A stretch of 64,000 bases of DNA from Verrucomicrobiota bacterium (lineage in GTDB: Bacteria > Verrucomicrobiota > Verrucomicrobiia > Chthoniobacterales > UBA6821). The stretch is taken from contig JAIOPL010000023.1 of NCBI GenBank assembly GCA_021413925.1, positions 13,640-77,639 on the forward strand, in the 5' to 3' direction. Both the position numbers and the translations under genes were made by a program. Numbering within the stretch: the stretch's first letter is position 1; each line of letters begins with the position of its first letter. Shown here in pieces: positions 1-64,000 of this stretch. The notes under the pieces were generated by a model. It made no database searches, was not told the DNA's origin, and saw only the letters and a list, made by a program, of their open reading frames with translations.

Positions 1-598
1 GGACATGGCTGAACATCATGAACGAGAGGAAGAGCAGAAGAACAGGTAGTGCGAATTTCCACTTCCCGATCGTCCGTTCCCCCTCCTGCAGCCAGAGCAT
101 GAAGAGTGTGAGCGAGGCGATCAGTCCGGCAGCGGCTGGAATGGGAAAGCCCATGAACTCATTCGAGTGCTCCTTCACCTCGTTGGGATCCTTGACGGCG
201 GCGGCGATGCAGTTGAACCGGGCCAGCCGCAGCGTGCCGCAGAGCAGATAAACGAACGCGATCACCCAGCCGGTCTTGTGGAAGTCCTTCAGCACGATCT
301 GGTAGACCAGCAGGGCCGGGGCCAGCCCAAAGGAGACCACGTCGGCCAAGGAATCGAACTCCCTTCCAAAGGGACTCTCATGCCCGCCGAGCCGGGCCAC
401 ACGTCCATCGAGCAGGTCAAAGACGCAGGCACCCAGGATGAATGCCAGCGCCTCATGATAACAGTTGGTGACCGGCTCACCGCCATTATTCAGGAGAGCA
501 GCCTCGATGATCTTAAGCACCGCTGCGAAACCACAGAAGAGGTTGCCTGCCGTCATCAAATTCGGCAGAAGGTAAATCTTCGGCTCGTGTTTATTCAT
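1..598 (-). CDS. pssA: CDP-diacylglycerol--serine O-phosphatidyltransferase (partial; the C-terminus runs off the window edge)
   Basis: Absent from the ORF track because it has no stop codon in the window. My translation of the minus strand from the ATG at 598-596 gives MNKHEPKIYLLPNLMTAGNLFCGF...DLLDGRVARLGGHESPFGREFDSLAD. This is the CDP-alcohol phosphatidyltransferase motif D-x2-D-G-x2-A-R-x8-G-x3-D-x3-D. It lies 25 bp downstream of psd. Confidence 0.85.
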   Translation of the reverse strand, partial: MNKHEPKIYLLPNLMTAGNLFCGFAAVLKIIEAALLNNGGEPVTNCYHEALAFILGACVFDLLDGRVARLGGHESPFGREFDSLADVVSFGLAPALLVYQIVLKDFHKTGWVIAFVYLLCGTLRLARFNCIAAAVKDPNEVKEHSNEFMGFPIPAAAGLIASLTLFMLWLQEGERTIGKWKFALPVLLLFLSFMMFSHV

Positions 599-623
599 AA
601 CTGATGAGGAAAACGACTGATAC

Positions 624-1292
624 TCAGGCTAACAGGCGAGCGACTGCTGTCTCGCCACCTTTGACCTTCTCTCCCACCGAGACAAAGACTTCGGCATTAA
701 GAGGAAGATAGAGATCAGTGCGTGAGCCGAAGCGGATCATACCAAAGCGCTCGCCGCGCTCCATACTCTCGCCGAGTTGAGCCCAGGGGACGATCCGCCG
801 GGCGATCGCCCCGGTGATTTGCTTCACCGCAACAGCACGCTCTAGATCATCCTTGGAACCGAAGACCCAGAAAAGACTCTCATTGAGCGCCGAGGCCTCG
901 GGATGACGGGCATCGAGGTAGAGACCGCCGCGCCCCTCGGTGAAGAGTACCTCACCTGCGACCGGGCTGCGGTTCACATGGACATCGAATACCGAGAGAA
1001 AGATCGAGATGCGCTTCATCCGGCGCTTGAAGAACTGCTCCTCTTCAACCTCATCAACAAGAGTCACCGTCCCGTCGGCTGGAGAAACAGCAAGGGAGGT
1101 GTCAGTTGGCGGTTTGCGTTCCGGATCACGGAAAAACCAGAGACAGAAAAGAAGCAGTCCACCCGTAATAACCGGAGGGAGGAAGGAATGAAATAGCCTG
1201 GTTTCGGAGGCAACGTTTGCAAGGATAAGGATCAAAAAAATCCACCGCCCCTCATACATTGCTCTGGCTGGCCTTGGTTTCTGAAAGCTCAT
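624..1292 (-). CDS. psd: phosphatidylserine decarboxylase proenzyme (short Asd/Psd type)
   Basis: 222-aa ORF with an N-terminal membrane segment and a C-terminal FGSRTD, which fits the G-S self-cleavage site of pyruvoyl-dependent decarboxylases. It is adjacent to pssA. Met12 is a possible alternative start. Confidence 0.8.
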   Translation of the reverse strand: MSFQKPRPARAMYEGRWIFLILILANVASETRLFHSFLPPVITGGLLLFCLWFFRDPERKPPTDTSLAVSPADGTVTLVDEVEEEQFFKRRMKRISIFLSVFDVHVNRSPVAGEVLFTEGRGGLYLDARHPEASALNESLFWVFGSKDDLERAVAVKQITGAIARRIVPWAQLGESMERGERFGMIRFGSRTDLYLPLNAEVFVSVGEKVKGGETAVARLLA

Positions 1293-1508
1293 GTGGCCAA
1301 AACCCTAGAACGGACCCTCATCCCATCGCGAGCTGATAAATCAAGGGTCTTTCATTTGTCTACCGATCGTCCCCGATCAGGCATCCTCTCCCGCTAATGC
1401 GGGATCGGACTTCTCGGCAACGGCCTCGAATGACTAAGCCGCCTTCCCAGGCGCCTTTTCTTGAGTTCCTGAGTTCCATATTAAAAATCTTTGGATTATC
1501 TTTCCTCC

Positions 1509-2060
1509 ATGCAGAACGCCACCATTGAAGCCCACCCCGACCTGACCATGGAGGAGCTTCTAGGGATTTTTCCGGGAGCGCGCCGCACACTCTTTCAGCT
1601 TCACCATATTGGTGGTTGCAGCAGTTGCGGATTTTCACCCAGCGAAACTCTGACTCAGATCTGCGCACGCAACGGCGAATTGGATCCGCTCGCGGTTCTG
1701 GGCGAAATCAAGGAGGGACACCACAAGGACGAGGCACTCCTGATTTCTCCTGCCGACCTCTTTGCCCGGATTGCTGATCCCTCCATACGTCTCCTCGACA
1801 TCCGGACACGCGAGGAGTTTGAGGCAGTTGCAATCCCCGGCAGTCGCTTCATGACGCAGGAGATCATGCAGGAATCCATAAACTGGCCGAAAGAGACAGA
1901 GATTATCCTGATCGATCACACCGGCGGACGCGTACTGGATGCAGCCGCCTACTTCGCTGGCCATGGATTCACTGGGGTCAAGGGACTCAAAGGCGGCATC
2001 GATGCCTATTCCGAGCATGCAGATCCTTCTCTTCCCCGCTACACTACTGAGGCGGCCTAA
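1509..2060 (+). CDS. DUF1858-like redox-disulfide domain fused to a rhodanese-homology domain that lacks the catalytic Cys
   Basis: The N-terminus (EELLGIFPGARRTLFQLHHIGGCSSCGFSPSETL) looks like the DUF1858/ScdA_N type. The C-terminus (LLDIRTREEFEAVAIPGS...IILIDHTGGRVLDAAAYF...GGIDAYS) is a rhodanese fold, but the active-site loop reads IDHTGGR with no Cys. I chose ATG 1509 over TTG 1491. Confidence 0.7.
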   Translation: MQNATIEAHPDLTMEELLGIFPGARRTLFQLHHIGGCSSCGFSPSETLTQICARNGELDPLAVLGEIKEGHHKDEALLISPADLFARIADPSIRLLDIRTREEFEAVAIPGSRFMTQEIMQESINWPKETEIILIDHTGGRVLDAAAYFAGHGFTGVKGLKGGIDAYSEHADPSLPRYTTEAA

Positions 2061-2099
2061 GATTTCACGGACTCTCACCCATTTCCAATCACCTATTCC

Positions 2100-2594
2100 A
2101 TGAGCAACGATCAGACTCAATCCGTAGAAGCCGCTGCCAAGAATCCGAAAAACCTTGGTGAGATGGAGAATGCAGATGCCGTCGGCACCGTAGGCCGGAG
2201 TGATTGCGGTGACATGCTTCGGATGTGGGTGAAGTTCAAGGAGGAAGACGGCCGCAAGGTGATCGACCGGGCCACCTTCCAGACCTTCGGCTGCCAGACA
2301 GCCATCGCCGTGGCGAGTGTCGCTACCGAAATGATCAGGGGTAAGACTGCCGCCGAGGCACTCTCCATGAGTGGAGAGGAACTCTCATCACCTCTCGGCC
2401 CCCTCCCCCCGATGAAGATCCACTGCGCCCAACTCGTCGAAGATGCACTCCGTTCAGCCCTCGATTCGGCGACATCCGTGACAGAAGCTCCTATGGCGCC
2501 TTCTGCTCAAACTGGTCCCACTCTTTCCGACCAGATCACCCCCACCTCGGGAAAAGTCAAAATCACACTTCTACCAAAAGCTCCGACGGCATAG
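2100..2594 (+). CDS. iscU: IscU/NifU-N-type Fe-S cluster scaffold protein with a 40-aa C-terminal tail
   Basis: The three scaffold cysteines sit in canonical contexts: GRSDCGDMLRMW, FQTFGCQTAIA and KIHCAQLVEDAL. Confidence 0.85.
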   Translation: MSNDQTQSVEAAAKNPKNLGEMENADAVGTVGRSDCGDMLRMWVKFKEEDGRKVIDRATFQTFGCQTAIAVASVATEMIRGKTAAEALSMSGEELSSPLGPLPPMKIHCAQLVEDALRSALDSATSVTEAPMAPSAQTGPTLSDQITPTSGKVKITLLPKAPTA

Positions 2595-2603
2595 TCTCAC
2601 CTA

Positions 2604-3149
2604 ATGAACTCTCAACAAGAAATCGTCCTCAAGCGCGACACCGACGCGATCCAGATCCCGAGCGGTAATCCGCTCCAGCTTCCCGCAGGCACTAAGGTCA
2701 TGGTCACCCAGTCCCTGGGTGGCACCTACACCGTGGCAACTCCCGGAGGACTTGCCCGTATCGATGAAAAGGATGCCGACGCCTTGGGCCTCGAAGCTTC
2801 CGCCCCCACAGAACTTGTCAAGACAGCCGTCGAGGGATCCCTCGAAGAGGCCGTCTGGAATCAGCTCAAGACCGTCTTTGATCCCGAGATTCCGGTCAAT
2901 GTGGTCGATCTGGGTCTAATCTACGAGTGCCAGCTCCAGCATCCTGAGGAGGGAGTCACCAAGGCCCATGTGAAGATGACTCTGACCGCCCCGGGTTGCG
3001 GCATGGGCCCGACCATCGCCGCCGATGCCCGAGGCAAGATCCTGACCCTGGAGGGAATCGATGAGGCCGAAGTGGAACTCGTTTGGGACCCTGCCTGGAA
3101 CCAGAGCATGATCAGCGAGGCCGGTCGCATGAAACTGGGCTTGGTGTGA
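2604..3149 (+). CDS. sufT: SufT-like Fe-S assembly protein (long DUF59/MIP18 family)
   Basis: The C-terminal DUF59 core reads LKTVFDPEIPVNVVDLGLIYE...MTLTAPGCGMGP...VELVWDPAWN. The length of about 180 aa is typical of long SufT. Confidence 0.8.
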   Translation: MNSQQEIVLKRDTDAIQIPSGNPLQLPAGTKVMVTQSLGGTYTVATPGGLARIDEKDADALGLEASAPTELVKTAVEGSLEEAVWNQLKTVFDPEIPVNVVDLGLIYECQLQHPEEGVTKAHVKMTLTAPGCGMGPTIAADARGKILTLEGIDEAEVELVWDPAWNQSMISEAGRMKLGLV

Positions 3150-3166
3150 ACCGCTGAAAGCGGCTC

Positions 3167-3287
3167 GTTGAACGGTTGAAAAGTTGAGCTGTTAGAGAGC
3201 AGAGTAGAACTGATCGATTCCAAATGACGATGGAGCAGAATACTTCCACACTTTAACTTCTCCACACTTCAACCTTTTCACTTCAGG
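3167..3287. repeat. imperfect inverted repeat with purine-rich periodic arms (family 2, GAACGGTTGAAAAGTT type)
   Basis: The left arm is GTTGAACGGTTGAAAAGTTGAG. The right arm, CTTCAACCTTTTCACTTCAGG, is partly complementary. The left arm is nearly identical to the arm at 4530. Confidence 0.4.
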
Positions 3288-3336
3288 TATTTTTTCAGTT
3301 GCCTTTTGCCCTTCAATTATCCATATTCCACGCCCC

Positions 3337-3492
3337 ATGAGCCAACATCCCAGCCTTAAAGGAAGCAGCACAATCGCTGCCAAACGCAGCGTGCTGAAGC
3401 GCTATGAGCGCGTTGAACTGCTCAAGAAGCGTGGTCAGTTCAAAGCCGGACAGCGCGTCATCGGCCTGCCCAAAACCAAGCCAGAAGCCTGA
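3337..3492 (+). CDS. small highly basic protein (51 aa)
   Basis: My own translation gives MSQHPSLKGSSTIAAKRSVLKRYERVELLKKRGQFKAGQRVIGLPKTKPEA. It is below the ORF-track size cutoff. From memory it resembles the small basic protein family restricted to Chlamydiae and Verrucomicrobia; this needs an HMM check. Confidence 0.55.
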   Translation: MSQHPSLKGSSTIAAKRSVLKRYERVELLKKRGQFKAGQRVIGLPKTKPEA

Positions 3493-3578
3493 TCCCTTTA
3501 CCGGATCATTCGCCCGAGGGAAGGCCGGTCACAACCGGTGAATCCCCAAGCACCAGGCGCACACCCAAAGAGACGGGT

Positions 3579-4541
3579 CTGCGCCTGAATCGTTTTTTAG
3601 CTGCGGCTGGCCTGGGTTCCCGTCGCTCCTGCGAGGAACTGATTCTCAAGGGAAGTGTTTCCATCAACGGCTCCGTTTGCCGCGATCTCTCGACCCGCGT
3701 CCTGTCGGAGGATGATGTGCGGCTAAGCGGGCGAGTCATTCATGCCTTCGCTCCCCGGACGATCGTGCTCAACAAACCCGCCGGCTACACATGCACCCGC
3801 AGCGACAAGCACGCGGAACGCACCATCTTCGACCTGCTTCCCTCAGACACGGGACACCTTTTTCATGTCGGGCGCCTCGACAAGGATAGCGAAGGGCTTC
3901 TGCTACTGACCAATGACGGGATTCTGGCTCAGGACCTGATGCACCCCTCCAAAGGGGTCGATAAGGAATACGAGGTAATCCTCGACAAGACCTTCACGGA
4001 CCGCGATGCAGCCTCACTCCGACGCGGCACCTGGATCGAGGGTTCGGTTGCAAGGATCGAGTCCGTACGCAACCTTGCACCGAATAAAATCCAGATCATC
4101 CTGCATCAGGGAATCAAGCGCCAGATCCGCGTCATGCTGGGTCAACTCGGGTTCAATGTGAAACGCCTTACCAGAGTGCGCCTTGGCCCTCTCACACTCC
4201 GTGGAATCAAGCCCGGCAGTTACCGTGATCTGCGTAAGGAGGATCTTGAGATTCTCCAAAAGGCACTAAAAGCACCCAAGCCGAAGAGGGAAAAGCCAGC
4301 GTTTCTTCGTAAACCGAGGGCCAAAACTCTTAGTGCCATCAAGGGTCCGCTCTTCACGGCAATGCCCTCGTCTTCCAAAGTATCCAAATCAACTCGATCG
4401 CCTAATTCAGCCAAGTCGCTTACTTCACCTCGCTCGGAGAGATCACTCGCGACACGCCCCGACTCAAAGGATCGACCGCCTGCCAGGCGCTCCCGCAGAG
4501 CCTCGCCGACTCTTAGAAGAATTAAAAAAGTGAACGGTTAA
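3579..4541 (+). CDS. RluB/RsuA-family rRNA pseudouridine synthase with an S4 domain and a basic C-terminal tail; the start codon is non-canonical or unresolved
   Basis: The track ORF starts at GTG 3717. The same frame is open from 3417 and encodes a complete S4 domain (LRLNRFLAAAGLGSRRSCEELILKGSVSINGSV) upstream of that GTG. The catalytic core is HVGRLDKDSEGLLLLTNDG. There is no in-frame ATG, GTG or TTG between 3417 and 3717, so CTG 3579 is given as the minimal start. Confidence 0.7.
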   Translation: MRLNRFLAAAGLGSRRSCEELILKGSVSINGSVCRDLSTRVLSEDDVRLSGRVIHAFAPRTIVLNKPAGYTCTRSDKHAERTIFDLLPSDTGHLFHVGRLDKDSEGLLLLTNDGILAQDLMHPSKGVDKEYEVILDKTFTDRDAASLRRGTWIEGSVARIESVRNLAPNKIQIILHQGIKRQIRVMLGQLGFNVKRLTRVRLGPLTLRGIKPGSYRDLRKEDLEILQKALKAPKPKREKPAFLRKPRAKTLSAIKGPLFTAMPSSSKVSKSTRSPNSAKSLTSPRSERSLATRPDSKDRPPARRSRRASPTLRRIKKVNG

Positions 4542-4639
4542 AAAGTTTCAAGAGAGAAGTCAGCAGATTCATTGAATTCATCCCTCTCAAGTGCTTCTTT
4601 TTAAGAAACCCACTTTCTCATACTTTAACCGATTGTCAC
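4530..4639. repeat. inverted repeat (family 2) between the pseudouridine synthase and ridA
   Basis: The left arm GTGAACGGTTAAAAAGTTTCAAGAGAGAAGT matches the reverse complement of the right arm, GTGACAATCGGTTAAAGTATGAGAAAGT. CGGTTAAA and GAGA(G)AAGT are shared. Confidence 0.5.
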
Positions 4640-4642
4640 TCC

Positions 4643-5053
4643 ATGAAGACCACGCACCGTACCATTCCGGGATGCCCCCCCGCTCTTGGCCCCTATTCTC
4701 TAGCTGTTCAGACCGCCTCACCTCTTCTCTTTGTCTCGGGCATGACCCCTTGGGATCCCGCCACAGGCAAGATCGAGCGCGGCACGATCGCCGAGCAGAC
4801 CCGTCTGGTTCTCGAAAACATCCGCCGGATCGTGACCGAGGCAGGAGGCGATCTTGCCGACACAGTCTCCTGCCGCGTCTACTTGGGAAAGATGACCTCG
4901 GAAAACTTCAAGGAACTCAATGCCGTCTACGCGGATTACTTCCCGGGAGAGAATCCCCCGGCACGCGCCACGATCGGAGCTCAGCTTCCGGGTGACTTTG
5001 ATGTCGAGATCGAGTGCGTGGTTGCCCTCAAAAACCAGGGACACAAAGCCTGA
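4643..5053 (+). CDS. ridA: RidA/YjgF/UK114-family reactive-intermediate deaminase
   Basis: The sequence PPALGPYSLAV...LFVSGMTP...TRLVLENIRRIVTEAGGDL...YFPGENPPARATIGAQLP...VEIECVA is typical of RidA. Confidence 0.85.
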   Translation: MKTTHRTIPGCPPALGPYSLAVQTASPLLFVSGMTPWDPATGKIERGTIAEQTRLVLENIRRIVTEAGGDLADTVSCRVYLGKMTSENFKELNAVYADYFPGENPPARATIGAQLPGDFDVEIECVVALKNQGHKA

Positions 5054-5778
5054 TGAAGCGCACCTGCCTGCTACTCCTGATTTCGATCACCTTCGCGCTG
5101 ACTCTCCGCGCACAGACCGGAACGGCCAACGAGTACATTGTGATCTCGGGAGGTCCTTCGCTGATAGAATGGGAAAAATTTAAAAAGGTCCCGCACGACC
5201 ACTGGTGGGCAAATTTTGTACGGGCGGCGCGCATCCGTCTCGGCGAACTCCGCGAGCAGCGTGGCGACGACGCCTTGATTACCTGGATGGTCTACAAGCC
5301 GGGCTACGAGCGTCGGGGAACCCGTCAGGAGAAACAGAACCTGCTCTTCAACATCGCGAGTGTTCAGCAGAAGTACAAACTCAACCTCGTCTACTTCAGC
5401 ACCCAGAAACAGTTGCTGGACTACATCAACGGGGGTACCAAGCAATACCCTCGCGACACCTGGAAGATAGCGAACCTTGAGTATTTCGGGCACTCTAACA
5501 AATGCTGCTTCATGTTCGATTACAGCAACGAGATCGACAGCGGCTCCAAGGTCTGGCTACACGAGACCGAGCTCAAGCAAATCGATCGCAATGACTTTGC
5601 ACCCCGTGCTTTTGTCAAGAGCTGGGGATGCCACACCGGGGAGAGCATGTGCGCCCTCTGGCGCAGGGCCACTGGTCAGCGCATGATCGGCGCCATCGGG
5701 TCGACAGATTATTCCGGCAGTGACGTGCCGGGATGGCATCCGACTCTTGGCAGCAGCACCGGCCGCTGGGTCCACTAA
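5053..5778 (+). CDS. secreted hypothetical protein
   Basis: ATG 5053 overlaps the ridA stop (TGATG). The signal peptide is MKRTCLLLLISITFALTLRAQ. I recognise no family. The motifs YFGHSN and SWGCHTGES are noted. Confidence 0.7.
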   Translation: MKRTCLLLLISITFALTLRAQTGTANEYIVISGGPSLIEWEKFKKVPHDHWWANFVRAARIRLGELREQRGDDALITWMVYKPGYERRGTRQEKQNLLFNIASVQQKYKLNLVYFSTQKQLLDYINGGTKQYPRDTWKIANLEYFGHSNKCCFMFDYSNEIDSGSKVWLHETELKQIDRNDFAPRAFVKSWGCHTGESMCALWRRATGQRMIGAIGSTDYSGSDVPGWHPTLGSSTGRWVH

Positions 5779-5805
5779 TCCCCAATATCCGGGGAAATCA
5801 TTATC

Positions 5806-6342
5806 GTGACCGACCACGCACCGGAGAGCTTTGTTGGAAAAGCGCTCCGATATTTCGGGCGAGCGATGATCCTGCGCTGCCCGGTCTGCGGCAAGTCGCC
5901 GGTCTTCGCTTCCCTGCTTAAAACCAGATCCCTGCGCGATTGGTTCTCCCCTCTGGATGGATGCCCCCGCTGCGGCTATCCCTACGAGCGTGAACCCGGT
6001 TACTTTCTTGCCTCGACCTGGGTCATCAATTACGGAGCGGGCAGCGTGCTGGGTATCGTCATTTATCTTGCCCTAGATCTCACTATCCATCCCCCCATCG
6101 GCTGGCTGCTTGCGGCTGTCCTGACTCCGATCGTTCTCTTCAACCTTCTCTTCGCCCGCCACTCCAAAACCCTCTTCATCGCGATCGATCATCTTTCCGA
6201 TCCCCATGAGAAAGATCCGGGCGAGGATGGCGGAAACTTGCCGAAACCGGATGCCCCGACCCGAGATTTGGGAGGACCGGCCAAGCCAACCCCTAAACCA
6301 AATCCAATTCCCGGACCAGAGTCCGAAGTTGCTCACCACTGA
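5806..6342 (+). CDS. DUF983-like zinc-ribbon membrane protein with a Pro-rich tail
   Basis: CPVCGKSPVF...CPRCGYPYEREPGYF is followed by two hydrophobic helices. The start codon is GTG. Confidence 0.65.
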   Translation: MTDHAPESFVGKALRYFGRAMILRCPVCGKSPVFASLLKTRSLRDWFSPLDGCPRCGYPYEREPGYFLASTWVINYGAGSVLGIVIYLALDLTIHPPIGWLLAAVLTPIVLFNLLFARHSKTLFIAIDHLSDPHEKDPGEDGGNLPKPDAPTRDLGGPAKPTPKPNPIPGPESEVAHH

Positions 6343-6430
6343 AACTGTCGCATAGAGGATTCTGGAGCGTCATAAACGCAACAGCGCATTGCCAGAGGGA
6401 CACAGCTGTTTTTAGTATAGTGCACAAGCC

Positions 6431-7606
6431 ATGTCCGAACTTCTCTATCTCGACCACAATGCCACCACTCCGATCGACCCCGAGGTGCGTGCCGCCATGC
6501 TGCCTTGGCTCGAGAATGAGTTCGGGAATCCCTCCAGTGTGTATGCGCTGGGACGCCGCGCCGCAGCGGCTCTGAGTAAAGCCCGGGAACAGGTTGCCTC
6601 GCTGGTCGGAGCCCAACCTTCCGAGATTATCTTCAACAGTTGCGGCACAGAAGCAACCAACACCGCTATCCTCTCTGCCCTCGCAATTGATCCTGACAAG
6701 CGCCACATCATCACCTCGGCGGTCGAGCACAGCGCGACCATCAAACTTTGCGAATATCTGGCCACACGCGGTTACGAGATCACCTGGCTACCCGTAGATA
6801 AGGATGGAATCCTTGATCCTGAAAAACTGGAATCTGCCATCACGGCCGACACCGCTGTCGTTTCACTGCTCTGGGCTAATAACGAAACCGGCGTCCTCTT
6901 CCCTATCGAGGAGATCGTATCCATTACAACGCGCCGGAAAGTTCCCCTTCATCTCGACGCCGTCCAGGCCGCGGGTAAGGTGCCGATCAACCTGGAAGAA
7001 CTTGGCGTCCAGTATGCCTCCCTCTCGGCCCACAAGCTCTATGCACCGAAAGGTGTCGGCGCTCTCTATGTAAACCGCCGCGCCCGCTACACCCCCCTGT
7101 TTCGTGGCAGTCAGGAGGAGAGCAAGCGGGGAGGAACTCAGAATGTCGCCTCGATCGTTGCCTTTGGGAAGGCTGCCGAGTTGGCACAGGCCCACCTCCT
7201 GATCGCAGCGGAACGGATAGGAAAACTACGTGATCATTTCGAGAAGACTCTTCTCTCCACCGTCGAAGGGACGCGACGGAACGGAACTGACGAACCGCGC
7301 CTCCCGAATACAAGCAACCTTACCTTCGCCGGAATCGAGGCCGAGACCGCCCTGCTTCTTTTTGACAAGGAAGGTCTCTGTTGCTCGGCAGGATCGGCCT
7401 GCAGCAGCGGATCAATCAACCCCTCCCATGTCCTCACCGCCATGGGCGTCAGCCGCGACGAGGCACGCGCAAGCCTCCGCTTCTCCTTCGGTCGCACAAC
7501 TACCGAAGCAGAGATCGACAGGGCCCTGGAAATCATCCCCCGCATCATCGCCAAACTTCGTGCAGCACAGCCTGCAGGCGGATCACCCGTTCATATCACA
7601 GACTGA
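6431..7606 (+). CDS. nifS: cysteine desulfurase, class I (NifS/IscS type)
   Basis: LYLDHNATTP, SCGTEATN, the PLP-lysine context SLSAHKLYAPKGVGALY, and the active-site loop SAGSACSSGS. Confidence 0.9.
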   Translation: MSELLYLDHNATTPIDPEVRAAMLPWLENEFGNPSSVYALGRRAAAALSKAREQVASLVGAQPSEIIFNSCGTEATNTAILSALAIDPDKRHIITSAVEHSATIKLCEYLATRGYEITWLPVDKDGILDPEKLESAITADTAVVSLLWANNETGVLFPIEEIVSITTRRKVPLHLDAVQAAGKVPINLEELGVQYASLSAHKLYAPKGVGALYVNRRARYTPLFRGSQEESKRGGTQNVASIVAFGKAAELAQAHLLIAAERIGKLRDHFEKTLLSTVEGTRRNGTDEPRLPNTSNLTFAGIEAETALLLFDKEGLCCSAGSACSSGSINPSHVLTAMGVSRDEARASLRFSFGRTTTEAEIDRALEIIPRIIAKLRAAQPAGGSPVHITD

Positions 7607-7620
7607 TTCCCGAGTTTACT

Positions 7621-7753
7621 CACAGCGATAAAGGGGATGAAAGGGATGAGGAATAAAGTTACAACCGGGAATAAAAAACCTGATTGGAATTCGTTTTTCA
7701 TTCCTCTCGGTCACCTTTTATTTTCCTATCAGTTCATCCCCTTTATCCCTGTG
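7621..7753. repeat. palindromic repeat, family 1, copy 1
   Basis: The left arm is CACAGCGATAAAGGGGATGAAAGGGATGAGG and the right arm is TTCATCCCCTTTATCCCTGTG. The terminal GTG (7751) serves as the lipoprotein start codon. Confidence 0.85.
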
Positions 7754-8209
7754 AAATATCTCTCCGCTCTGTTTGCCGCTGCCACACTCCTGCTCGCCGG
7801 CTGCCTCACCACCCCTGTTGAGAAATCCGGCGGCATGGGCTCCGTCACAGTTATCAACTCCAATCCCATGTCAATCATTGCGGCTGCGCAGTCCGTATTC
7901 CCGAATTACGGCTACAGCCCTGCGTTCGGCAACGACATCAACACCGTCTCCTTCGACAAGAACTCCAACCAACTGGCCAATGTCCTCTGGGGCAGCTATG
8001 GCGATCCCCAGACGATCAGGGTGAAGGTAAAAATCACTCCGATTCCGGGAACGACCAATTACAGAATCAGCCCCAAGGTCTATACCGTGAGTGACGTAGG
8101 CGTGGCGGGTTTTCAGAGCAAGCGCCCCTTGATCGGACTCTGGAATGCCGAGTTCGGACCACTGCTTAAAAAAGTGGCCGCACAGGCCTCTGGTGTCGGG
8201 GCACAATAA
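7751..8209 (+). CDS. lipoprotein, unknown function
   Basis: From GTG 7751 the N-terminus is (M)KYLSALFAAATLLLAGC, which is a textbook lipobox. The longer track ORF (7637) reads through the repeat arms. Confidence 0.7.
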   Translation: MKYLSALFAAATLLLAGCLTTPVEKSGGMGSVTVINSNPMSIIAAAQSVFPNYGYSPAFGNDINTVSFDKNSNQLANVLWGSYGDPQTIRVKVKITPIPGTTNYRISPKVYTVSDVGVAGFQSKRPLIGLWNAEFGPLLKKVAAQASGVGAQ

Positions 8210-8384
8210 AACAGGCGTTTTGTATCCACGGAAGCCCTAGCGAACAACTGATTCCACTGGTCACTCATCTCAGCCCTATTTGAGGGGGGCGACCACGGTC
8301 CTCTCTAAGGCAGTCTATATAGACCTCCAAGTACGAAACTCCTCAGATTAGGAATTGGGAGTTAAAAAGTATTTCCCTACGCAT

Positions 8385-9731
8385 TCAAAAAACAGATTCC
8401 GCTTCGTTTTTGTAGGCTTGTGCGAGGAGCGTGACCGGTTGGGTAACCCGGATGTCCGAACAGGAGCGCTTCAGCCCGTTAGCCAACTGCAGATGGCAAC
8501 CGGGATTGCAGGTGGCCACGACGGCCGCTCCGGTGGCTTCGATGTGGCCGACTTTCCTCTGCTGAAGCGTGGCGGCCGTTTCAGGCTGGGTGATGTTGTA
8601 GACCCCGGCACTGCCGCAGCACCAGTTGGACTCCGTGAGCTCGACCAGCTTCACCCCCGGGATCGACCTGAGAATCTCACGCGGTTGCTTGGTGATCTTC
8701 TGGCCGTGGCAGAGGTGGCAGGCCTCGTGGTAGGTGACCTCGCGGAGCGCTTCGTTGTTACCGGTCTTTGCCTCCGGAATCCGGAATCCAATCTCCACGA
8801 GCCACTCGTTGATATCCTTGAGCTTCCGGTCCCATTCCGCGGCACGCCCCGCATAGGCGGGATCCCCGGCAAGGAGACGGCCGTAGGTCTTGAGATGGGA
8901 TCCGCATCCGGCAGCGTTGGTGATGATGGCGTCGAAGTCGAAAGGATCGAACTGGTCGATCATCCGCCGAGCCAAAACACAGGCGGTTGCAGACTCTCCG
9001 TTGTGAGCATGGAGCGACCCGCAGCACGACTGCACGGCGGGTGTCACGACTTCGCAGTCGTTAGCCAGCAGGACATCGGCAGTGTCCCGATTGATGTCGG
9101 CAAAGACCAGATCCTGCACGCAACCCGTAAGCAAGCCCACGCGGTAGCGCTTATCTCCCTTTGGGGCCTCGACGGGACGGATCATCTGATGGGAGAAGCG
9201 CGGAAGAACGAGGGGCGTCTGAGGCTCGAGCGTGCGAAGTCTTCCCGGTAGCAGTCGGGTCAATCCCAGGGCGCGCATCATCGACTGGGCGCCACTTGCC
9301 TGGAAGATCCAGAGAAGCCGCCCCACCAGACGCAGGAGGCGCGGTCGGGTGAAGAGCACGCGCAGGAGCAGGGAGCGGACGACCGAACGGGTCGGCGAGG
9401 CCATGACGCCGGAACGCTCGACATCGGCACGCGCCACCTCGAAAAGGTGCGCGTAGTCGACACCAGCCGGACAGGCGGTCTCACAGGCCAAGCAACCAAG
9501 GCAGTAGGACATCTCCTCACCGAATGCCCGCGAGAGTTTCAGCTTGTCGTCGGCGATGGCCCGCATGAGGGCGATGCGTCCGCGGGGGCTATGCTTTTCG
9601 TTCTTGGTGACGTCGTAGGTCGGGCAGGTGGGAAGGCACATCCCGCAGTGCATACACTGCTGGAGGACGGAATAATCGAGGTTTTTGAGCGTCTCTCCTC
9701 CGGGAGGCAAGACCTGAGTTTGCGTATTCAC
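8385..9731 (-). CDS. glcF: glycolate oxidase Fe-S subunit-like protein (2x[4Fe-4S] plus two CCG domains)
   Basis: CMHCGMCLPTCP and CLGCLACETACP ferredoxin motifs, followed by Cys-rich CCG-type repeats. Its start has a 4-bp overlap with the stop of glcD. Confidence 0.8.
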   Translation of the reverse strand: MNTQTQVLPPGGETLKNLDYSVLQQCMHCGMCLPTCPTYDVTKNEKHSPRGRIALMRAIADDKLKLSRAFGEEMSYCLGCLACETACPAGVDYAHLFEVARADVERSGVMASPTRSVVRSLLLRVLFTRPRLLRLVGRLLWIFQASGAQSMMRALGLTRLLPGRLRTLEPQTPLVLPRFSHQMIRPVEAPKGDKRYRVGLLTGCVQDLVFADINRDTADVLLANDCEVVTPAVQSCCGSLHAHNGESATACVLARRMIDQFDPFDFDAIITNAAGCGSHLKTYGRLLAGDPAYAGRAAEWDRKLKDINEWLVEIGFRIPEAKTGNNEALREVTYHEACHLCHGQKITKQPREILRSIPGVKLVELTESNWCCGSAGVYNITQPETAATLQQRKVGHIEATGAAVVATCNPGCHLQLANGLKRSCSDIRVTQPVTLLAQAYKNEAESVF

Positions 9732-11128
9732 GCGGCAGGGGATGGATCGAAGATTTTCCCGGGATTGAGGATGCCCCGGGGATCGAAAGCGCGCTTCATG
9801 CGGCGCATGACCTCGACATTGAGTTCCCCGATGGCTCCAGGAAGGAAGGCCTTCTTGGCAACCCCGACGCCATGCTCTCCCGTGATGGTGCCGCCGAGTT
9901 CCACGGCCTTGGCGAAGATCTCCTTCATCGCCACCTCCACACGGTGCATCTGCTCTTCATCCTTTTCGTTGGTGAGGAAGGTGGGGTGCAGGTTGCCGTC
10001 ACCCATGTGGCCGAATGTTCCGATCCGGAGCTGGTGACGCTCCGCCACCTCCTGAATGTGACGGACCATCTCTGGAAGGCGGTCGCGAGGGACCGTGGCG
10101 TCCTCGAGGATGGTGGTCGGTCCGACGCGGGCGAGCGCCGAGAAGGCGGTGCGGCGCGCGGCGGCTAGTCCGGCCGCCTGTTCCTGCGTGGAGGCGGTTT
10201 CCACAGAGGAGGCCCCGTGTGCGAGGGCGATCTCCTTCATGGCGGCGGCCTCCTCCTCGACGGCGGCGGGATGTCCGTCGCTCTCGATGAGCAGAAGCGC
10301 CTCGGCTTCACGGGGAAGTCCGATGGATGCGTAATCCTCGACACAGTTGATGGTGACGCGGTCGAGGAACTCCAGGGTGCACGGGATGATCTTCGCGGAG
10401 ATGATCGCCGAGACGGTGCGCGCGGCGTTCTCCATGTCGTCGTAGACGGCAAGCATCGTTTTCCGCGCGGCCGGAGGCGGGATGAGTTTCAGTAGGACCT
10501 TGGTGATGACCCCGAGGGTTCCCTCCGAACCGATGAAGAGATCGCGCAGACTGTAGCCCGCCACATCTTTCACGCACTTGTTCCCCGTCCAGATCACCTC
10601 GCCGTCGGGAAGGACCACCTCCAGACCCATCACGTAGTTGCGGGTCACCCCGTACTTGAGGCCGCGGAGACCGCCGGAGTTCTCCGCCACGTTTCCCCCG
10701 ATCGTGGAGATCTTCATGGAGCCAGGATCCGGCGGGTAGAAGAGACCGGCCCCGGAGGCCGCCTCGGCGATCGCTGCGGTGATGGCACCCGCCTCGGCAA
10801 GCAGGGTCAGATTAGCCGGGTCCAGCTCGAGAATCCTGTTCATCTGAGAGAGGCAAAGAAGGATGCACCCAGGACTCGGGAGGCTTCCTCCGCTCAGACC
10901 GGTGCCCGATCCCCGAGTGACCACAGGGATGCCGTGCGACGATGCGTATCGGAGCACTTCGGAGATCTGTTCGGTCGATCGGGCAAAGACCACCACACTG
11001 GGGACCTGCTGGAGCGCGGCCGTGCCGTCGTAGGAATAGGCTAAGAGTTCCTCGGCTTCCGATCTGACGTCCAGGTCCGGAAGGATCCTCAGGAGTTCCC
11101 CGCGCAACGAGGAGTTGTCGTTTGTCAT
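9728..11128 (-). CDS. glcD: FAD-linked oxidase, GlcD/D-lactate dehydrogenase family
   Basis: FAD-binding PCMH domain (VVTRGSGTGLSGGS) and C-terminal GTITGEHGVGVAK. I chose the start at ATG 11128 (MTNDNSS). Confidence 0.85.
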   Translation of the reverse strand: MTNDNSSLRGELLRILPDLDVRSEAEELLAYSYDGTAALQQVPSVVVFARSTEQISEVLRYASSHGIPVVTRGSGTGLSGGSLPSPGCILLCLSQMNRILELDPANLTLLAEAGAITAAIAEAASGAGLFYPPDPGSMKISTIGGNVAENSGGLRGLKYGVTRNYVMGLEVVLPDGEVIWTGNKCVKDVAGYSLRDLFIGSEGTLGVITKVLLKLIPPPAARKTMLAVYDDMENAARTVSAIISAKIIPCTLEFLDRVTINCVEDYASIGLPREAEALLLIESDGHPAAVEEEAAAMKEIALAHGASSVETASTQEQAAGLAAARRTAFSALARVGPTTILEDATVPRDRLPEMVRHIQEVAERHQLRIGTFGHMGDGNLHPTFLTNEKDEEQMHRVEVAMKEIFAKAVELGGTITGEHGVGVAKKAFLPGAIGELNVEVMRRMKRAFDPRGILNPGKIFDPSPAA

Positions 11129-11156
11129 GAGTGGATAGGGTATCAATGCTGTTTCC

Positions 11157-12167
11157 CTACACAAAACCAAAACGGTCAGCCAGCCCGAGGCACTCTGGGA
11201 GCGGTTTCATTCCATTGGATGTGGTCGCATCGCTGAGTGAGGCGGCGGCGGCGCAGACACCGTAAAGGAGAGCCCTCGCAGGTGTCTCCCCCTCGTGAAT
11301 CGCCAAGAGGGCACCGGCGGCGAAGGCATCGCCTGCCCCGACAGTGCCTCGGATCCAACCGTCGGGAAGGCGGAGCGAACTTTGGTGGAACTCCCCTCCC
11401 CCGGGAGTGAATGCGGCGGCACCCTCAGGGAAATGGAGGAACACCGCCCCCCTCACACCGGCATCGAGGAGACGCCGTGCCGCGAGCGGGAGGTTCTCCC
11501 TCAGGAGCCTCTCCCCGTCGCGGAGTGGGATTCCCGTGGTGCGCTGCGCCTCGAACTCGTTGACGAAGCAGAAATCGACCTCCGGCAGGGCCGCGTTGAC
11601 GATCCCGGCGAAGCGGTCGGAGTCCTCGCTGACCACGTCGACTGAGGTCAGGAAGCCTGCCTTTCGCGCCGAGGCGAGCAAGGCCGCCCCCGCTGTGCTA
11701 CCGCCCGGAACGGTGGCATCAAGGCGGTCGAGCAGCAGGAGATATGCGAGATGGAAGATGCGCGCCCCCGAGGCGGCGAGGTCAAAGTGCTCAGGCCCGA
11801 GCAGTGCGTTGGTGCCGCGCTGGTGGAAAAAAGTCCGCCGACCCGTGTCACGGACAGTCATGACATCAGTGTAGGAGGTGGGAGCCTTGTCAGTGGAATG
11901 AAGGCCGGAGGCGCCGATCCCGAAGGCGTCGCACTCGCGGAGGATCCACTGCCCGGCATCGTCATCTCCGATGAGCCCCGCACCCTCCAGGGGGAAAGGT
12001 GCCTTCATCAGGGCAAGATCCTTCAGGACGTTGAAGGGGCCTCCGCCGTTGCAGCGGGACTCAGTGAGGATGTTCGCCAGGGTGTCCTGGGCCGGATAGA
12101 CGTCGGTGATCTTCACCTGGTCGACAATCCAGTTGCCGGCGGCGAGTATTCCTTTGCGGGCGCTCAT
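11157..12167 (-). CDS. PfkB-family sugar kinase
   Basis: Ribokinase-like fold with the C-terminal anion-hole motif GTVGAGDAFAAG. ATG 12167 overlaps the upstream stop (ATGA). Confidence 0.8.
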   Translation of the reverse strand: MSARKGILAAGNWIVDQVKITDVYPAQDTLANILTESRCNGGGPFNVLKDLALMKAPFPLEGAGLIGDDDAGQWILRECDAFGIGASGLHSTDKAPTSYTDVMTVRDTGRRTFFHQRGTNALLGPEHFDLAASGARIFHLAYLLLLDRLDATVPGGSTAGAALLASARKAGFLTSVDVVSEDSDRFAGIVNAALPEVDFCFVNEFEAQRTTGIPLRDGERLLRENLPLAARRLLDAGVRGAVFLHFPEGAAAFTPGGGEFHQSSLRLPDGWIRGTVGAGDAFAAGALLAIHEGETPARALLYGVCAAAASLSDATTSNGMKPLPECLGLADRFGFV

Positions 12168-12739
12168 GCGGTTTTGTCGCTGAGGAGCTGGAGAAGCGAG
12201 GGCTCGTCCTCCTCGAGATCCGGATAACGGCCGACATCGGGATTGACAAAGAAGTTGTCGTTGAGATCGTCGTTTGCCGTCGAGACCTCGCCGATGATGC
12301 ACTCGTCGCTGAGGGGGTAAAACGCGTGGTAAACACCCGGAACTAGCGTGACCCGGGATCCTGCTGGAAGTTCGATGATCTCACCCGATTTGACCGTGAC
12401 AGCCTCGTGGTTGATCGGCATGGAGAATTCGCGCTCCCCGCTCTCGTCGGGAACACCGTCCCAGACCTGAACGGCGAGACGACCCCAACGGCAGATGATG
12501 TCCTCCTTTTTTTTGCGATGGCAATGGGCCGGAGTTGTCATGTCCTTCCGCGCATACATGAGCTTTTCACAGTATTCCGGCTCCTCCGCAAGGTTCACAA
12601 GGACGAGCCCGAAGCGGCGCCAATCACCGAGTCCAAAATCGGTGACATCCCAGCGCGGACTAGGAGGGAGGGCCCATTCGTGGACCTGGAAACAAGTTTG
12701 GGCGGAGCGGATGAGGGAGTTGATTTCGCTGCGTTTCAT
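12164..12739 (-). CDS. D-lyxose/D-mannose ketol-isomerase-like cupin
   Basis: MKRSEIN...WDVTDFGLG...YCEKLMYARKDMTTPAHCHRKKKEDIICR...GEVSTANDDLNDNFF matches my recollection of the Lyx_isomer (YdaE-type) family along its full length. Confidence 0.7.
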   Translation of the reverse strand: MKRSEINSLIRSAQTCFQVHEWALPPSPRWDVTDFGLGDWRRFGLVLVNLAEEPEYCEKLMYARKDMTTPAHCHRKKKEDIICRWGRLAVQVWDGVPDESGEREFSMPINHEAVTVKSGEIIELPAGSRVTLVPGVYHAFYPLSDECIIGEVSTANDDLNDNFFVNPDVGRYPDLEEDEPSLLQLLSDKTA

Positions 12740-13878
12740 GGGGTGTTTTTGTAGAGGAAGGGTAAGTCGAGTTTCACGGGAATACGACGTCCCGAGGGGG
12801 AGACAAGGGTGACCCCGTCGGAACCGGGGACGATCCTCTTGACCCGTTCAAAATCGCGCGGTATAGCCGCGACGGCCATGATGTAGTTCACGGCCGTTGG
12901 TTTTTTCGGATCAAGGGAGGCGACGGTTTTGAATCCCCCTCGGCTGATGGGATTCGGTTTTTCGGCCGGGGAGACGCCTAGGAAAAAATAGGATGTCACA
13001 TCCTCGAGTCCCATCACGTTGACGTGACGGCCATTCCAGGGGGCATAGTGACGTCCCCCGTTGGAGATCCAGAAGACGGAACTTTGCAGCACGCGCGGAT
13101 CCTTGAGCGAGAACCACACATAGCCCTCCTTTGGAAAGGCCGCTGCCGTCCATGCAAAATCCGGACGTTCCTCATGGACAATCTGCACGATGTCCTCGAA
13201 TCCCCTACGGGCGGGATACCTGCTGAGGTCGGTGTACCCGCCCTGCGCCAGAGGGACGCGATCCAGGCGCTTGAAAGTGGCGGAGGGTTTCAGGGAATTG
13301 TAACCTCCACGGGCAGGATCCTCGAATGTCCCCGGAAAAGTCCACCCCCCTGCGATCCGACTGGTGCTGATGCGGCCGCTCCCTTCCTCGTCGGGAAACT
13401 TCAGCATCGCATGGTGTCCGAAAGTCATGTTGCCCTTCATGCCCCGGAGCACATGACGGGAGTAGACCGCAGTCTCACCGTTTTTCAGGCTTAGGAACTT
13501 ATCCACATGCCCGGGCCGGACTTTGGTGCCGAGCGAGAGGTGGAGATGAACCCCCTCATCGCCGCGCCTCAGGGACTCGAACTTCCAGATCGAATTCGCA
13601 GTTTCACCATGGGACTGATGCAACTCGCCACGATAGGGCTTCTCATCGGCGCCGAACGGGGAGCAGAAAAAATCTCCGCGCAACGCCTTCAGGATCGAGG
13701 GAGTGCCCGCGTCGATTTGCTCCTCAGCCCATGGGGCAATGGAAAACGGGGCAACCTCCCTTGATCCCAGTCGGAAGGTCACAGGGCCAAGATGCCCCCC
13801 GAGCCGGGTCACGGCTGCATTCACGGTGTCCGTGGAAAACTTCCACGAAGGCTGACCGTGAATGAGCGGTGTTCTCAC
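12736..13878 (-). CDS. hypothetical protein of the sugar cluster (possibly an aldose-epimerase-like beta-sandwich)
   Basis: 380-aa ORF with a GTG start. It is translationally coupled to its neighbours (ATGA overlap at 12736-12739). I recognise no motif, so the fold suggestion is a guess. Confidence 0.55.
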   Translation of the reverse strand: MRTPLIHGQPSWKFSTDTVNAAVTRLGGHLGPVTFRLGSREVAPFSIAPWAEEQIDAGTPSILKALRGDFFCSPFGADEKPYRGELHQSHGETANSIWKFESLRRGDEGVHLHLSLGTKVRPGHVDKFLSLKNGETAVYSRHVLRGMKGNMTFGHHAMLKFPDEEGSGRISTSRIAGGWTFPGTFEDPARGGYNSLKPSATFKRLDRVPLAQGGYTDLSRYPARRGFEDIVQIVHEERPDFAWTAAAFPKEGYVWFSLKDPRVLQSSVFWISNGGRHYAPWNGRHVNVMGLEDVTSYFFLGVSPAEKPNPISRGGFKTVASLDPKKPTAVNYIMAVAAIPRDFERVKRIVPGSDGVTLVSPSGRRIPVKLDLPFLYKNTP

Positions 13879-13890
13879 GGGGGTGCGGGA

Positions 13891-15018
13891 TTAGGGAAGA
13901 GTGACGGAGTTCTTCGTTTCCTGGGATTTCAGCGCGGCCTCGAAGAACTCATGACTGCGAACTGCCTCCTCCGGAGTCACGCACCCGAAACGGCCCTCAA
14001 GGATCCCGGCACGCTCGGCGATGTAGGCCGCCCACATCTGCAGGAAGCAATCCGGGAAGCCAGGCTCGAAGATGCCGCCGGTGATGGTCGGGAACGGGCC
14101 GTGGAACCCAAGGTCGGTCTTTTGCCAGAGTTGCTCCTTGCCTCGATGGAATGTCCAGAGCGTCTTGGGCTCCTTGGTGCTGAATTTCACGCCGCCGTCG
14201 GTGCCGAGGATCTCGATGAACCACGTGTTTGTCTCGCTAGGGGCGAGGCGTTTCATCTCGAAGCGGACGGGAACCTCGCTGCCGTCGATCTCCACATCGG
14301 TGTGCAGCATCGCATTGTCCCAGGTGTCGCAGGTGGCGGTGCCGCCTTTGCCATCCGGACGTTCGTGGTAGATCTTCTGGAGTTGGGCGTAGACGCGCTT
14401 CGGATTCCAACCGAGGCGGAAGGGCACGTGGACGGCATGCATGCCAAGGTCGCCCATCACGCCGATCTCGCCGCAGGTCTTGACCTGGCGCTTCCAGTTC
14501 GCGGGCTTGGTGGGATCCAGGTCGCTGCTGTGGTGGAAGCCCGAATGAATTTCCAAAACCTTCCCCAGTTTCCCTTCGCGTGCGATCTGGTAGGCTCTCT
14601 GCGCGCCTGGAAGGAAGGGGAATTCCGAGCTGCAACGAACAAAACGGCCCGAGGATTTCGCCGCCTCGGCAATCGCGCGGGCGGCTTTCAGGTCGATGCC
14701 GAAGGGCTTCTCGGCGAGAAGGTCCTTTCCAGCCTTGAGCACGTCGAGATAGATCGTCTCGTGCATGTTGTGCGGCACGGCCACATAGACGACATCCACA
14801 TCAGGGCTCGCCAGAAGCTCGTGATAGTCGGCGGTGAGCAGCTTGACCGAGGGGATCCTGCGGAACCACTCACGCTGTTTTTCGGCGAGATCACAGACCG
14901 CCGTCAGTTCTGCCTGAACGGGAAAGTTCTCCAGGACAAACCAGCGTGAGAGTGCGCTCGCGACCTCGCGGCCCATGAGGCCGCCTCCGATAATTCCGAT
15001 GCGGGTGGTGTTGCTCAT
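13891..15018 (-). CDS. Gfo/Idh/MocA-family NAD(P)-dependent oxidoreductase
   Basis: Rossmann N-terminus RIGIIGGGLMGREV and the EKP motif (DLLAEKP). Confidence 0.85.
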   Translation of the reverse strand: MSNTTRIGIIGGGLMGREVASALSRWFVLENFPVQAELTAVCDLAEKQREWFRRIPSVKLLTADYHELLASPDVDVVYVAVPHNMHETIYLDVLKAGKDLLAEKPFGIDLKAARAIAEAAKSSGRFVRCSSEFPFLPGAQRAYQIAREGKLGKVLEIHSGFHHSSDLDPTKPANWKRQVKTCGEIGVMGDLGMHAVHVPFRLGWNPKRVYAQLQKIYHERPDGKGGTATCDTWDNAMLHTDVEIDGSEVPVRFEMKRLAPSETNTWFIEILGTDGGVKFSTKEPKTLWTFHRGKEQLWQKTDLGFHGPFPTITGGIFEPGFPDCFLQMWAAYIAERAGILEGRFGCVTPEEAVRSHEFFEAALKSQETKNSVTLP

Positions 15019-15024
15019 GGTTGT

Positions 15025-15855
15025 TTACTTGAGAAACTTTGCGGCTTCCGTGGCCGATGCCCCGTCGTGGACGATGGCCATCAGCGCGGCCACCATGCCG
15101 GCGGGGTTCGGGTGTTGGACAACATTGCGGCCGTACACGATACCGGAAACTCCCTGCTGCATGAGCGCCTCGGTGCGTGCGAGGATCTCTGCATCGGGAG
15201 CCTTACCGCCGCCGCGGACAAGAACCGGAATGCCGCCCGCAGCCTCGACGACCTTGTGGTAATTCGAGACATCGTCGGTCGGATCGGCCTTGATCACATC
15301 CGCGCCAAGTTCCACCGCCTGGCGGACGAGGTGCTGGATCTTCACGAGATCGCCGTCGACCATATAGCCGCCGGCCTCGCTGTTGGGGCGGAAGACAAGC
15401 GGTTCCACCATCATCGGCATGCCGTAGTGGTCGCTCTCAAGCTTGAGGGAGCAGATGTTGTCGATGCACTGGTTGGTGACGCCGGGGGCGCCGGGAATTT
15501 GAAAGAGATTCACGCACATGCATGCGGCGTCGAGGCGGACGGCCTGTAGGGAGGGTTCCTTGATCATCGCGCTGAGGGCCTCCACGGGAAGCTCGCGACC
15601 GTAGACATTGGCGACGTCAGTGCGGAGGACGAGCGATGGTTTCTGGCGTCCGGGGATAGCCTGGAGGTGGCGGGCCTGGCCGACGGTAAGTTGGACGGCG
15701 TCGGGAGCGGCCTTGACCACGGTCTCCACAGCCTTGGCCATGTCCTCGATCCCCGTGAGGAAGCCGGGCTGGTTGAAGAAGCCGTGATCGATGGCTACAT
15801 CGAAGCAGCGGCCGGATTTGGAGTTGAAGAGGCGGTTGAGTCGGTGGGACTTCAT
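15025..15855 (-). CDS. class I aldolase, DhnA/LsrF/DeoC-like family
   Basis: FDVAIDHG..., with VIKADPTDD containing the probable Schiff-base Lys, then PVLVRGGGK and IVYGRNV. I chose the start at ATG 15855 (MKSHRL). Confidence 0.75.
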   Translation of the reverse strand: MKSHRLNRLFNSKSGRCFDVAIDHGFFNQPGFLTGIEDMAKAVETVVKAAPDAVQLTVGQARHLQAIPGRQKPSLVLRTDVANVYGRELPVEALSAMIKEPSLQAVRLDAACMCVNLFQIPGAPGVTNQCIDNICSLKLESDHYGMPMMVEPLVFRPNSEAGGYMVDGDLVKIQHLVRQAVELGADVIKADPTDDVSNYHKVVEAAGGIPVLVRGGGKAPDAEILARTEALMQQGVSGIVYGRNVVQHPNPAGMVAALMAIVHDGASATEAAKFLK

Positions 15856-15893
15856 GGGATCGTGGTGGGTTGTTTGATGTGTTTTCCGGATGA

Positions 15894-16670
15894 TTAGGCG
15901 GCACGGGCCGCCGTTCCCGCTCCGGAGGACGGGATGTGAATGTGTAGATGACGTGGGAGAGGTTCCCTCGGGCGGCGATCCGTGACCAGGTCGGTGAACT
16001 CCTCCCATCCCGCGAAACGAACCAGGCTGGGCTGATCCCACTTGGAGGAATCGGCCAGAAGCACGCGGCGGCGCGCACGCTGCAGGAGGGTCTGCTTGAA
16101 AGCCGACTCGGAGAGTTCCGTCGTGCTCGCTCCGGAACCTGCTACTAGCCCCGAGGCTCCTACAAAGGCGACGGCACCCTGCAGGCGGTCAAGCATTCCG
16201 AGCGACGCGGCCCCAGTCAGGGCCCCGCTCACCCTGCGGAGCTCACCTCCCAGGCAGATAAGTCGGCAACGCCCGTGGCGACCAGCCTCGAGCAGGGGAA
16301 GGGAATTGGTCACCAGAGTCACGTCCTCGCGGCCGAGCAGATTAAGCGCGGCCTGTAGACAGGTTGATCCTGCATCTACCAGTACGCAGTCACCCGCCTT
16401 CACCAGAGCAGAGGCAAGCCGGCCGATCGCTTTCTTTGCGGTCTGCCTGCTGGCTGAGCGCTCATCGAGCGACATCTCACCACGCAGGTGGGCTGGATCC
16501 AGAATACCTCCGTGAACACGCACAAGTTCCCCTGCATGTGCAAGCGCTGTCAGATCCCGTCGGAGTGTGGCAGCCGAGACATCCAACCGACTCCTGAGCT
16601 CGTCGAAGGACAGGCGACCCTGCTGCCGGAGCAGCCTAAGAATGAAATGGGAGCGCTCGTGAGCGAACAT
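15894..16670 (-). CDS. DeoR/GlpR-family transcriptional regulator
   Basis: N-terminal HTH (ERSHFILRLLRQQGRLSFDELRSRLDVSAATLRRDL) plus a DeoR C-terminal sensor domain. Confidence 0.85.
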   Translation of the reverse strand: MFAHERSHFILRLLRQQGRLSFDELRSRLDVSAATLRRDLTALAHAGELVRVHGGILDPAHLRGEMSLDERSASRQTAKKAIGRLASALVKAGDCVLVDAGSTCLQAALNLLGREDVTLVTNSLPLLEAGRHGRCRLICLGGELRRVSGALTGAASLGMLDRLQGAVAFVGASGLVAGSGASTTELSESAFKQTLLQRARRRVLLADSSKWDQPSLVRFAGWEEFTDLVTDRRPREPLPRHLHIHIPSSGAGTAARAA

Positions 16671-16733
16671 GACGATATGTGATTTTTACGCTCATTTCAG
16701 CAAGAGGGTCAAGAACTCCTATCAACACTCAAC

Positions 16734-16940
16734 TCAAAATATCCAATTGATGGCATCCTTCGCCCGCCTCGACCGGAGACATCTGTAATCGCGTGGTGCC
16801 ATTCCGAGAAGGTCGCGGAAGCTCCGGTTAAAGTTCGCGAGGTTTTTGAACCAGCATGTTCCGGGTATCAACGTGATGGGAAGGTCCTCCTCAAGCAGGA
16901 CCCGGCCATGATTGAAGAAGCACTGGTTCCTTTGGGCGAT
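16734..16940 (-). pseudogene. AraC-family regulator remnant (only the C-terminal second HTH)
   Basis: My translation gives ...NHGRVLLEEDLPITLIPGTCWFKNLANFNRSFRDLLGMAPRDYRCL...*. This matches the AraC signature F-x-R-x-F-x3-G-x-x-P-x-x-Y-R. The frame is closed by a stop at 16941-16943 and has no start codon. Confidence 0.5.
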
Positions 16941-17178
16941 TCACGATTTTTCGGTCATCCTCCGGAAGAACCGACATAAAGATCCCGGGAGTGAGGCTTA
17001 CTGCCCAGTGTCCTTTTCACTCTTTAACCTTCTAAACCTTATAACCGAGCCAAGGATACGGAGCACATGCCTCTGCCCGCCCCTTCCTGATTTGGCTTGC
17101 CTGGCCGTTGCTACGCATACGTTACGTCCACTCTCCTGATAAAAATTCTCCACGAATGAGCGAGCACCCGCCAGATTT

Positions 17179-18249
17179 CTAGGCCAGTCGGTTGATGCAG
17201 TTCAGATCCTCGAATGAGGAGATGAGGCGCTTTGTGAAGGAATCCTCGGCCGCACCTACCCAGATGCGGGGATCATAGTATTTCTTATTCGGGGAATCGG
17301 CACCGCTTGGGTTGCCGATTTGACCCTGTAGGTAATCGTGGTTCTGGGACTCATAGGCGCGGATCCCATCCCAGAAAGCCCACTGCAAGTCGGTGTCGAG
17401 GTTCATTTTGATGGCGCCATAGCCGATAGCCTCGCGGATCTCCTCGCGGGTGGATCCCGAGCCACCATGGAAGACAAAGTTCACGGGCTTGGGTCCCGTG
17501 CCGAGGGTCTTTTCAATGTAGTCCTGCGAGTCCTTGAGGATGGAAGGCTTGAGCTTTACATTACCAGGCTTGTAGACGCCGTGAACATTGCCAAAGGCAG
17601 CCGCGACGGTGAAGTTAGGGCTGATCTTTCCAAGCGTGGTATAGGCCAAGGCGACCTCCTCGGGCTGGGTATAGAGCTTCGACTCTTCCACTCCGGAATT
17701 GTCGACTCCATCTTCCTCGCCGCCAGTGACTCCCAGTTCGATCTCAAGGGTCATTCCCATTTTAGCCATCCGCTCGAGATACTTGGCGCAGATCTCAATA
17801 TTCTCATGCAAGGGCTCCTCGGAGAGGTCGAGCATGTGGGAGCTGTAGAGCGGCTTGCCGGTCTTCGCAAACTGCTCCTCACCGGCCTCAAGCATGCCGT
17901 CAACCCAAGGGAGAAGTTTTTTTGCGCAATGGTCGGTATTGAGGATGACCGGAACCCCATAGGCCTTTGCAGCAGCATTCACATAGTGGGCTCCGGCGAT
18001 TCCGCCGAGGATGGAACCAGCCTGCCCCTCCTTGGTGATCCCCTTACCGATGAAGAAATGGGCTCCACCATTGGAGAACTGGACCATGACAGGGGAATTC
18101 ACTTTCCGGGCAGCAGCCAGCGTGGCGTTGACCGAGCTGGTGCCGATGCAGTTGACGGCAGGTAGTGCGAACTCATTCGCCTTGGCGTGATCCAGCAGTT
18201 CCTTGACCTCTTCGCCGAAAAGGACTCCGGTACGAAATTGTTTACTCAT
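17179..18249 (-). CDS. fbaA: fructose-bisphosphate aldolase, class II
   Basis: 356 aa. ALPAVNCIGTSSVNA, LNTDHC, GGEEDGVDN and NFVFHGGSGS are typical of long class II FBA. Confidence 0.9.
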   Translation of the reverse strand: MSKQFRTGVLFGEEVKELLDHAKANEFALPAVNCIGTSSVNATLAAARKVNSPVMVQFSNGGAHFFIGKGITKEGQAGSILGGIAGAHYVNAAAKAYGVPVILNTDHCAKKLLPWVDGMLEAGEEQFAKTGKPLYSSHMLDLSEEPLHENIEICAKYLERMAKMGMTLEIELGVTGGEEDGVDNSGVEESKLYTQPEEVALAYTTLGKISPNFTVAAAFGNVHGVYKPGNVKLKPSILKDSQDYIEKTLGTGPKPVNFVFHGGSGSTREEIREAIGYGAIKMNLDTDLQWAFWDGIRAYESQNHDYLQGQIGNPSGADSPNKKYYDPRIWVGAAEDSFTKRLISSFEDLNCINRLA

Positions 18250-18399
18250 AGTATGGTTGGTGTTGGTTGTGGTTGGTTGACGGATTGAGCCCTCGCTTTT
18301 CAGCCGTGGATGATACCTCCGAGAGTGCTATCTCGGAAACAGCAGAAATCATTCCAACTCGGTTCTTTCCTCCTAGGTTACTTATCAGAATTGAACGGA

Positions 18400-18987
18400 C
18401 TACCTGCGGGAATCCACTAGTACGCACTGCATGCCCGCAGCTTCCGCTGACTGGCGTCCGATTTCGGTATCCTCGAAGACAAGACATCCCGAGGGATCGA
18501 CACCGAGGCGTCGGGCCGCCTCCAGATAGGGGTCAGGAGAGGGCTTGCCGTTCTTGTAATCCTCGGACGTGACAATTGCGTCAAAGAGATGGGTCAACCC
18601 GAGCCCCTCTAGAGTAGCGTGAACCGACTTGCGCCCACCGCCGGAAGCCACGGCAAGCGGTTTCTTACCGTGCAGGGAGCGTGCGATTGCAACAACGGCA
18701 TCGATCGGTTGAACGCTGGGAAGAAGCTGATGGTATAGCCCCTCCTTATGGTGAACCAGAAGAGCCGGGTCCATAAACAGCCCCTGCATCTCGTTGAGCG
18801 CCTCGACGATCTCGCGGGTGGGACGCCCTCCCCAGCTATAGTAAAGATCCTCGGGCAGATCAGCCCCATGCGGCTCGAGAGCCATCTTCCAGGCGTCGTA
18901 GTGGAGACCCATCGTGTCGGCGAGAGTGCCGTCGCAGTCGAAAATATAGGCGTCGAAATCACGCTCGGGAAGTTGAAGGAATTGCAT
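18400..18987 (-). CDS. HAD-superfamily hydrolase (beta-phosphoglucomutase-like subfamily)
   Basis: Motif I is YIFDCDGTLADT and motif IV is VFEDTEIG. I chose the start at ATG 18987. Confidence 0.8.
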   Translation of the reverse strand: MQFLQLPERDFDAYIFDCDGTLADTMGLHYDAWKMALEPHGADLPEDLYYSWGGRPTREIVEALNEMQGLFMDPALLVHHKEGLYHQLLPSVQPIDAVVAIARSLHGKKPLAVASGGGRKSVHATLEGLGLTHLFDAIVTSEDYKNGKPSPDPYLEAARRLGVDPSGCLVFEDTEIGRQSAEAAGMQCVLVDSRR

Positions 18988-19077
18988 CCAGCAGTGGTAA
19001 TCGGTCTCTTTCCGTTTGACGAAAAAAAAGAGCTTCAGCATTCTAAAGGATCAGTCCCGTTATGGGGCGAAGCTTCT

Positions 19078-19554
19078 ATGCGCCACACCATCTCCATCCT
19101 CGTCGAAAACAAATTCGGTGTCCTCACCCGTATCGCCGGAATGTTCAGCGGACGCGGTTTCAATATCGACACTCTGAACGTCGGCCCGACTCTAGACCCC
19201 GAGACATCCCGCATGACCATCGTGGTCCGCGGAGACGACAAGGTGCTGGATCAGGTCAACAAGCAACTCGACAAGCTCGTGAACGTCATCAGCGTCGAAG
19301 ACTTCGGCGAGTCGGACTATGTCGACCGCGAGCTCGTTCTTATCCGCGTGAAGGCCGACGCCAAAGCGCGCGGGGAGATCATGCAGATCTGCGACATCTT
19401 TCGCGCCAAAATCATCGACGTTCAGCCGAAGCGCCTCGCCATCGAGGTCACCGGCTCCGAGAGCAAAATCGACAAGTTCCTTGCCCTAATGGGTCCGTTT
19501 GGAATCACTGAACTGACTCGCACCGGCAAGATCGCCCTCGCACGCTCGAAGTGA
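19078..19554 (+). CDS. ilvN: acetolactate synthase small (regulatory) subunit
   Basis: MRHTISILVENKFGVLTRIAGMFSGRGFNIDTLNVGPT is an ACT domain. The ATG is at 19078. No ilvB gene is adjacent. Confidence 0.9.
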   Translation: MRHTISILVENKFGVLTRIAGMFSGRGFNIDTLNVGPTLDPETSRMTIVVRGDDKVLDQVNKQLDKLVNVISVEDFGESDYVDRELVLIRVKADAKARGEIMQICDIFRAKIIDVQPKRLAIEVTGSESKIDKFLALMGPFGITELTRTGKIALARSK

Positions 19555-19565
19555 CTCAGAAAAAA

Positions 19566-19650
19566 GTGAAGGGTTAAAAGGTAAGGCTCCCGACACTTCC
19601 CTATAACCTATCACCCATCACCTATTCCCTATAACCTATCACCCATCACC
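19566..19650. repeat. hairpin-like element containing a 2x 26-bp direct repeat (28-bp period), families 2 and 3
   Basis: TTCCCTATAACCTATCACCCATCACC occurs at 19597-19622 and again at 19625-19650. The arm GTGAAGGGTTAAAAGGTAAGG (19566-19586) is partly complementary to it. Confidence 0.6.
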
Positions 19651-19666
19651 AAAAAACCACCAACCC

Positions 19667-20692
19667 ATGCCCGCTAAAATCTACACCTGCAAAGATGCCG
19701 ACCTGAAGTTCTTCAAAGGAAAAACCTGTGCCGTGATCGGCTTCGGTTCCCAGGGACACGCCCATGCCCTCAACCTCAAGGAGAGCGGCGTCAAGGTCAT
19801 CATCGGCCTCTACCCTAAGAGCAAGAGCAGAGCTGTCGCCAAGAAACTCGGCTTCGAGGTTTTTGACACGGCCGATGCAGTCAAGAAGGCCGACGTGGTC
19901 TTTGTGGCTGTTCCCGATCTCACAATCCCTGAGGTCTACGAGAAGGATATCGCTCCGAATCTCCACTCGGGCCACACTCTCCTCTTCAGCCACGGCTTCG
20001 CGATCCACTTCAAGACGATCCAGCCGCCCAAGCATGTCGACATTATCATGGTCGCTCCCAAGGGGCCCGGTCACACCGTCCGCCGCCAGTACCAGGAAGG
20101 AAAGGGTGTCCCCACACTCATCGCCATCCACCAGAACAAGAGCGGCAATGCTAAAAAGACCGCCCTCACCTGGGCCAAGGTCATCGGCGGCACACGCGGC
20201 GGCGTCTTCGAGACCACCTTCCAAGAAGAGACCGAGACCGATCTCTTCGGCGAGCAGGCCGTTCTCTGTGGTGGTACCGCAGCGCTTATTCAGGCCGGAT
20301 TCGAGACGCTGGTCGAGGCTGGATACCAGCCCGAGATGGCTTACTTCGAGGTTCTCCACGAACTCAAGCTGATCGTCGACATGATCAACGAGTCTGGCAT
20401 CAGCGGCATGCGCTTCTCGATCTCCGAGACCGCGAAGTACGGCGACATCGTCGTCGGACCCAAGGTCATCGATGCCTCCGTGAAGAAGCGTATGAAGAGC
20501 GCCCTTAAGGACATTCAGTCCGGCAAGTTCGCCAAGGATTGGATCGCGGAAGCCAAAGGCGGCAAGAAGAAATATAACGCCCTCCTCAAGGCCGGCGAGA
20601 AACACCCCATTGAGAAGGTGGGAGACCAGCTCCGTTCCCGCATGTCCTGGATCAAGAAGAAGAACATCAAGGGAGCCCAAGCCGCTTACTAA
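19667..20692 (+). CDS. ilvC: ketol-acid reductoisomerase (class I)
   Basis: CAVIGFGSQGHAHALNLKESG...GHTLLFSHGF...LFGEQAVLCGG. Confidence 0.95.
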   Translation: MPAKIYTCKDADLKFFKGKTCAVIGFGSQGHAHALNLKESGVKVIIGLYPKSKSRAVAKKLGFEVFDTADAVKKADVVFVAVPDLTIPEVYEKDIAPNLHSGHTLLFSHGFAIHFKTIQPPKHVDIIMVAPKGPGHTVRRQYQEGKGVPTLIAIHQNKSGNAKKTALTWAKVIGGTRGGVFETTFQEETETDLFGEQAVLCGGTAALIQAGFETLVEAGYQPEMAYFEVLHELKLIVDMINESGISGMRFSISETAKYGDIVVGPKVIDASVKKRMKSALKDIQSGKFAKDWIAEAKGGKKKYNALLKAGEKHPIEKVGDQLRSRMSWIKKKNIKGAQAAY

Positions 20693-20713
20693 GGAATAAT
20701 CCTTTCAAAAAGA

Positions 20714-20754
20714 GGGGCGCCCAGAAGGAATCTTCTGGACGCCCCCTTTTTTTT
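20714..20754 (+). terminator. rho-independent terminator after ilvC
   Basis: The stem is GGGGCGCCCAGAAG / CTTCTGGACGCCCC (13 of 14 bp paired) with a GAAT loop, followed by T8. Confidence 0.8.
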
Positions 20755-20773
20755 GCTCCGAACTAGCGCCACC

Positions 20774-21838
20774 ATGATCAACGAAATCAAAAATTACCTT
20801 GGAGCAGAGGCTGACTCCCTTCTCAACCACCAGTGCAAGACGGTCTCCAAGGATCTTCTTCACCTTCCGGGCCCTGATTTCGTGGACCGCATCCACATCG
20901 CTAGCGATCGCAATCCCCGCGTCCTCGCCAACCTCCAGCGCATGTATGGCACAGGACGTCTGGCCAACACCGGCTACCTTTCCATCCTTCCTGTCGATCA
21001 AGGCATCGAGCATTCCGCTGGAGCGAGCTTTGCCAAGAACCCGATCTACTTCGATCCCGAAAACATCGTGAAGCTTGCCATCGAGGGGGGCTGCAATGCG
21101 GTGGCCTCGACCTTTGGCGTTCTTGGTTCTGTGGCCCGGAAGTACGCGCACCACATCCCCTTCCTGGTCAAGGTGAACCATAACGAGCTCCTCACCTACC
21201 CCAATGTCGCCCGCGAGATCATGTTCGGTACGATCGATGAGGCTTATGACATGGGTGCGGCCGCCATCGGCGCGACCATCTACTTCGGCGGCGAGGATGC
21301 CAGTCACGAGATCATCCAAGTGGCCGAGGCCTTCCACCATGCCCACGAGCTTGGCATGGCGACCGTTCTTTGGTGCTACCTCCGCAATGATGCCTTCAAG
21401 AAAGACAAGGATTACCACCTCTCGGCTGATCTCACCGGTCAGGCCAACCACCTTGGCGTCACCATCGAGGCCGACATCATTAAACAGAAACTTCCCGAGA
21501 ACAACGGCGGCTACAAGGCCCTGAACACCGGCAACTCCAGCTATGGGAAACTCGACGAGCGCATCTACACCGAGCTCACCACAGATCACCCGATCGACCT
21601 CTGCCGCTACCAGGTCATTAATTGCTACATGGGTCGTTCCGGCCTCATCAACTCCGGCGGTGCCTCGGGAGCCCACGACTTCGAAGATGCCGTCAAGACA
21701 GCTGTCATCAACAAGCGCGCTGGTGGCTCGGGAATGATTTCCGGCCGTAAGGCTTTCCAGCGCCCGATGGAAGAGGGAGCCAAACTCCTCAATGCCATCC
21801 AGGATGTTTACCTCTGCCCAGAGGTCACGGTTGCCTAG
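20774..21838 (+). CDS. fbaB: fructose-bisphosphate aldolase, class I (FbaB/DhnA long type)
   Basis: About 355 aa. [20 protein letters not shown] and ADIIKQKLP are present. ATG 20774 lies just past the ilvC terminator. Confidence 0.8.
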
Positions 21839-21872
21839 GGGCAACTGATGTCTGGGGGTGATGATTGCTTAA

Positions 21873-22370
21873 GTGCTCATGAGCGAGCGGTCACTGCTTG
21901 CTGCCCAAGGTTATCTTGAGCTCGGCATGGTCGAAGAGGCCCTAGCCGAGCTCGCTCCCGTTCATACCTCGTCGATTTCCGATCCGGACCCCGGCCCCGA
22001 CCCCGACCCAGACCTTATAGAACTGCGACTGCACATCCTGATGCAGGGAGAAAGATGGTCAGATGCACTCGCCTCAGCCAAGGAACTCTTGCTACTCAAT
22101 TCCTCAGCCCTCCCAGCCTATATTCACGGTGCATTCGCCCTGCATGAACTCGGGCGTACCACCGAGGCGCGTGATCTCCTTCTCAGAGGGCCGGAGGTCC
22201 TCGGGATGGATCCTACGTACCATTACAACATCGCCTGTTACGAGGCCGTCCTCGGAAACAATGAATCGGCGAAGCGAAGCCTGGAAAAAAGCTTTGCCCT
22301 CGACGAGACCTACCGTGATTTCGCGAAGCAGGATCCCGATCTTGAAGCGATCCGCTCAGAACTCGAGTAA
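21873..22370 (+). CDS. TPR-like helical repeat protein
   Basis: Helical-repeat pattern with a C-terminal YHYNIACYEAVLGN...DPDLEAIR. It contains a DPDPGPDPDPD linker. Confidence 0.6.
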   Translation: MLMSERSLLAAQGYLELGMVEEALAELAPVHTSSISDPDPGPDPDPDLIELRLHILMQGERWSDALASAKELLLLNSSALPAYIHGAFALHELGRTTEARDLLLRGPEVLGMDPTYHYNIACYEAVLGNNESAKRSLEKSFALDETYRDFAKQDPDLEAIRSELE

Positions 22371-22372
22371 GA

Positions 22373-23518
22373 ATGAGTCGATTCAATCATGATCAGACCA
22401 TGGAAAGGCTGCGCTTGGCCTTCCAGGAGATCATCGCCGAGACGTCCATAGGAGGTTGTTCACTAGCCCTCTATCAGGAGGGAAAGCAACTACTCTCCCT
22501 CCATGCGGGTGAGGCCTCTCCAGGCAGAGATTGGGAGGCTTCGACTCCCTGTCTGACCTGGTCAGCTAGCAAAGGGGTGGCGGCGGCCTGCACCCTTCAC
22601 GCACTGCAACAACAAGGGATTTCTCTGGAAACTCCTGTCTCTGCGCTCTGGCCGGAATTTGGAACCCAAGGAAAGGAGAGCGTCACTCTGGCAAAGCTGC
22701 TTTCCCACCGTTCCGGTTTGGCAGCGATCGCGCCAAAGGGATTGGGCCTCCCCATCACGGATCATGAGACTGTCTCGGCGGCTCTTGCGGCCCAGCCTCC
22801 AAATTGGAACCTCAATGAAGATGATTCGAATGGAAAGTTTGCCATGCACGGCTATGGAGCCAGAACCTTCGGCTTCCTCCTCGATGAGATCATCAGGCGT
22901 ATCACTGGCGAGACGCTCTCCTGTTATTGGAAACGAGTCTTCCAAGAACCCCTGGATCTCGACCTCTGGTTTGGCCTTCCGGAATCACACGTGGAATCAG
23001 CCGCAACGGTGATCGCCCCAAAAACACCGCCAGCTCCAGGCCCATTCTCCGAAGCCTTTGCCGATCCCGCTTCTCTCACTCGCCGCGCCCTCAGCGAACC
23101 GGGCAGCCTTCTCACTCCCTCCGTCATGAATACCGAGGCGATGAGAAGAGCCTCCATTCCATCGCTCGGCGCCATCGCTACGGCTGACTCCTTGGCCAGA
23201 TTCTATGCCCTACTGGCGGGTGATGGTAATGGATTCTTTCAACCCGAAACGCTTGCCGCTATGCGAACCCCTCTGACAAAGGGTCCTGACCGCGTGCTGA
23301 TCGACAAAACCTCCTTCTCAGCGGGATTCATGACAAACGACTATGGAGTTTACGGTTTAGGAAAAGGCTCCTTCGGTCACCCCGGTGCTGGAGGAGCCCT
23401 GGGCTTTGCCGATCCCGAGCTCGGTCTCGGTTTCGCCTTCATCCCCAGCGCCATGCATCCGGGAGCACTTCCCGGCCTCCGGACACAAAAGCTCGTCCGC
23501 GCCCTTTACGATTCCTGA
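22373..23518 (+). CDS. serine hydrolase, beta-lactamase/esterase (class C-like) family
   Basis: The S-x-x-K nucleophile motif is WSASKGV. LLSHRSGL is present, and the C-terminal region reads GHPGAGG. Confidence 0.8.
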   Translation: MSRFNHDQTMERLRLAFQEIIAETSIGGCSLALYQEGKQLLSLHAGEASPGRDWEASTPCLTWSASKGVAAACTLHALQQQGISLETPVSALWPEFGTQGKESVTLAKLLSHRSGLAAIAPKGLGLPITDHETVSAALAAQPPNWNLNEDDSNGKFAMHGYGARTFGFLLDEIIRRITGETLSCYWKRVFQEPLDLDLWFGLPESHVESAATVIAPKTPPAPGPFSEAFADPASLTRRALSEPGSLLTPSVMNTEAMRRASIPSLGAIATADSLARFYALLAGDGNGFFQPETLAAMRTPLTKGPDRVLIDKTSFSAGFMTNDYGVYGLGKGSFGHPGAGGALGFADPELGLGFAFIPSAMHPGALPGLRTQKLVRALYDS

Positions 23519-23592
23519 AGTTCTGCGTTGGTTTCCCCTACCCTTTAACTCTTGAACGCTAAATCCCAAGGATCAACAATCACTCCTTTCTG

Positions 23593-25044
23593 TTGCTTGC
23601 TCTTTTAAAAAACAAAACCTACCTGCGCTATGCCCTCATTTCATGCGCCATTGCGGTAGGATCTAGTTGGACTAATTTCGGTCATCTTTGCGGCGACGAA
23701 TATTCCCAAATCTTTGAATTTGCGGCTTGGAAACTCGGCCATGTTGACCACGCCGATCTACGACTTTGGGAGTTCGACAGTCAGATGCGACCATCCATCC
23801 AGATCTGGATGGTCGTTGCGGTTTACAAGCTGGCTGGTCTTTTCACGAACCAGGTCAATCCCTTTGCGATCAATTACATCATCTACCTTGCAAGTGGGAT
23901 TCTTTCGATCGCCTCGATCCTGGTGTTCACGAATGCATTCATCCACAGGGTAAAAGAAGATTACCGAGATTATTTTGTCCTTCTAAGTCTCTTCACCTGG
24001 CTGGTTCTCTACTCCAACACCCATTTTAACTCGGAGAATATTTGCGGCCACCTACTCCTAATGGCTGTGGGTTTGTTTTACGGGAACCTTCAGAAAACCG
24101 GCCGCATTCTTCCAATTATAGCTGCCGGAATCCTCTTGGGACTCTCATTTTCGTGTCGCTTCCAAGTCGGCTTTGCGATCCTTGGTCTGATCACATGGTT
24201 TTTCATCAACTCGTGGAAAAGGAAAACATTCGTCCCTTGGATCCTCCTTTTCGCAAGTCTCCTTCTTTCTATCTCCATTTTTACCATCCTAGCGGATTAT
24301 TTCTTTTACGGCCGTTTCGTCCTGAGTCCTTATAATTACTACTATCAGAATATTGCCACGGGCACGATGAACCGTGCTTCGGGAGTCTCGCCCTGGTTTG
24401 CATATCTTTTCATGGTGTCGATCTACCTGCCCTTCGGACCCCTCTATGTCTTGGCGACCATCCGTCAGACCATCAGGTTTCCCCTCGATATTCTGACCAG
24501 CATCATTGTCCCGTTCGTGCTCTTCCATTGCATGATTGGACATAAAGAAATCCGCTTCCTGCTCCCGATGCTGGGATTCATGCCGATCTTCATGATGGGA
24601 ACCCTCGACGAACTGGTGAATCGCTTCCGTTATTTGCAGAAAAATTTGCCTTTGATCGTACGGGTCTTCTGGACAGTGAACATCATCGCCTGCTTCAGCA
24701 TACTTATTCCGGCGGCCACGGAAATCGGTGCTTGGCGCTATCTTTACGATCATTATAGGAAGCCGACTCTCCTTTATTACCAGGGAAGCGATCACCAGAA
24801 GCTCCTTTATTACAGAAGACCCAACCTTCGCGTTATCGTTTGCAAAGAGGGCGATCCGACACCATGCCCCTCAGGCTTTAATGCCTTGCTTGCAATCGAT
24901 GCGAGAAGCAAGAAGCCAAAACCCGACTTGCCTCAGGCATACACGTTTTTCCCATGCGGCCTAGATAAAATCCTCCCGGACACCATCAACCGCTCGATCG
25001 GTCACTTTGATATCTACGAACTCAAGAATATCGAGTCCCAGTAA
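23593..25044 (+). CDS. polytopic membrane glycosyltransferase, GT-C fold (GT22/Alg9-like mannosyltransferase type)
   Basis: At least 10 hydrophobic segments. The N-terminal loop GDEYSQIFEFAAWKLG...LWEF resembles the DE-x-F-Q...WE motif of GT22. The start is TTG. The gene is visibly more A/T-rich than its neighbours. Confidence 0.55.
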   Translation: MLALLKNKTYLRYALISCAIAVGSSWTNFGHLCGDEYSQIFEFAAWKLGHVDHADLRLWEFDSQMRPSIQIWMVVAVYKLAGLFTNQVNPFAINYIIYLASGILSIASILVFTNAFIHRVKEDYRDYFVLLSLFTWLVLYSNTHFNSENICGHLLLMAVGLFYGNLQKTGRILPIIAAGILLGLSFSCRFQVGFAILGLITWFFINSWKRKTFVPWILLFASLLLSISIFTILADYFFYGRFVLSPYNYYYQNIATGTMNRASGVSPWFAYLFMVSIYLPFGPLYVLATIRQTIRFPLDILTSIIVPFVLFHCMIGHKEIRFLLPMLGFMPIFMMGTLDELVNRFRYLQKNLPLIVRVFWTVNIIACFSILIPAATEIGAWRYLYDHYRKPTLLYYQGSDHQKLLYYRRPNLRVIVCKEGDPTPCPSGFNALLAIDARSKKPKPDLPQAYTFFPCGLDKILPDTINRSIGHFDIYELKNIESQ

Positions 25045-25144
25045 GAGGACTCATACAATCGTTGCGATCGCGTACCGTGTATCCGATCAAGACTCCTTGG
25101 CTCAAACCCTTTACGGAATACATACTGGCGAATAAACTCCCAGT

Positions 25145-25528
25145 ATGAGCGAAGCGTTGAGCCCACAAACTTCTCCAACCCCTTGGAAGATAGGGAATGA
25201 AAAGCTCTGCCGCGTGACCGACGCAGCATCCAACCGTCTCACTTCCCTGCTCACCAAGCAGGGGCGTACCAACGGAGCCCTCCGAGTTGCCGTGATTGGG
25301 GGCGGATGTTCAGGACTCCAGTACAAGATGGATCTCGTCGATGGTCCGGTGCCGCGCGATATCCTCGTCCCCTCCAAGGGAGTGAACATCGTCATCGATC
25401 CGAAGAGTGCCCTCTTTGTCAGCGGCTCAGAGCTCGACTACAGCGATGATCTCCAAAAAGGGGGGTTCAAGGTGACCAATCCCAACGCCGTCGCCCACTG
25501 CTCCTGCGGCGAAAGCTTTTCCGCTTAA
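25145..25528 (+). CDS. iscA: IscA/HesB/ErpA-family Fe-S cluster insertion protein
   Basis: ALRVAVIGGGCSGLQY and the C-terminal CSCGESF. Confidence 0.9.
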   Translation: MSEALSPQTSPTPWKIGNEKLCRVTDAASNRLTSLLTKQGRTNGALRVAVIGGGCSGLQYKMDLVDGPVPRDILVPSKGVNIVIDPKSALFVSGSELDYSDDLQKGGFKVTNPNAVAHCSCGESFSA

Positions 25529-25537
25529 CTTTTGAAT

Positions 25538-25620
25538 CACAGGGATGAAGGGGATGAAGAAGATAGTTAGAAGCAGATCATCTATTTTACCCAATCCCTT
25601 TTATCCCCTTCATCCCTGTG
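25538..25620. repeat. palindromic repeat, family 1, copy 2 (83 bp)
   Basis: CACAGGGATGAAGGGGATGAAGAAGATA ... ATCCCTTTTATCCCCTTCATCCCTGTG. Confidence 0.9.
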
Positions 25621-25633
25621 AGTTTTTCCTCCG

Positions 25634-26176
25634 ATGGATCCCTTTGCACTTCTAGCTCTTCCTAAACGGCCACTTTTATCCGAAGAGGAGATCGGATCGG
25701 CCTATCGGAAACTGGCAGGAGAGTCCCATCCGGACCAGAGCGGTGGTGATGCAGTTCGCTTCCGTGAATTCAGTGAAGCAGCCGCAATCCTGCGGGACCC
25801 GGCGCGACGTCTCCGCCAGCTTTCCAGTTCTTCCGGTGGATCGCTGCTTCCACCAGAAGCAGCCCAACTTTTCCCTCAGATTGCAATGCTACTACAGCAG
25901 GCAGACAACCTGATTGAAAAACAAGCCGCAGTCTCCAATGCCCTGGCCAAGGCTCTATTGGCTGCTCCGCTGAAGAATCTGAGGACTGATCTCGAATCTA
26001 CCCTAAATCAAATCCAGGAATGGAGGATCTCCCTGGACCAGGAGCTCGCTGAACTCGACATCCGATGGCCCGAGTATGATCCGAATGCCATTAGCCTCCT
26101 TGCTGACGCGTATGCCTATGCAAGCCGTTGGGAAAGCCAACTCAGAGAGAGAATGCTGTCTCTTGATTGTATTTGA
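25634..26176 (+). CDS. hscB: J-domain co-chaperone, HscB-like
   Basis: The J-domain carries the HPD motif (YRKLAGESHPDQ), followed by a helical C-terminal domain. It sits between iscA and hscA. Confidence 0.75.
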   Translation: MDPFALLALPKRPLLSEEEIGSAYRKLAGESHPDQSGGDAVRFREFSEAAAILRDPARRLRQLSSSSGGSLLPPEAAQLFPQIAMLLQQADNLIEKQAAVSNALAKALLAAPLKNLRTDLESTLNQIQEWRISLDQELAELDIRWPEYDPNAISLLADAYAYASRWESQLRERMLSLDCI

Positions 26177-26178
26177 TT

Positions 26179-26261
26179 CACAAGGATGAAGGGGATGAAG
26201 GAGATATTATCCAATCGATCAGCTCTTTCTCATCATCCCTTTTATCCCATTCATCCCTGTG
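26179..26261. repeat. palindromic repeat, family 1, copy 3 (83 bp)
   Basis: CACAAGGATGAAGGGGATGAAGGAGATA ... ATCCCTTTTATCCCATTCATCCCTGTG. Confidence 0.9.
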
Positions 26262-26278
26262 ATTAGAATTACCTCCAA

Positions 26279-28033
26279 ATGATTGCCGGCATCGACCTCG
26301 GAACCACCAATTCGCTTATCGGGGTCTATGAGAGTGGATTTCCCACTCTCTTAGCCGATTCGGAGGGAAAGCGGCTTATTCCTTCCGTCGTCTTTTATCC
26401 TGAGAACGGAGCACCGGTGGTCGGACGCGAAGGCCTCCGGATGCAAGCGCTCCATCCCGAGCGTACCGTGGCCTCGGTGAAACGACTTATCGGCCGCCGT
26501 TTCGGCGAGGATGAAACAAAGGAGCTTACTGGCCCCAAAGGCGCTCCGGTCACCATTCCGATCAATGGGAAAAATCTGACTCCCGAGCAGGTCTCCGCGG
26601 AAATCCTGAAGAGACTCAAGGCCGTTGCCGAAGAACGCCTCGGTAAAGCAGTTGATCGCGCGGTCATTACCGTTCCTGCATACTTCAACGACGCGCAACG
26701 GGCAGCCACCCGCAGGGCTGGGGAGCTTGCGGGTTTTGTTGTGGAACGCATCCTGAGCGAGCCCACGGCAGCAGCCTTAGCCTATGGCTTGGATCGCTTG
26801 CAGGAAAACTCCCGCGTGGCTGTCTACGATCTGGGTGGAGGCACCTTCGACCTCTCGATCCTGCGTCTCGACAACGGCGTCTTCCAAGTACTCTCAACCC
26901 ACGGCGACACACGCCTGGGAGGTGATGATCTGGATGAGGCGATCGCCGGACTACTTCTCCGTGAGGCCGGCATGGAGACATTGACCCCGGAGATGAAAGT
27001 GCGCCTTAAGGAAGCAGCGCGCGCGGCCAAAGAACTCCTATCAGACGAAGAAGTAACGATTGTTCTCCTGCCTTTCATGGAGGGATCAAGGAGTCTTGAG
27101 ATTCCACTCACTCGGGCGCAGGTCGAGTCAGTCTGTGGACCGATCATCGCCAGAACACGGGCTCATTGCCTGAGGGCATTGGAGGATGCCGGGTTGAAGT
27201 CCGAGGAGATCGATCAGGTAATCCTGGTTGGCGGCTCGACGCGAATGCCCCTCGTGCAGCGCCTTGCCGCTGAGTTCTTAGGTAAGCAGCCAAATCTCTC
27301 CCAGCATCCCGATGAGGCGGTCGCCCTCGGAGCAGTCCTGCAGGGAGCGATTCTGGAGGGAAGCCTGCAAAATGTAGCCTTGCTCGACGTCACCCCTCTT
27401 TCGCTCGGGATCGAAACTTTCGGCGGCCTCATGAATGTCATCATCCCGCGGAACACCACCATCCCGGCCAAGGCAGGAGAGATGTTCACCAATGCCGTGG
27501 CCGGCCAGAGCGGCATGAAGATAATTGTCCTTCAGGGAGAACGGGAACTTGCCACGGACAACTGGACGCTCGGTTCTTTCGAGATCCCCTTTCCTCCCTC
27601 ACCGAAAGGAGCAGCCCGAGTCGGAGTACAGTTCTCCATCGATGCCGATGGCATCCTTCAAGTGCTGGCCCGGGATACCGCTACGGGTTCGGAAAAGATC
27701 GTTGAGATCCAGAGCGCCGTGGAAGTTTCCGATGAGGCGGTCGAGGCGATGCTAGCCGGATCGCTGGAGCATGCCTTCGAGGACATGGACGCAAGGATCT
27801 TCACCGAGGCAAGACTCAAGGCGGAGGAGATGCTCCCGGCGGTGGAGGCGGCCTTGGCACAGCTCGGATCCGAAATTCCCGAATCGGAGTTTCTGGAGAT
27901 CCGGGAAAAGTCATCTGAAGTACAGGCTGCTTTGGAATCCAAGGAAACCTCGCGACTCAAACAGGCCCTCGCAGTACTCGATAACGCTACCCAGACCTTG
28001 GCAACCAAGCTTCTCGAGAAAGCCATGGGATAG
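26279..28033 (+). CDS. hscA: Hsp70-family Fe-S cluster chaperone
   Basis: [20 protein letters not shown] and [11 protein letters not shown]. It is 584 aa and follows hscB. Confidence 0.85.
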
Positions 28034-28063
28034 CTTTCTATCTCCTGACCAGCACCTTTCCTC

Positions 28064-28098
28064 TTTTCACTTTTCACTTTTCACTTTTCACTTTCCCC
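28064..28098 (+). repeat. heptanucleotide tandem repeat (TTTTCAC)x4 plus a degenerate TTTCCCC unit, abutting the serS ATG
   Basis: Read directly: perfect units at 28064-28070, 28071-28077, 28078-28084 and 28085-28091, then TTTCCCC, then ATG at 28099. Confidence 0.9.
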
Positions 28099-29364
28099 AT
28101 GCTCGATATTCGACTCCTCAGGGAAGATGCACCAGGCGTAAAGGCCCGTCTTGCGACACGTGCCGGCAATTATTCCGATCTGATCGACCAGATCCTTGCC
28201 TGCGATGCCCGCCGCCGCGAGAGCGAGACCCGCGTCCAGCACCTGCGGGCTGAAAAAAACCGTCTCAGCAAGGAGATAGGCGGTCTGAAAAAATCCGATG
28301 CCGATTCTTCCGGTCTCGAGGCTCAGGTGAAGGGATTCTCCGACGAGATGGAGGAACTCGGCCGCACCGCCGCGGAACTGGACGCGGAACAGCGGAATCT
28401 TCTCCTTCAGATACCCAACCTTCCCGCTCCCGGGCTCCCTGAGGGGCGGGAGGCTGCCGATAACGTGGCCATCCGTCACTGGGGCGAACCCGCTCCATCC
28501 AATCCCGAGGATCATGTGGCAATCGGCGAACGACTGGGACTCTTTGACCTAGAGCGCGCCGCCAAGATCAGTGGCAGCGGTTACGTCCTCTTCACGGGCG
28601 CCGGCGCCCGACTCGAACGCTCCCTCATCAATTTCCTGCTCGACCTCCAGACCCGATCCCACGGCTACACCGAGATAGCTCCTCCCGTCCTGGTACGTCG
28701 TGAGTGCATGGAAGGAACAGGCCAGCTTCCCAAGTTCGAGGATGACATGTATGGCTTCGATGACGGCGCATCCTTCCTGACTCCGACCGCCGAGGTTTCC
28801 CTGACGAATATCCATCGGGACGAAATTCTCCAGGAATCAGAGCTCCCTCTCAAATACACCGCCTGCACTCCCTGTTTCCGCCGAGAAGCGGGATCCGCGG
28901 GACGTGAAACGCGCGGCATGATCCGGATGCATCAGTTCGATAAGGTTGAACTGGTCAAGATCTGCAAACCCGAGCAATCCGAGGCGGAACTCGAGTCCCT
29001 CACTGCCGATGCGGAAAAAGTCCTGCAACTCCTCCAACTTCCTTACCGCGTTCTGGAGCTCTGCACCGGTGATATCGGCTTTTCCTCCTCCCGTACCTAC
29101 GATCTGGAAGTCTGGGCTCCGGGTCAGGGAGGTTACCTTGAGGTCTCGAGCTGCTCCCAGTTCGGCGACTATCAGGCGCGTCGGATGAATCTTCGCTACA
29201 AGAATAACGAAGGGAAGAACGTCTTCTGCCACACGCTCAACGGGTCCGGCACAGCGCTGCCCCGCCTCTACGTCGCGCTACTTGAAACGCACACGAAGCC
29301 CGGAGGCCCTCTGATCCTACCCGAGCCCCTTCAGCCCTATTTCGGTGCCGCGCAAATTGGCTGA
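28099..29364 (+). CDS. serS: seryl-tRNA synthetase
   Basis: MLDIRLLRED..., an N-terminal coiled-coil arm, and class II motifs (FRREAGS..., TLNGSGTA). Confidence 0.95.
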   Translation: MLDIRLLREDAPGVKARLATRAGNYSDLIDQILACDARRRESETRVQHLRAEKNRLSKEIGGLKKSDADSSGLEAQVKGFSDEMEELGRTAAELDAEQRNLLLQIPNLPAPGLPEGREAADNVAIRHWGEPAPSNPEDHVAIGERLGLFDLERAAKISGSGYVLFTGAGARLERSLINFLLDLQTRSHGYTEIAPPVLVRRECMEGTGQLPKFEDDMYGFDDGASFLTPTAEVSLTNIHRDEILQESELPLKYTACTPCFRREAGSAGRETRGMIRMHQFDKVELVKICKPEQSEAELESLTADAEKVLQLLQLPYRVLELCTGDIGFSSSRTYDLEVWAPGQGGYLEVSSCSQFGDYQARRMNLRYKNNEGKNVFCHTLNGSGTALPRLYVALLETHTKPGGPLILPEPLQPYFGAAQIG

Positions 29365-29469
29365 TTGCGGCCTCAGAAAACTAAGGCCTCAAAGGCTTTT
29401 AGCAGTTTAGGCTGAAGGCTATTAGGGACAGCAGAGAAATTGAAAAAGAACTCTTTCAGCTTGAATGGC

Positions 29470-30420
29470 ATGTCGCCTCTGGCAACCAAGGTGAAGAGAG
29501 AGCTTGTTACGGTTCCAAAAAGGAAACTTATTGTAGCGGTCTCGGGTGGAGCTGATTCGGTGGCGTTACTCCATCTTCTGATCGAGGCTGGATATAAGAA
29601 TCTGGTCGTCGCCCATTTCAACCATCGGCTCAGGGGAAAAGCTTCGGCGGCTGATGCAATCTTTGTGCAGAAGCTGGCAAATCAACTGAATCTGCCATAT
29701 GAGGTTGGTAGCGATGATGTCCGGAAACTGGCCTCGGATCGTAAATCTTCGCTCGAAACGACAGCTCGTGTAGCCCGCTATGAGTTCCTGGCATCCGTGG
29801 CCAGGAAACACCGGACGCGCAGTTTATTTCTGGCTCATCATGCCGATGATCAGGTCGAGACCTGTTTCTTCAATTTTCTGAGAGGCTCCGGGATCGCGGG
29901 CCTGTCGGGAATGAAGCCTTTATCTGTGCGCAGCGTTGGCGGAATTAAAATCGAATTCCATCGCCCTCTCCTAAGTATTACCAAGAACGAGCTGCTGGAT
30001 TATCTAAAAGTGCGCAAAATCCGTTTCCGTGAAGATGCGACCAATGCGATTGCTGATGCGTCCAGGAACAAACTCCGTCTTAAGGCTCTTCCCCTGATCG
30101 AGGAACTTTTTGGTTCCGCTTTCAAGGCAACTATTGTGCGTAACGCTCGGATTTTTTCGGATGAGGAAGAGCTTCTCTCCTCGATCTCACTACCGATTGC
30201 CAAGAACGAGACTCTCTCAGTCAAGCTGATGAGGGATCTTAATTCGGCACTCCGACGTAGAGTCCTTCATGCATGGCTTAAGAACCGAGGTGTCACCGAG
30301 CCAGGCTTTGCCGAGGTGGAACGCGTCGCATCACTTCTGGAACCGGGGGCTGCCGCAAAAGTGAATCTCCCAGCGGACCGTCATGCCCGCCGCCGTGGCG
30401 GGATTCTCTTTATCGAATAA
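29470..30420 (+). CDS. tilS: tRNA(Ile)-lysidine synthase
   Basis: PP-loop VAVSGGADSVALLHLL, then HFNHRLRG. TTG 29440 is an alternative start. Confidence 0.85.
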   Translation: MSPLATKVKRELVTVPKRKLIVAVSGGADSVALLHLLIEAGYKNLVVAHFNHRLRGKASAADAIFVQKLANQLNLPYEVGSDDVRKLASDRKSSLETTARVARYEFLASVARKHRTRSLFLAHHADDQVETCFFNFLRGSGIAGLSGMKPLSVRSVGGIKIEFHRPLLSITKNELLDYLKVRKIRFREDATNAIADASRNKLRLKALPLIEELFGSAFKATIVRNARIFSDEEELLSSISLPIAKNETLSVKLMRDLNSALRRRVLHAWLKNRGVTEPGFAEVERVASLLEPGAAAKVNLPADRHARRRGGILFIE

Positions 30421-30427
30421 TAAAACT

Positions 30428-30521
30428 CACAGAGATAAAGGGGATAAAAGGGATTGGATGCCTAGGGGATTCTGTATTTTTTGATTCTTTCGATATCACC
30501 TTCATCTCCTTCATCCCTGTG
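30428..30521. repeat. palindromic repeat, family 1, copy 4 (94 bp)
   Basis: CACAGAGATAAAGGGGATAAAAGGGAT ... ATCACCTTCATCTCCTTCATCCCTGTG. The right end encodes the last codons and the stop of the GT1 gene. Confidence 0.9.
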
Positions 30522-31530
30522 AACTTATCAATTCACAAAGAAAGGCGGCAAGCTGAGTACCCACCTTTTCGTGTGTGAAACGCTCTTGGACAGTTTTCCG
30601 GCCGAATTCCCCTGTTTTCTTTCGTAGGGCGGAGTCTGAAAGAAGTTGAGCTAATGCGGAGGCCCAGCCGCCTGGCTTCACCACGAGCCCAGAGCCGGTC
30701 GCTTCTATCCACTCGCGGTTCACACCGACATCGCTCGCCACCACAGGAAGTCCGCATGCCATGTATTGGAGCGCTTTGTAGGCGCATTTGCCACGCGTGA
30801 ATCCGTCATCCGCCAGAGGCATGATGCCGAGATCAGCCGAGGCAATGGCGTCGTATTCGGACTTTTCGCTCCACTCGATAAATTCCCAAGAAGTAAACTG
30901 ACGAAATAACGGAGGGCGGTTGCTGACGATCCGAAGCAGGAAAGGATGCACCGCATGAGCTGCCAGAAGTTCAGTCTCCATCGCCTCGACTTGGGCAACG
31001 TTCGCCCCCATGCCAACCCAGACCACCACAGGAGTGTTTCCCGTTTCCCGATGATCCCTGGAGGGAAACTCGGGAACGCTTGTCGGAATCAATTGCGTCT
31101 CAAGCTTCGGTGCGCTGCTTTTGATTTTCTGCTCCAAATAGGGGCTTCCGCAGATGGCCCCATCCAGGAAGTGCATCAAGAACCCGAAGCGCCTTGCCTG
31201 CTTGCCGCTTCGGTAGGGAACATGGTTTTTCTTTCCCATCCAGACCGCATCATCGAGATCAAAGAGCAGTCGCTTTGCTGCCCGTCTGAGTCTCAGCACG
31301 TTCCACTGACTCATCAGAACCTTCTGCCAGAGCACGGCATCCACGGTGCGGGCTTTTCTCAGAAGTTCTCCCCACGATTCCCTCCGTTTGGGCTGAAGCA
31401 TTACTTCAACTGTGATTCCGGCGGCTTTGAGAGCATCCAGATGTTGAAAGATCCTCAGCCTGCTACTCGGACTGATCGCCGGATCCTCCACCACGCAGAG
31501 TAAGGAGAGAGTTTTGGAGGGATTCATCAA
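30511..31530 (-). CDS. glycosyltransferase family 1 (GT-B, GT4-like)
   Basis: The C-terminal Rossmann domain contains ALQYMACGLPVVASDVGVNREWIE...GLVV (E-x7-E region). Confidence 0.8.
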   Translation of the reverse strand: MMNPSKTLSLLCVVEDPAISPSSRLRIFQHLDALKAAGITVEVMLQPKRRESWGELLRKARTVDAVLWQKVLMSQWNVLRLRRAAKRLLFDLDDAVWMGKKNHVPYRSGKQARRFGFLMHFLDGAICGSPYLEQKIKSSAPKLETQLIPTSVPEFPSRDHRETGNTPVVVWVGMGANVAQVEAMETELLAAHAVHPFLLRIVSNRPPLFRQFTSWEFIEWSEKSEYDAIASADLGIMPLADDGFTRGKCAYKALQYMACGLPVVASDVGVNREWIEATGSGLVVKPGGWASALAQLLSDSALRKKTGEFGRKTVQERFTHEKVGTQLAAFLCELISSQG

Positions 31531-31541
31531 AGGATAAGATT

Positions 31542-32037
31542 CACAGGGATGAAGGTGATGAAAGGGATACTGAACCTATGACGTTTTCAAATAAAGCTTT
31601 TGAAACAAGTACTCAGGTGTGCGAGTGAGGCACATGGAACATTCATTCATCACAGAATCTGTTCTAGAATGCAGCTTTGAGGTTTCGAATGAATTGGGAA
31701 TTGGCTTCCTCGAAAGCGTTTACGAGAACGCTTTATCTGTTGCCCTCAAGCCGCGTGGACTAAGAGTTACCCAACAGGCCCCACTTTCCGTTTCCTTCCG
31801 TGGGGAAAATGTCGGCCGATTCCAGATTGATCTGCTCGTGGAAAATCAGGTCATCGTTGAACTGAAATCTTCCAAGGCTCTAGTGCCTGAACATCAAATG
31901 CAGGTATTGAATTATCTCAGGGCATCGGGATTACCCGTTGCTCTCCTGATTAATTTTGGAACCCTCAGATTGGAATACAGACGCTTTGAAAATCGCTTTC
32001 TTAAAATCCCATCCCTTTCATCTCCTTTATCCCTGTG
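31542..32037. mobile_element. family-1 palindromic repeat whose arms enclose a GxxExxY gene (candidate full-length or autonomous copy)
   Basis: The left arm is CACAGGGATGAAGGTGATGAAAGGGATA (31542-31569). The right arm is ATCCCTTTCATCTCCTTTATCCCTGTG (32011-32037). The arms are 441 bp apart rather than 30-140 bp as in the other copies. Confidence 0.55.
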
Positions 32038-32038
32038 A
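31634..32038 (+). CDS. GxxExxY protein (PD-(D/E)xK nuclease-like superfamily)
   Basis: The signature is GIGFLESVYENAL (G-x-x-E-x-x-Y), followed by IDLLVENQVIVELKS (D...E-x-K). The last nine codons and the stop lie in the repeat arm. The gene is antisense to both flanking genes. GTG 31619 is an alternative start. Confidence 0.8.
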   Translation: MEHSFITESVLECSFEVSNELGIGFLESVYENALSVALKPRGLRVTQQAPLSVSFRGENVGRFQIDLLVENQVIVELKSSKALVPEHQMQVLNYLRASGLPVALLINFGTLRLEYRRFENRFLKIPSLSSPLSL

Positions 32039-32049
32039 GATTTCAGTCG

Positions 32050-33582
32050 TCAGTAGGCCTTGCCAAAGATGACCCTGCGACCGCTTGGCTCTCCAGTAAA
32101 GGGACAGATGCCCGGTTCATTGGTGAACTCATCCCCATTGGCTTCAGGGATGCAGCGGATCGTTACCTTCAGCTCTTCCTTGATCTTAGCCTCCACTTCG
32201 GCGCTGCCATTCCAATGGGTCAGGGCGAATCCACCGTGGATCTCGGGCTTCTCCTGATTCTTCGGGGTGAAGAACGCATAGAACTCCTCCTTGGTGTCGA
32301 TCTTCTTGGTGTGCTCCTTGCGGAAAGCCATTGCCCGATCCAGAAGCCCCTGTTGGATCTCTCCAAGAATCTCCGGCAGGCGTGCGGCAAGCGTATCGGA
32401 GGGAAGGAATTCCTTCTCCTTGGGTCCCTTGTCCCGTCGGGCGACAGCGGCACTACCAGACTCAAGATCGCGCGGGCCTATCTCGATGCGGAGAGGAACA
32501 CCCTTCTTAATCCAATCCCAGGTCTTGGTGCCGCCACCGATGTCGCGGCTGTCGATCTCGATGCGGAGCGGCTCACCCGCATAGGTCGTGGAACGGAGTG
32601 TGGAGGCGATCTCTTCGGCCTTGGCGAGTACGGCGGCGCGGGTCTCCTCCTTAGGCGTGATCGGGATGATGATGATCTGGGTGCCAGCGATGCGGGGAGG
32701 CAGAACGGCACCGTCATCGTCGCCGTGAACCATGAGCAGCGTTCCGATCAGGCGAGTGCTGACGCCCCAGCTCGTTGTCCAGGCAAGCTCCTCGGTATTG
32801 TTACGTGAGAGAAACTTGATGCCTGAGGCCTTGGCAAAATTCTGGCCCAGGAAATGGGAGGTGCCTGCCTGGATCGCCTTGCGGTCCTGGACCATCGCCT
32901 CGATGCAGTAGGTGCGGACAGCACCGGGAAAGCGTTCACTCTCCGACTTCTCACCCCTAATCACGGGAATCGCCAGCCATTCTCGAGCGAAGGTATCGTA
33001 GACACCGAGCATCTTCTCCGTCTCCTCGATCGCTTCGACTTCGGTCTCATGAGCCGTGTGCCCTTCCTGCCAGAGGAACTCGGCAGTGCGGAGGAAAAGA
33101 CGGGGACGCAGTTCCCATCGGACGACGTTCGCCCATTGATTCAGCAGGATGGGAAGATCGCGGTAGGACTTTACCCACTTGGCATATGTTGCGCCGATGA
33201 TGGTCTCGGAAGTCGGGCGGACGACCAGCGGCTCGGTGAGCTCACCGGCGGGCACGAGTTTCCCGTCCTTGAGTTCGAGACGGTGGTGGGTGACCACTGC
33301 GCATTCCTTAGCGAATCCCTCGACATGCTCTGCCTCCTTCTGCAGGTGGCTCAGGGGAATGAAGAGCGGGAAGTAGGCGTTCTTGTGGCCTGTCGCCTTG
33401 AACATAGCGTCGAGCGCCCCCTGCATCCGCTCCCAGAGAGCGTAACCCCAAGGACGGATTACCATGCAGCCGCGTACCTCAGAATTCTCGGCCATCTCCG
33501 CACTCCGGACGACCTGTTGGTACCACTCGGGGAAATCCTCTTCGCGACGCGGGGAAATAGCGTTTTCAATGCCTTTGCTCAT
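32050..33582 (-). CDS. proS: prolyl-tRNA synthetase (archaeal/eukaryote-like type without the INS editing domain)
   Basis: EDFPEWYQQVVRSAEMAE...RGCMVIRPWGYALWE. It is 510 aa and has the C-terminal zinc-binding-type domain. Confidence 0.9.
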   Translation of the reverse strand: MSKGIENAISPRREEDFPEWYQQVVRSAEMAENSEVRGCMVIRPWGYALWERMQGALDAMFKATGHKNAYFPLFIPLSHLQKEAEHVEGFAKECAVVTHHRLELKDGKLVPAGELTEPLVVRPTSETIIGATYAKWVKSYRDLPILLNQWANVVRWELRPRLFLRTAEFLWQEGHTAHETEVEAIEETEKMLGVYDTFAREWLAIPVIRGEKSESERFPGAVRTYCIEAMVQDRKAIQAGTSHFLGQNFAKASGIKFLSRNNTEELAWTTSWGVSTRLIGTLLMVHGDDDGAVLPPRIAGTQIIIIPITPKEETRAAVLAKAEEIASTLRSTTYAGEPLRIEIDSRDIGGGTKTWDWIKKGVPLRIEIGPRDLESGSAAVARRDKGPKEKEFLPSDTLAARLPEILGEIQQGLLDRAMAFRKEHTKKIDTKEEFYAFFTPKNQEKPEIHGGFALTHWNGSAEVEAKIKEELKVTIRCIPEANGDEFTNEPGICPFTGEPSGRRVIFGKAY

Positions 33583-33613
33583 AAGTCGAGCAGGGTAGCC
33601 TTTTGGCTATCGG

Positions 33614-34729
33614 TTACGCAAGCGAGCGGAGGAAGCGCTCGAAAAAATTAGCCCCAGCTTCCAGATCAGCAATGGAGATGAATTCATCCGCTGTGTGTGC
33701 CTGCGCAATGGAGCCTGGTCCGAGCGCAACGGCGGGGATTCCCTTGGCAGCGAAGACTGCTGCATCACAGAACCAGGGGGCACCTGTTGGCGTTGCTCCT
33801 AGGGCAGAGAGTTTCAGGACGAGAGGATGCGCAGGATCGGTAAAGAGCGGCGTGGATCCCAGGTGATCGATCTGCACCCCATGAGCGATATTCTCGATGA
33901 GATTGATGATTTGGAGAGGATCGGTGCCGGGAATGATCCGGATGTCGAGAGTCGCCTCGCAATAATCAGGCACAATGTTCGTCTTGGATCCCCCTCGGAT
34001 GGTTCCGACGCTCAGCGTGGAGCGTCCCAGGAGGGGATGCTCGGTTTTGGAAAGCTCAGGAATGACCAGTTCTCTGATTAGCTCGATCGCCGAGGTCATC
34101 TTGTAGATCGCATTCTCACCCAGCTCGGGTGTCGAGGCATGGACGGCCTTCCCATGAGCCGTGAGGGTCACCCAGAGAGATCCCTTATGGGCATGGACCG
34201 TCTTCAGGTCGGTCGGTTCCCCGGCGATCACGAAATCAAACTGTTCCTCACTCGCCAGGGCCTTCGCCCCATGCTGACCAGACTCCTCACCGACCAATCC
34301 TGCAAACCAGATCTCATGACTCAGTTTTGGAATTTCTGAGCGAACTCGGGATAGGGCAGAGAGCATGGCGGCCATCGGCCCCTTGGTGTCACTTGCTCCT
34401 CGCCCCCAGATCTTGCCGTCGCGGACTTCGCCGCTGAAGGGATCGATCGTCATCCCGACGACGCTAACGGTATCCATATGAGGCGCCAGCAAGAGACGTG
34501 GCTTGTTCTTACCGTCACTTGGATCACTCGGGAAATGCGCCACCACATTGGGACGACCCGGCAGAACCTCCCGCAGGCTGACCTCCGCACCGAGTTCTCG
34601 GAGTAGCTTCTCAAGGGAGACTGCGATCCTCGCCTCGCCCGGATCACTCACGCCGGGATCCCCCTCAGGATTCACGCTTTGGATCCTGATCAGCTCACCC
34701 AGCAATGTGACCGGATCGAGTGTCTCCAT
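33614..34729 (-). CDS. M20-family metallopeptidase (ArgE/DapE-like deacylase)
   Basis: LIRIQSVNPEG, LLLAPHMDTV, GRGASDTKG and GEESG are the metal ligand contexts. Confidence 0.8.
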   Translation of the reverse strand: METLDPVTLLGELIRIQSVNPEGDPGVSDPGEARIAVSLEKLLRELGAEVSLREVLPGRPNVVAHFPSDPSDGKNKPRLLLAPHMDTVSVVGMTIDPFSGEVRDGKIWGRGASDTKGPMAAMLSALSRVRSEIPKLSHEIWFAGLVGEESGQHGAKALASEEQFDFVIAGEPTDLKTVHAHKGSLWVTLTAHGKAVHASTPELGENAIYKMTSAIELIRELVIPELSKTEHPLLGRSTLSVGTIRGGSKTNIVPDYCEATLDIRIIPGTDPLQIINLIENIAHGVQIDHLGSTPLFTDPAHPLVLKLSALGATPTGAPWFCDAAVFAAKGIPAVALGPGSIAQAHTADEFISIADLEAGANFFERFLRSLA

Positions 34730-34731
34730 AA

Positions 34732-35724
34732 TCAGGCACCCTTCTTATTGGCATCATCCTTGGCGTGGAGTTCGCGGTACCAGGCCACGAACTTGGGAAT
34801 CCCCTCCCGGATCGGCGTGTGCGGCTCATAACCAAGCAGAGTGCGGGCCTTAGTGATATCGGCAGCAGTCAATGGCATGTCTCCCTTCTGCTCCGGCAGG
34901 CGCTCTATCATAGCCTTCTTACCGAGGGCCTTCTCAATGGAGGCGATGAGCTTCGCAAGGGTCGTCGTCTCGTTTTCCCCGAGATTGAAGATTTCGAAAA
35001 GCGGCCCCTCCCCGTCTACATAGGAAAGAGCTCCGAGCACCCCCTGGACGATGTCGTCGATGTAGGTGTAGTCGCGCCGAGTCGAGCCATCGCCGAACTG
35101 CTTGATCGGACGGCCATTCTCGATCGCATCGGTGAAGCTGTGGATCGCCAGATCAGGGCGCTGGCCCGGTCCGTAAACCGTGAAGAACCTGAGACAGGCA
35201 ATCCTCATCCCGTGAAGGTTCACATAGTTGCCGCAGAGCTGTTCCCCGGCAATCTTGGTGGCCGCATAGGGCGACAGGGTTTGTAGTATCGGCAGATCCT
35301 CCCTGAAGGGCACGGTCTTTCCGAGACCGTAGACCGAAGAACTGGAGGCAAAGATGATCTTGTGGCAACCGGAGAGACGAGCCGCCTCCAGCACATGGAA
35401 GGTGCCGGTGATGTTCGTATCGATGTAGAGCTTCGGATCAGCAATCGAGGGCCGGACTCCCGCACGGGCCGCCAGATGGATTACGGCATCGGGCCGGACT
35501 TTTTCAAAGATGCCCCAGACCTTTTCCCAGTCCCGCAGATCGATCTCAGCAACTTCCACGGGAGAGCCGAAGGAGGTAAAAGAGGCGACATTGTCCCGCT
35601 TGATCGCTGGATCGTAGAAATCATTGAAATCATCGATGATCGTCACCTCATTTCCTTCCCCTACGAGGCTGCGGACCACATGGGATCCGATGAAGCCGGC
35701 CCCTCCTGTGACAATGATTTTCAT
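34732..35724 (-). CDS. NAD-dependent nucleotide-sugar epimerase (UDP-glucuronate 4-epimerase-like SDR)
   Basis: MKIIVTGGAGFIGSHV and the YAATK catalytic motif. Confidence 0.8.
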   Translation of the reverse strand: MKIIVTGGAGFIGSHVVRSLVGEGNEVTIIDDFNDFYDPAIKRDNVASFTSFGSPVEVAEIDLRDWEKVWGIFEKVRPDAVIHLAARAGVRPSIADPKLYIDTNITGTFHVLEAARLSGCHKIIFASSSSVYGLGKTVPFREDLPILQTLSPYAATKIAGEQLCGNYVNLHGMRIACLRFFTVYGPGQRPDLAIHSFTDAIENGRPIKQFGDGSTRRDYTYIDDIVQGVLGALSYVDGEGPLFEIFNLGENETTTLAKLIASIEKALGKKAMIERLPEQKGDMPLTAADITKARTLLGYEPHTPIREGIPKFVAWYRELHAKDDANKKGA

Positions 35725-35748
35725 GGAGTGAAGATAACCGACATGCCT

Positions 35749-35864
35749 CGCAGGGATAAAGGGGATAAAAGGGATGGGATCCAGGATTATTCAGTATTTT
35801 TTGATATCTCCTTAATCCCCTTTATCACTGTGAAACTCTGATTCCACTCCCCTCCATCCCTGTG
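35749..35864. repeat. palindromic repeat, family 1, copy 6 (84 bp), plus an extra right-arm half-site
   Basis: CGCAGGGATAAAGGGGATAAAAGGGAT ... CTTAATCCCCTTTATCACTGTG (to 35832), then CCTCCATCCCTGTG (35851-35864). The loop is similar to the copy 4 loop (GTATTTTTTGAT). Confidence 0.85.
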
Positions 35865-35877
35865 ACATACTCTTGAG

Positions 35878-36972
35878 ATGTCCCTTCCAATGCGCACCTG
35901 GGTCGAGGTCGATCATGCGGCCCTCAAGCATAATCTCAAAGCCGTCCGGAAGATGGCCGGGAAAGCCGGGATCATGGCCGTTGTGAAGGCCAACGGCTAC
36001 GGGCATGGCCTGAACGAAGTGGCCGCCACCTTCAGCTCCGGCATCGAGGTGTTTGCCGTAGCTTCACTCGGAGAGGCCATCCAGCTTCGCGACACGGAGA
36101 AGAAGAAGCCTATTCTGCTCCTGAGCGCCGCCCTCCCTATGGAGTATCCCGAGATCGGCCGTCACGGATTCATCCCCACCATCTCCTCTTTGGAAGAGGC
36201 AGTTCTCTATGCTGCTTCGGCCAAGAAGAGGGCTCTCATCCATTTCAAGATCGATACCGGCATGGGGCGCCTCGGAGCCCATCCCGAGCAGGCCTTTGCG
36301 ATCCTGCGTGAGATTCGGAAACTGACGCTCTCACTACACAGCATCTCGACTCATCTCCCCTCGGCCGACAGTAATCAAAAACTTACCAAAAAACAGCTCA
36401 AGAAATTTGAAAGCCTCCTCTCTTATCTGCGCGAGTTTACCCCCAATGTGCCGGTTCATGTGCTGAATTCCGCAGGCAGCATGCTCTTCCCTGAGCATGC
36501 CCAGGATCTGGTGCGCGTCGGACTGGCTCTTTACGGAGTCTCTCCGGTGCCGAAGTTCCAGAAACTACTAAAGCCCGCATTGAGTTGGAAAGCCTCCGTC
36601 ACCTACCTTCGCGATCTTCCAAAAGGTCATGGGATCAGCTACGGCAGCACCTACACGACGCCTAGGGCCATGAAGGTAGCTGTGCTACCGGTAGGCTATG
36701 CAGACGGCTATCCCAGACACCTCTCGGGCAAAAATGCCGCCGTCCTTATCAAAGGAAAGCACTGCCCCGTCCTCGGCCGAGTGACTATGGACCAAATCAT
36801 GGTTGATGTCTCAGCCGTCAAAGGGATCAAGGTCGGTAACGAGGCCGTCCTAGTCGGTAAACAAGGGAACGAGGAAATCACCGCCACCGAAGTCGCTCAA
36901 AAAGCCGACACAATCCCTTGGCACATCTTCTGCGGAATTACGGGAAGGGTGGCCTATATTTACAGGGGTTAA
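35878..36972 (+). CDS. alr: alanine racemase
   Basis: The PLP-lysine context is AVVKANGYGHG, and the C-terminal domain contains PVGYADGY. Confidence 0.9.
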   Translation: MSLPMRTWVEVDHAALKHNLKAVRKMAGKAGIMAVVKANGYGHGLNEVAATFSSGIEVFAVASLGEAIQLRDTEKKKPILLLSAALPMEYPEIGRHGFIPTISSLEEAVLYAASAKKRALIHFKIDTGMGRLGAHPEQAFAILREIRKLTLSLHSISTHLPSADSNQKLTKKQLKKFESLLSYLREFTPNVPVHVLNSAGSMLFPEHAQDLVRVGLALYGVSPVPKFQKLLKPALSWKASVTYLRDLPKGHGISYGSTYTTPRAMKVAVLPVGYADGYPRHLSGKNAAVLIKGKHCPVLGRVTMDQIMVDVSAVKGIKVGNEAVLVGKQGNEEITATEVAQKADTIPWHIFCGITGRVAYIYRG

Positions 36973-36989
36973 CCCTTCAGGTCTTCGCC

Positions 36990-37022
36990 TGAGGTCGCAG
37001 TAGTCTTGAAACTGCGACCTCA
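36990..37022. terminator. perfect 12-bp stem-loop between the convergent alr and EIIA-like genes (no U-tract)
   Basis: TGAGGTCGCAGT - agtcttgaa - ACTGCGACCTCA. Confidence 0.55.
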
Positions 37023-37060
37023 GACTAACTAGGCTATCCGCCAAGATCGCGAGTCTTCCG

Positions 37061-37876
37061 CTAAGAGTTCTTAGCGGAACCCCTGAAGGCGACGCACTCA
37101 TGGAGCACCCGCTCCCCCGCAAAATGCTCACTCGACCTCAACACCACATTGATATCGCCGACGACGGCATGAGCCCCCTTGGCGAGTTCGTCTGCAAGGG
37201 TTGCTGAATTCTCGAGTGACTCGACCAATGTCTTGTCCTGGGAAAGCACCACCGGCTTGGAACCAGGAACGATAAGAATTGCCAGAGGACGGATCGAACG
37301 GGCGATCGGGTCGAGCGTCAGGATATCAGCCGTCTCCTCGGCTACAGCTGCGGCCTCTGCATGGCGCACCTCGAGCTGGATCATCCTGGCGCGGGCCTCC
37401 GGAGTCACCGACTCGATGGCATGCGTGATGGCATCGAGGAGTGCATGACGCACCTCGGAAAGCTCCTCAAGCTCCTGTAGCTTCTGCAAATCCTCGTTCT
37501 GATGGATCGCCTTGGCTAGCTGGGAGATTTCCTTGAGATAAGAATTCCTCTGGGCGTCGGGCACATAATACATGACCACGAGATGCACGCGGACATTATC
37601 GGAAGATCCGTAATCGATGCCCTGAGGGCTCCAGCCCACGGCGCAGAGCAACTCACCGTCGTGGTCGGAAGTGGCGTGGGGACAGGCCCATCCCCTACCG
37701 ATGCCGGTGTTGTGCTGCTTCTCACGGGAAAAGGCCTTCTCAGTGATCCCCCCCTCGTCGGCGATCTCAGGAATGGCCTCGAGCAAGGTGCCGAGAAACT
37801 CCAGAGCATCGTTCTTGATGTTGTCGGGAAGTTCGACAAGACGGCCTTCCTGGAGTGCGTTTAGCAGTGCTTTCAT
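37061..37876 (-). CDS. PTS EIIA(Ntr)/PtsN-like domain protein with an unknown C-terminal extension of about 120 aa
   Basis: The N-terminal 150 aa match the EIIA type-2 domain: REKQHNTGIGRGWACPHA, the phosphorylatable His context. It lies 20 bp downstream of mgtA. Confidence 0.7.
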   Translation of the reverse strand: MKALLNALQEGRLVELPDNIKNDALEFLGTLLEAIPEIADEGGITEKAFSREKQHNTGIGRGWACPHATSDHDGELLCAVGWSPQGIDYGSSDNVRVHLVVMYYVPDAQRNSYLKEISQLAKAIHQNEDLQKLQELEELSEVRHALLDAITHAIESVTPEARARMIQLEVRHAEAAAVAEETADILTLDPIARSIRPLAILIVPGSKPVVLSQDKTLVESLENSATLADELAKGAHAVVGDINVVLRSSEHFAGERVLHECVAFRGSAKNS

Positions 37877-37896
37877 GGGAATGGAGAGATGCAGTC

Positions 37897-40620
37897 TTAA
37901 TCAATACCGAACTTTCTGGCAAACCATGCGTTCACCGTGTGGGTGAGCGTTACGTAGCAGAGAATCGTGGCGGCAATGAAGGCCCAGTAGATCGGCGGAA
38001 GCGGCACCATGTGAAGGTAGGTCGCCACGAACGGGATGTACGGGATGGACGAGCCGATCAACATGATGAGCACTGTGGTAAGGATGAGGGCCGGGCTAGC
38101 AATACTCTGGATGAAGGGAATCTTCCGCGTGCGGATGACATGGACGATCAGAGTCTGGGTGATGATCGACTCCACGAACCATCCGGTGTGGAAGAGCGAG
38201 GCTGCATAAGTGTCGTCGTTGGCGACCCCGGGCCCTCCGGAGAAGCGGTGAAGCAAGTCGGCGGGAGCTGCAAGATTGAGATTGCTGCACTTGAAGAACC
38301 AGAGCATCACGGCGAATGTCGTATAATCGAAGAGCGAACTGGTCGGCCCGACATACATCATGAACTTCTGGATGTTCCCGATGTTCCATTTCCTGGGCTT
38401 CTGAAGGAACTCGGCATCCACGTTGTCGTAGGGGATGCCGATCTGGGAGAAGTCATAGAGGAGGTTGTTCACCAGCACCTGGACGGGGAGCATCGGCAGG
38501 AAACTGAGGAAGTAGCTGCTGCCGACCATGCTTAACATGTTGCCGAAGTTGGAACTGGCCCCCATGCGGATGTACTTGATGATGTTCGCGAAGACCTTGC
38601 GACCTTCGAGGATGCCATCCTCGAGGACCATAAGGCTGCGCTCGAGCAGGATGATGTCAGCCGATTCCTTAGCGACATCGACAGCGCTGTCGACCGAGAT
38701 GCCGACATCGGCGACGCGCATGGAGAGCGCGTCATTGATCCCGTCCCCCATGTAGCCGACGACATGTCCCTTCTTCTGAAGGGCGACGATGATGCTCTCC
38801 TTCTGGGCCGGCGAGAGGCGGGCGAAGACGCTGGTCTTCTCTGCGAGATCCCCTAGCTGGTCCTCGTCCATGCCGACGATCATGTCGCCGGTGATGATCT
38901 CCCCGGCGTCGAGATGGACATCCTTGCAGATCTTGCGGGTGACCAGGGCATTGTCCCCGGTGAGGATCTTGGTAACGACTCCGTGGCCTGCCAGTGAGGC
39001 GATGGCCTTCGAGGCGGACTCCTTCGGAGGATCCAAGAAGGCAATGTAACCGAGCAGGACCAGGTCGCTCTCGTCGGCGATCGAGAAGATCCCCTTGTCC
39101 TGGGGGAACTCGCGGTAGGCAATGCCGAGCACTCGGTAGCCGTCGCGGCTGAGTGACTCGAATTCCTCCAGCAGGTCGTTCTTTATCAGATCGATCATCA
39201 TGTAGACCTCTTCGTCAACTTGATAGTGGGTGCAGGACTTGAAGATATCCTCCACGGCCCCTTTGCAGATAAGGACGTGGTCTCCCTCGTAATCGACCAC
39301 CACGGACATGCGCTTGCGCTGGAAGTCAAAGGGGATCTCGTCGACCTTCTTGCAGCCGCGATCCACATCCAGGTCGGTGTGGGAGAGGACGGAGTTATCC
39401 AGCAGGTTACGCAGACCCGTCTGGTAGTAGCTGTTCATGTAGGCGTAGCGGAGGACGTCCTCGCTCTGGCGCCCCGTAACATCGACGTACTTCTCCAGGA
39501 TGACACGGTCCTGGGTAAGTGTCCCCGTCTTGTCCGTACAGAGGATGTCGATCGCCCCGAAGTTCTGGATTGCGTGGAGCTTCTTCACGATCACCTTCTT
39601 CTTGGACATGGCGAGGGCACCCTTGGCGAGGTTCACCGCCACCATCATGGGCAGCATCTCGGGGGTCATGCCGAGCGACACGGCCAGACCGAACATCAGG
39701 GCCCCGGACCAATCATGCTTGGTAAGTCCGATGATCAGGAAAACCACGCTGACCATCACCAGCATGAAGCGGATCATGAGCCAGGTGAACCCAGCGATGC
39801 CTCGATCGAAGCTGGTCAGTACGGGAGCGCTGCCCAGCTTCTCGGAGATGGAACCGAAGTGGGTGCGGATGCCGGTATTCACCACCACAGCTTTGGCTGT
39901 TCCGCTGACCACGTTGCTGCCCTGGAAGACGGCATTCGTCATCTCAATGACCGCCTTGGATGGTTCGGACGGGGTCTCGGCATGCTTCTCGATCGGCATG
40001 GACTCACCGGTCAGCGAGGATTGACTGACAAAGAAGTCCTTGGCCGTGATCAACCGGAGATCCGAAGGGATGATGGATCCGGCCTGAAGAACCACGATGT
40101 CTCCCGGGACGATCTCCGACATGGAGATCTCCACTTCACGGCCGCTGCGGATGACATGGCAGTTGGTCTGGACCATGGCGTTGAGCGCCTCTACGGCCTT
40201 ACCGGACTTGCTCTCCTGATAATAGGAGAGCCCGACCGAAATCACGACCATCAGCCCCACGATCGTGGCGGATGCCGGATCGCCAGTGGCCAGGGAAATG
40301 GAAGCGATCACCAGTAACTGGATCACCAGCGGATTTTTGCACCGGGTCAGGATCTCCATGATGAAGCCCATCTTCTTTTTATGACCCAGGTCGTTCGGCC
40401 CCCACTTGTCACGGAGAGTCTCGACCTCCGTCTCTGAAAGACCTTCCTCGCGGCTCTTCATGGCAAGGAGGGCGGCGTCATGTTGCAGACAGCAGACATC
40501 CAGCAGACGCTTCTCGTGATCGGTCACCGACTCGGAAGCTTCCTTCTTAGCCTTGGAGAGGCTAGCCGGAGTGATTTTTCCAAAGAGATTCTTAGTCATG
40601 GCAGCCAGCATCTTTGGCAC
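37897..40620 (-). CDS. mgtA: magnesium-importing P-type ATPase
   Basis: 907 aa. TGES, CTDKTGTLT and GDGINDA are present, and the overall pattern (LRNLLDNSVL, NLLYDFSQ) is typical of MgtA/MgtB. Confidence 0.85.
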   Translation of the reverse strand: MPKMLAAMTKNLFGKITPASLSKAKKEASESVTDHEKRLLDVCCLQHDAALLAMKSREEGLSETEVETLRDKWGPNDLGHKKKMGFIMEILTRCKNPLVIQLLVIASISLATGDPASATIVGLMVVISVGLSYYQESKSGKAVEALNAMVQTNCHVIRSGREVEISMSEIVPGDIVVLQAGSIIPSDLRLITAKDFFVSQSSLTGESMPIEKHAETPSEPSKAVIEMTNAVFQGSNVVSGTAKAVVVNTGIRTHFGSISEKLGSAPVLTSFDRGIAGFTWLMIRFMLVMVSVVFLIIGLTKHDWSGALMFGLAVSLGMTPEMLPMMVAVNLAKGALAMSKKKVIVKKLHAIQNFGAIDILCTDKTGTLTQDRVILEKYVDVTGRQSEDVLRYAYMNSYYQTGLRNLLDNSVLSHTDLDVDRGCKKVDEIPFDFQRKRMSVVVDYEGDHVLICKGAVEDIFKSCTHYQVDEEVYMMIDLIKNDLLEEFESLSRDGYRVLGIAYREFPQDKGIFSIADESDLVLLGYIAFLDPPKESASKAIASLAGHGVVTKILTGDNALVTRKICKDVHLDAGEIITGDMIVGMDEDQLGDLAEKTSVFARLSPAQKESIIVALQKKGHVVGYMGDGINDALSMRVADVGISVDSAVDVAKESADIILLERSLMVLEDGILEGRKVFANIIKYIRMGASSNFGNMLSMVGSSYFLSFLPMLPVQVLVNNLLYDFSQIGIPYDNVDAEFLQKPRKWNIGNIQKFMMYVGPTSSLFDYTTFAVMLWFFKCSNLNLAAPADLLHRFSGGPGVANDDTYAASLFHTGWFVESIITQTLIVHVIRTRKIPFIQSIASPALILTTVLIMLIGSSIPYIPFVATYLHMVPLPPIYWAFIAATILCYVTLTHTVNAWFARKFGID

Positions 40621-40683
40621 CCCTAACTAGGAACCGGCAAGCCCCATCTCCTTAGATCGAGAAATCGTTACACGGGAATTATT

Positions 40684-40771
40684 GGTGATAGGGAATGGGT
40701 TCTAGGGAATGGGGAGGAAGGCCTTCTGGATCCAAAACCCGATATCCTATTACCGATCCCCCATTTCCCAA
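40684..40771. repeat. hairpin-like element (family 3, GGTGATAGGGAATGGG type) between tyrS and mgtA
   Basis: The left side is GGTGATAGGGAATGGGTTCTAGGGAATGGGG and the right side is CCCCCATTTCCC. There is an internal 10-bp palindrome, GAAGGCCTTC. Confidence 0.5.
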
Positions 40772-40774
40772 CGA

Positions 40775-41968
40775 CTATCCGATCCGAACGGCGTTCCGTC
40801 GGTCGAGCTTCAGGACGCCCGGGCCATCCAAGGATAGAACGGCCTTGGGATCGGTGACCTTCTCCCCTTTCCAGGAGACACTCCCACCCTCGACAAGACG
40901 GCGGACATCACCGCGTGATTTCTGGATGGAAAAGACGCGGTCAAAGGCATCCACCCCAAGCGAGATGATGTCACGGGGTAGGTCGACCGGCCGTTCATAG
41001 GAAGGCAGCTCGGCAGACTCCAGATCCTTCTTCGAGAAACGGAGTTCGAACTCTTCCCGTGCACGGAGCGCCTCGGCAACGGAATGGAAGCGGGCGGTGA
41101 GCTGCTCGGCCAGGGACTTCTTGGCCTCCATCGGATGGATTTCCTGAGAAAGCTCCTCATGAAGCAACAGCCTGTAATATTCCCCCATCTGTTCGTCGGA
41201 GATACTCATCACCTTTCCGAACATTTCCCCCGGCGCCTCGGTGACGCCCACAGCGTTGCCCAGGCTCTTGCTCATCTTCTGGATGCCGTCGAGACCCGTC
41301 AGGATGGGGAGCATCATGGCCACCTGCTGGTGCTGACCCTCCTCGTGCTGGAGATCGCGGCCGACAAGGATATTGAAGAGCTGGTCGGTGCCTCCGAGCT
41401 CCACATCGGCCTGGATCACCACCGAATCCCACCCCTGCATGATTGGGTACTGGATCTCATGGGCGCGCACGGGGAGCCCCTTGTCGATTCGCTCCCGAAA
41501 ATCCTCGCGCTGTAGCATCTGCTGGAGAGTGACGCGGCTGTTGAGCCTCATCACATCCTGGAAGTTCATCTTGCCGAACCACTCGCCGTTGAAGCGGACA
41601 GAGGTTTTCTCCGGATCCAGAATCTTGAAGGCCTGATCCTGATAGGTCTTGGCATGTTCCATCACCTGCTCATGGGAGAGATGGGGCCGCGTTGCCGAGC
41701 GACCGCTCGGGTCACCGATCATTGCGGTGAAATCGCCGATGATTAGGATGGCCTCATGGCCGAGCTCCTGGAACTGGCGTAGCCTGGAAAGACCCACCGT
41801 GTGGCCCAGATGGATGTCGGGCGAGGTGGGGTCGACCCCAAGCTTCACTTTGAGAGGGCGACCAAGGGCTAGCTTTGCGGCCAACTCCTTCTCGCTAAGG
41901 ACCTGGGCACATCCGGCCGTAAGGGCGGCGAGTTGATCGGAAAACGGACTGGTTGAGGGACTACTCAT
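40775..41968 (-). CDS. tyrS: tyrosyl-tRNA synthetase (type 2) with a C-terminal S4-like domain
   Basis: HIGH region (PDIHLGHTV) and KMSKS (KMSKSLGN). Confidence 0.95.
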   Translation of the reverse strand: MSSPSTSPFSDQLAALTAGCAQVLSEKELAAKLALGRPLKVKLGVDPTSPDIHLGHTVGLSRLRQFQELGHEAILIIGDFTAMIGDPSGRSATRPHLSHEQVMEHAKTYQDQAFKILDPEKTSVRFNGEWFGKMNFQDVMRLNSRVTLQQMLQREDFRERIDKGLPVRAHEIQYPIMQGWDSVVIQADVELGGTDQLFNILVGRDLQHEEGQHQQVAMMLPILTGLDGIQKMSKSLGNAVGVTEAPGEMFGKVMSISDEQMGEYYRLLLHEELSQEIHPMEAKKSLAEQLTARFHSVAEALRAREEFELRFSKKDLESAELPSYERPVDLPRDIISLGVDAFDRVFSIQKSRGDVRRLVEGGSVSWKGEKVTDPKAVLSLDGPGVLKLDRRNAVRIG

Positions 41969-41989
41969 GGAACGGAGAGCAAAACAGAA

Positions 41990-42562
41990 TCACGGCCCCT
42001 TGTTGAGCAGTTTCCTGACGTCGTCGATGGAGAGTCCCTTGCGGATGGCATCTTCAAGATGGGGATTGTTGTCGAGTGCTCCCTGCGTCTTTCCCTTGAG
42101 GGAGATGTTTTGTGTCGGGAAGTCCCCCTTGGAGGAGTAGGGGCTTATTTTATCAAGATCCGTGAAGTTTTTTGTTTTGAAATCCTTGGAATCGAATTTC
42201 TTTCCGGCATCGGTATTCGCCTTCTCGAGATTTCCCGAAAGCTTCTTTTGGGGAAAAAGATGATCGCCGAGCCAGCTCTTCATTCCGGAAACGAATCCCT
42301 TGGTCTCGTACGAGCGGGAGCCATATTCCCGTGCACCGTAGTAGTCCTTGGTCGCGAAAGCCTTGTCGTAAGGGGTTCCCTTCGAATTGAACACCTTCCC
42401 TTGAAAGGTGCTTTGCCTGCTACGGTCGGGATGCATCATTCGTTCCAGCATCCCCTGCTCTTTAGGTACTTCATCGGGGGAGGCCCTTACGGTTGCGGAA
42501 GAGAACACTATTAAAACGCTCCCGGCGATCAGGAGCATGACCAGACGAGACAGGGAAAACAT
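41990..42562 (-). CDS. secreted hypothetical protein, Lys-rich
   Basis: From ATG 42562 the N-terminus is MFSLSRLVMLLIAGSVLIVFSSATVRA, a signal peptide. The longer track ORF would run through the rpsD terminator. Confidence 0.6.
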   Translation of the reverse strand: MFSLSRLVMLLIAGSVLIVFSSATVRASPDEVPKEQGMLERMMHPDRSRQSTFQGKVFNSKGTPYDKAFATKDYYGAREYGSRSYETKGFVSGMKSWLGDHLFPQKKLSGNLEKANTDAGKKFDSKDFKTKNFTDLDKISPYSSKGDFPTQNISLKGKTQGALDNNPHLEDAIRKGLSIDDVRKLLNKGP

Positions 42563-42664
42563 TCCGCAATCGTAGGAGCGGAACCCGAAGCCTGCAAGAG
42601 GGCTTGAAGGGGCTCGAAGAATCACTGATACGCAGCCGCAGCAGAAAGCACCCGTAAGAACGCA

Positions 42665-42703
42665 CAAAATAAAAAAGCCGCCGCGGATTTCTCCGGGCAG
42701 CTT
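42665..42703 (-). terminator. rho-independent terminator after rpsD
   Basis: The minus strand reads AAGCTGCCCGG-agaaat-CCGCGGCGGCTTTTTTATTTT, a 9-bp stem with one bulge followed by a U-tract. Confidence 0.75.
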
Positions 42704-42725
42704 TTTTGTAAGGACTAATGAGTGA

Positions 42726-43337
42726 TTAGCGAGAATAGAGCTCAACGACGAGCTGCTCGTTCACAACAGGATTGATCTCCTCGCGGGTCGGGATACGGAC
42801 CATCTTGCCGCTCAGGGCTTCCTTGTCGACAAGCAGCCAATCCGGCGGCTCGACGATCTGGGTCTGCTCCAGGCCGCGCAGGGCGAGGCGCTTGGAACCA
42901 TCCTTGGGACGTACGGAAATAGCATCGCCAATCTTGATAGTGGCGGAGGAGATGTCGCACTTGCGGCCATTCACGGCGACGTGGCCGTGGGACACCATCT
43001 GGCGTGCAGCCGAACGAGTCTTCGCGAAGCCCATGCGGTAGACGATATTGTCGAGGCGCCTCTCAAGGAGCTGGAGCAGGATAAGTCCGGTGATACCACG
43101 GGTCTTCAGAGCGGTCTCGAAGTAGCGGCGGAACTGGCGCTCAAGCACACCATACTGGAAGCGGAGTTTCTGCTTTTCGGCAAGCGCGGTGCCGTACTCG
43201 GAAATCTTGCGGCGTGACCCCTTCGGGCCGTGCATGCCGGGAGGATAGGGCTTGTGCTCGAAAGCACGGGCGGATCCGGCGAGAAGAACGCCGTAACGGC
43301 GGCTGACTTTGGTTTTGGGTCCAGTGTAACGGGCCAT
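42726..43337 (-). CDS. rpsD: 30S ribosomal protein S4
   Basis: MARYTGPKTKVSRRYG... Confidence 0.95.
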   Translation of the reverse strand: MARYTGPKTKVSRRYGVLLAGSARAFEHKPYPPGMHGPKGSRRKISEYGTALAEKQKLRFQYGVLERQFRRYFETALKTRGITGLILLQLLERRLDNIVYRMGFAKTRSAARQMVSHGHVAVNGRKCDISSATIKIGDAISVRPKDGSKRLALRGLEQTQIVEPPDWLLVDKEALSGKMVRIPTREEINPVVNEQLVVELYSR

Positions 43338-43350
43338 GGTATTTTAAAAA

Positions 43351-43378
43351 GCTGAAGGCTGAAGGCTGAGGGCTGAAG
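43351..43378. repeat. heptanucleotide tandem repeat (GCTGAAG)x4 (third unit GCTGAGG) in the rpsK-rpsD spacer
   Basis: Read directly at 43351-43378. Confidence 0.9.
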
Positions 43379-43387
43379 GAATAAACA

Positions 43388-44017
43388 TTAAACGCGGCGC
43401 TGTTTCGGAGGACGGCATCCGTTATGAGGAACAGGAGTCACGTCTTGGATGATGGAGATTTCAAGTCCGATGGCCTGCATGGCGCGGACTGCCGATTCAC
43501 GACCGGAGCCGGGCCCCTTGACGCGAACCTCGACTTCCTTGAGGCCATGGCCCATGGCCTGACGGCAGGCATCCTGAGCGACCATCTGAGCAGCATAGGC
43601 TGTGCTCTTACGGGATCCCTTGAACCCCATCTTGCCGGCGCTGGACCATCCAAGAACGGCACCGCGCATGTCGGTGACGCTGACGATGGTATTGTTGAAA
43701 GTAGCCTGAACGTGGGCGATCCCATGAGTGATGTTCTTGCTACCCTTGGCCTTGACGATCTTGGGCGGCTCGATCGGGTCATCGAGATTGAAACTGATGG
43801 CTGCGGCCGGAGCGGCTTCCTCAACTTTCTTCTCCTTGCTCTTCTTTACCTTAGGCTTCTCGGCCTTGGCGGGAGCAGCAGTCTCGGCGGTAGCCACTGG
43901 AGTTGAAGCCTCAACGGAAGTCTCTGAAGCGGACTCGGAAGGATGATGGGCTTTGGTCTCTTCGCTACGTGCAGCGTCTTGGGAGAGGCCTTCGGATTCT
44001 TTGTTTTCTTCGGACAT
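43388..44017 (-). CDS. rpsK: 30S ribosomal protein S11 with an N-terminal extension of about 80 aa
   Basis: The canonical core begins near ...[26 protein letters not shown]. There is no in-frame ATG, GTG or TTG between Met1 and the core. Confidence 0.85.
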
Positions 44018-44058
44018 GAAATTGGTGACGTACTAGTAAGTGCTATGGGTGTGTCGGA

Positions 44059-44436
44059 TTATTCCTTAGCCCGGGAGACGCCGACGGTCTTGCGGGGCCC
44101 CTTGCGTGTGCGGGCATTGGTCTGGGTGCGCTGGCCGCGCACAGGGAGTCCACGACGATGGCGGACGCCACGGTAGCAGTTGATCGCTTGTAGGCGCTTG
44201 AGGTTACCCTGAATCTCTCGGCGAAGATCGCCCTCGATGACAACCCCCTGGCCGGAAATTGCGGAAATGATACCTCCAATCTGCTCGGGAGAAAGCTCCT
44301 TGGCGCGGATGTCAGGATTGATGTTGGCCTGTTCGAGGATGCGCTTGGCAGTCTTAGGGCCAATGCCGTAAATGTAAACGAGCGAGGCTTCGACGCGCTT
44401 GTCGCCGGGGATTTCTACGCCGAGGAGTCTTGGCAT
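44059..44436 (-). CDS. rpsM: 30S ribosomal protein S13
   Basis: [26 protein letters not shown]... Confidence 0.95.
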
Positions 44437-44491
44437 GGTATTGGTCTATTGAGTTGGGTGCAGGGAATGAGTGATGTCTGAACGTCTCGCG

Positions 44492-44605
44492 TCAGCCCTG
44501 GCGCTGCTTGTGACGGGGATTCTTGCAAACCACGCGCACCACGTTATTGCGGCGGACGATCTTGCAGGTTTCGCAAAGGCGTTTGATGGAAGCTCGGACT
44601 TTCAT
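44492..44605 (-). CDS. rpmJ: 50S ribosomal protein L36
   Basis: My translation gives [37 protein letters not shown]. It is below the ORF-track cutoff. Confidence 0.9.
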
Positions 44606-44645
44606 GCTTGAAAACAGCGACGCGGTTGGCGTCGGTTGTGTCGGT

Positions 44646-44888
44646 TTATTGGCTAGGGCTGGGTGATGACTGCGGGAGTCGCTGGATAATTGTTCCCTGA
44701 TTCAGATCGTAGGGGGAAACGCTGATCACTACATGGTGTCCGAGAGCGATGCGCGTGAACTTCAAACGCAACCGACCGGATACCGTAGCTACCATTCTCC
44801 TGCCCCCGGCTAACTCCACTCGGAAGCGTGCCATGGACAGTCTCTCTACGACTAGGGCCTGGTGTTTTAAGCTATCAGGGGTAGGCAT
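44646..44888 (-). CDS. infA: translation initiation factor IF-1
   Basis: S1-like core: [29 protein letters not shown]...[15 protein letters not shown]. It has a 9-aa C-terminal tail. The annotated start overlaps the end of map by 22 nt. Confidence 0.8.
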
Positions 44889-45628
44889 GTCAACACTTCA
44901 GGTTCATTTTCTGTCACTAATACAGTATGCTCGAAATGGGAAGAAGGCTTGCCATCGGAGGTCACCACGGTCCATCCGTCATCCAGAATACGCACGCCCT
45001 CGGCCCCGAGATTGATCATGGGCTCTATGGCAAGGGTCATGCCGGGTTTGAGTTTCGGACCGGAGCCTTTTTTGCCGTAGTTCGGGATCTGTGGTTCCTC
45101 GTGCAGCTTGCGGCCGACGCCATGTCCCACAAATTCCCTGACAACGCCGAACCCCTGCCTGAGAGCCTCTGTCTCGATGTAGTTCGAGAGATCGCCCAAC
45201 CTGCGACCAGCTACGGCGAAGGGAATCGCCCCCTCAAGAATGCGCTTGGTTGCGGTGATGAGTCGCTCGGTTTCCGGATCGATAGCGCCGCACGCAATAG
45301 TCGTTGCCGTGTCACCGATCCAGCCATCAAGGACGACTCCCGTATCGATCTTTATAATGTCACCGTAGGCAAGGCGTCGTTCACCTCCAATGCCGTGCAC
45401 CACTTCCTCGTTGATCGAGATGCAGGTCTGGCCAGGAAATTTCCGGTAGCCGAGGAAAGCGCTGCGGCCTCCAAGTTCCGCCATGTATTCCCCCGCCTTC
45501 CTATCGATCTCGCCGGTAGTCATACCAGGCGCGACGAGTTTCGCCAGGCGGTCGAGCACGATCGCAGCCGCATGGCCTGCAGCGCGCATCTTGTCAATCT
45601 CGGCCGGTGTCTTGATAGGAATGGGCAT
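44867..45628 (-). CDS. map: methionine aminopeptidase, type I
   Basis: IKTPAEIDKMRAAG..., with metal ligand contexts GDIIKIDTG, FVGHGVG and LAIEPM. Confidence 0.95.
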   Translation of the reverse strand: MPIPIKTPAEIDKMRAAGHAAAIVLDRLAKLVAPGMTTGEIDRKAGEYMAELGGRSAFLGYRKFPGQTCISINEEVVHGIGGERRLAYGDIIKIDTGVVLDGWIGDTATTIACGAIDPETERLITATKRILEGAIPFAVAGRRLGDLSNYIETEALRQGFGVVREFVGHGVGRKLHEEPQIPNYGKKGSGPKLKPGMTLAIEPMINLGAEGVRILDDGWTVVTSDGKPSSHFEHTVLVTENEPEVLTCLPLIA

Positions 45629-45640
45629 GGGAGAGAAGGG

Positions 45641-45668
45641 ATGAATTAGGAATGATGAATGATGAAAG
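45641..45668. repeat. degenerate heptamer array (ATGAATT AGGAATG ATGAATG ATGAAAG) in the map-adk spacer
   Basis: Read directly. It is flanked by the direct repeat GAGAGAAGGG (45631-45640 and 45671-45680). A partly complementary (TACTTCA)x2 lies at 45731-45744. Confidence 0.6.
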
Positions 45669-45741
45669 CGGAGAGAAGGGGGAGCGCCGCATCGTGGATC
45701 AACGCCATGTGAGCAGGGATTCTTTTTTTATACTTCATACT

Positions 45742-46416
45742 TCAACCCTTATCCTTTTTATCGGCTACCAGCGCCGATAGTTTTGCGAAGATCTCATCAC
45801 TCCCCTCCCCTGCATCAATGCGGTGTAGGAGATTGGGTGATTTCTTTTCGTAGTATCCGACAACGGGCAGCGTGAGATCACGGTAGACTTCCAGGCGCTG
45901 ATCGAGAGCTTCCTCCGTGTCGTCATTGCGGCGAACCAGCAAAGCCCCGCAGCGAGGACATGGCGAGCCCTCTTGATTGCCATGCAGCGACATGCTGAAC
46001 GTGGCGCCGCATTTCAGGCAGGAAATCCGCTCCAGAATACGACGCCGGATCAACTCGTCCGGCAATTCCAGCAAAACGATGAGATCCAGTCCGGCTCTAA
46101 GTTCGGCAAGTGAGGAGTCGAGATATTCCGCCTGTCCCACGGTACGGGGAAAACCATCAAAGATAAACCTAGGGCCATTCTCCTTCATCCATGCTGTCAC
46201 GATACGGACCGCAAGCTCATCCGGAACAAGCAGTCCCTTGCTAGTCCATCCGTCGGCTTCCTGCCCGAGAGGCGTGCCTCGTGAGCACTCCGACCGGAGT
46301 AGCGCTCCCGTAGAAACATGGGGAATGAGAAAACAATCGGCAAGCCGGTCTGCCTGGGTACCCTTCCCCGATGCTGGCGGACCGAGCAGCACGATCCGCT
46401 GGTTCACCGGATTCAC
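45742..46416 (-). CDS. adk: adenylate kinase (zinc-lid type)
   Basis: P-loop LLGPPASGKGTQ; the lid contains CLKCG...CPRCG. Confidence 0.95.
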   Translation of the reverse strand: MNPVNQRIVLLGPPASGKGTQADRLADCFLIPHVSTGALLRSECSRGTPLGQEADGWTSKGLLVPDELAVRIVTAWMKENGPRFIFDGFPRTVGQAEYLDSSLAELRAGLDLIVLLELPDELIRRRILERISCLKCGATFSMSLHGNQEGSPCPRCGALLVRRNDDTEEALDQRLEVYRDLTLPVVGYYEKKSPNLLHRIDAGEGSDEIFAKLSALVADKKDKG

Positions 46417-46426
46417 CGAAACGGGG

Positions 46427-47929
46427 TTAGCGGTAGTTGCTGAGATAGGCGGCTAGTCCGGCAATCACGAACAAGCCGATGGCGGCGATGATCTTGACCA
46501 CGGTAGAGTCGCTAATAGCAGATCCGCTCACCGAAGGACGCGGAGCGCTTCGACCACGGATCTTTCCCTTGCGGAGAAATCCGTCGTAATGACGCTGCAG
46601 CAAGAATGTCTCGACCTGCCTCATGGTATCCAGTGTGACGCCGACAATAATGAGCAGTCCTGTGCCTCCGAAGAACTGAGCTGCCATGTAGGGGACATTG
46701 AGGGCACGACTGAGGAGTTGTGGAAGGATGGCAACAACCACAAGGAAGAGGGCTCCGGCAAAGGTCAGGCGACTCATCGTGTAGTCCAGGAAGTCTGCTG
46801 TTGGCTTGCCGGGACGGACTCCTGGAATGAATCCGCCATATTTCTTTAGGTCGTCCGCTATCTGGGCTGGCTGGAACTGCGTAGCAACCCAGAAATAGCT
46901 GAAGCTGAAAATCAGGATGGCATAGAGGAGGTAGTGGAGCCACCCGTTGGTCAGAAGATTCGCTATCTCGACAGCCCAAGGCCTGTTGCCAAAGGCCATG
47001 GTCATGATGGTCGAGGGGAACATCAGGATCGCCTGGGCAAAGATGATTGGCATCACGCCGGCGTAGTTGACCTTGAGAGGCATGTACTGGGTCTGGCCGC
47101 CGTAGACTTTCCTTCCTACAACGCGCTTGGCGTACTGGACGCTGATGCGCCTGGTCGCCTGGGTGATCGCAATGACCGAGGCGATCACGAGGAAAAGGAA
47201 TGCGCAGAGGATCACGAGGACAACGGGACTTACTTGGCTTGCCTCACCGCCGCTTGGAACAAAGGTTCTCCAAGCCTGCACAAGACCGGCTGGCAACTGG
47301 GCCAGAATACCGATCGTGATGATCACAGAGATGCCGTTGCCGATACCACGTTCGGTGATCTGGTCTCCGATCCACATCAGGAAGAGAGTTCCAGCCGTCA
47401 TGATCAGCACCGTCAGCAAACGGAACAGAATGCCGGGATCCGAAACAAGGGGGACGCCCAAGCGTGCAATCGTCTCTGAAATACCGGGTAAGAAAGGATT
47501 CGACTGGGGACTCTCGAAGGAAAGGGCGAGGAGATAGCCTTGGAAAATACAAAGAGCGATGGTCGCGTAACGGGTGTACTGGGCGATCTTCTGGCGCCCA
47601 CCATCCTCACGGGCCAGACGGCCGAGCTTCGGAATCACTGCCCCAAGCAGTTGGAGCATGATTGATGCACTGATGTAGGGCATGATCCCGAGTGAGAAAA
47701 TCGCGCAATTCCCGAGCGCGCCGCCGGAGAAGAGATTGAAGAGTGCTGCTGCACCGCCGCCGGCACTATGATCGGCAACGTTCTGAAACCACTCTCGCAG
47801 GACTTGGGCATTGACACCCGGGGTTGTGATCGCAGCGCCGACACGCATGATGACGATCATCCCGAGTGTAAACAGGACACGCTGCCTCAGCTCGGGAATC
47901 TTAAAGATATTGGCGAACGCGGAGATCAT
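46427..47929 (-). CDS. secY: preprotein translocase subunit SecY (with a C-terminal extension)
   Basis: 500 aa with 10 TM segments, and it occupies the expected operon position. The N-terminus reads IPELRQRVLFTLGMIVIMRVG. Confidence 0.95.
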   Translation of the reverse strand: MISAFANIFKIPELRQRVLFTLGMIVIMRVGAAITTPGVNAQVLREWFQNVADHSAGGGAAALFNLFSGGALGNCAIFSLGIMPYISASIMLQLLGAVIPKLGRLAREDGGRQKIAQYTRYATIALCIFQGYLLALSFESPQSNPFLPGISETIARLGVPLVSDPGILFRLLTVLIMTAGTLFLMWIGDQITERGIGNGISVIITIGILAQLPAGLVQAWRTFVPSGGEASQVSPVVLVILCAFLFLVIASVIAITQATRRISVQYAKRVVGRKVYGGQTQYMPLKVNYAGVMPIIFAQAILMFPSTIMTMAFGNRPWAVEIANLLTNGWLHYLLYAILIFSFSYFWVATQFQPAQIADDLKKYGGFIPGVRPGKPTADFLDYTMSRLTFAGALFLVVVAILPQLLSRALNVPYMAAQFFGGTGLLIIVGVTLDTMRQVETFLLQRHYDGFLRKGKIRGRSAPRPSVSGSAISDSTVVKIIAAIGLFVIAGLAAYLSNYR

Positions 47930-47997
47930 GCTAGCACTCGGTGGTTAACGGCCTTTGTTACCTCATTGTAACGTCGGCGCGCCCTATAGATTATTAA

Positions 47998-48522
47998 TCA
48001 GGAAGCCTTGACCGCTTTTCTCGGAGCCGCCTTCAGAGTTGCCCTGCTGGCGATCTTGGTCTGGCGCTCACGGATAACAAGCGAACCTCCGGCAGCCTCA
48101 AGCTTCTCTTTGGCGGCTGCACTCGATTTGTCCACCTCTACGGTGAACTTCTTGGTGATTGTTCCGCGGGCAAGCAGCTTGATCCCGTCATTGCTTCCAT
48201 GAACGAGTCGAAGGGAGCGGAGTGCTGCCTCATCGATCTTAGCGCCGGACTCGAAACGCTCTTCGAGAGTATCGAGGTTCACGACGGCGTAAACGGGCTT
48301 GAAGTCAAAGTTATTGAAACCGCGCTTAGGAAGTCGGCGGATAAGGGGCATCTGACCACCCTCGAATCCAAGACGGACGCTGCCGCCGGAACGGGCTTTC
48401 TGACCCTTGTGGCCGCGACCGGAGGTCTTTCCGTGGCCGGAGCTTTCGCCGATACCGAGACGCTTCTTGCGGTGCTTGGCACCTGGGCGGGGAGCGAGAT
48501 TATGAAGTCGCATGGTTGTCAT
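47998..48522 (-). CDS. rplO: 50S ribosomal protein L15
   Basis: GKTSGRGHKGQKARSG motif. Met4 is an alternative start. Confidence 0.9.
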   Translation of the reverse strand: MTTMRLHNLAPRPGAKHRKKRLGIGESSGHGKTSGRGHKGQKARSGGSVRLGFEGGQMPLIRRLPKRGFNNFDFKPVYAVVNLDTLEERFESGAKIDEAALRSLRLVHGSNDGIKLLARGTITKKFTVEVDKSSAAAKEKLEAAGGSLVIRERQTKIASRATLKAAPRKAVKAS

Positions 48523-48596
48523 TCGAGAATAATGGTTGGGCTTGGGGCTTGAGTTAGGCTTGAGCTGCTGTGTTTAGCTGTTTCCCTCTGCTTGCC

Positions 48597-49151
48597 TTAA
48601 GCAGCAACTGGAACCGCTGCTTCCGGCGTAGGCACCTTCTTGCCTCGCAGTTTCATGATTTCGCTGCGGGGGCGTAGGCTGGTAAGAGCGGCAAGGGTTG
48701 CCTTGACCACGTTGGAGTGGTTGCTGGATCCGAGTGACTTGGCAAGCACGTCGCGGACACCGACCGCCTCGAGGACGGCGCGCACACCACCTCCGGCGAT
48801 GACCCCGGTACCGGGGGATGCAGGTTTAAGAAGGACGCGTCCACCTCCGAACTCGCCGAATGTCTCGTGAGGAATCGTCGTTCCCTGGATCGACACAGGA
48901 ACCATGGCCTTGCGGGCGGCGTCGGAGCCCTTGCGGATGGCTTCACTGACCTCGTTGGCCTTACCGAATCCGATACCGACACGACCCTTCATGTCACCTG
49001 TGACGATGAGGGCGCTGAAGCTGAAACGGCGACCACCCTTGACGACCTTGGCGCAACGGTTGATGAAAACGACCTTCTCGATCGTGTCCTTGGGTGTATC
49101 GTCTGCGGGCTTATCGCGGCGTGGTCCGCGTTTGGGGCGTTTGTCATCCAT
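48597..49151 (-). CDS. rpsE: 30S ribosomal protein S5
   Basis: [28 protein letters not shown] chose the start at ATG 49151 (MDDKRPK), 7 bp after the rplR stop. Confidence 0.9.
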
Positions 49152-49158
49152 AGAAATA

Positions 49159-49515
49159 TTAGAACTGTAGTCCACCCTCACGGGCTGCCTCGGCGAGAGC
49201 CTTCACTTTGCCATGATACATGAAACCACCGCGGTCGAAGACGACCTTCTCGATCTTCTTGGCAAGACCGCGCTCGGCGATGAGTTTGCCAACCTTGATG
49301 GCTGTCGCCACATTGGCGCGAGAGGAAGCATCCTTGGTGAAGGATTCCTCCGTGGTGTTGACGCTGGCCAGTGTATTCCCAGCGAGATCGTCGATGACCT
49401 GAGCGGTGATGTGTTGGCCGGAGAAGTGAATCGCAAGTCGAGGCCTCTCGGCGGTGCCGGAGACTTTCTTGCGGAGGCGTACGTGACGCAGTTTGCGGGA
49501 ATTTGTTGCGGACAT
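49159..49515 (-). CDS. rplR: 50S ribosomal protein L18
   Basis: [31 protein letters not shown]...[17 protein letters not shown]. Confidence 0.95.
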
Positions 49516-49533
49516 GGAAAAATGATCCTTGGT

Positions 49534-50073
49534 TTACTGGACAGTCTTGCCTTCTTTGCGGCGGACAACCTCATCGGAATAACGGATGCCCTTGCCCTTG
49601 TATGGCTCGGGAGGATAGTATGCACGAATATCGGCAGCCACCTGGCCGACGAGATGCTTGTCGATTCCCTCGATTGAGATTTTGGTATTGTCGGTGACGG
49701 CAATCTTGATCTCGCTGGGGATCTGGAAGAGGACGGGATGGGAGTAGCCGATCGAGAGATCCAGCTTGTCACCCTTGACAGCGGCACGGAATCCGACGCC
49801 CTGAATCTCCAGGTCGCGGCGGAAGCCACTGCTGACGCCGCTCACCATGTTATTGATCAGAGCGCGTGAAAGTCCATGCAGGGCACGGACCTCACGATGC
49901 TCGTTGGCGCGGGAAACGGTGATCACGGATCCCTCGGTTGAAATGGTGATGCCCTTGGGAAGCTCCCAGGAGAGCTTGCCTTTGGGGCCCTCGACGGTGA
50001 CCTGGTTTCCGTCTGCAACGGAGACCTTGACTTTGTCAGGGAGAGTGATGGGTGTTTTACCGATACGGGACAT
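49534..50073 (-). CDS. rplF: 50S ribosomal protein L6
   Basis: MSRIGKTPITLPDKVKVSV... Confidence 0.95.
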   Translation of the reverse strand: MSRIGKTPITLPDKVKVSVADGNQVTVEGPKGKLSWELPKGITISTEGSVITVSRANEHREVRALHGLSRALINNMVSGVSSGFRRDLEIQGVGFRAAVKGDKLDLSIGYSHPVLFQIPSEIKIAVTDNTKISIEGIDKHLVGQVAADIRAYYPPEPYKGKGIRYSDEVVRRKEGKTVQ

Positions 50074-50094
50074 GGCAGGAAATAGGTTACCGGG

Positions 50095-50493
50095 TTACCA
50101 GATGTAGGCGAGAAGTTCTCCACCGACTTTCTGCTTGCGGGCCTCATGACCCGAGATGACTCCACGTGATGTGGAGATAATGGAGATGCCGAGACCGCCG
50201 AGCACGCGGGGGATGTCCTCGCTACCGACATAACGACGGAGTCCGGGGCGGCTGATGCGGCGAAGTCCAGCGATCGCAGGAGTCTTTCCCACATAACGGG
50301 GGCGGATCCTGATGCGCGGATGCGTCTCCTTGTTGTCGAGTTCGTACTCCTCGATATAACCCTCGCGCTTGAGGATGGCGACGATGTCGCTCTTGATCTT
50401 GGAATAGGGAACGAAGAACTCAACCTTCTGCACGCTTACGGCGTTGCGGACACGGGTGAGAAGATCGGCGATGGGATCGGTCAGTGCACTCAT
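50095..50493 (-). CDS. rpsH: 30S ribosomal protein S8
   Basis: DPIADLLTRVRNA... Confidence 0.95.
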   Translation of the reverse strand: MSALTDPIADLLTRVRNAVSVQKVEFFVPYSKIKSDIVAILKREGYIEEYELDNKETHPRIRIRPRYVGKTPAIAGLRRISRPGLRRYVGSEDIPRVLGGLGISIISTSRGVISGHEARKQKVGGELLAYIW

Positions 50494-50499
50494 TGATAA

Positions 50500-51123
50500 T
50501 TAGGCGGAAGCGGTTTCAGGAGCCGTCTCTGCGGATGCAGCCTCGGGCTTTTCGACCTTCTTGGTTGAATTGCGGCCGGCAAACGGCATGCCCATCTCGC
50601 TAAGAAGGGCCTTGGCCTCGTCGTTGCTTGTCGCAGACGTGACGATGGTGATGTCGAAGCCGATGTTGCGTTTGATCTTGTCGAGCTCGACCTCGGGGAA
50701 GATGGACTGATCCGCAACGCCGAGAGTGTAGTTGCCGTTACCGTCAAAAGCACGGTTGGAAACACCGCGAAAATCACGAATACGAGGAAGAGCCGTCTTG
50801 ATGAGACGCTCGAGGAACTCATACATGAGGCGACCACGCAGGGTTACCTTGGCACCGATTGGCTGACCGGCGCGCAGCTTGAAGTTGGAGATGGCCTTCT
50901 TGGCGATGGTCTCAACGGGCTTCTGTCCGGTGATGAGCTGAAGCTCGTCCTTGGCGATTTCCAAAGCGGCCTTGACGTCGGGTGCTGAAGCGATGGAGGT
51001 ATTGATGACAACCTTCACAAGGCGTGGAACTTGGTGCACGTTCTTGTATCCACGCTTCTCCTTGAGGGCGGGGATGATGCGGGTGTTGTACTCGTTCTGA
51101 AGTTCGGCAATGGGCAGTGACAT
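50500..51123 (-). CDS. rplE: 50S ribosomal protein L5 (with a C-terminal tail of about 25 aa)
   Basis: VPRLVKVVINTS...FRGVSNRAFDGNGNYTLG. It is followed directly by S8, with no S14 gene between them. Confidence 0.95.
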   Translation of the reverse strand: MSLPIAELQNEYNTRIIPALKEKRGYKNVHQVPRLVKVVINTSIASAPDVKAALEIAKDELQLITGQKPVETIAKKAISNFKLRAGQPIGAKVTLRGRLMYEFLERLIKTALPRIRDFRGVSNRAFDGNGNYTLGVADQSIFPEVELDKIKRNIGFDITIVTSATSNDEAKALLSEMGMPFAGRNSTKKVEKPEAASAETAPETASA

Positions 51124-51160
51124 GTCTCTGTATCCTTTTATTAGTTGGCCTTAGTTCAGG

Positions 51161-51523
51161 TTATTCGGCCTTGGGTGCCTTGGGTTCTTTTGGCGCCTTC
51201 TCAACCTTGGCTTTGGCAACCTTCTTTGCTGCGGGAGCTTTCTCGTTCTTTGCCTTGGAAGAGGCAACGGTCTTCGCAGCCTTCTCGAGGAGCTTGACGT
51301 TCGAAATGTTGATAGGGCCTTCGCGTTCAATGATAGCGCCGTTCGGCTGCTCTTGGGAGCGCTTCACATGCTTCTTGATCATGCGAACACCTTCAATCAC
51401 GACCTGATGTTTGGTACGATTGACCTGGAGGATCTTACCCTCGGAGCCACGGTGGTTCCCGGAGATGACCTTCACGAGGTCACCTGCATGGACATGGGTT
51501 TTAATAAGCGGGATAGCAGGCAT
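51161..51523 (-). CDS. rplX: 50S ribosomal protein L24 (with a K/A-rich C-terminal tail)
   Basis: KOW motif GDLVKVISGNHRGSEGKI. Confidence 0.9.
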   Translation of the reverse strand: MPAIPLIKTHVHAGDLVKVISGNHRGSEGKILQVNRTKHQVVIEGVRMIKKHVKRSQEQPNGAIIEREGPINISNVKLLEKAAKTVASSKAKNEKAPAAKKVAKAKVEKAPKEPKAPKAE

Positions 51524-51534
51524 TGTCTTGGAAA

Positions 51535-51900
51535 TTAGAGGACCTCGGGGGCCAGGGAGACGATCTTCATGAAATTCTTTTCACGGAGTTCGCGGGCGAC
51601 CGGTCCGAAGATGCGGGTGCCACGCGGGTTCTTGTCCTTGTCAATGATGACAATGGCGTTACTGTCAAAACGTAGGTAAGAACCATCCTCGCGGCGAACG
51701 GGCTGGCGAGTACGGACGACAACGGCACGTACCACATCGCCCTTTTTTACGGCACCACCTGTGGAGGCCTCCTTGACGTTGGCGGTAATGATATCGCCGA
51801 TGCGGGCAACGAGTGTCCTCTTGCCGATGACACCGATCATGGTGGCCATGCGGGCACCGGTGTTATCGGCGACATCGAGACGGGAGCGGAGTTGGATCAT
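51535..51900 (-). CDS. rplN: 50S ribosomal protein L14
   Basis: [16 protein letters not shown]... Confidence 0.95.
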
Positions 51901-51938
51901 GGTTGTAGTTCCTGAAAGTGAGTGATTCTAGACGACGA

Positions 51939-52232
51939 TTAGTGACGGATCACCTCGACCAAGCGCCAGCGCTTGAGGCGGCTAAGAGGGCGGGTCTCCA
52001 TGATAGAGACGCGGTCTCCGATCTTGGCTTCGTTCTTTTCGTCATGAACGTGGAACTTCTTAACCTGCTTGATGATTTTGCCAAAAAGCGGGTGAGGAAC
52101 ACGAGTGATCGTCTTGACCACGATGGTCTTGTCCATCTTGTCGGAGATCACTTCCCCGACACGGGTTTTGCGAAGTGAGCGGGACTCGTCAGCGGGTGAC
52201 GTAGAAGTTGGTATGGTAGCTGTTTCGTTCAT
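51939..52232 (-). CDS. rpsQ: 30S ribosomal protein S17
   Basis: [16 protein letters not shown]...[16 protein letters not shown]. Confidence 0.9.
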
Positions 52233-52253
52233 CGGAGCGGTGGCCTGTTGTGC

Positions 52254-52457
52254 TTAGAGCGCCTGGGTTGCCTTGGTTTTTGCGGTTAGCACGGTTTCAA
52301 GCCGAGCGATCTCGCGGCGCAGCGTGGTCAGGAGATGGGGCTTTTCCAGCTGACCGGCTTGCTGCTGCAAGCGTAGATGGAAGATCTCCTGTCGCAGTTC
52401 CTTTTTACGGGATGAGAGTTCAGTAGGCGTCAATTCGCGGATTTCGTCAAGAGTCAT
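52254..52457 (-). CDS. rpmC: 50S ribosomal protein L29
   Basis: 67 aa. ELRQEIFHLRLQQQAGQLE is present, and it occupies the expected operon position. Confidence 0.9.
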   Translation of the reverse strand: MTLDEIRELTPTELSSRKKELRQEIFHLRLQQQAGQLEKPHLLTTLRREIARLETVLTAKTKATQAL

Positions 52458-52487
52458 ATTCGGTTCCTGTGATCGTTTGCCTGAAAA

Positions 52488-52907
52488 TTAGGCGGCGTGG
52501 TGACGGGTGATGAACTTCGTCCGGATCGGAAGCTTGTTAGCGGCTAGGCGAAGGGATTCGCGGGCCACAGTCTCCGAGACTCCGTCGAGCTCAAACAAGA
52601 TGTTGCCTGGGCGTACTGTGGCAACCCAATATTCAGGCTGTCCTTTTCCCTTACCCATTCGTGTCTCGGGAGGACGGGCGGTCACCGATTTATCAGGGAA
52701 GATACGAATCCAGAGCTTGCCCTTGCGCTTCATGTTACGGGTAAGCGCTACACGTGCTGCTTCGATCTGGGTGTTGGTGATCCAAGCACGATCCAGTGTC
52801 TGGAGGCCGAATTCACCAAAATCAATATTGATATTACGTGAGGCTGTTCCCTTGCGGCTTCCCCGCTGGGTCTTGCGATACTTGACTCTTTTTGGCAGTA
52901 AGGGCAT
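52488..52907 (-). CDS. rplP: 50S ribosomal protein L16
   Basis: [16 protein letters not shown]... Confidence 0.95.
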
Positions 52908-52940
52908 GGCTTCTCTCCTTTAAAAAATTCCTGTGATAGT

Positions 52941-53639
52941 TTAGGCGACCGCCTCCACTGTCGCGGGTGCGGAAACGGCGGATGACGGGGCAGCGGCGCG
53001 TGGTTCTGCTAGTTTTTCGGGCTTTTTGCAGATCCAGCACTTCACGCCGACTTTTCCGGCAAGTGTGTCAGCTTCGGCAAAACCGTAGTCGATGGTTTTG
53101 CGGAGAGTGTGAAGAGGAATGGTTCCGGCGCGAACAACTTCTGTGCGTGCGATTTCGGCGCCGCCGAGACGTCCGCTTGCGCGGATCTTGATACCATCTG
53201 CTCCCATGTCCATGGCGATCTGCATCGACTTTTTCATGGCGCGGCGGAACCCGATGCGGCGCTCAAGCTGACCGGCGACGCTTTCGGCAACGAGTTGGGC
53301 GTCAATTTCGGGCTGCTTGATCTCGATGATGTCGATTTTGGCCTGCTTGCCACCTGCTAAATCAGAAACCTTCTTGGTCATCGTCTCGATCTCGGAACCC
53401 TTACGGCCGATCACGATGCCGGGACGGGCGGTGAAAATGGTGACACGGACGCTGTTCCAGGCTCGCTCGATGACGATGCGGGAAACCGCTGCGGTCTTGA
53501 GCTTTTTCTTGAGCCATCCGCGGATCAATTGATCGGCGTAAAGGAAATCGGCGAATTCTTTTTCCGTCGCGTACCAGCGCGAGGTCCAGTCCCGGGTGAT
53601 CGGAAGGCGGAAGCCGATGGGGTTGACTTTTTGTCCCAT
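52941..53639 (-). CDS. rpsC: 30S ribosomal protein S3
   Basis: MGQKVNPIGFRLP... Confidence 0.95.
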   Translation of the reverse strand: MGQKVNPIGFRLPITRDWTSRWYATEKEFADFLYADQLIRGWLKKKLKTAAVSRIVIERAWNSVRVTIFTARPGIVIGRKGSEIETMTKKVSDLAGGKQAKIDIIEIKQPEIDAQLVAESVAGQLERRIGFRRAMKKSMQIAMDMGADGIKIRASGRLGGAEIARTEVVRAGTIPLHTLRKTIDYGFAEADTLAGKVGVKCWICKKPEKLAEPRAAAPSSAVSAPATVEAVA

Positions 53640-53675
53640 AGTAAGTGTGCGTTATAAGGTGATTGGCTTCTCTTT

Positions 53676-54146
53676 TTAGTCTTTGATTTCGACAGTCTCA
53701 GTGACCACCTCAACTACTGGAGCAGAAGATGCGGCTTCATTCATGACTTTTGGTTTGTCTGAGGACTTGGAAGAGCGAGTAGACTTAGGCTTATCAGCAC
53801 GGCGAACGATCGGCACCTCATCAGTCAAGACGATACGGATATGGCTGTTACGCTTACGGACCGGGCCGGAACTGCCACGAGCCTTCGGGCGCATGCGCTT
53901 GATGGTCGGAGCCTCGCCGATGACAGCCTCCTTGATCACAAGGAGTTCGGGACGGATATTGTTGTTGTGCTCAGCGTTGGCGATCGCACTCTTGAGAGTC
54001 TTGGCGATCAGGGGCGCTGCTTTCTTCGGAATGAATGCAAGTTGCTGAAGGGCATCAATGGCTGGAAGACCCTGGATTTCACGGGTGACCTCGCGTGCCT
54101 TGAAGGCTGATATTTTCGCGTAGCGGTGGGTGGCGATGACTTGCAT
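53676..54146 (-). CDS. rplV: 50S ribosomal protein L22 (with a C-terminal extension of about 45 aa)
   Basis: YAKISAFKAREVTREIQG...MRPKARGSSGPVRKRNSHIRIVL. Confidence 0.9.
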   Translation of the reverse strand: MQVIATHRYAKISAFKAREVTREIQGLPAIDALQQLAFIPKKAAPLIAKTLKSAIANAEHNNNIRPELLVIKEAVIGEAPTIKRMRPKARGSSGPVRKRNSHIRIVLTDEVPIVRRADKPKSTRSSKSSDKPKVMNEAASSAPVVEVVTETVEIKD

Positions 54147-54152
54147 GAGTAA

Positions 54153-54905
54153 TTAGCGTGTGGTGTCGATACGGAGTGTGTCGCCTGACCTCACGGACTC
54201 GGCGGGATTGACAATATTCTGAACAATGGCACCGCTGATCGCGTCGCGGACATCCACGACGCGGACGGAGGCGACCTGGCGAGTGCCGCGCCATACTTGG
54301 AAAGGCATGCCAGTCTTGACTCCCTGGCGGGAACCCAGATTTGCGACGACTAGGGAAAGATCGGGCTTCACGTCCACAACAGTCCCGGTTGTAAGATCAG
54401 CTCCTGATGTTGCTAGAAGATCCTTCTGGCGGTTAAGGAAAGCGGAGCTGGATCGGAGCACTTCCTCGACCTTCATGCGGGCCATTGGGTCAATGCCTTC
54501 GGAGCTCTTGAGCAGTTCCATAACCGATTCGGTCATAGCGCTCAACTGGTCCCGCGAAGCATCATTCTGCTTCTGAAGAAGGCGCATGTCGCGGACAGCG
54601 GCCAGAAGGCGCGTGCGAAGGTTTTCTATCTCCTTGTCGGCAGGAGCGATTCCCAGAGCCTCGATGCGCTCGTTCAGCTCGTCGGACTTCCGCTTAAAGA
54701 GTTCGGACTCTCCATTGGCAATCGCCAGACTCTCCGTGAGCCCCTTGATAGAAGCCTCAGAAAGGATGAGCTTCTCGCGAAGTGCATCGGAAGATCCACC
54801 GCCGTTCGCGTTCAAATTCTGCGCAAGCGCGGCGGCAACCGGAAGCCCGAGAAGGGCAACGGCTGTCACAGCGGACAATTGGCAGGAATGGTGAATGGCG
54901 GACAT
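54153..54905 (-). CDS. secreted coiled-coil protein with a C-terminal beta-rich domain, inserted between rpsS and rplV
   Basis: From ATG 54905 the N-terminus is MSAIHHSCQLSAVTAVALLGLPVAAALAQ, a signal peptide. About 150 aa of heptad-like helix follow, then TGTVVDVKPDLSLVVANLGSRQGVKTGMPFQVWRG...VRVVDV...GDTLRI. The gaps are 22 bp to rpsS and 6 bp to rplV. The upstream extension in the track ORF overlaps rpsS. Confidence 0.75.
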   Translation of the reverse strand: MSAIHHSCQLSAVTAVALLGLPVAAALAQNLNANGGGSSDALREKLILSEASIKGLTESLAIANGESELFKRKSDELNERIEALGIAPADKEIENLRTRLLAAVRDMRLLQKQNDASRDQLSAMTESVMELLKSSEGIDPMARMKVEEVLRSSSAFLNRQKDLLATSGADLTTGTVVDVKPDLSLVVANLGSRQGVKTGMPFQVWRGTRQVASVRVVDVRDAISGAIVQNIVNPAESVRSGDTLRIDTTR

Positions 54906-54927
54906 CAGGTTGATGGGAATAAAATTG

Positions 54928-55206
54928 TTATTTGGTGACCTTGGCAGTGTGTGAACCGTGCTTCTTGAAGATGCGGGTCGGGGAGAACTCGCCGAGCTTG
55001 TGACCGACCATGTTCTCTGTGACAAAAACCGGAATGAAGGAGCGCCCGTTGTGAACGTTGAAAGTATGTCCGACGAAGTCGGGAGTCACCGTGGAACGGC
55101 GAGACCAGGTCTTGATAGGCTTCTTGACATTGCCTTCGTTGAGTTTGTCGATCTTCTCGAGGAGTTTCCACTCCACGAACGGGCCTTTTTTGAGTGAGCG
55201 TGACAT
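54928..55206 (-). CDS. rpsS: 30S ribosomal protein S19
   Basis: [12 protein letters not shown]...[23 protein letters not shown]. Confidence 0.95.
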
Positions 55207-55212
55207 AGGAGA

Positions 55213-56052
55213 TTATTTCTTTTTGCGGCGCTGGACGATAAAGGTGTCGCTCTGCTTGTGTTTGTTGCGGGTCTTGAATCCCTTGGAAAGCTGTCCCCAT
55301 GGGCTCATCGGATGATGGCGTCCGCCACCGCCCTTGCTCTTGCCCTGACCGCCACCCATCGGGTGATCGACCGGGTTCATTGCCATACCGCGTGTCTGCG
55401 GGCGGATACCAAGCCAGCGGGAGCGTCCGGCCTTTCCACTGACAACATTCATGTGCTCTATATTGCCGACCTGACCGATGGTGGCGTAGCACTCTTCGTT
55501 GATCCGGCGAAGTTCTCCGGAGGCCATCTTAATGAGTGCATATCCGCCTTCACGGTTGCTCAGAATAGCCTGGGAACCGGCGCTGCGTACGATCTGTCCA
55601 CCCTTGCCTGGAATCAGTTCCACATTGTGGATGGCTAGACCAAGAGGGATAGCCTTGAGAGGAAGGGCATTGCCGACATTAGGCTCGGCATTGACGCCTG
55701 CTGAAACCTTGGCACCCACCACAAGTCCTGCCGGATGGAGGATATAAGCCTTCTCTCCGTCTGGATACTGGATAAGGGCGAGACGGGCTGTACGGTTCGG
55801 ATCGTATTCCACGGCCATCACTTCAGCAATCGCGTCGCGGCGAAGGCGCTTGAAGTCAATGATACGGATCCTGCGCTTGTGACCACCGCCACGATGACGG
55901 GCGGTCTTACGACCGTTGTTATTACGGCCACCAGTGCGCTTCTTGCTCTCGGTAAGTGATTTCTCGGGCTTGCTCTTGGTGATCTCCTCGAAGGAAGGCA
56001 ATGCCATGAAGCGTTGCGAAGGAGTCAGCGGTCGGAAAGTTTTCAGTGCCAT
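55213..56052 (-). CDS. rplB: 50S ribosomal protein L2
   Basis: MALKTF(R)PLTPSQR...[13 protein letters not shown]. Confidence 0.95.
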
Positions 56053-56086
56053 GGTCGTATGGGGTAATGAGGGCTTCGGCTATCGG

Positions 56087-56371
56087 TTACGCGATGTCGA
56101 TCTTCTCGCCTTGGGCAAGAGTGACGACGGCCTTTTTCCAGTGGGCACGGCGGCCAAAATCGGCCTTGCGCTCACGCTTCTTTTTTCCCTCGACCTGAGC
56201 GGTGTTCACCGAGCGGACCTTCTTTTTGAAAAGGGTCTCAATCGCGTGCTTGATCTCGATCTTGTTCGCTGCGGGAGCAACGCGGAAAACGTACTTGTTA
56301 AGCTTCTCGGAAAGAAGGCTGGCCTTCTCCGTCACGAGGATGCTCTTGATGATGTCGTGTGCTTCTTTCAT
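56087..56371 (-). CDS. rplW: 50S ribosomal protein L23
   Basis: From ATG 56371 the sequence is MKEAHDIIKSILVTEKAS...KYVFRVAPAANKIEIKHAIE. The longer ORF overlaps rplD. Confidence 0.9.
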   Translation of the reverse strand: MKEAHDIIKSILVTEKASLLSEKLNKYVFRVAPAANKIEIKHAIETLFKKKVRSVNTAQVEGKKKRERKADFGRRAHWKKAVVTLAQGEKIDIA

Positions 56372-56375
56372 GACG

Positions 56376-57014
56376 TTAGCCTTGGAGGCGGTTTCCAAGT
56401 GCCTCGAGGGCATCCTTGGTGATGATGATCTTGTCGAAAGCGAGAATGTTCTCCGTGTTGACCTCAGCTGCGGTCATTAGCAAGTCTTTGGAGACATTGC
56501 GGCCGGCTAGGAAGGTCATGTCGTTGAAGGAAAGTGCGATAACGAGCGTCCGGCGGACATCGCCAGCAAGTACCTTGACCTGCGTAACAAATGCCTTGGT
56601 CTTTGGCTCCTTCACTTCGAAGGAATCAACCAAGAGAACGTCACCGGAAAGGATGCGGGAGCTAAGGGCCTTGCGGAAGGCGAGCTTCTTGACCGCCTTC
56701 GGGGTCTTCTTTGCGTAGCGATTGACAAAAACTCCTTTTACAAAAAGGGGCTCAGGTCCATGGACAACACCGCCGCCAACCCAGACGGGCGAACTGGCAT
56801 AACCGGCACGAGCTCGGCCGGTGCCCTTTTGCTTCCAAGGCTTCTTGCCGGATAGATTGACGGTAGCCTTGGTCTTGACGGAAGCGGTACCGCTGCGGCG
56901 ATTGGCGCGCATGGCGACGACCACATCGTGGACGGCCTGGGTTCCCTTGCCGTCAGTAATGATATCGATCTGGGCCTGCTTGGCCGCGTCGACTGTGAGG
57001 ATAGTGGCGCTCAT
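56376..57014 (-). CDS. rplD: 50S ribosomal protein L4
   Basis: KPWKQKGTGRARAG... Confidence 0.95.
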   Translation of the reverse strand: MSATILTVDAAKQAQIDIITDGKGTQAVHDVVVAMRANRRSGTASVKTKATVNLSGKKPWKQKGTGRARAGYASSPVWVGGGVVHGPEPLFVKGVFVNRYAKKTPKAVKKLAFRKALSSRILSGDVLLVDSFEVKEPKTKAFVTQVKVLAGDVRRTLVIALSFNDMTFLAGRNVSKDLLMTAAEVNTENILAFDKIIITKDALEALGNRLQG

Positions 57015-57017
57015 GGA

Positions 57018-57668
57018 TTACTCTGCTGCTTTTGAGGATTTCTTCTTCTTGGAGGGGCGAACCACGACGTAGGTTCCCTTGGCACCTGGAATGCATCCAC
57101 TGACAAGAATAACACCATCCGCTTCACGCACCTGGACGATCTCGAGATTCTGCATGGTGACGCGCTCATCACCCATGTGACCGGGCATACCCATGTTCTT
57201 CCAGACACGACCGGGAGTGAGACGGTTACCGATGGCGCCGTTACGGCGGTGCATCATGGAGCCATGGGTCTCGGGCTGGCCTGCGAATCTGAAACGCCTG
57301 ACAACACCCTGAAAGCCTTTGCCCTTGGAGGTGCTGATGACATCCACATACTGGCCATCCTTGAAAGTCGTGACGGGAAGATCGACAGACTCTGGAAGAG
57401 CCTCTCCGTCCTTGACTCGGAACTCGCGGATGAAGCGCTTTGGTGTCGAGGAGGTCTTTGCAAAATGTCCTTTCTGGGCCTTAGGAACGCGCTGTTCCTT
57501 CTGGTCGCCATAACCGACCTGGACGGAGGAATAACCGTCCTTCTCCTTGCTCTTTACTTGGAGGATACGGTTACCACCGGCCTCGATGACCGTGACGGGG
57601 CGGATGCGACCCTTGGTGTCATAGACACGGGTCATGCCGATTTTCTTGCCGAGAACGCCGATGCTCAT
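57018..57668 (-). CDS. rplC: 50S ribosomal protein L3
   Basis: VLGKKIGMTRVYD... Confidence 0.95.
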   Translation of the reverse strand: MSIGVLGKKIGMTRVYDTKGRIRPVTVIEAGGNRILQVKSKEKDGYSSVQVGYGDQKEQRVPKAQKGHFAKTSSTPKRFIREFRVKDGEALPESVDLPVTTFKDGQYVDVISTSKGKGFQGVVRRFRFAGQPETHGSMMHRRNGAIGNRLTPGRVWKNMGMPGHMGDERVTMQNLEIVQVREADGVILVSGCIPGAKGTYVVVRPSKKKKSSKAAE

Positions 57669-57697
57669 TGTACGGATGGTTAAGTTTGGAAAGGGGG

Positions 57698-58009
57698 TCA
57701 GATCTTGATGGTGATGTCGACGCCTGCAGGAAGATTGAGCTTGCGGAGCTCATCGACTGTCTTGGCGGTCGGTTCGAGGATATCGAGAAGGCGCTTGTGT
57801 GTGCGGATCTCGAACTGATCCATCGACTTCTTATCGACGTGTGGAGAGCGGTTCACTGTGAACTTCTCGATTCGGGTCGGAAGTGGGATTGGACCCGTCA
57901 CCTTCGATCCCGTGCGCTTGGCGGTCTCGACAATCTCGAGTGCCGAGATGTCTAGAAGGCGAAAATCGAAGCCTTTGAGTCTGATTCGGATGCGTTGTCC
58001 TGCGGCCAT
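57698..58009 (-). CDS. rpsJ: 30S ribosomal protein S10
   Basis: [16 protein letters not shown]...[20 protein letters not shown]. Confidence 0.95.
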
Positions 58010-58021
58010 AGTCTTGGTTGG

Positions 58022-60172
<2,151 letters not shown>

Positions 60173-60206
60173 TGCGGTGATTGGATAAAGAACAAAAATA
60201 CTGGGA

Positions 60207-60680
60207 CTACCAGCGGAAGTGAGCGAAGGCGCGGTTGGCCTGGGCCATCTTGTGAAGATCGTCCCGCTTCTTAATAGCGGCACCCTGATTAGCGGCGGCT
60301 TCCTTGAGCTCAGAGGCAAGGGCCTTCGACATTGGGACGCTCTTGCGCTTGCTTGCAAAACCAACGATCCAGCGCATCGCAAGGGCGAGTTGGCGATCAG
60401 CCGGAACTTCCATCGGAACCTGGTAAGTGGCTCCGCCGACGCGGCGGCTCTTCACCTCAAGACGAGGGCGGGCGTTGTCCATGGCCTTCTGGAGAACATC
60501 CAGCGGATCAACCGCCTCGGTTCCATCACGGGTGCTCTCGATTGCTGTGTAAACAATACGTTCCGCAAGGGAGCGTTTGCCTCCGCGCATGACGGTGGTG
60601 ATAAGGCGGGCAACCAGCGGACTGGCATAGCGGAGGTCACGCTTGACCTCTTTAGTGATGACGCGTTTGCGGCGGGACAT
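60207..60680 (-). CDS. rpsG: 30S ribosomal protein S7
   Basis: [12 protein letters not shown]... Confidence 0.95.
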
Positions 60681-60710
60681 GATAAAGAAAAGTTGGAGTG
60701 TTGGTCTGGA

Positions 60711-61118
60711 TTACTTCTTCTTCTTAACGGCCTTGGCCTCTTCACCTGGCTTGGGGCGCTTGGCTCCGTACTTGGAGCGTCCACGACGGCGACCATCAAC
60801 GCCAAGGCAATCAAGACTGCCGCGAACGATATGATACCGGACACCGGGGAGATCCTTCACACGGCCTCCGCGAACGAGCACGATGGAGTGCTCCTGAAGG
60901 TTATGTCCCTCACCGCCGATGTAGGCGATCACTTCCTGGCCGTTGGTGAGGCGAACCTTGGCAACCTTGCGAAGCGCTGAGTTCGGCTTCTTGGGAGTTC
61001 GGGTCATCACCTGCACGCAGACGCCACGACGCTGGGGACAATTCACGAGCGCAGGTGATTTGGATTTCACCTTGACCTGTTCGCGGCCCTTACGGACGAG
61101 TTGGTTGATGGTTGGCAT
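60711..61118 (-). CDS. rpsL: 30S ribosomal protein S12 (with a K-rich C-terminal tail)
   Basis: [13 protein letters not shown]...[11 protein letters not shown]... Confidence 0.95.
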
Positions 61119-61494
61119 TGTTAAAAATGAGTGATCCCAATGCTTCTTCGATTGCCGTTCAGCAAAACCATCCCCGTGTTTGTAAAGGAACTGGTCCGCG
61201 TCACCACAGAGTCTTTAGGAACTCCGAAGAAGTCGGGAGGTGGGAAAGTAGGGAAACCACGTGAATCTGCAAGAAGATTTTATCATTTCGTCACAGATAT
61301 TTTCATCGGGAGCGTCGAGCCATAGCAACCGCCCGTTTCACCTGCGAGCTCTTGGTGTAGGATTTCCTTTCCATTTTCGTGCTCCACCTCAGCATTACAA
61401 ACGGCACCCAGAAGGACTCTGACATCACCCTGCCGGTCACTGGAGGCCCATAATATCTAGCTTTATCAGGAATGAATGCTGGCGTCCTGCACTG

Positions 61495-61890
61495 TCATTT
61501 CTCCGGACGATTCGGCCGTAGGCATATTATTTTTGAGAGCGCCGCCCGACGTTCTGCCACCCGCCGGTAGCCCCAGTCGCTGAGAATGCGAAAAACTGTC
61601 ACACGCTGATACATTCTCCACGCCACGTTGCCCGCCAAACTACCGCAGAGCGCCATCATTCTGAAGACAGCCTCGGCACCCCGCCTTATCCGCCCATCCA
61701 CCTCGATCAGGTGAACTGCTCCCATCGGTCGGTCTGGGGGAAACCCATAAGCCTCCCCCTCTCCGTCCTGCACGGCTGAAAACTCCAGACGGCCAATCCC
61801 AGCAATGATCCAACGCCGCATCGAAGCAGTGCAAAAGCCGCATTCCCCATCATAAATCACTAGGGGAAGAGGGCGTGGCGGCATGCTCAT
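61495..61890 (-). CDS. DCC-family thiol-disulfide oxidoreductase (DUF393)
   Basis: LVIYDGECGFCTASMRRW carries the D-x-x-C-x-x-C signature. Confidence 0.8.
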   Translation of the reverse strand: MSMPPRPLPLVIYDGECGFCTASMRRWIIAGIGRLEFSAVQDGEGEAYGFPPDRPMGAVHLIEVDGRIRRGAEAVFRMMALCGSLAGNVAWRMYQRVTVFRILSDWGYRRVAERRAALSKIICLRPNRPEK

Positions 61891-62010
61891 GCAAACATCT
61901 TATCGTGACATGGAGTTCGACGCCAATCATCACGCCAATCCATTCCTCGCGGGTTTTCACTGAGCACTCCTCCGTTGATCTTCATCGGGTCAGACCGATA
62001 TCGTGAACCG

Positions 62011-62703
62011 ATGCGATTTTCATTTTTCAACTTCTTTCTTCTCCTGCTCTTGATGGAAATTATTCCCACACTTGTTCACGCACAAGCGGCTGAGGAGATC
62101 CTTATGGCTGCTCGAATGAGCCCAACGGCAAGACCTGCTTCCCTGCGGGCTCAGATCCGGGGCGAGGAGAAGCCGACACTGTTGCGTATTGGCCTCAAAG
62201 ACCATGTGATCACCTACGAGTTCAAGGAACCGGAACAAATCCTCCTGCTCAAACTCGAACCCGGAAACACCAGACTTCTGGAGAAAAAGAACGGGGTGTC
62301 GCAGACCATCAGCGGCTCCCATCTCAACGATGTCATCAGGGACACCGGTGTCACCTATCAGGATCTCTCCTTGGGATTTCTCTACTGGCCCCGTCCTGTC
62401 CTGCAGGGAGAAGATACCATCAAGACCCGACCAGCATGGAAGATCGATCTTCAGGCACCCCCAGGCGAAGAAGCGTATGGCGTCGCCCGTGTCTGGATCG
62501 ACAAAGATTCCGGCGCCATCCTGCGCATCGAAGGCTATGACAAGAAAGGCCTTCTCCTGCGCCGGTTTGAAATCGTCTCCGCGCAGAAGATCGACGGCCT
62601 CTGGATGCTCAAGCAGATGAGGATCGAGAGTTTCAACCCAGGAAATCCGGATCCCATCTCCCGCCGTTACCTCGAGGTACTCGGGAAAGACTCACAAGGA
62701 TAA
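62011..62703 (+). CDS. LolA-like outer-membrane lipoprotein-sorting/carrier fold protein
   Basis: The signal peptide is MRFSFFNFFLLLLLMEIIPTLVHA. The C-terminal region YGVARVWIDKDSGAILRIEGYDKKGLLLRRFEI...DGLWMLKQMRIE is typical of the LolA_like family. The stop codon lies inside repeat copy 7. Confidence 0.65.
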   Translation: MRFSFFNFFLLLLLMEIIPTLVHAQAAEEILMAARMSPTARPASLRAQIRGEEKPTLLRIGLKDHVITYEFKEPEQILLLKLEPGNTRLLEKKNGVSQTISGSHLNDVIRDTGVTYQDLSLGFLYWPRPVLQGEDTIKTRPAWKIDLQAPPGEEAYGVARVWIDKDSGAILRIEGYDKKGLLLRRFEIVSAQKIDGLWMLKQMRIESFNPGNPDPISRRYLEVLGKDSQG

Positions 62704-62890
62704 AGGGGATGAAGGGGATAAGACTGCAGCAATATTCAGAACTGAGTTTCTAAATGTTTTTCCCAAGATTGCTCCGTCCTATCCCCCTGATGGGCTCTCA
62801 TGAACTCGGATAATGCCTTAGTTTGATGCACGCGATCATGCCACTTAGCAGGATTTCAATCCCATCACTTTCATCCCCTTCATCCCTGTG
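62693..62890. repeat. palindromic repeat, family 1, copy 7 (198 bp, long loop)
   Basis: CACAAGGATAAAGGGGATGAAGGGGATA ... AATCCCATCACTTTCATCCCCTTCATCCCTGTG. Confidence 0.9.
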
Positions 62891-62898
62891 CTTTCTCA

Positions 62899-63801
62899 TT
62901 ACACTTTCTCGGCCGCCGAACTCCCAAAGAGTCCCGAAGGCCTTATCAGCAGAATCACGATCAGGATGCCGAAGGCGATCGCATCCCGGTAAGAGGAGAG
63001 AAAAGAGCCCCCTAGCAAACACTCGCTCAGGCCAAGCAGGAGGCCTCCCACAGCAGCTCCAGGCAGACTTCCAATCCCGCCCAGAACGGCCGCCACAAAG
63101 GCCTTGATGCCTGGCTGCGTTCCCATGAGCGGTTCGATCGAATGAATATTCATGGCGTAGAGTACGCCGGCAGCACCGGCCAAAGCCGAACCCACGGCAA
63201 AGGTCAGAGAGATCACCGCATTGCTGTTCACCCCCATGAGGGCTGCCGCATCACGATTCTGAGAGAGGGCTCTAAGGGCGAGGCCGAAGCGGCTCCGCAG
63301 CACAATCTCACGAAGGGTCACAAGAAGCACCAGCGTCACGGCAATCACCAGTAGATGGTTGCCAGAAATCGTGACCCCCTCCCCCAGCGCAATGCGGATC
63401 GGAGGCAGAAGATCCGGAAACGCCTTCTGATTCACACCGAAGAGAATTTGCCCTCCATAAGAGAGGAGGAGTGATACGCCGATCGAGGTGATCAGCACGG
63501 CCAACTTGGGCTGATTGCGCAGGGGCCGGTAAGCCAAGCGCTCGATGATGACGCCAAGCAGGGCGCAGACGATCATGGCCCAGATGAGCACCGCGGTGGT
63601 GGTCATCCAAGGATGGGGGAAAAGATGACGCGCAACTGGCGTGGCGTAAAATCCAGCAAAGGCCCCGATCATCAGGACATCCCCGTGGGCGAAGTTGATG
63701 AACTTCAGCAAGCCGTAGACCATGCTGTAACCGAGAGCGATCAGAGCGTAGATTGCCCCGAGAGAAAGGCCGTTAATCAACTGCTGGAGAAACTCGTGCA
63801 C
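62899..63801 (-). CDS. livH: branched-chain amino acid ABC transporter permease
   Basis: LINGLSLGAIYALIALGYSMVYGLLKFINFAHGD... Confidence 0.9.
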   Translation of the reverse strand: MHEFLQQLINGLSLGAIYALIALGYSMVYGLLKFINFAHGDVLMIGAFAGFYATPVARHLFPHPWMTTTAVLIWAMIVCALLGVIIERLAYRPLRNQPKLAVLITSIGVSLLLSYGGQILFGVNQKAFPDLLPPIRIALGEGVTISGNHLLVIAVTLVLLVTLREIVLRSRFGLALRALSQNRDAAALMGVNSNAVISLTFAVGSALAGAAGVLYAMNIHSIEPLMGTQPGIKAFVAAVLGGIGSLPGAAVGGLLLGLSECLLGGSFLSSYRDAIAFGILIVILLIRPSGLFGSSAAEKV

Positions 63802-63857
63802 AAAGCCAAGTCTAGGCAGGTTGCCCCAGGGGGGTCACCTCTCAAAAGGAGGAGAGG

Positions 63858-64000
63858 TCAGAATCTTACCGCGGCCTGGGTTCCAAGGACAAAGACATTA
63901 CCCAAGGTGCCGTTCTGCTGGGGATTCATGATGAACTCCGCGAACGGCTTTACCGAGATCCACTTGGTGAGCATGCACTGGTAATCGACTTCTAGCACAC
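63858..64000 (-). CDS. partial CDS (C-terminal 47 aa only), unknown product
   Basis: My translation gives ...VLEVDYQCMLTKWISVKPFAEFIMNPQQNGTLGNVFVLGTQAAVRF*. The frame is open to the window edge. The position upstream of livH would fit a substrate-binding protein, but I do not recognise the sequence. Confidence 0.4.
   Translation of the reverse strand, partial: VLEVDYQCMLTKWISVKPFAEFIMNPQQNGTLGNVFVLGTQAAVRF

Follow-up and report, generated by a model that had tools for sequence, protein, structure and literature searches.

At positions 31541-32038 of the window, i.e., the whole 64-kb stretch of DNA that was analysed, an element designated e5 occupies the intergenic space between GT1 (30511-31530) and proS (32050-33582), both of which are encoded on the minus strand. 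The element is bounded by two arms of 28 nt each (31541-31568 and 32011-32038), which are 93% complementary to one another and lie 442 nt apart. The initial annotation had described these arms as near-perfect reverse complements, and its coordinates were off by no more than 1 nt. The left arm (31541-31569, no strand assigned) reads TCACAGGGAT GAAGGTGAT GAAAGGGAT(A), i.e., three 9-bp sub-repeats, while the right arm (32011-32038, also without strand) reads ATCCCTTTCATCTCCTTTATCCCTGTGA. Enclosed by the arms is an open reading frame (ORF) of 134 aa on the plus strand (31634-32038), encoding a protein with a PD-(D/E)XK nuclease fold and referred to here as the GxxExxY gene. As had been noticed from the sequence alone, this ORF is antisense to both of its neighbours, is richer in A/T than its surroundings (G+C of 45%, compared with 56.7% in the whole window) and takes its last 8-9 codons and its TGA stop from the right arm. 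From the left arm to the ATG runs a leader (31570-31633, plus strand) that contains two blocks, AATAAAGCTTTTGAAAC and TGTGCGAGTGA, which were defined by alignment of the window with the related lake-metagenome contigs L001 and L009 and are conserved in orthologs, as well as a small palindrome (GTTTTCAAA..TTTGAAAAC). No sigma-70 consensus promoter was found. The leader is probably the site of the gene's own expression signals.

The 134-aa ORF was assigned to the GxxExxY family by two profiles, PF13366 PDDEXK_3 (4.8e-40, 137 bits, cut-off 22) and TIGR04256 GxxExxY (1.3e-39, 135 bits, cut-off 35), both of which matched residues 6-118 with scores far above the cut-offs. The GxxExxY signature (GFLESVY) and D...ExK core (IDLLVE...VELK) that had been read from the translation were thus confirmed, and the residues that make up this motif and core, i.e., G24, E27, Y30, D66, E76 and K78, were invariant in 20 homologs. 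No solved structure related by sequence to the protein was found. A confident AlphaFold2 model (pLDDT 92.7) was used for a fold search, in which the best PDB match was Cas4 SSO0001 (4ic1; E 1e-4, TM 0.57), with lambda exonuclease, MGME1 and the AddAB/AdnAB nuclease domains among the other top matches, and tRNA-splicing endonucleases among the weak ones. This confirms the PD-(D/E)XK fold, and the invariant E27, D66, E76 and K78, together with the resemblance of the model to Cas4 and lambda exonuclease, make it likely that the protein is an active nuclease. In a 2012 survey of the PD-(D/E)XK superfamily, the function of GxxExxY/PDDEXK_3 was given as unknown.

The family is large, comprising 28,284 clusters at 50% identity with E <= 1e-3 and 11,098 with E <= 1e-10. 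Plasmids rarely carry a member. None of 50,697 phage records did so, a PHROGs search with the protein gave no match, and PADLOC returned only weak matches, to the Cas4 core; a phage or defence origin of the gene was rejected on these last three grounds. With Cas4/RecB-type nucleases the protein has in common a catalytic core and fold, with weak HMM matches over the D...ExK region. Cas4, however, is known for its Fe-S module, whereas the GxxExxY protein is half the size of Cas4 and its model consists of the nuclease core only, without an added domain. The setting also differs from that of CRISPR-Cas systems, in that the neighbours are housekeeping genes with no cas genes or CRISPR arrays nearby, and the repeats form inverted pairs rather than direct repeats with unique spacers.

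A degenerate arm pattern yielded 13 matches in the 64-kb window, compared with 0 in 100 shuffles. These pair into seven elements (e1-e7), all of which are intergenic and only one of which, e5, holds a GxxExxY gene. The initial annotation had counted six short copies elsewhere in the window. Six gene-less elements are indeed present, but two of them have longer interiors, i.e., e1 (7620-7754, 135 bp; fold z -5.5), which lies downstream of a class-V aminotransferase gene and has a degenerate third sub-repeat in its right arm, and e7 (62692-62890, 199 bp), which lies between LolA-like and permease genes and has an interior of 144 nt without similarity to the nuclease gene. The others are hairpins of 85-96 bp. 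Two of these, of 85 bp each, are found close together, with e2 (25537-25621; z -7.0) between an Fe-S assembly gene and an hscB-like gene and e3 (26178-26262) between the hscB-like and an hscA-like gene; e4 (30427-30522, 96 bp) separates the convergent tilS and GT1 genes and supplies the stop codon of GT1 from its right arm, and e6 (35748-35833, 86 bp; z -4.8) separates epimerase and alanine racemase genes. Single-strand folding was better than that of shuffled sequences in four of the five short copies tested (z -3.0 to -7.0), the exception being e4 (z -0.85). Derivation of the short copies from the gene-bearing one by deletion was considered and rejected, given that the interiors of e1 and e7 bear no similarity to the GxxExxY gene.

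The outer end of the arms in the window is (A/T)TTCACAG, the arms start with (A/T)TTCACAGGGAT, and the inverted repeat reaches (A/T)TT-CACAG...CTGTG-AA(T/A). The purine-rich strand of an arm is interrupted by stop codons at 9-nt intervals. Its pyrimidine-rich partner is open apart from the terminal CTGTGA, so that neighbouring genes run into the arms and terminate there.

We next turn from the window to the family. When one genome per species was searched with a profile, 80 GxxExxY loci from many phyla were obtained, 78 of which were testable for inverted repeats; this sample spans Chloroflexi, Acidobacteria, Planctomycetes, Chlamydiae, Proteobacteria, Verrucomicrobia and other phyla. A locus was scored as flanked when the best repeat bracketing the ORF scored at least 14, and 229 random positions of the same length served as controls. 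By this measure, flanking inverted repeats were present at 54 of the 78 loci but at only one of the 229 controls (Mann-Whitney p = 3e-25); whether other GxxExxY genes have such arms was a check proposed in the initial annotation. Most of the non-scoring loci, on visual inspection or according to a local hairpin score, had a complete hairpin overlapping the 3' end, upstream hairpins, single arms or arms in direct orientation; L049, L080 and L214 are among those with direct rather than inverted arms, or with long 9-mer arrays. A minority, e.g., L165, had no detectable arms. A strict detector of 8-10-bp periodicity, which was positive at 23/80 loci and 9/359 controls, proved too insensitive and was replaced by the inverted-repeat scores. 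Two GxxExxY loci were found inside type I restriction-modification gene clusters, and HepT/MNT-like pairs were seen near arms in L039.

The arms had a median length of 29 bp and usually consisted of a conserved outer end followed by three 9-bp sub-repeats. Of 54 arms, 38 had a sub-repeat period of 9 bp, seven of 10 bp and three of 8 bp. Their sequence varied by clade while the design stayed constant. In other clades the arms start with AACATGGAT, CCGCAAAT or CACCACAGAGG, and clade designs include ACAGGGAT-GAA-GGGGAT..., ACATGGAT-GGA-CAGGAT..., CCGCAAAT-GAA-CGCAAAT... and CACCACAGAGG-ACACAGAGG... In a neighbour-joining tree, arm type tracked protein clade rather than host taxonomy. The same was seen within single contigs that carry two genes: in L075 one gene has CAGGAT arms and the other CACGGAT arms, and in L120 one has GGGAT hairpins and the other CAGGAT hairpins. 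Two layouts recur, one with the gene between two arms, as in the window, and one with complete short hairpins after or around the gene, which often form tandem arrays that differ in length from sample to sample. At 19 of 21 loci of the ACATGGAT clade, the left arm carries in its outermost unit an ATG in frame with the domain, with the frame open in 15, and translation at loci with such an open in-frame ATG appears to start 2-4 nt from the end of the element. Taken together, these observations leave us in very little doubt that each lineage of GxxExxY nuclease has a specific, ancient and family-wide association with its own arm type.

The association also held when the sample was drawn from the opposite side. 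A search with the arms only gave 120 metagenome contigs (697 kb) that were ascertained independently of the protein. In these contigs, 26 of 278 arms lay within 150 bp of a GxxExxY ORF, compared with 3.8 expected (p = 3e-14), i.e., an enrichment of approximately 7-fold, so arms are closer to GxxExxY genes than chance predicts, the proximity on which the initial annotation had staked its hypothesis. The loops were mostly 8-95 nt long, with a second group of 192-215 nt, and all four arm pairs spaced 441-454 nt apart contained a GxxExxY gene. Candidates for other cargo between arms (L183, L213, L096) were dismissed, being ORFs without an informative Pfam match or merely two separate single arms.

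The same arrangement of gene and arms was found in cultured members of Bacteroides, Bernardetia, Gemmatirosa and Sphingomonas, at 34-45% identity. In Sphingomonas parapaucimobilis the one GxxExxY gene is inserted between fabD and fabG, and arms occur at approximately 17 places in unannotated DNA; in Bacteroides finegoldii the gene lies between radA and the gene for an FAD-dependent protein, and the PLSDB records for this species contain one gene, with arm matches in at least 16 records. With one GxxExxY gene and seven elements per 64 kb, the window shows a comparable picture. The population structure, as seen without a whole-genome census, is one resident low-copy gene accompanied by many gene-less hairpins. 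Many GxxExxY paralogs are present in some genomes, and this fits a single-copy, RAYT-like picture less well.

The host of the window is a verrucomicrobium; its proS protein shares 90-91% identity with those of uncultured Verrucomicrobiota known from metagenome assemblies and 75-79% with those of Chthoniobacterales. Related genomes allowed the same locus to be followed through time. In the lake-metagenome contigs L001-L008 and L009-L013, which encode proteins 93% and 83% identical to that of the window, respectively, both the GT1/proS site and the two arms were retained, so that at orthologous loci the gene was kept together with its arms. Of the conditions under which the initial annotation would have given up its hypothesis, none was fulfilled. 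Across relatives, the gene was syntenic at 83-98% protein identity, showing that it has mostly been inherited vertically in the lineage of the window. The dN/dS ratio of the ORF between orthologous loci was 0.07-0.09. The left arm was identical or nearly so in orthologs despite an ORF dS of 0.4-1.2, and between the window and L009, at a dS of 1.2, the arms kept 26-28 of 28 positions. The ORF and the arms are thus under purifying selection. Elsewhere the proS-GT1 spacer was found in other states. In L238 (proS 85% identical) it measures only 9 bp, i.e., the site is empty, and in L235 (proS 88% identical) it is occupied by a short hairpin with a different arm type.

The short copies were less constant, as a comparison of their presence and absence in relatives, suggested at the outset, made clear. 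A same-site copy of e2 is present in L009 and L010 and missing in L169, and e3 is missing from the orthologous spacer of L010-L012. The hairpin e4 is missing in L001, L002, L009, L010, L201 and L203, where tilS and GT1 overlap or abut, while an orthologous copy of e6 was found in L009 and L010. Short copies are therefore gained and lost between related genomes. The gene-bearing element has a more complicated history than its synteny alone would indicate. Between the window and the L001 clade, dS was 0.37 for the gene and 1.1 to >2.4 for four flanking genes, and the dN ranking was reversed too. This conflict between gene and flanks suggests an exchange of the element, at one and the same site, between lineages that had already diverged. 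A transposing gene copy, which would place the same protein in differing contexts, was sought among three proteins present on many contigs (P0002, P0004 and P0074) and rejected, each having one genomic context only. The initial annotation had named e5 a candidate autonomous copy, a term that is too strong for a gene-bearing copy that behaves as a resident single-copy gene and not as a multiplying transposon.

No sign of target-site duplication was detected in 98 non-redundant elements, in which flank matches of k = 3-8 equalled the shuffled expectation. A 5-bp AGATT/AGATT pair at e5 was within chance in this test, and apparent T...A ends were simply a further part of the inverted repeat. REP/IS200-type elements likewise leave no target-site duplication. 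Pairwise comparisons of orthologous sites, empty or occupied, were too diverged to resolve the ends of the elements. In six pairs of short elements the loop sequence was common to both members while the flanks were unrelated; three of these pairs fall within one tandem array in L120.

The hairpins were also examined at the RNA level. Mismatches between arms were not biased towards G:U on the sense strand (24 G:T vs 42 A:C), and no terminator-type T tract was found after the stems. The window contained no Rfam match at gathering score, so that a known RNA family was rejected for the hairpins, and no rRNA; conserved 16S/23S motifs were likewise not found in 226 related loci (1.96 Mb). Intervening sequences (IVSs) of 23S rRNA, known from Leptospira and Coxiella, carry in their loop an ORF for a four-helix-bundle protein (PF05635). 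The present element resembles them in having an ORF of approximately 120-130 aa between inverted repeats able to form a long stem. It differs from them in its protein family, in its gene-less copies dispersed in the genome and in its position, e5 lying between the protein-coding genes GT1 and proS. Because no rRNA context was found in the window or at the 226 related loci, the reading as an rRNA IVS, offered as an alternative in the initial annotation, is not supported.

A likeness is also offered by short mobile elements. Correia elements are an example of a bacterial MITE, for which the enzyme is unknown. As with MITEs and their parent insertion sequences, the elements described here are short, intergenic and bounded by terminal inverted repeats, a longer copy carries a gene, stop codons are supplied to neighbouring genes, and copies are co-transcribed with operons. 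Unlike in MITEs, there is no target-site duplication, the gene is not a recognized transposase, the gene-bearing copy does not multiply, and the short copies share only the arms, not the sub-terminal sequence, with the long one.

Within the portions of the REPIN/RAYT literature that were accessible, the system is presented as the known class of intragenomic replicators that persist and are passed on vertically, in which a low-copy, vertically inherited enzyme gene is flanked by its own palindromic repeats and gene-less inverted pairs are dispersed; repeat types differ from one enzyme lineage to the next, clusters or tandem arrays of repeats lie beside the gene, and target-site duplication is absent. 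Each of these traits has a counterpart here, although genomes were not censused: a low-copy, vertically inherited enzyme gene that lies among short palindromic repeats of its own, numerous inverted pairs of the same repeats without a gene in intergenic DNA, a repeat type specific to the enzyme lineage, clusters and tandem arrays beside the gene, and no target-site duplication. The parallel with REP elements and their RAYTs, drawn at the outset, hence holds in both architecture and population structure. The enzyme, however, is different, being a PD-(D/E)XK nuclease of approximately 125 aa here and a Y1 HUH transposase of the IS200/IS605 type in RAYTs, and no Y1 transposase match was obtained for the GxxExxY protein in Pfam or NCBIfam. 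Further differences are that the arms are approximately 30 bp long, comprise three 9-bp sub-repeats and have no GTAG/CGTC heads of the kind found in REPs; that the gene often lies inside a single hairpin, at the position of the loop; and that the hosts centre on Verrucomicrobia, Planctomycetes, Chloroflexi, Acidobacteria, Bacteroidota and Chlamydiae, those of REPIN/RAYT systems on Gammaproteobacteria. Given the different enzyme and the lack of REP heads, the GxxExxY system is not a member of REPIN/RAYT; by analogy, it most likely works like one.

We are therefore inclined, with some reserve, to regard the window as one member of a repeat-plus-enzyme system of the REPIN/RAYT kind that is built on an unrelated nuclease. 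Such a system would have three components, i.e., a low-copy gene for a PD-(D/E)XK nuclease (GxxExxY) of approximately 125 aa, vertically inherited in the lineage of the window; arms of approximately 30 bp, usually of three 9-bp sub-repeats, in which the gene is embedded; and gene-less pairs of arms forming hairpins of 85-200 bp, which are scattered over intergenic spacers and the interior of operons. Acting probably as an oligomer, the nuclease would recognize its own type of arm by the array of sub-repeats and make the DNA cuts by which hairpins are copied or maintained in trans, and hairpins would be inserted without target-site duplication. Protein binding, cleavage of the arms and the copying mechanism are all inferred; neither experiment nor computation shows binding or cutting. 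Counting against this explanation, a hydrolytic PD-(D/E)XK nuclease of approximately 125 aa has no obvious strand-joining activity, and for that reason the nuclease alone cannot be a complete transposase.

Several other accounts of the gene and its hairpins have to be weighed. The gene might be a selfish passenger, e.g., a free-standing homing-type endonuclease, within an independent REP/MITE-like family of hairpins that is moved by a host factor or by an unidentified one; the gene would insert into these palindromes, or be copied into them, and then stay there. Small PD-(D/E)XK homing endonucleases do exist, I-Ssp6803I being an example, and the gene in the window sits exactly where a short copy has its loop. 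The conflict between the tree of the element gene and its flanks would suit such a passenger, as would the different hairpin type in the L235 spacer, from which it would follow that spacers of this kind are insertion hot spots. The gene, however, is present in only one of the seven elements in the window, six nearby empty hairpins having remained uninvaded, the arms at the gene are conserved far past neutral expectation, and arm type tracks protein clade both across phyla and within contigs, which would be unexpected in the absence of an interaction between gene and arms. We consider a passenger rather unlikely. Little credence can be given to a role of the arms at the RNA level, in which the ORF would lie, as in an IVS, in the loop of a long stem that is processed, e.g., by RNase III, the short copies would be mRNA stabilizers, terminators or processing sites, and the nuclease might cut RNA. 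The absence of rRNA from the window and the 226 related loci, the lack of G:U bias and the stems without a following T tract all speak against it, and it leaves both the spread of copies and the tracking between arms and protein unexplained. What it can draw on is that several hairpins separate genes of the same orientation, with which they must be transcribed (e2 and e3 in the isc/hsc cluster), that most of the short copies tested fold better than shuffles, that the start codon is inside the arm in the ACATGGAT clade, and that some PD-(D/E)XK enzymes cut RNA, with tRNA-splicing endonucleases among the weak fold matches.

The arms might, finally, be operator arrays for autoregulation, with the dispersed copies being immobile, decayed remnants or decoys and the protein acting in repair or defence. 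The resemblance of the sub-repeat arrays to iterated protein-binding sites, the weak similarity to the catalytic core of Cas4 and the two loci within type I restriction-modification clusters all point this way. Set against these are short copies that are several-fold commoner than genes, occupy many unrelated sites and differ in presence between relatives, the failure of any defence-system model to match beyond the Cas4 core, the lack of cas genes and spacer arrays, and the absence of the family from the phage records and its rarity on plasmids; we attach almost no weight to this possibility. Returning to the repeat-plus-enzyme system, a more tentative step is to extend it to all of the GxxExxY family, which is found in most bacterial phyla and comprises at least 28,000 clusters at 50% identity. 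The family would then supply the enzymes for a second class of long-lived palindromic replicators within genomes, one that is independent of RAYTs, each lineage recognizing its own arm of three 9-bp sub-repeats and driving the spread or upkeep of its hairpins without target-site duplication, a route without known precedent for this fold. We regard this generalization as a real possibility that falls a little short of an even chance.

The link between GxxExxY proteins and hairpins is apparently undescribed so far. In the literature on GxxExxY, PDDEXK_3, PF13366 and TIGR04256 nothing on repeats was found, although database family notes and subscription journals cannot be excluded, and in the REP/RAYT, MITE and IVS literature searched no mention of the GxxExxY family was found. 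The idea is directly testable, because the cultured species Bacteroides finegoldii and Sphingomonas parapaucimobilis carry one gene and many hairpins. If true, a second class of replicators with the same logic and an unrelated enzyme would mean that this lifestyle has evolved more than once. It would also assign a role to an orphan gene family that is very common, and explain why intergenic hairpins are abundant in Verrucomicrobia, Planctomycetes, Chloroflexi, Acidobacteria, Chlamydiae and gut Bacteroides, where they change the ends of genes and the spacers of operons.

The GxxExxY nuclease gene between GT1 and proS (window 31634-32038, + strand) was compared with its counterpart in a related clade that carries the gene and its arms at the same site (L001 5987-6391). 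Synonymous divergence between the two copies was only 0.37 (dS), whereas dS for the neighboring genes GT1, tilS, serS and proS ranged from 1.1 to >2.4 between the window and the same clade. By dN, the flanking genes of the window were nearer to those of a second clade with an occupied site (L010). Because the gene tree thus conflicts with the flanks, the data suggest that lineages recently exchanged the element at this shared site. In a further relative, with an 88% identical proS, the proS-GT1 spacer contained a short hairpin with arms of a different type (GGAAATCAGGAAATCAGGAA / TTCTTGAGTTCCTGAGTTCC; L235 5530-5668), and in another relative (L238) this position was empty, the spacer measuring 9 bp. 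The proS-GT1 spacer is a landing site that has been used repeatedly.

Within the window, the Fe-S assembly/hscB-like/hscA-like cluster (25145-28033) was found to have gene-less hairpins in two successive spacers, i.e., e2 (25537-25621) and e3 (26178-26262). Hairpin e3 begins 2 nt past the hscB stop codon, with 16 nt separating its end from the hscA start. In two Chloroflexi, the GxxExxY gene was located immediately upstream of the type I restriction-modification methylase gene, hsdM (L018 11060-11430; L022 4180-4550). The hsdM gene of the former was interrupted by short hairpins with duplicated 95-bp segments, and in the latter the nuclease gene was followed by five 74 bp hairpins arranged head-to-tail. 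In Leptospira, both flanks of the GxxExxY gene were occupied by long direct 9-mer arrays (ACAGGATAA / GCAGGATAA; L049 7640-8500), reminiscent of arm sub-repeats that have expanded in the manner of microsatellites. Nested hairpins were present in a Sphingomonas hisF-hisE spacer (L226 1500-1880), where outer arms of the type found at the GxxExxY gene (CACGCGAAGACGCGAGGACGCGAAG) surrounded inner arms that belong to a second type (CGCGCGGAGGCGCGGAGGCGCGGAG), with an interior of approximately 230 nt carrying its own palindrome.

Arms also enclosed other interiors. Three contigs had arm pairs around a conserved interior of approximately 192 nt (L134 3956-4201; L151 948-1195; L192 1898-2144), with 82-89% identity across contigs. 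These interiors lacked an ORF, did not resemble the nuclease gene, and could represent a non-coding RNA cargo. Elsewhere, two small overlapping ORFs of 124 and about 100-154 aa (L183 815-1643, minus strand) were bracketed by a left arm on one side and a right arm of four units on the other. Their layout resembles that of a toxin-antitoxin pair; searches of both ORFs against Pfam gave no match. On another contig (L039 600-5300), hairpins with the arm type of the GxxExxY gene were seen near small ORF pairs, 5-9 kb from that gene, which by appearance resemble nucleotidyltransferase/HEPN-type toxin-antitoxin modules (family assigned by eye only).

Among the 150 top-ranking representatives of the family, approximately 25 possessed two GxxExxY domains in 250-295 aa (P0122-P0124, P0128, P0129 and others). 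These proteins may be true tandem fusions or may reflect read-through across an arm, the pyrimidine strand of which has no stop codon.

Finally, in the ACATGGAT clade (L018-L075), the outermost left-arm unit contained an ATG (e.g., L022 3765-3815, L027 6742 and L028 9652) that shared the reading frame of the nuclease domain in 19/21 loci, with an open reading from it in 15 of the 21. As predicted from sequence, initiation here would yield the N-terminus MDxQDxQD. If this ATG is used, only 2-4 nt separate the element end from the start codon, so that the promoter and any ribosome-binding site would be external to the element, or else the mRNA would be leaderless.

Follow-up and report, generated by a model that had tools for sequence, protein, structure and literature searches.

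The window analysed here, a 64,000-nucleotide stretch of DNA from a member of the Verrucomicrobiota, encodes on its minus strand the ribosomal gene string S10-L3-L4-L23-L2-S19-[X]-L22-S3, in which X denotes an additional gene on the same strand. The segment L2-S19-L22-S3 is among the most stable gene orders in bacteria. The features at the insertion, in the direction of transcription, are:

54928..55206, minus strand: rpsS (ribosomal protein S19, 92 aa), an ORF directly upstream of X
54906..54927, minus strand: spacer between rpsS and X with the translation initiation region of X; 22 nt, G-poor, unstructured and without a Shine-Dalgarno (SD) motif
54153..54905, minus strand: coding sequence of X, stop codon included; 250 aa with an ATG start, predicted to encode an exported helical-hairpin / beta-barrel protein
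54819..54905, minus strand: X codons 1-29, predicted Sec-type signal peptide (MSAIHHSCQLSAVTAVALLGLPVAAALA, followed by Q), with a hydrophobic peak and then A-L-A before the Q
54411..54794, minus strand: X codons 38-165, predicted helical region; helices 38-84 and 89-134 joined at G85, then helix 140-165
54168..54386, minus strand: X codons 174-246, predicted C-terminal six-stranded beta-barrel of the FlgT-C / TsaP type (AF2, Foldseek)
53676..54146, minus strand: rplV (ribosomal protein L22, 156 aa), an ORF that starts 6 nt past the stop codon of X

A preceding sequence-only reading had placed a 250-aa ORF on the strand of the ribosomal genes, 22 bp after the rpsS stop and 6 bp before the rplV start, and the coordinates confirm this exactly. 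In the mechanical ORF list, the frame of X runs up to a TTG at 55025 and overlaps rpsS; the ATG at 54905 was taken as the start, which is common to close homologues beginning with 'MSxxxHxCQLSA'. The S19 genes in front of X in related loci share 82-100% identity with rpsS of the window, and the orthologous rpsS genes of these loci match Pfam Ribosomal_S19. Directly downstream in the ribosomal gene string of the window lie L15-secY-adk-map. The neighbourhood of X holds ribosomal genes only, so that no partner can be named from it.

Conservation and predicted expression of the inserted gene

X is a genuine gene, and purifying selection acts on it. Homology searching retrieved 574 close homologues at E<=1e-3, and a second search with a divergent alignment gave at least 45 matches. 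The relatives are Chthoniobacterales, and the family extends to the Verrucomicrobiales, in agreement with the Verrucomicrobiota lineage guessed in the sequence-only reading. When the profile of X was run against 1.84 billion representatives, 970 clusters were obtained at E<=1e-3, 396 at <=1e-10 and 117 at <=1e-30, nearly all of them about 260 aa long and aligned over their full length. Comparison with relatives at dS 0.14-1.5 yields a dN/dS of 0.07-0.16. The order L2-S19-X-L22-S3 is shared by 84 related loci that come from independent assemblies, wherever the contig allows: S19 lies upstream of X in 80 and L22 downstream in 83 of them, the misses being contig ends, and rplV begins a median of ~30 nt beyond the end of the X match. 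All 78 GTDB species-representative Chthoniobacterales loci have this order, and so do six divergent clusters with an X of 30-38% identity; the scan of the genome collection used patterns of the Chthoniobacterales type. The same arrangement recurs in the isolate genome GCA_042655725.1, assigned via its S19 accession to Prosthecobacter fluviatilis (order Verrucomicrobiales), whose X aligns to the family profile with an hhalign probability of 100% (E 8.4e-45). The sequence-only reading had proposed to abandon the gene if it lacked conservation or a coding signal, or if the junction proved to be an assembly artefact; all three objections fail on the homologues, the dN/dS and the independent assemblies just described, and the position inside the ribosomal operon, between rpsS and rplV, is itself conserved in the 84 loci.

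Down to an L2 identity of 63-66%, X still occupies the slot between rpsS and rplV with an intact reading frame. Across the loci, the identity of X follows that of L2 (Spearman rho 0.83, p 2e-21), which argues for one old insertion and vertical inheritance. No locus with a clean deletion of X was seen among loci that were all recovered through X itself, a search to which genomes lacking X are invisible.

Scans with the sigma-70 and intrinsic-terminator consensus, which may not fit this phylum, found no promoter-like or terminator-like site between S10 and L18 on the minus strand. Rfam at the gathering score revealed no known RNA in the whole window, and hence no known ribosomal leader or attenuator. 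The leader of X is G-poor and SD-less, as are the leaders of all 17 neighbours, and the RNA fold of 54880-54960(-) has a minimum free energy of -4.6 kcal/mol (z = +1.47 versus shuffles). The tight spacing, the lack of promoter- or terminator-like sites and the neighbour-like leaders together suggest that X is co-transcribed with the S10 operon. The codon-usage log-likelihood ratio (ribosomal versus other genes) of X is +0.006 and tops that of all 18 non-ribosomal genes tested (maximum -0.003); within the range of the ribosomal genes (-0.048 to +0.084) it falls at the low end, ~1 sd under the ribosomal mean, so that the translation rate of X could be well below that of its neighbours. An abundance at the level of ribosomal proteins, as the sequence-only reading had assumed, would be consistent with the position of the gene and its near-ribosomal codon usage, the two observations on which it rests.

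Predicted architecture of the product

All three parts expected from the sequence are present in the ORF: (i) a hydrophobic N-terminus ending in AALA before Q; (ii) a helical region; (iii) a beta-rich C-terminus. The N-terminus has the layout of a signal peptidase I substrate, with a positive n-region, an h-region of 10-20 residues and small residues at -3/-1; in X of the window, the h-region is AVTAVALLGLPVAAALA, followed by A-L-A and Q, and the hydrophobic peak reaches 2.40 (Kyte-Doolittle, 12-residue window). A peak of >=1.8 near the N-terminus occurs in 109 of 127 diverse members, in line with the signal peptide originally proposed, and most printed N-termini have K/R ahead of the peak and AxA or AQ behind it. 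The sequence of the signal peptide varies across the family while its physico-chemical layout is kept. Thus, X carries a predicted Sec-type signal peptide, peptide and cleavage site being assigned by rule and by eye rather than by SignalP, and is predicted to be exported; were the peptide an uncleaved signal anchor, X would be placed in the inner membrane. The mature protein is acidic, with a median pI of 5.75 (~5.8), versus 9.6-11.4 for the ribosomal proteins of the operon.

AF2 modelling with a 138-sequence alignment resulted in a mean pLDDT of 86.3 and an overall pTM of 0.49, superseding an earlier run with 28 close homologues (pLDDT 69.8, pTM 0.33); the 138 sequences are diverse. The helix cores (pLDDT 85-98) comprise two helices of ~46 residues that meet at the near-invariant G85, plus a third helix. 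Two family motifs, LxESLAxANxEAExFR in helix 1 and RLLxAVxDL in helix 2, are about equally far from the G85 turn. In place of a single extended heptad rod, the helices appear to form an antiparallel hairpin, with a geometry and a facing of the two motifs that are derived from helix lengths, secondary structure and the G85 turn only. Of the ~150 aa of heptad-like helix in the sequence-only reading, the long helical region stands, at ~130 aa, whereas the single rod gives way to a hairpin as the likelier form.

The barrel is modelled with a pLDDT of 94-98 and has a recognisable, FlgT-C / TsaP-like fold in the model, which agrees with the small beta-barrel/beta-roll of the FlgT C-domain. Its best Foldseek match is FlgT (8z5n_0, E 4.5e-5; 3w1e, E 6.6e-5, 23% identity), followed by MreC (2j5u, E 5.8e-4; 7eft, E 2.6e-3), with alignments of 101-109 columns that extend beyond the ~75-residue barrel, and by the N-terminal barrel of F1-ATPase (E ~1e-3, rmsd 2.4-3.1 over 76-80 residues). 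In a per-member Pfam scan, FlgT_C (PF16538) appears below threshold in 35 of 138 members (best E 7.5e-5); X of the window scores 17.0 bits (E 0.0082) over residues 186-207 only, under the gathering cut-off of 27 bits. The X profile matches the TsaP C-terminal region at E 4.6e-3, and a profile of the barrel only has motif-level matches in the PDB, to a MexC-like protein (E 4.4e-4 for the whole sequence, 0.042 for the 35-residue stretch) and to TsaP (E 4.6e-3). None of the likenesses to FlgT_C, TsaP and MreC reaches its family threshold, and small beta-barrels turn up in unrelated settings, the N-terminus of F1-ATPase among them. The C-terminal domain is beta-rich, as had been recognised, and its best Foldseek matches give it a barrel fold of the FlgT-C type.

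For the whole protein, the earlier verdict that no family can be assigned is borne out: neither Pfam, NCBIfam nor PDB has a match at threshold, and single-sequence searches of the three gave sub-threshold coiled-coil noise and a 22-residue FlgT_C fragment. The public names of the homologues are 'hypothetical' or mutually contradictory, and a few carry the JGI auto-annotation 'murein-binding lipoprotein Lpp'. Several candidate identities were discarded. A full-length FlgT would have FlgT_N and FlgT_M, to which there is no Pfam match, and a flagellar locus instead of the invariable S10 operon. There is no LysM match as in TsaP, and one barrel versus two. MreC (PF04085) is reached by two of 138 members at E ~0.004, X has one barrel, and no mre genes adjoin it in any locus examined. 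In the case of EnvC and other M23 LytM factors, Pfam has no Peptidase_M23 match and the PDB match covers the signal peptide and coiled coil only. Lpp, a trimeric coiled coil of about 58 aa, is excluded by AALA before Q without Cys, the sole Cys (C8) lying ahead of the h-region, and by the lack of a conserved C-terminal Lys for linkage to peptidoglycan; the C-terminal residue is Arg in Chthoniobacterales and unconserved elsewhere. HlyD/RND membrane fusion adaptors, in which a lipoyl domain (barrel-sandwich hybrid) flanks an alpha-hairpin and an MFP beta-barrel is added, are represented by the 35-residue MexC-like motif only, with no HlyD or MFP Pfam match, and a ribosomal protein is at odds with the pI, the signal peptide and the lack of a ribosomal family match. 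The 'PVC superphylum signature protein' (CT421.2), which is small and basic, is a different hypothetical protein. The paper on it names neither S19 nor L22. Literature searches on the S10 operon in Verrucomicrobia, the rpsS-rplV / S19-L22 junction and a coiled-coil periplasmic insert found no description of X.

Possible roles of the protein

The reading that we favour, and to which we give about an even chance, is that X is a Sec-exported protein of the Verrucomicrobiae lineage, inserted once, that serves class-wide as an adaptor or scaffold in the periplasm and is produced in step with ribosomes. A single insertion between rpsS and rplV would have preceded the split of Chthoniobacterales and Verrucomicrobiales and been followed by vertical descent. 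With its gene on the mRNA of the S10 operon and a leader that, like those of its neighbours, is SD-less and unstructured, X would be synthesised at a rate that rises and falls with ribosome synthesis. After export and cleavage of the signal peptide, it may act as a structural adaptor in the periplasm: the barrel may dock on an envelope partner, by analogy with the FlgT-C-type domains of FlgT and TsaP, which decorate outer-membrane ring complexes, and the conserved patch in the middle of the hairpin (LxESLAxANxEAExFR and RLLxAVxDL) may bind a second partner or drive self-assembly. The probable gain from this location is that the supply of an envelope component keeps a constant ratio to growth capacity, for which secY in the neighbouring spc operon is a long-known precedent. 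A bolder version, which we think rather unlikely, makes X a major envelope protein comparable to Lpp, a strut or tether in the periplasm with a copy number that follows the number of ribosomes via the S10 mRNA; the hairpin, with ~46 residues per arm, would then set a spacing of ~7 nm, and the FlgT-C-like barrel would anchor X to an outer-membrane or peptidoglycan-associated partner. If true, envelope construction would be genetically coupled to growth capacity in a direct manner; to our knowledge, such coupling has not been described in other bacteria.

Two further readings keep X in the envelope and change its mode of action. As an MreC-like morphogenetic scaffold of the inner membrane, X would retain its N-terminal anchor, dimerise through its helices and recruit peptidoglycan synthases with its barrel. 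The succession of membrane segment, coiled coil and beta-barrel is that of MreC, the top Foldseek matches include 2j5u and 7eft, with alignments longer than the barrel, and the two members noted above touch Pfam MreC; yet that signal is far under threshold and FlgT outscores MreC, the two-barrel MreC is encoded alongside mreB and mreD, as against one barrel and an invariable place in the ribosomal operon for X, and most N-termini of the family end in AxA or AQ, as in cleaved signal peptides. We regard this reading as unlikely. Still less probable is an EnvC-like regulator, in which the hairpin plugs into the periplasmic domain of an ABC transporter of the FtsEX, MacB or LolC type and relays its ATP-driven movement to the cargo of the barrel. 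The best profile matches in the PDB are indeed EnvC-type M23 proteins of FtsEX-EnvC complexes (8tzk_E, E 7.9e-4; 8hd0_E, E 0.017), spanning the signal peptide and the first helices, and a two-helix periplasmic hairpin with a conserved patch at its middle resembles the one that EnvC uses in its structures with FtsX. Composition of this kind, coiled coil plus signal peptide, yields false positives, however, vimentin and BST2 scoring almost as high; moreover, X has no LytM/M23 domain, and no ABC transporter gene adjoins it.

Other explanations dispense with an envelope function coupled to growth. X might be a passenger that landed by chance and became stuck because its loss or relocation harms rplV expression, its output being low and unrelated to growth rate. 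It evolves faster than its neighbours (dN/dS 0.07-0.16 versus 0-0.10, except for L22 in one comparison), its codon score ranks low among those of ribosomal genes, and small insertions into the operon cluster occur in Gammaproteobacteria and Bacilli, where they are generally the first step to disconnecting operons (PMC8046335). A dN/dS well under 1 and near-invariant motifs nevertheless indicate selection on the protein itself; its persistence in one slot with an intact frame over the range of L2 identities given above and the spacing that stayed tight speak against a passenger as well, and a clean 0.75-kb deletion, which would be easy, is absent from the recovered loci, all of them found through X. 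This explanation, too, strikes us as rather improbable. That X works in the cytoplasm as a lineage-specific assembly factor or ribosome-associated protein, with a hydrophobic N-terminus that is no export signal, appears highly improbable: apart from the position between two ribosomal genes in a string made up mostly of such genes, the data point elsewhere, namely to a classical signal-peptide layout that is kept while the sequence varies, an acidic pI unlike those of ribosomal proteins, no match to a ribosomal or RNA-binding family, and closest folds that are periplasmic (FlgT, TsaP and MreC), bar the cytoplasmic N-terminal barrel of F1/V1-ATPase.

Whatever its function, the gene of an exported, non-ribosomal protein, as predicted, is held in the middle of this string across at least two orders of the Verrucomicrobiae. 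The insertion provides a simple synapomorphy and taxonomic marker of the lineage, and X defines a protein family that has several hundred sequence clusters and no annotation. On the adaptor or scaffold reading, its position suggests an envelope component supplied in a fixed ratio to ribosomes. PVC-group bacteria, as far as we know, lack Lpp; if X were both structural and abundant, a gap would be closed in the knowledge of how these Lpp-less bacteria organise their periplasm. The presence of X in a genome assigned to the cultured Prosthecobacter fluviatilis makes ordinary experiments feasible.

Comparison with known systems

The closest fold to the modelled barrel is the C-terminal domain of FlgT (PF16538; 3w1e; 8z5n_0, a cryo-EM LPHT ring entry), and both proteins are exported to the periplasm, X by prediction. 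FlgT has N and M domains and a flagellar locus, whereas X is devoid of these and has a helical region of ~130 residues that is absent from FlgT. TsaP of type IVa pili (3jc8) likewise has FlgT-C-like C-terminal domains, with a weak profile match to X; it combines two barrels with an N-terminal LysM peptidoglycan-binding domain, whereas X combines one barrel with a helical hairpin and has no LysM. The FlgT-C-like domains of TsaP bind to the outer surface of the secretin barrel of PilQ (bioRxiv 10.1101/2020.05.29.123786). MreC (PF04085; 2j5u, 7eft) shares with X a membrane-targeting N-terminus, coiled coil and beta-barrel in the same order and differs in its two barrels, its uncleaved transmembrane anchor and its mreBCD operon, as opposed to one barrel and a ribosomal operon. 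EnvC, the amidase activator and partner of FtsEX, also has a signal peptide followed by long periplasmic helices, but it carries a LytM/M23 domain that X lacks; the likeness is limited to the coiled coil and may be compositional.

Lpp, the most abundant protein of E. coli, is a functional analogue at most: it is a small helical envelope protein of the periplasm, whereas X has four times its length and a barrel domain in addition, with neither a lipobox Cys nor a conserved C-terminal Lys. With respect to gene organisation, the nearest counterparts are secY, adk and map of the spc operon, which also have non-ribosomal functions, protein export included, and are co-transcribed with ribosomal genes, as X probably is. 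These genes are located at the distal end of spc, are near-universal and have known functions, with cytoplasmic or translocon products; X, in contrast, lies midway in the core string of S10, is restricted to a single lineage and has a product that is predicted to be exported.

Position and descent of the gene

According to the ORF calls, the ribosomal cluster of the window lies on the minus strand, in the order S7, EF-G, S10, L3, L4, L23, L2, S19, X, L22, S3, L16, L29, S17, L14, L24, L5, S8, L6, L18, S5, L15, SecY, Adk, Map, where X denotes the ORF between rpsS and rplV:

54928..55206, minus strand, rpsS (S19)
54153..54905, minus strand, X, 250 aa, ATG start
53676..54146, minus strand, rplV (L22)

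The spacers proposed for X by the sequence-only reading, 22 nt on the rpsS side and 6 nt on the rplV side, match these coordinates exactly. A mechanical ORF list takes the frame further, to a TTG within rpsS; in all close homologues the Met equivalent to 54905 is the start, with 'MSxxxHxCQLSA'. A predicted 239-aa metagenome protein (P0164) fuses the first ~58 residues of S19 to the part of X that starts at 'LRMEALGL'; a deletion or a chimera of assembly is the probable origin, and the fusion is independent evidence that the two genes adjoin.

At E<=1e-3 the homology search yielded 574 proteins. The top 120 all measure 233-283 aa and have at least 59% identity; wherever one of them has a name it is 'hypothetical protein', the source being a Chthoniobacterales or Verrucomicrobiota MAG. 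Twenty-eight aligned homologues show no frame problems and 66 invariant columns across the helical and beta regions. Compared with seven relatives (dS 0.14-1.5), X has a dN/dS of 0.07-0.16 versus 0-0.10 for L2, S19, L22 and S3 in the same genome pairs, indicating that purifying selection on X is strong, though somewhat less so than on most neighbours. The ORF thus stands as a real gene, as had been supposed. An exhaustive profile search covered 1.84 billion cluster representatives. It retrieved 970 clusters at E<=1e-3, of which 396 reach <=1e-10 and 117 reach <=1e-30; the majority are ~260 aa long and matched over the full mature length.

Scanning one genome per GTDB species gave 116 stretches encoding a relative, of which 78 distinct loci were kept. 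Their titles read Chthoniobacterales, 'Spartobacteria', Terrimicrobiaceae, Chthoniobacter or generic Verrucomicrobia, except for one MAG titled Proteobacteria and one titled only 'bacterium'. Tested by tblastn with the corresponding proteins of the window, the order L2-S19-X-L22-S3 is kept in every one of the 78 loci long enough to judge, at X identities as low as 42%. The best 135 full-length representatives fell into 18 groups, and contigs were looked up for six divergent ones (30-38% identity to the window protein): S19 lies upstream and L22 downstream of X in five, and in the sixth L22 follows an X at the contig start. One divergent group belongs to Verrucomicrobiaceae, its S19 sharing a 90% cluster with that of Prosthecobacter fluviatilis. 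GCA_042655725.1, which carries the latter S19, has a 259-aa gene without Pfam match between rpsS and rplV, which aligns to the X family profile with an hhalign probability of 100% (E 8.4e-45); in Prosthecobacter spp. its close homologues are without exception named 'hypothetical protein'.

Of 84 related loci, 80 have S19 upstream of X and 83 have L22 on the downstream side, the exceptions being cut by contig ends; the tight spacing is kept in relatives. In this survey of the junction, recovered via X itself, all judgeable loci hold X in the slot, and the shared order speaks for a genuine junction rather than an assembly artefact. Across related loci, X identity follows L2 identity (Spearman 0.83, p 2e-21), which fits a presumed single ancient insertion followed by vertical descent; the insertion is old, since L2 of the most distant carriers is 63-66% identical to that of the window. 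In Chthoniobacterales and Verrucomicrobiales at least, the slot between rpsS and rplV is the fixed place of X.

Anatomy of the protein

X is a conserved, acidic protein, predicted to be exported and to be built from a helical hairpin and a barrel. The N-terminal region of the window protein contains a hydrophobic stretch, AVTAVALLGLPVAAALA, with Q as the next residue. Of 127 diverse representatives, 109 have a hydrophobic peak close to the N-terminus, typically with K/R before and AxA or AQ after it, and those lacking it appear N-terminally truncated; the segment is a predicted Sec-type signal peptide, its variable sequence being as expected of such peptides. Directly after the predicted cleavage site, many members carry 'SSLTD', 'SLSDxE' or 'RSLTDFE', which could serve in sorting, modification or docking; at the equivalent place in the window protein (aa ~30-45, nt ~54771-54818) the motif is weak ('GSSDALRE').

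With 28 close sequences, AF2 gave a mediocre model (pLDDT 69.8), and with 138 diverse sequences one of pLDDT 86.3. The latter predicts helices at residues 38-84, 89-134 and 140-165 and six strands between residues 174 and 246, in agreement with the beta-rich C-terminal domain suggested earlier. The glycine separating the two long helices, G85, has 94% conservation in the family, which fits a tight hairpin turn. The strongest helical motifs, L56..S59-L60-A61..A63-N64..E66..E68 and R99-L100..A103-V104..D106-L107, lie 14-30 and 12-25 residues from this turn; by these distances, rather than by model coordinates, they would face each other in an antiparallel hairpin as one conserved patch. Near-invariant barrel residues are G191, G195, G199, P201, R206, R220, G225, G241 and D242. 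In a subgroup of 282-283 aa (P0093 and P0096, loci L004-L006), a 39-residue insertion looks as if the 'ESVMxLLKTSxxID' segment between helices 2 and 3 had been duplicated internally, indicating that the helical region tolerates length change.

Expression signals and other features of the cluster

On the minus strand from S10 to L18, no sigma-70-like promoter or intrinsic-terminator-like site was found, such counts being at or below shuffle expectation, and an Rfam scan of the whole window gave no family at gathering score, ribosomal leaders included. All 18 genes of this region (49159-58040, minus strand), X included, have G-poor leaders without a Shine-Dalgarno motif, and initiation here appears to be SD-independent; the initiation region of X is less structured than shuffled controls. 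Codon usage was scored as the log-likelihood ratio of synonymous usage in ribosomal genes versus 18 other long window genes. X (+0.006) exceeds all 18 ordinary genes (mean -0.068, sd 0.041, maximum -0.003) and sits near the bottom of the range of ribosomal genes (mean +0.039 and sd 0.034 by leave-one-out); EF-G scores +0.021. Together with the signal scans, the leaders and the tight spacing in relatives, this score supports, but does not prove, co-transcription with the ribosomal genes and substantial expression.

The spc operon lacks rpsN (S14), L5 (50500..51123) abutting S8 (50095..50493) at window 50493-50500, an adjacency also seen in the relative L001, and rpmD (L30), L15 directly following S5 (48522-48597). 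rpoA and rplQ are absent after rpsD; a 251-aa ORF without Pfam match (41990-42745, minus strand), with an internal Met and then a signal-peptide-like segment, MFSLSRLVMLLIAGSVLIVFSSATVRASP, is found there, followed by a class-I Tyr/Trp-tRNA synthetase gene. Like X, this ORF may be a lineage-specific gene for an exported protein that has become attached to the cluster. Several ribosomal proteins carry long low-complexity extensions:

43388-44017, minus strand, S11, 209 aa, Pfam S11 covering residues 99-208 only, after a ~95-aa acidic and Lys-rich N-terminal tail
53676-54146, minus strand, L22, 156 aa with a C-terminal tail
51161-51523, minus strand, L24, Lys/Ala-rich tail at the end
50500-51123, minus strand, L5, Lys/Ala-rich tail at the end

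Possible roles and precedents

A Foldseek search of the PDB with the better model matched FlgT best (8z5n_0 and 3w1e, E 4.5e-5 and 6.6e-5, 23% identity), and also MreC (2j5u, E 5.8e-4) and the N-terminal barrel of F1/V1-ATPase alpha/beta (many entries at E about 1e-3, with 76-80 residues superposed at rmsd 2.4-3.1); the first model pointed the same way. Against Pfam FlgT_C, whose cut-off is 27 bits, the window protein reaches 17, and 35/138 members match this entry (best E 7.5e-5). The family profile matches the C-terminal region of TsaP (E 4.6e-3), and a barrel-only profile adds a motif-level match to a MexC-like adaptor. FlgT is a flagellar basal-body component, the top match being a chain of a flagellar LPHT ring entry (PDB entry description), and the FlgT-C-like domains of TsaP bind the outside of the PilQ secretin (bioRxiv 10.1101/2020.05.29.123786); these precedents suggest that the X barrel is a module of periplasmic proteins decorating outer-membrane ring complexes. 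Most likely, at about even odds, X is a periplasmic adaptor or scaffold made in proportion to ribosomes; the barrel would dock on an envelope complex, and the patch on the hairpin would either hold a second partner or promote self-assembly.

An MreC-like membrane-anchored scaffold is rather improbable; besides the Foldseek match, 2/138 members match Pfam MreC. The match to EnvC-type M23 proteins (E 7.9e-4) covers signal peptide and coiled coil only, and an EnvC-like transducer for an ABC transporter is improbable. X lies outside the FlgT, TsaP, MreC, EnvC-type M23 and MexC-like families as these are defined, which upholds the view that no family can be assigned. Its location might suggest a cytoplasmic ribosome factor; the median pI of the mature protein, 5.75, is on the acidic side, versus 9.6-11.4 for ribosomal proteins of the operon, X carries the predicted signal peptide, and such a role is most improbable. 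A passenger functionally untied to the operon seems unlikely for a gene so steadily kept in place in the loci recovered via X, and it is similarly doubtful that X serves as a major strut of the envelope in the manner of Lpp, its copy number tied to ribosome number.

A literature search found no paper describing this insertion or the family, and public names of homologues are 'hypothetical' or conflicting (Lpp, FtsB, chromosome segregation ATPase, NADH dehydrogenase subunit G). X is a clear-cut anomaly that lends itself to testing, since one of the genomes with it is assigned to a cultured species. Precedents for non-ribosomal genes within ribosomal operons are secY, adk and map, likewise present in this window, and in Gammaproteobacteria and Bacilli insertions into the ribosomal cluster generally precede operon disconnection (PMC8046335). 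X is a stable, lineage-wide exported-protein gene in the core of the S10 string, and its modules, themselves known, are newly combined.
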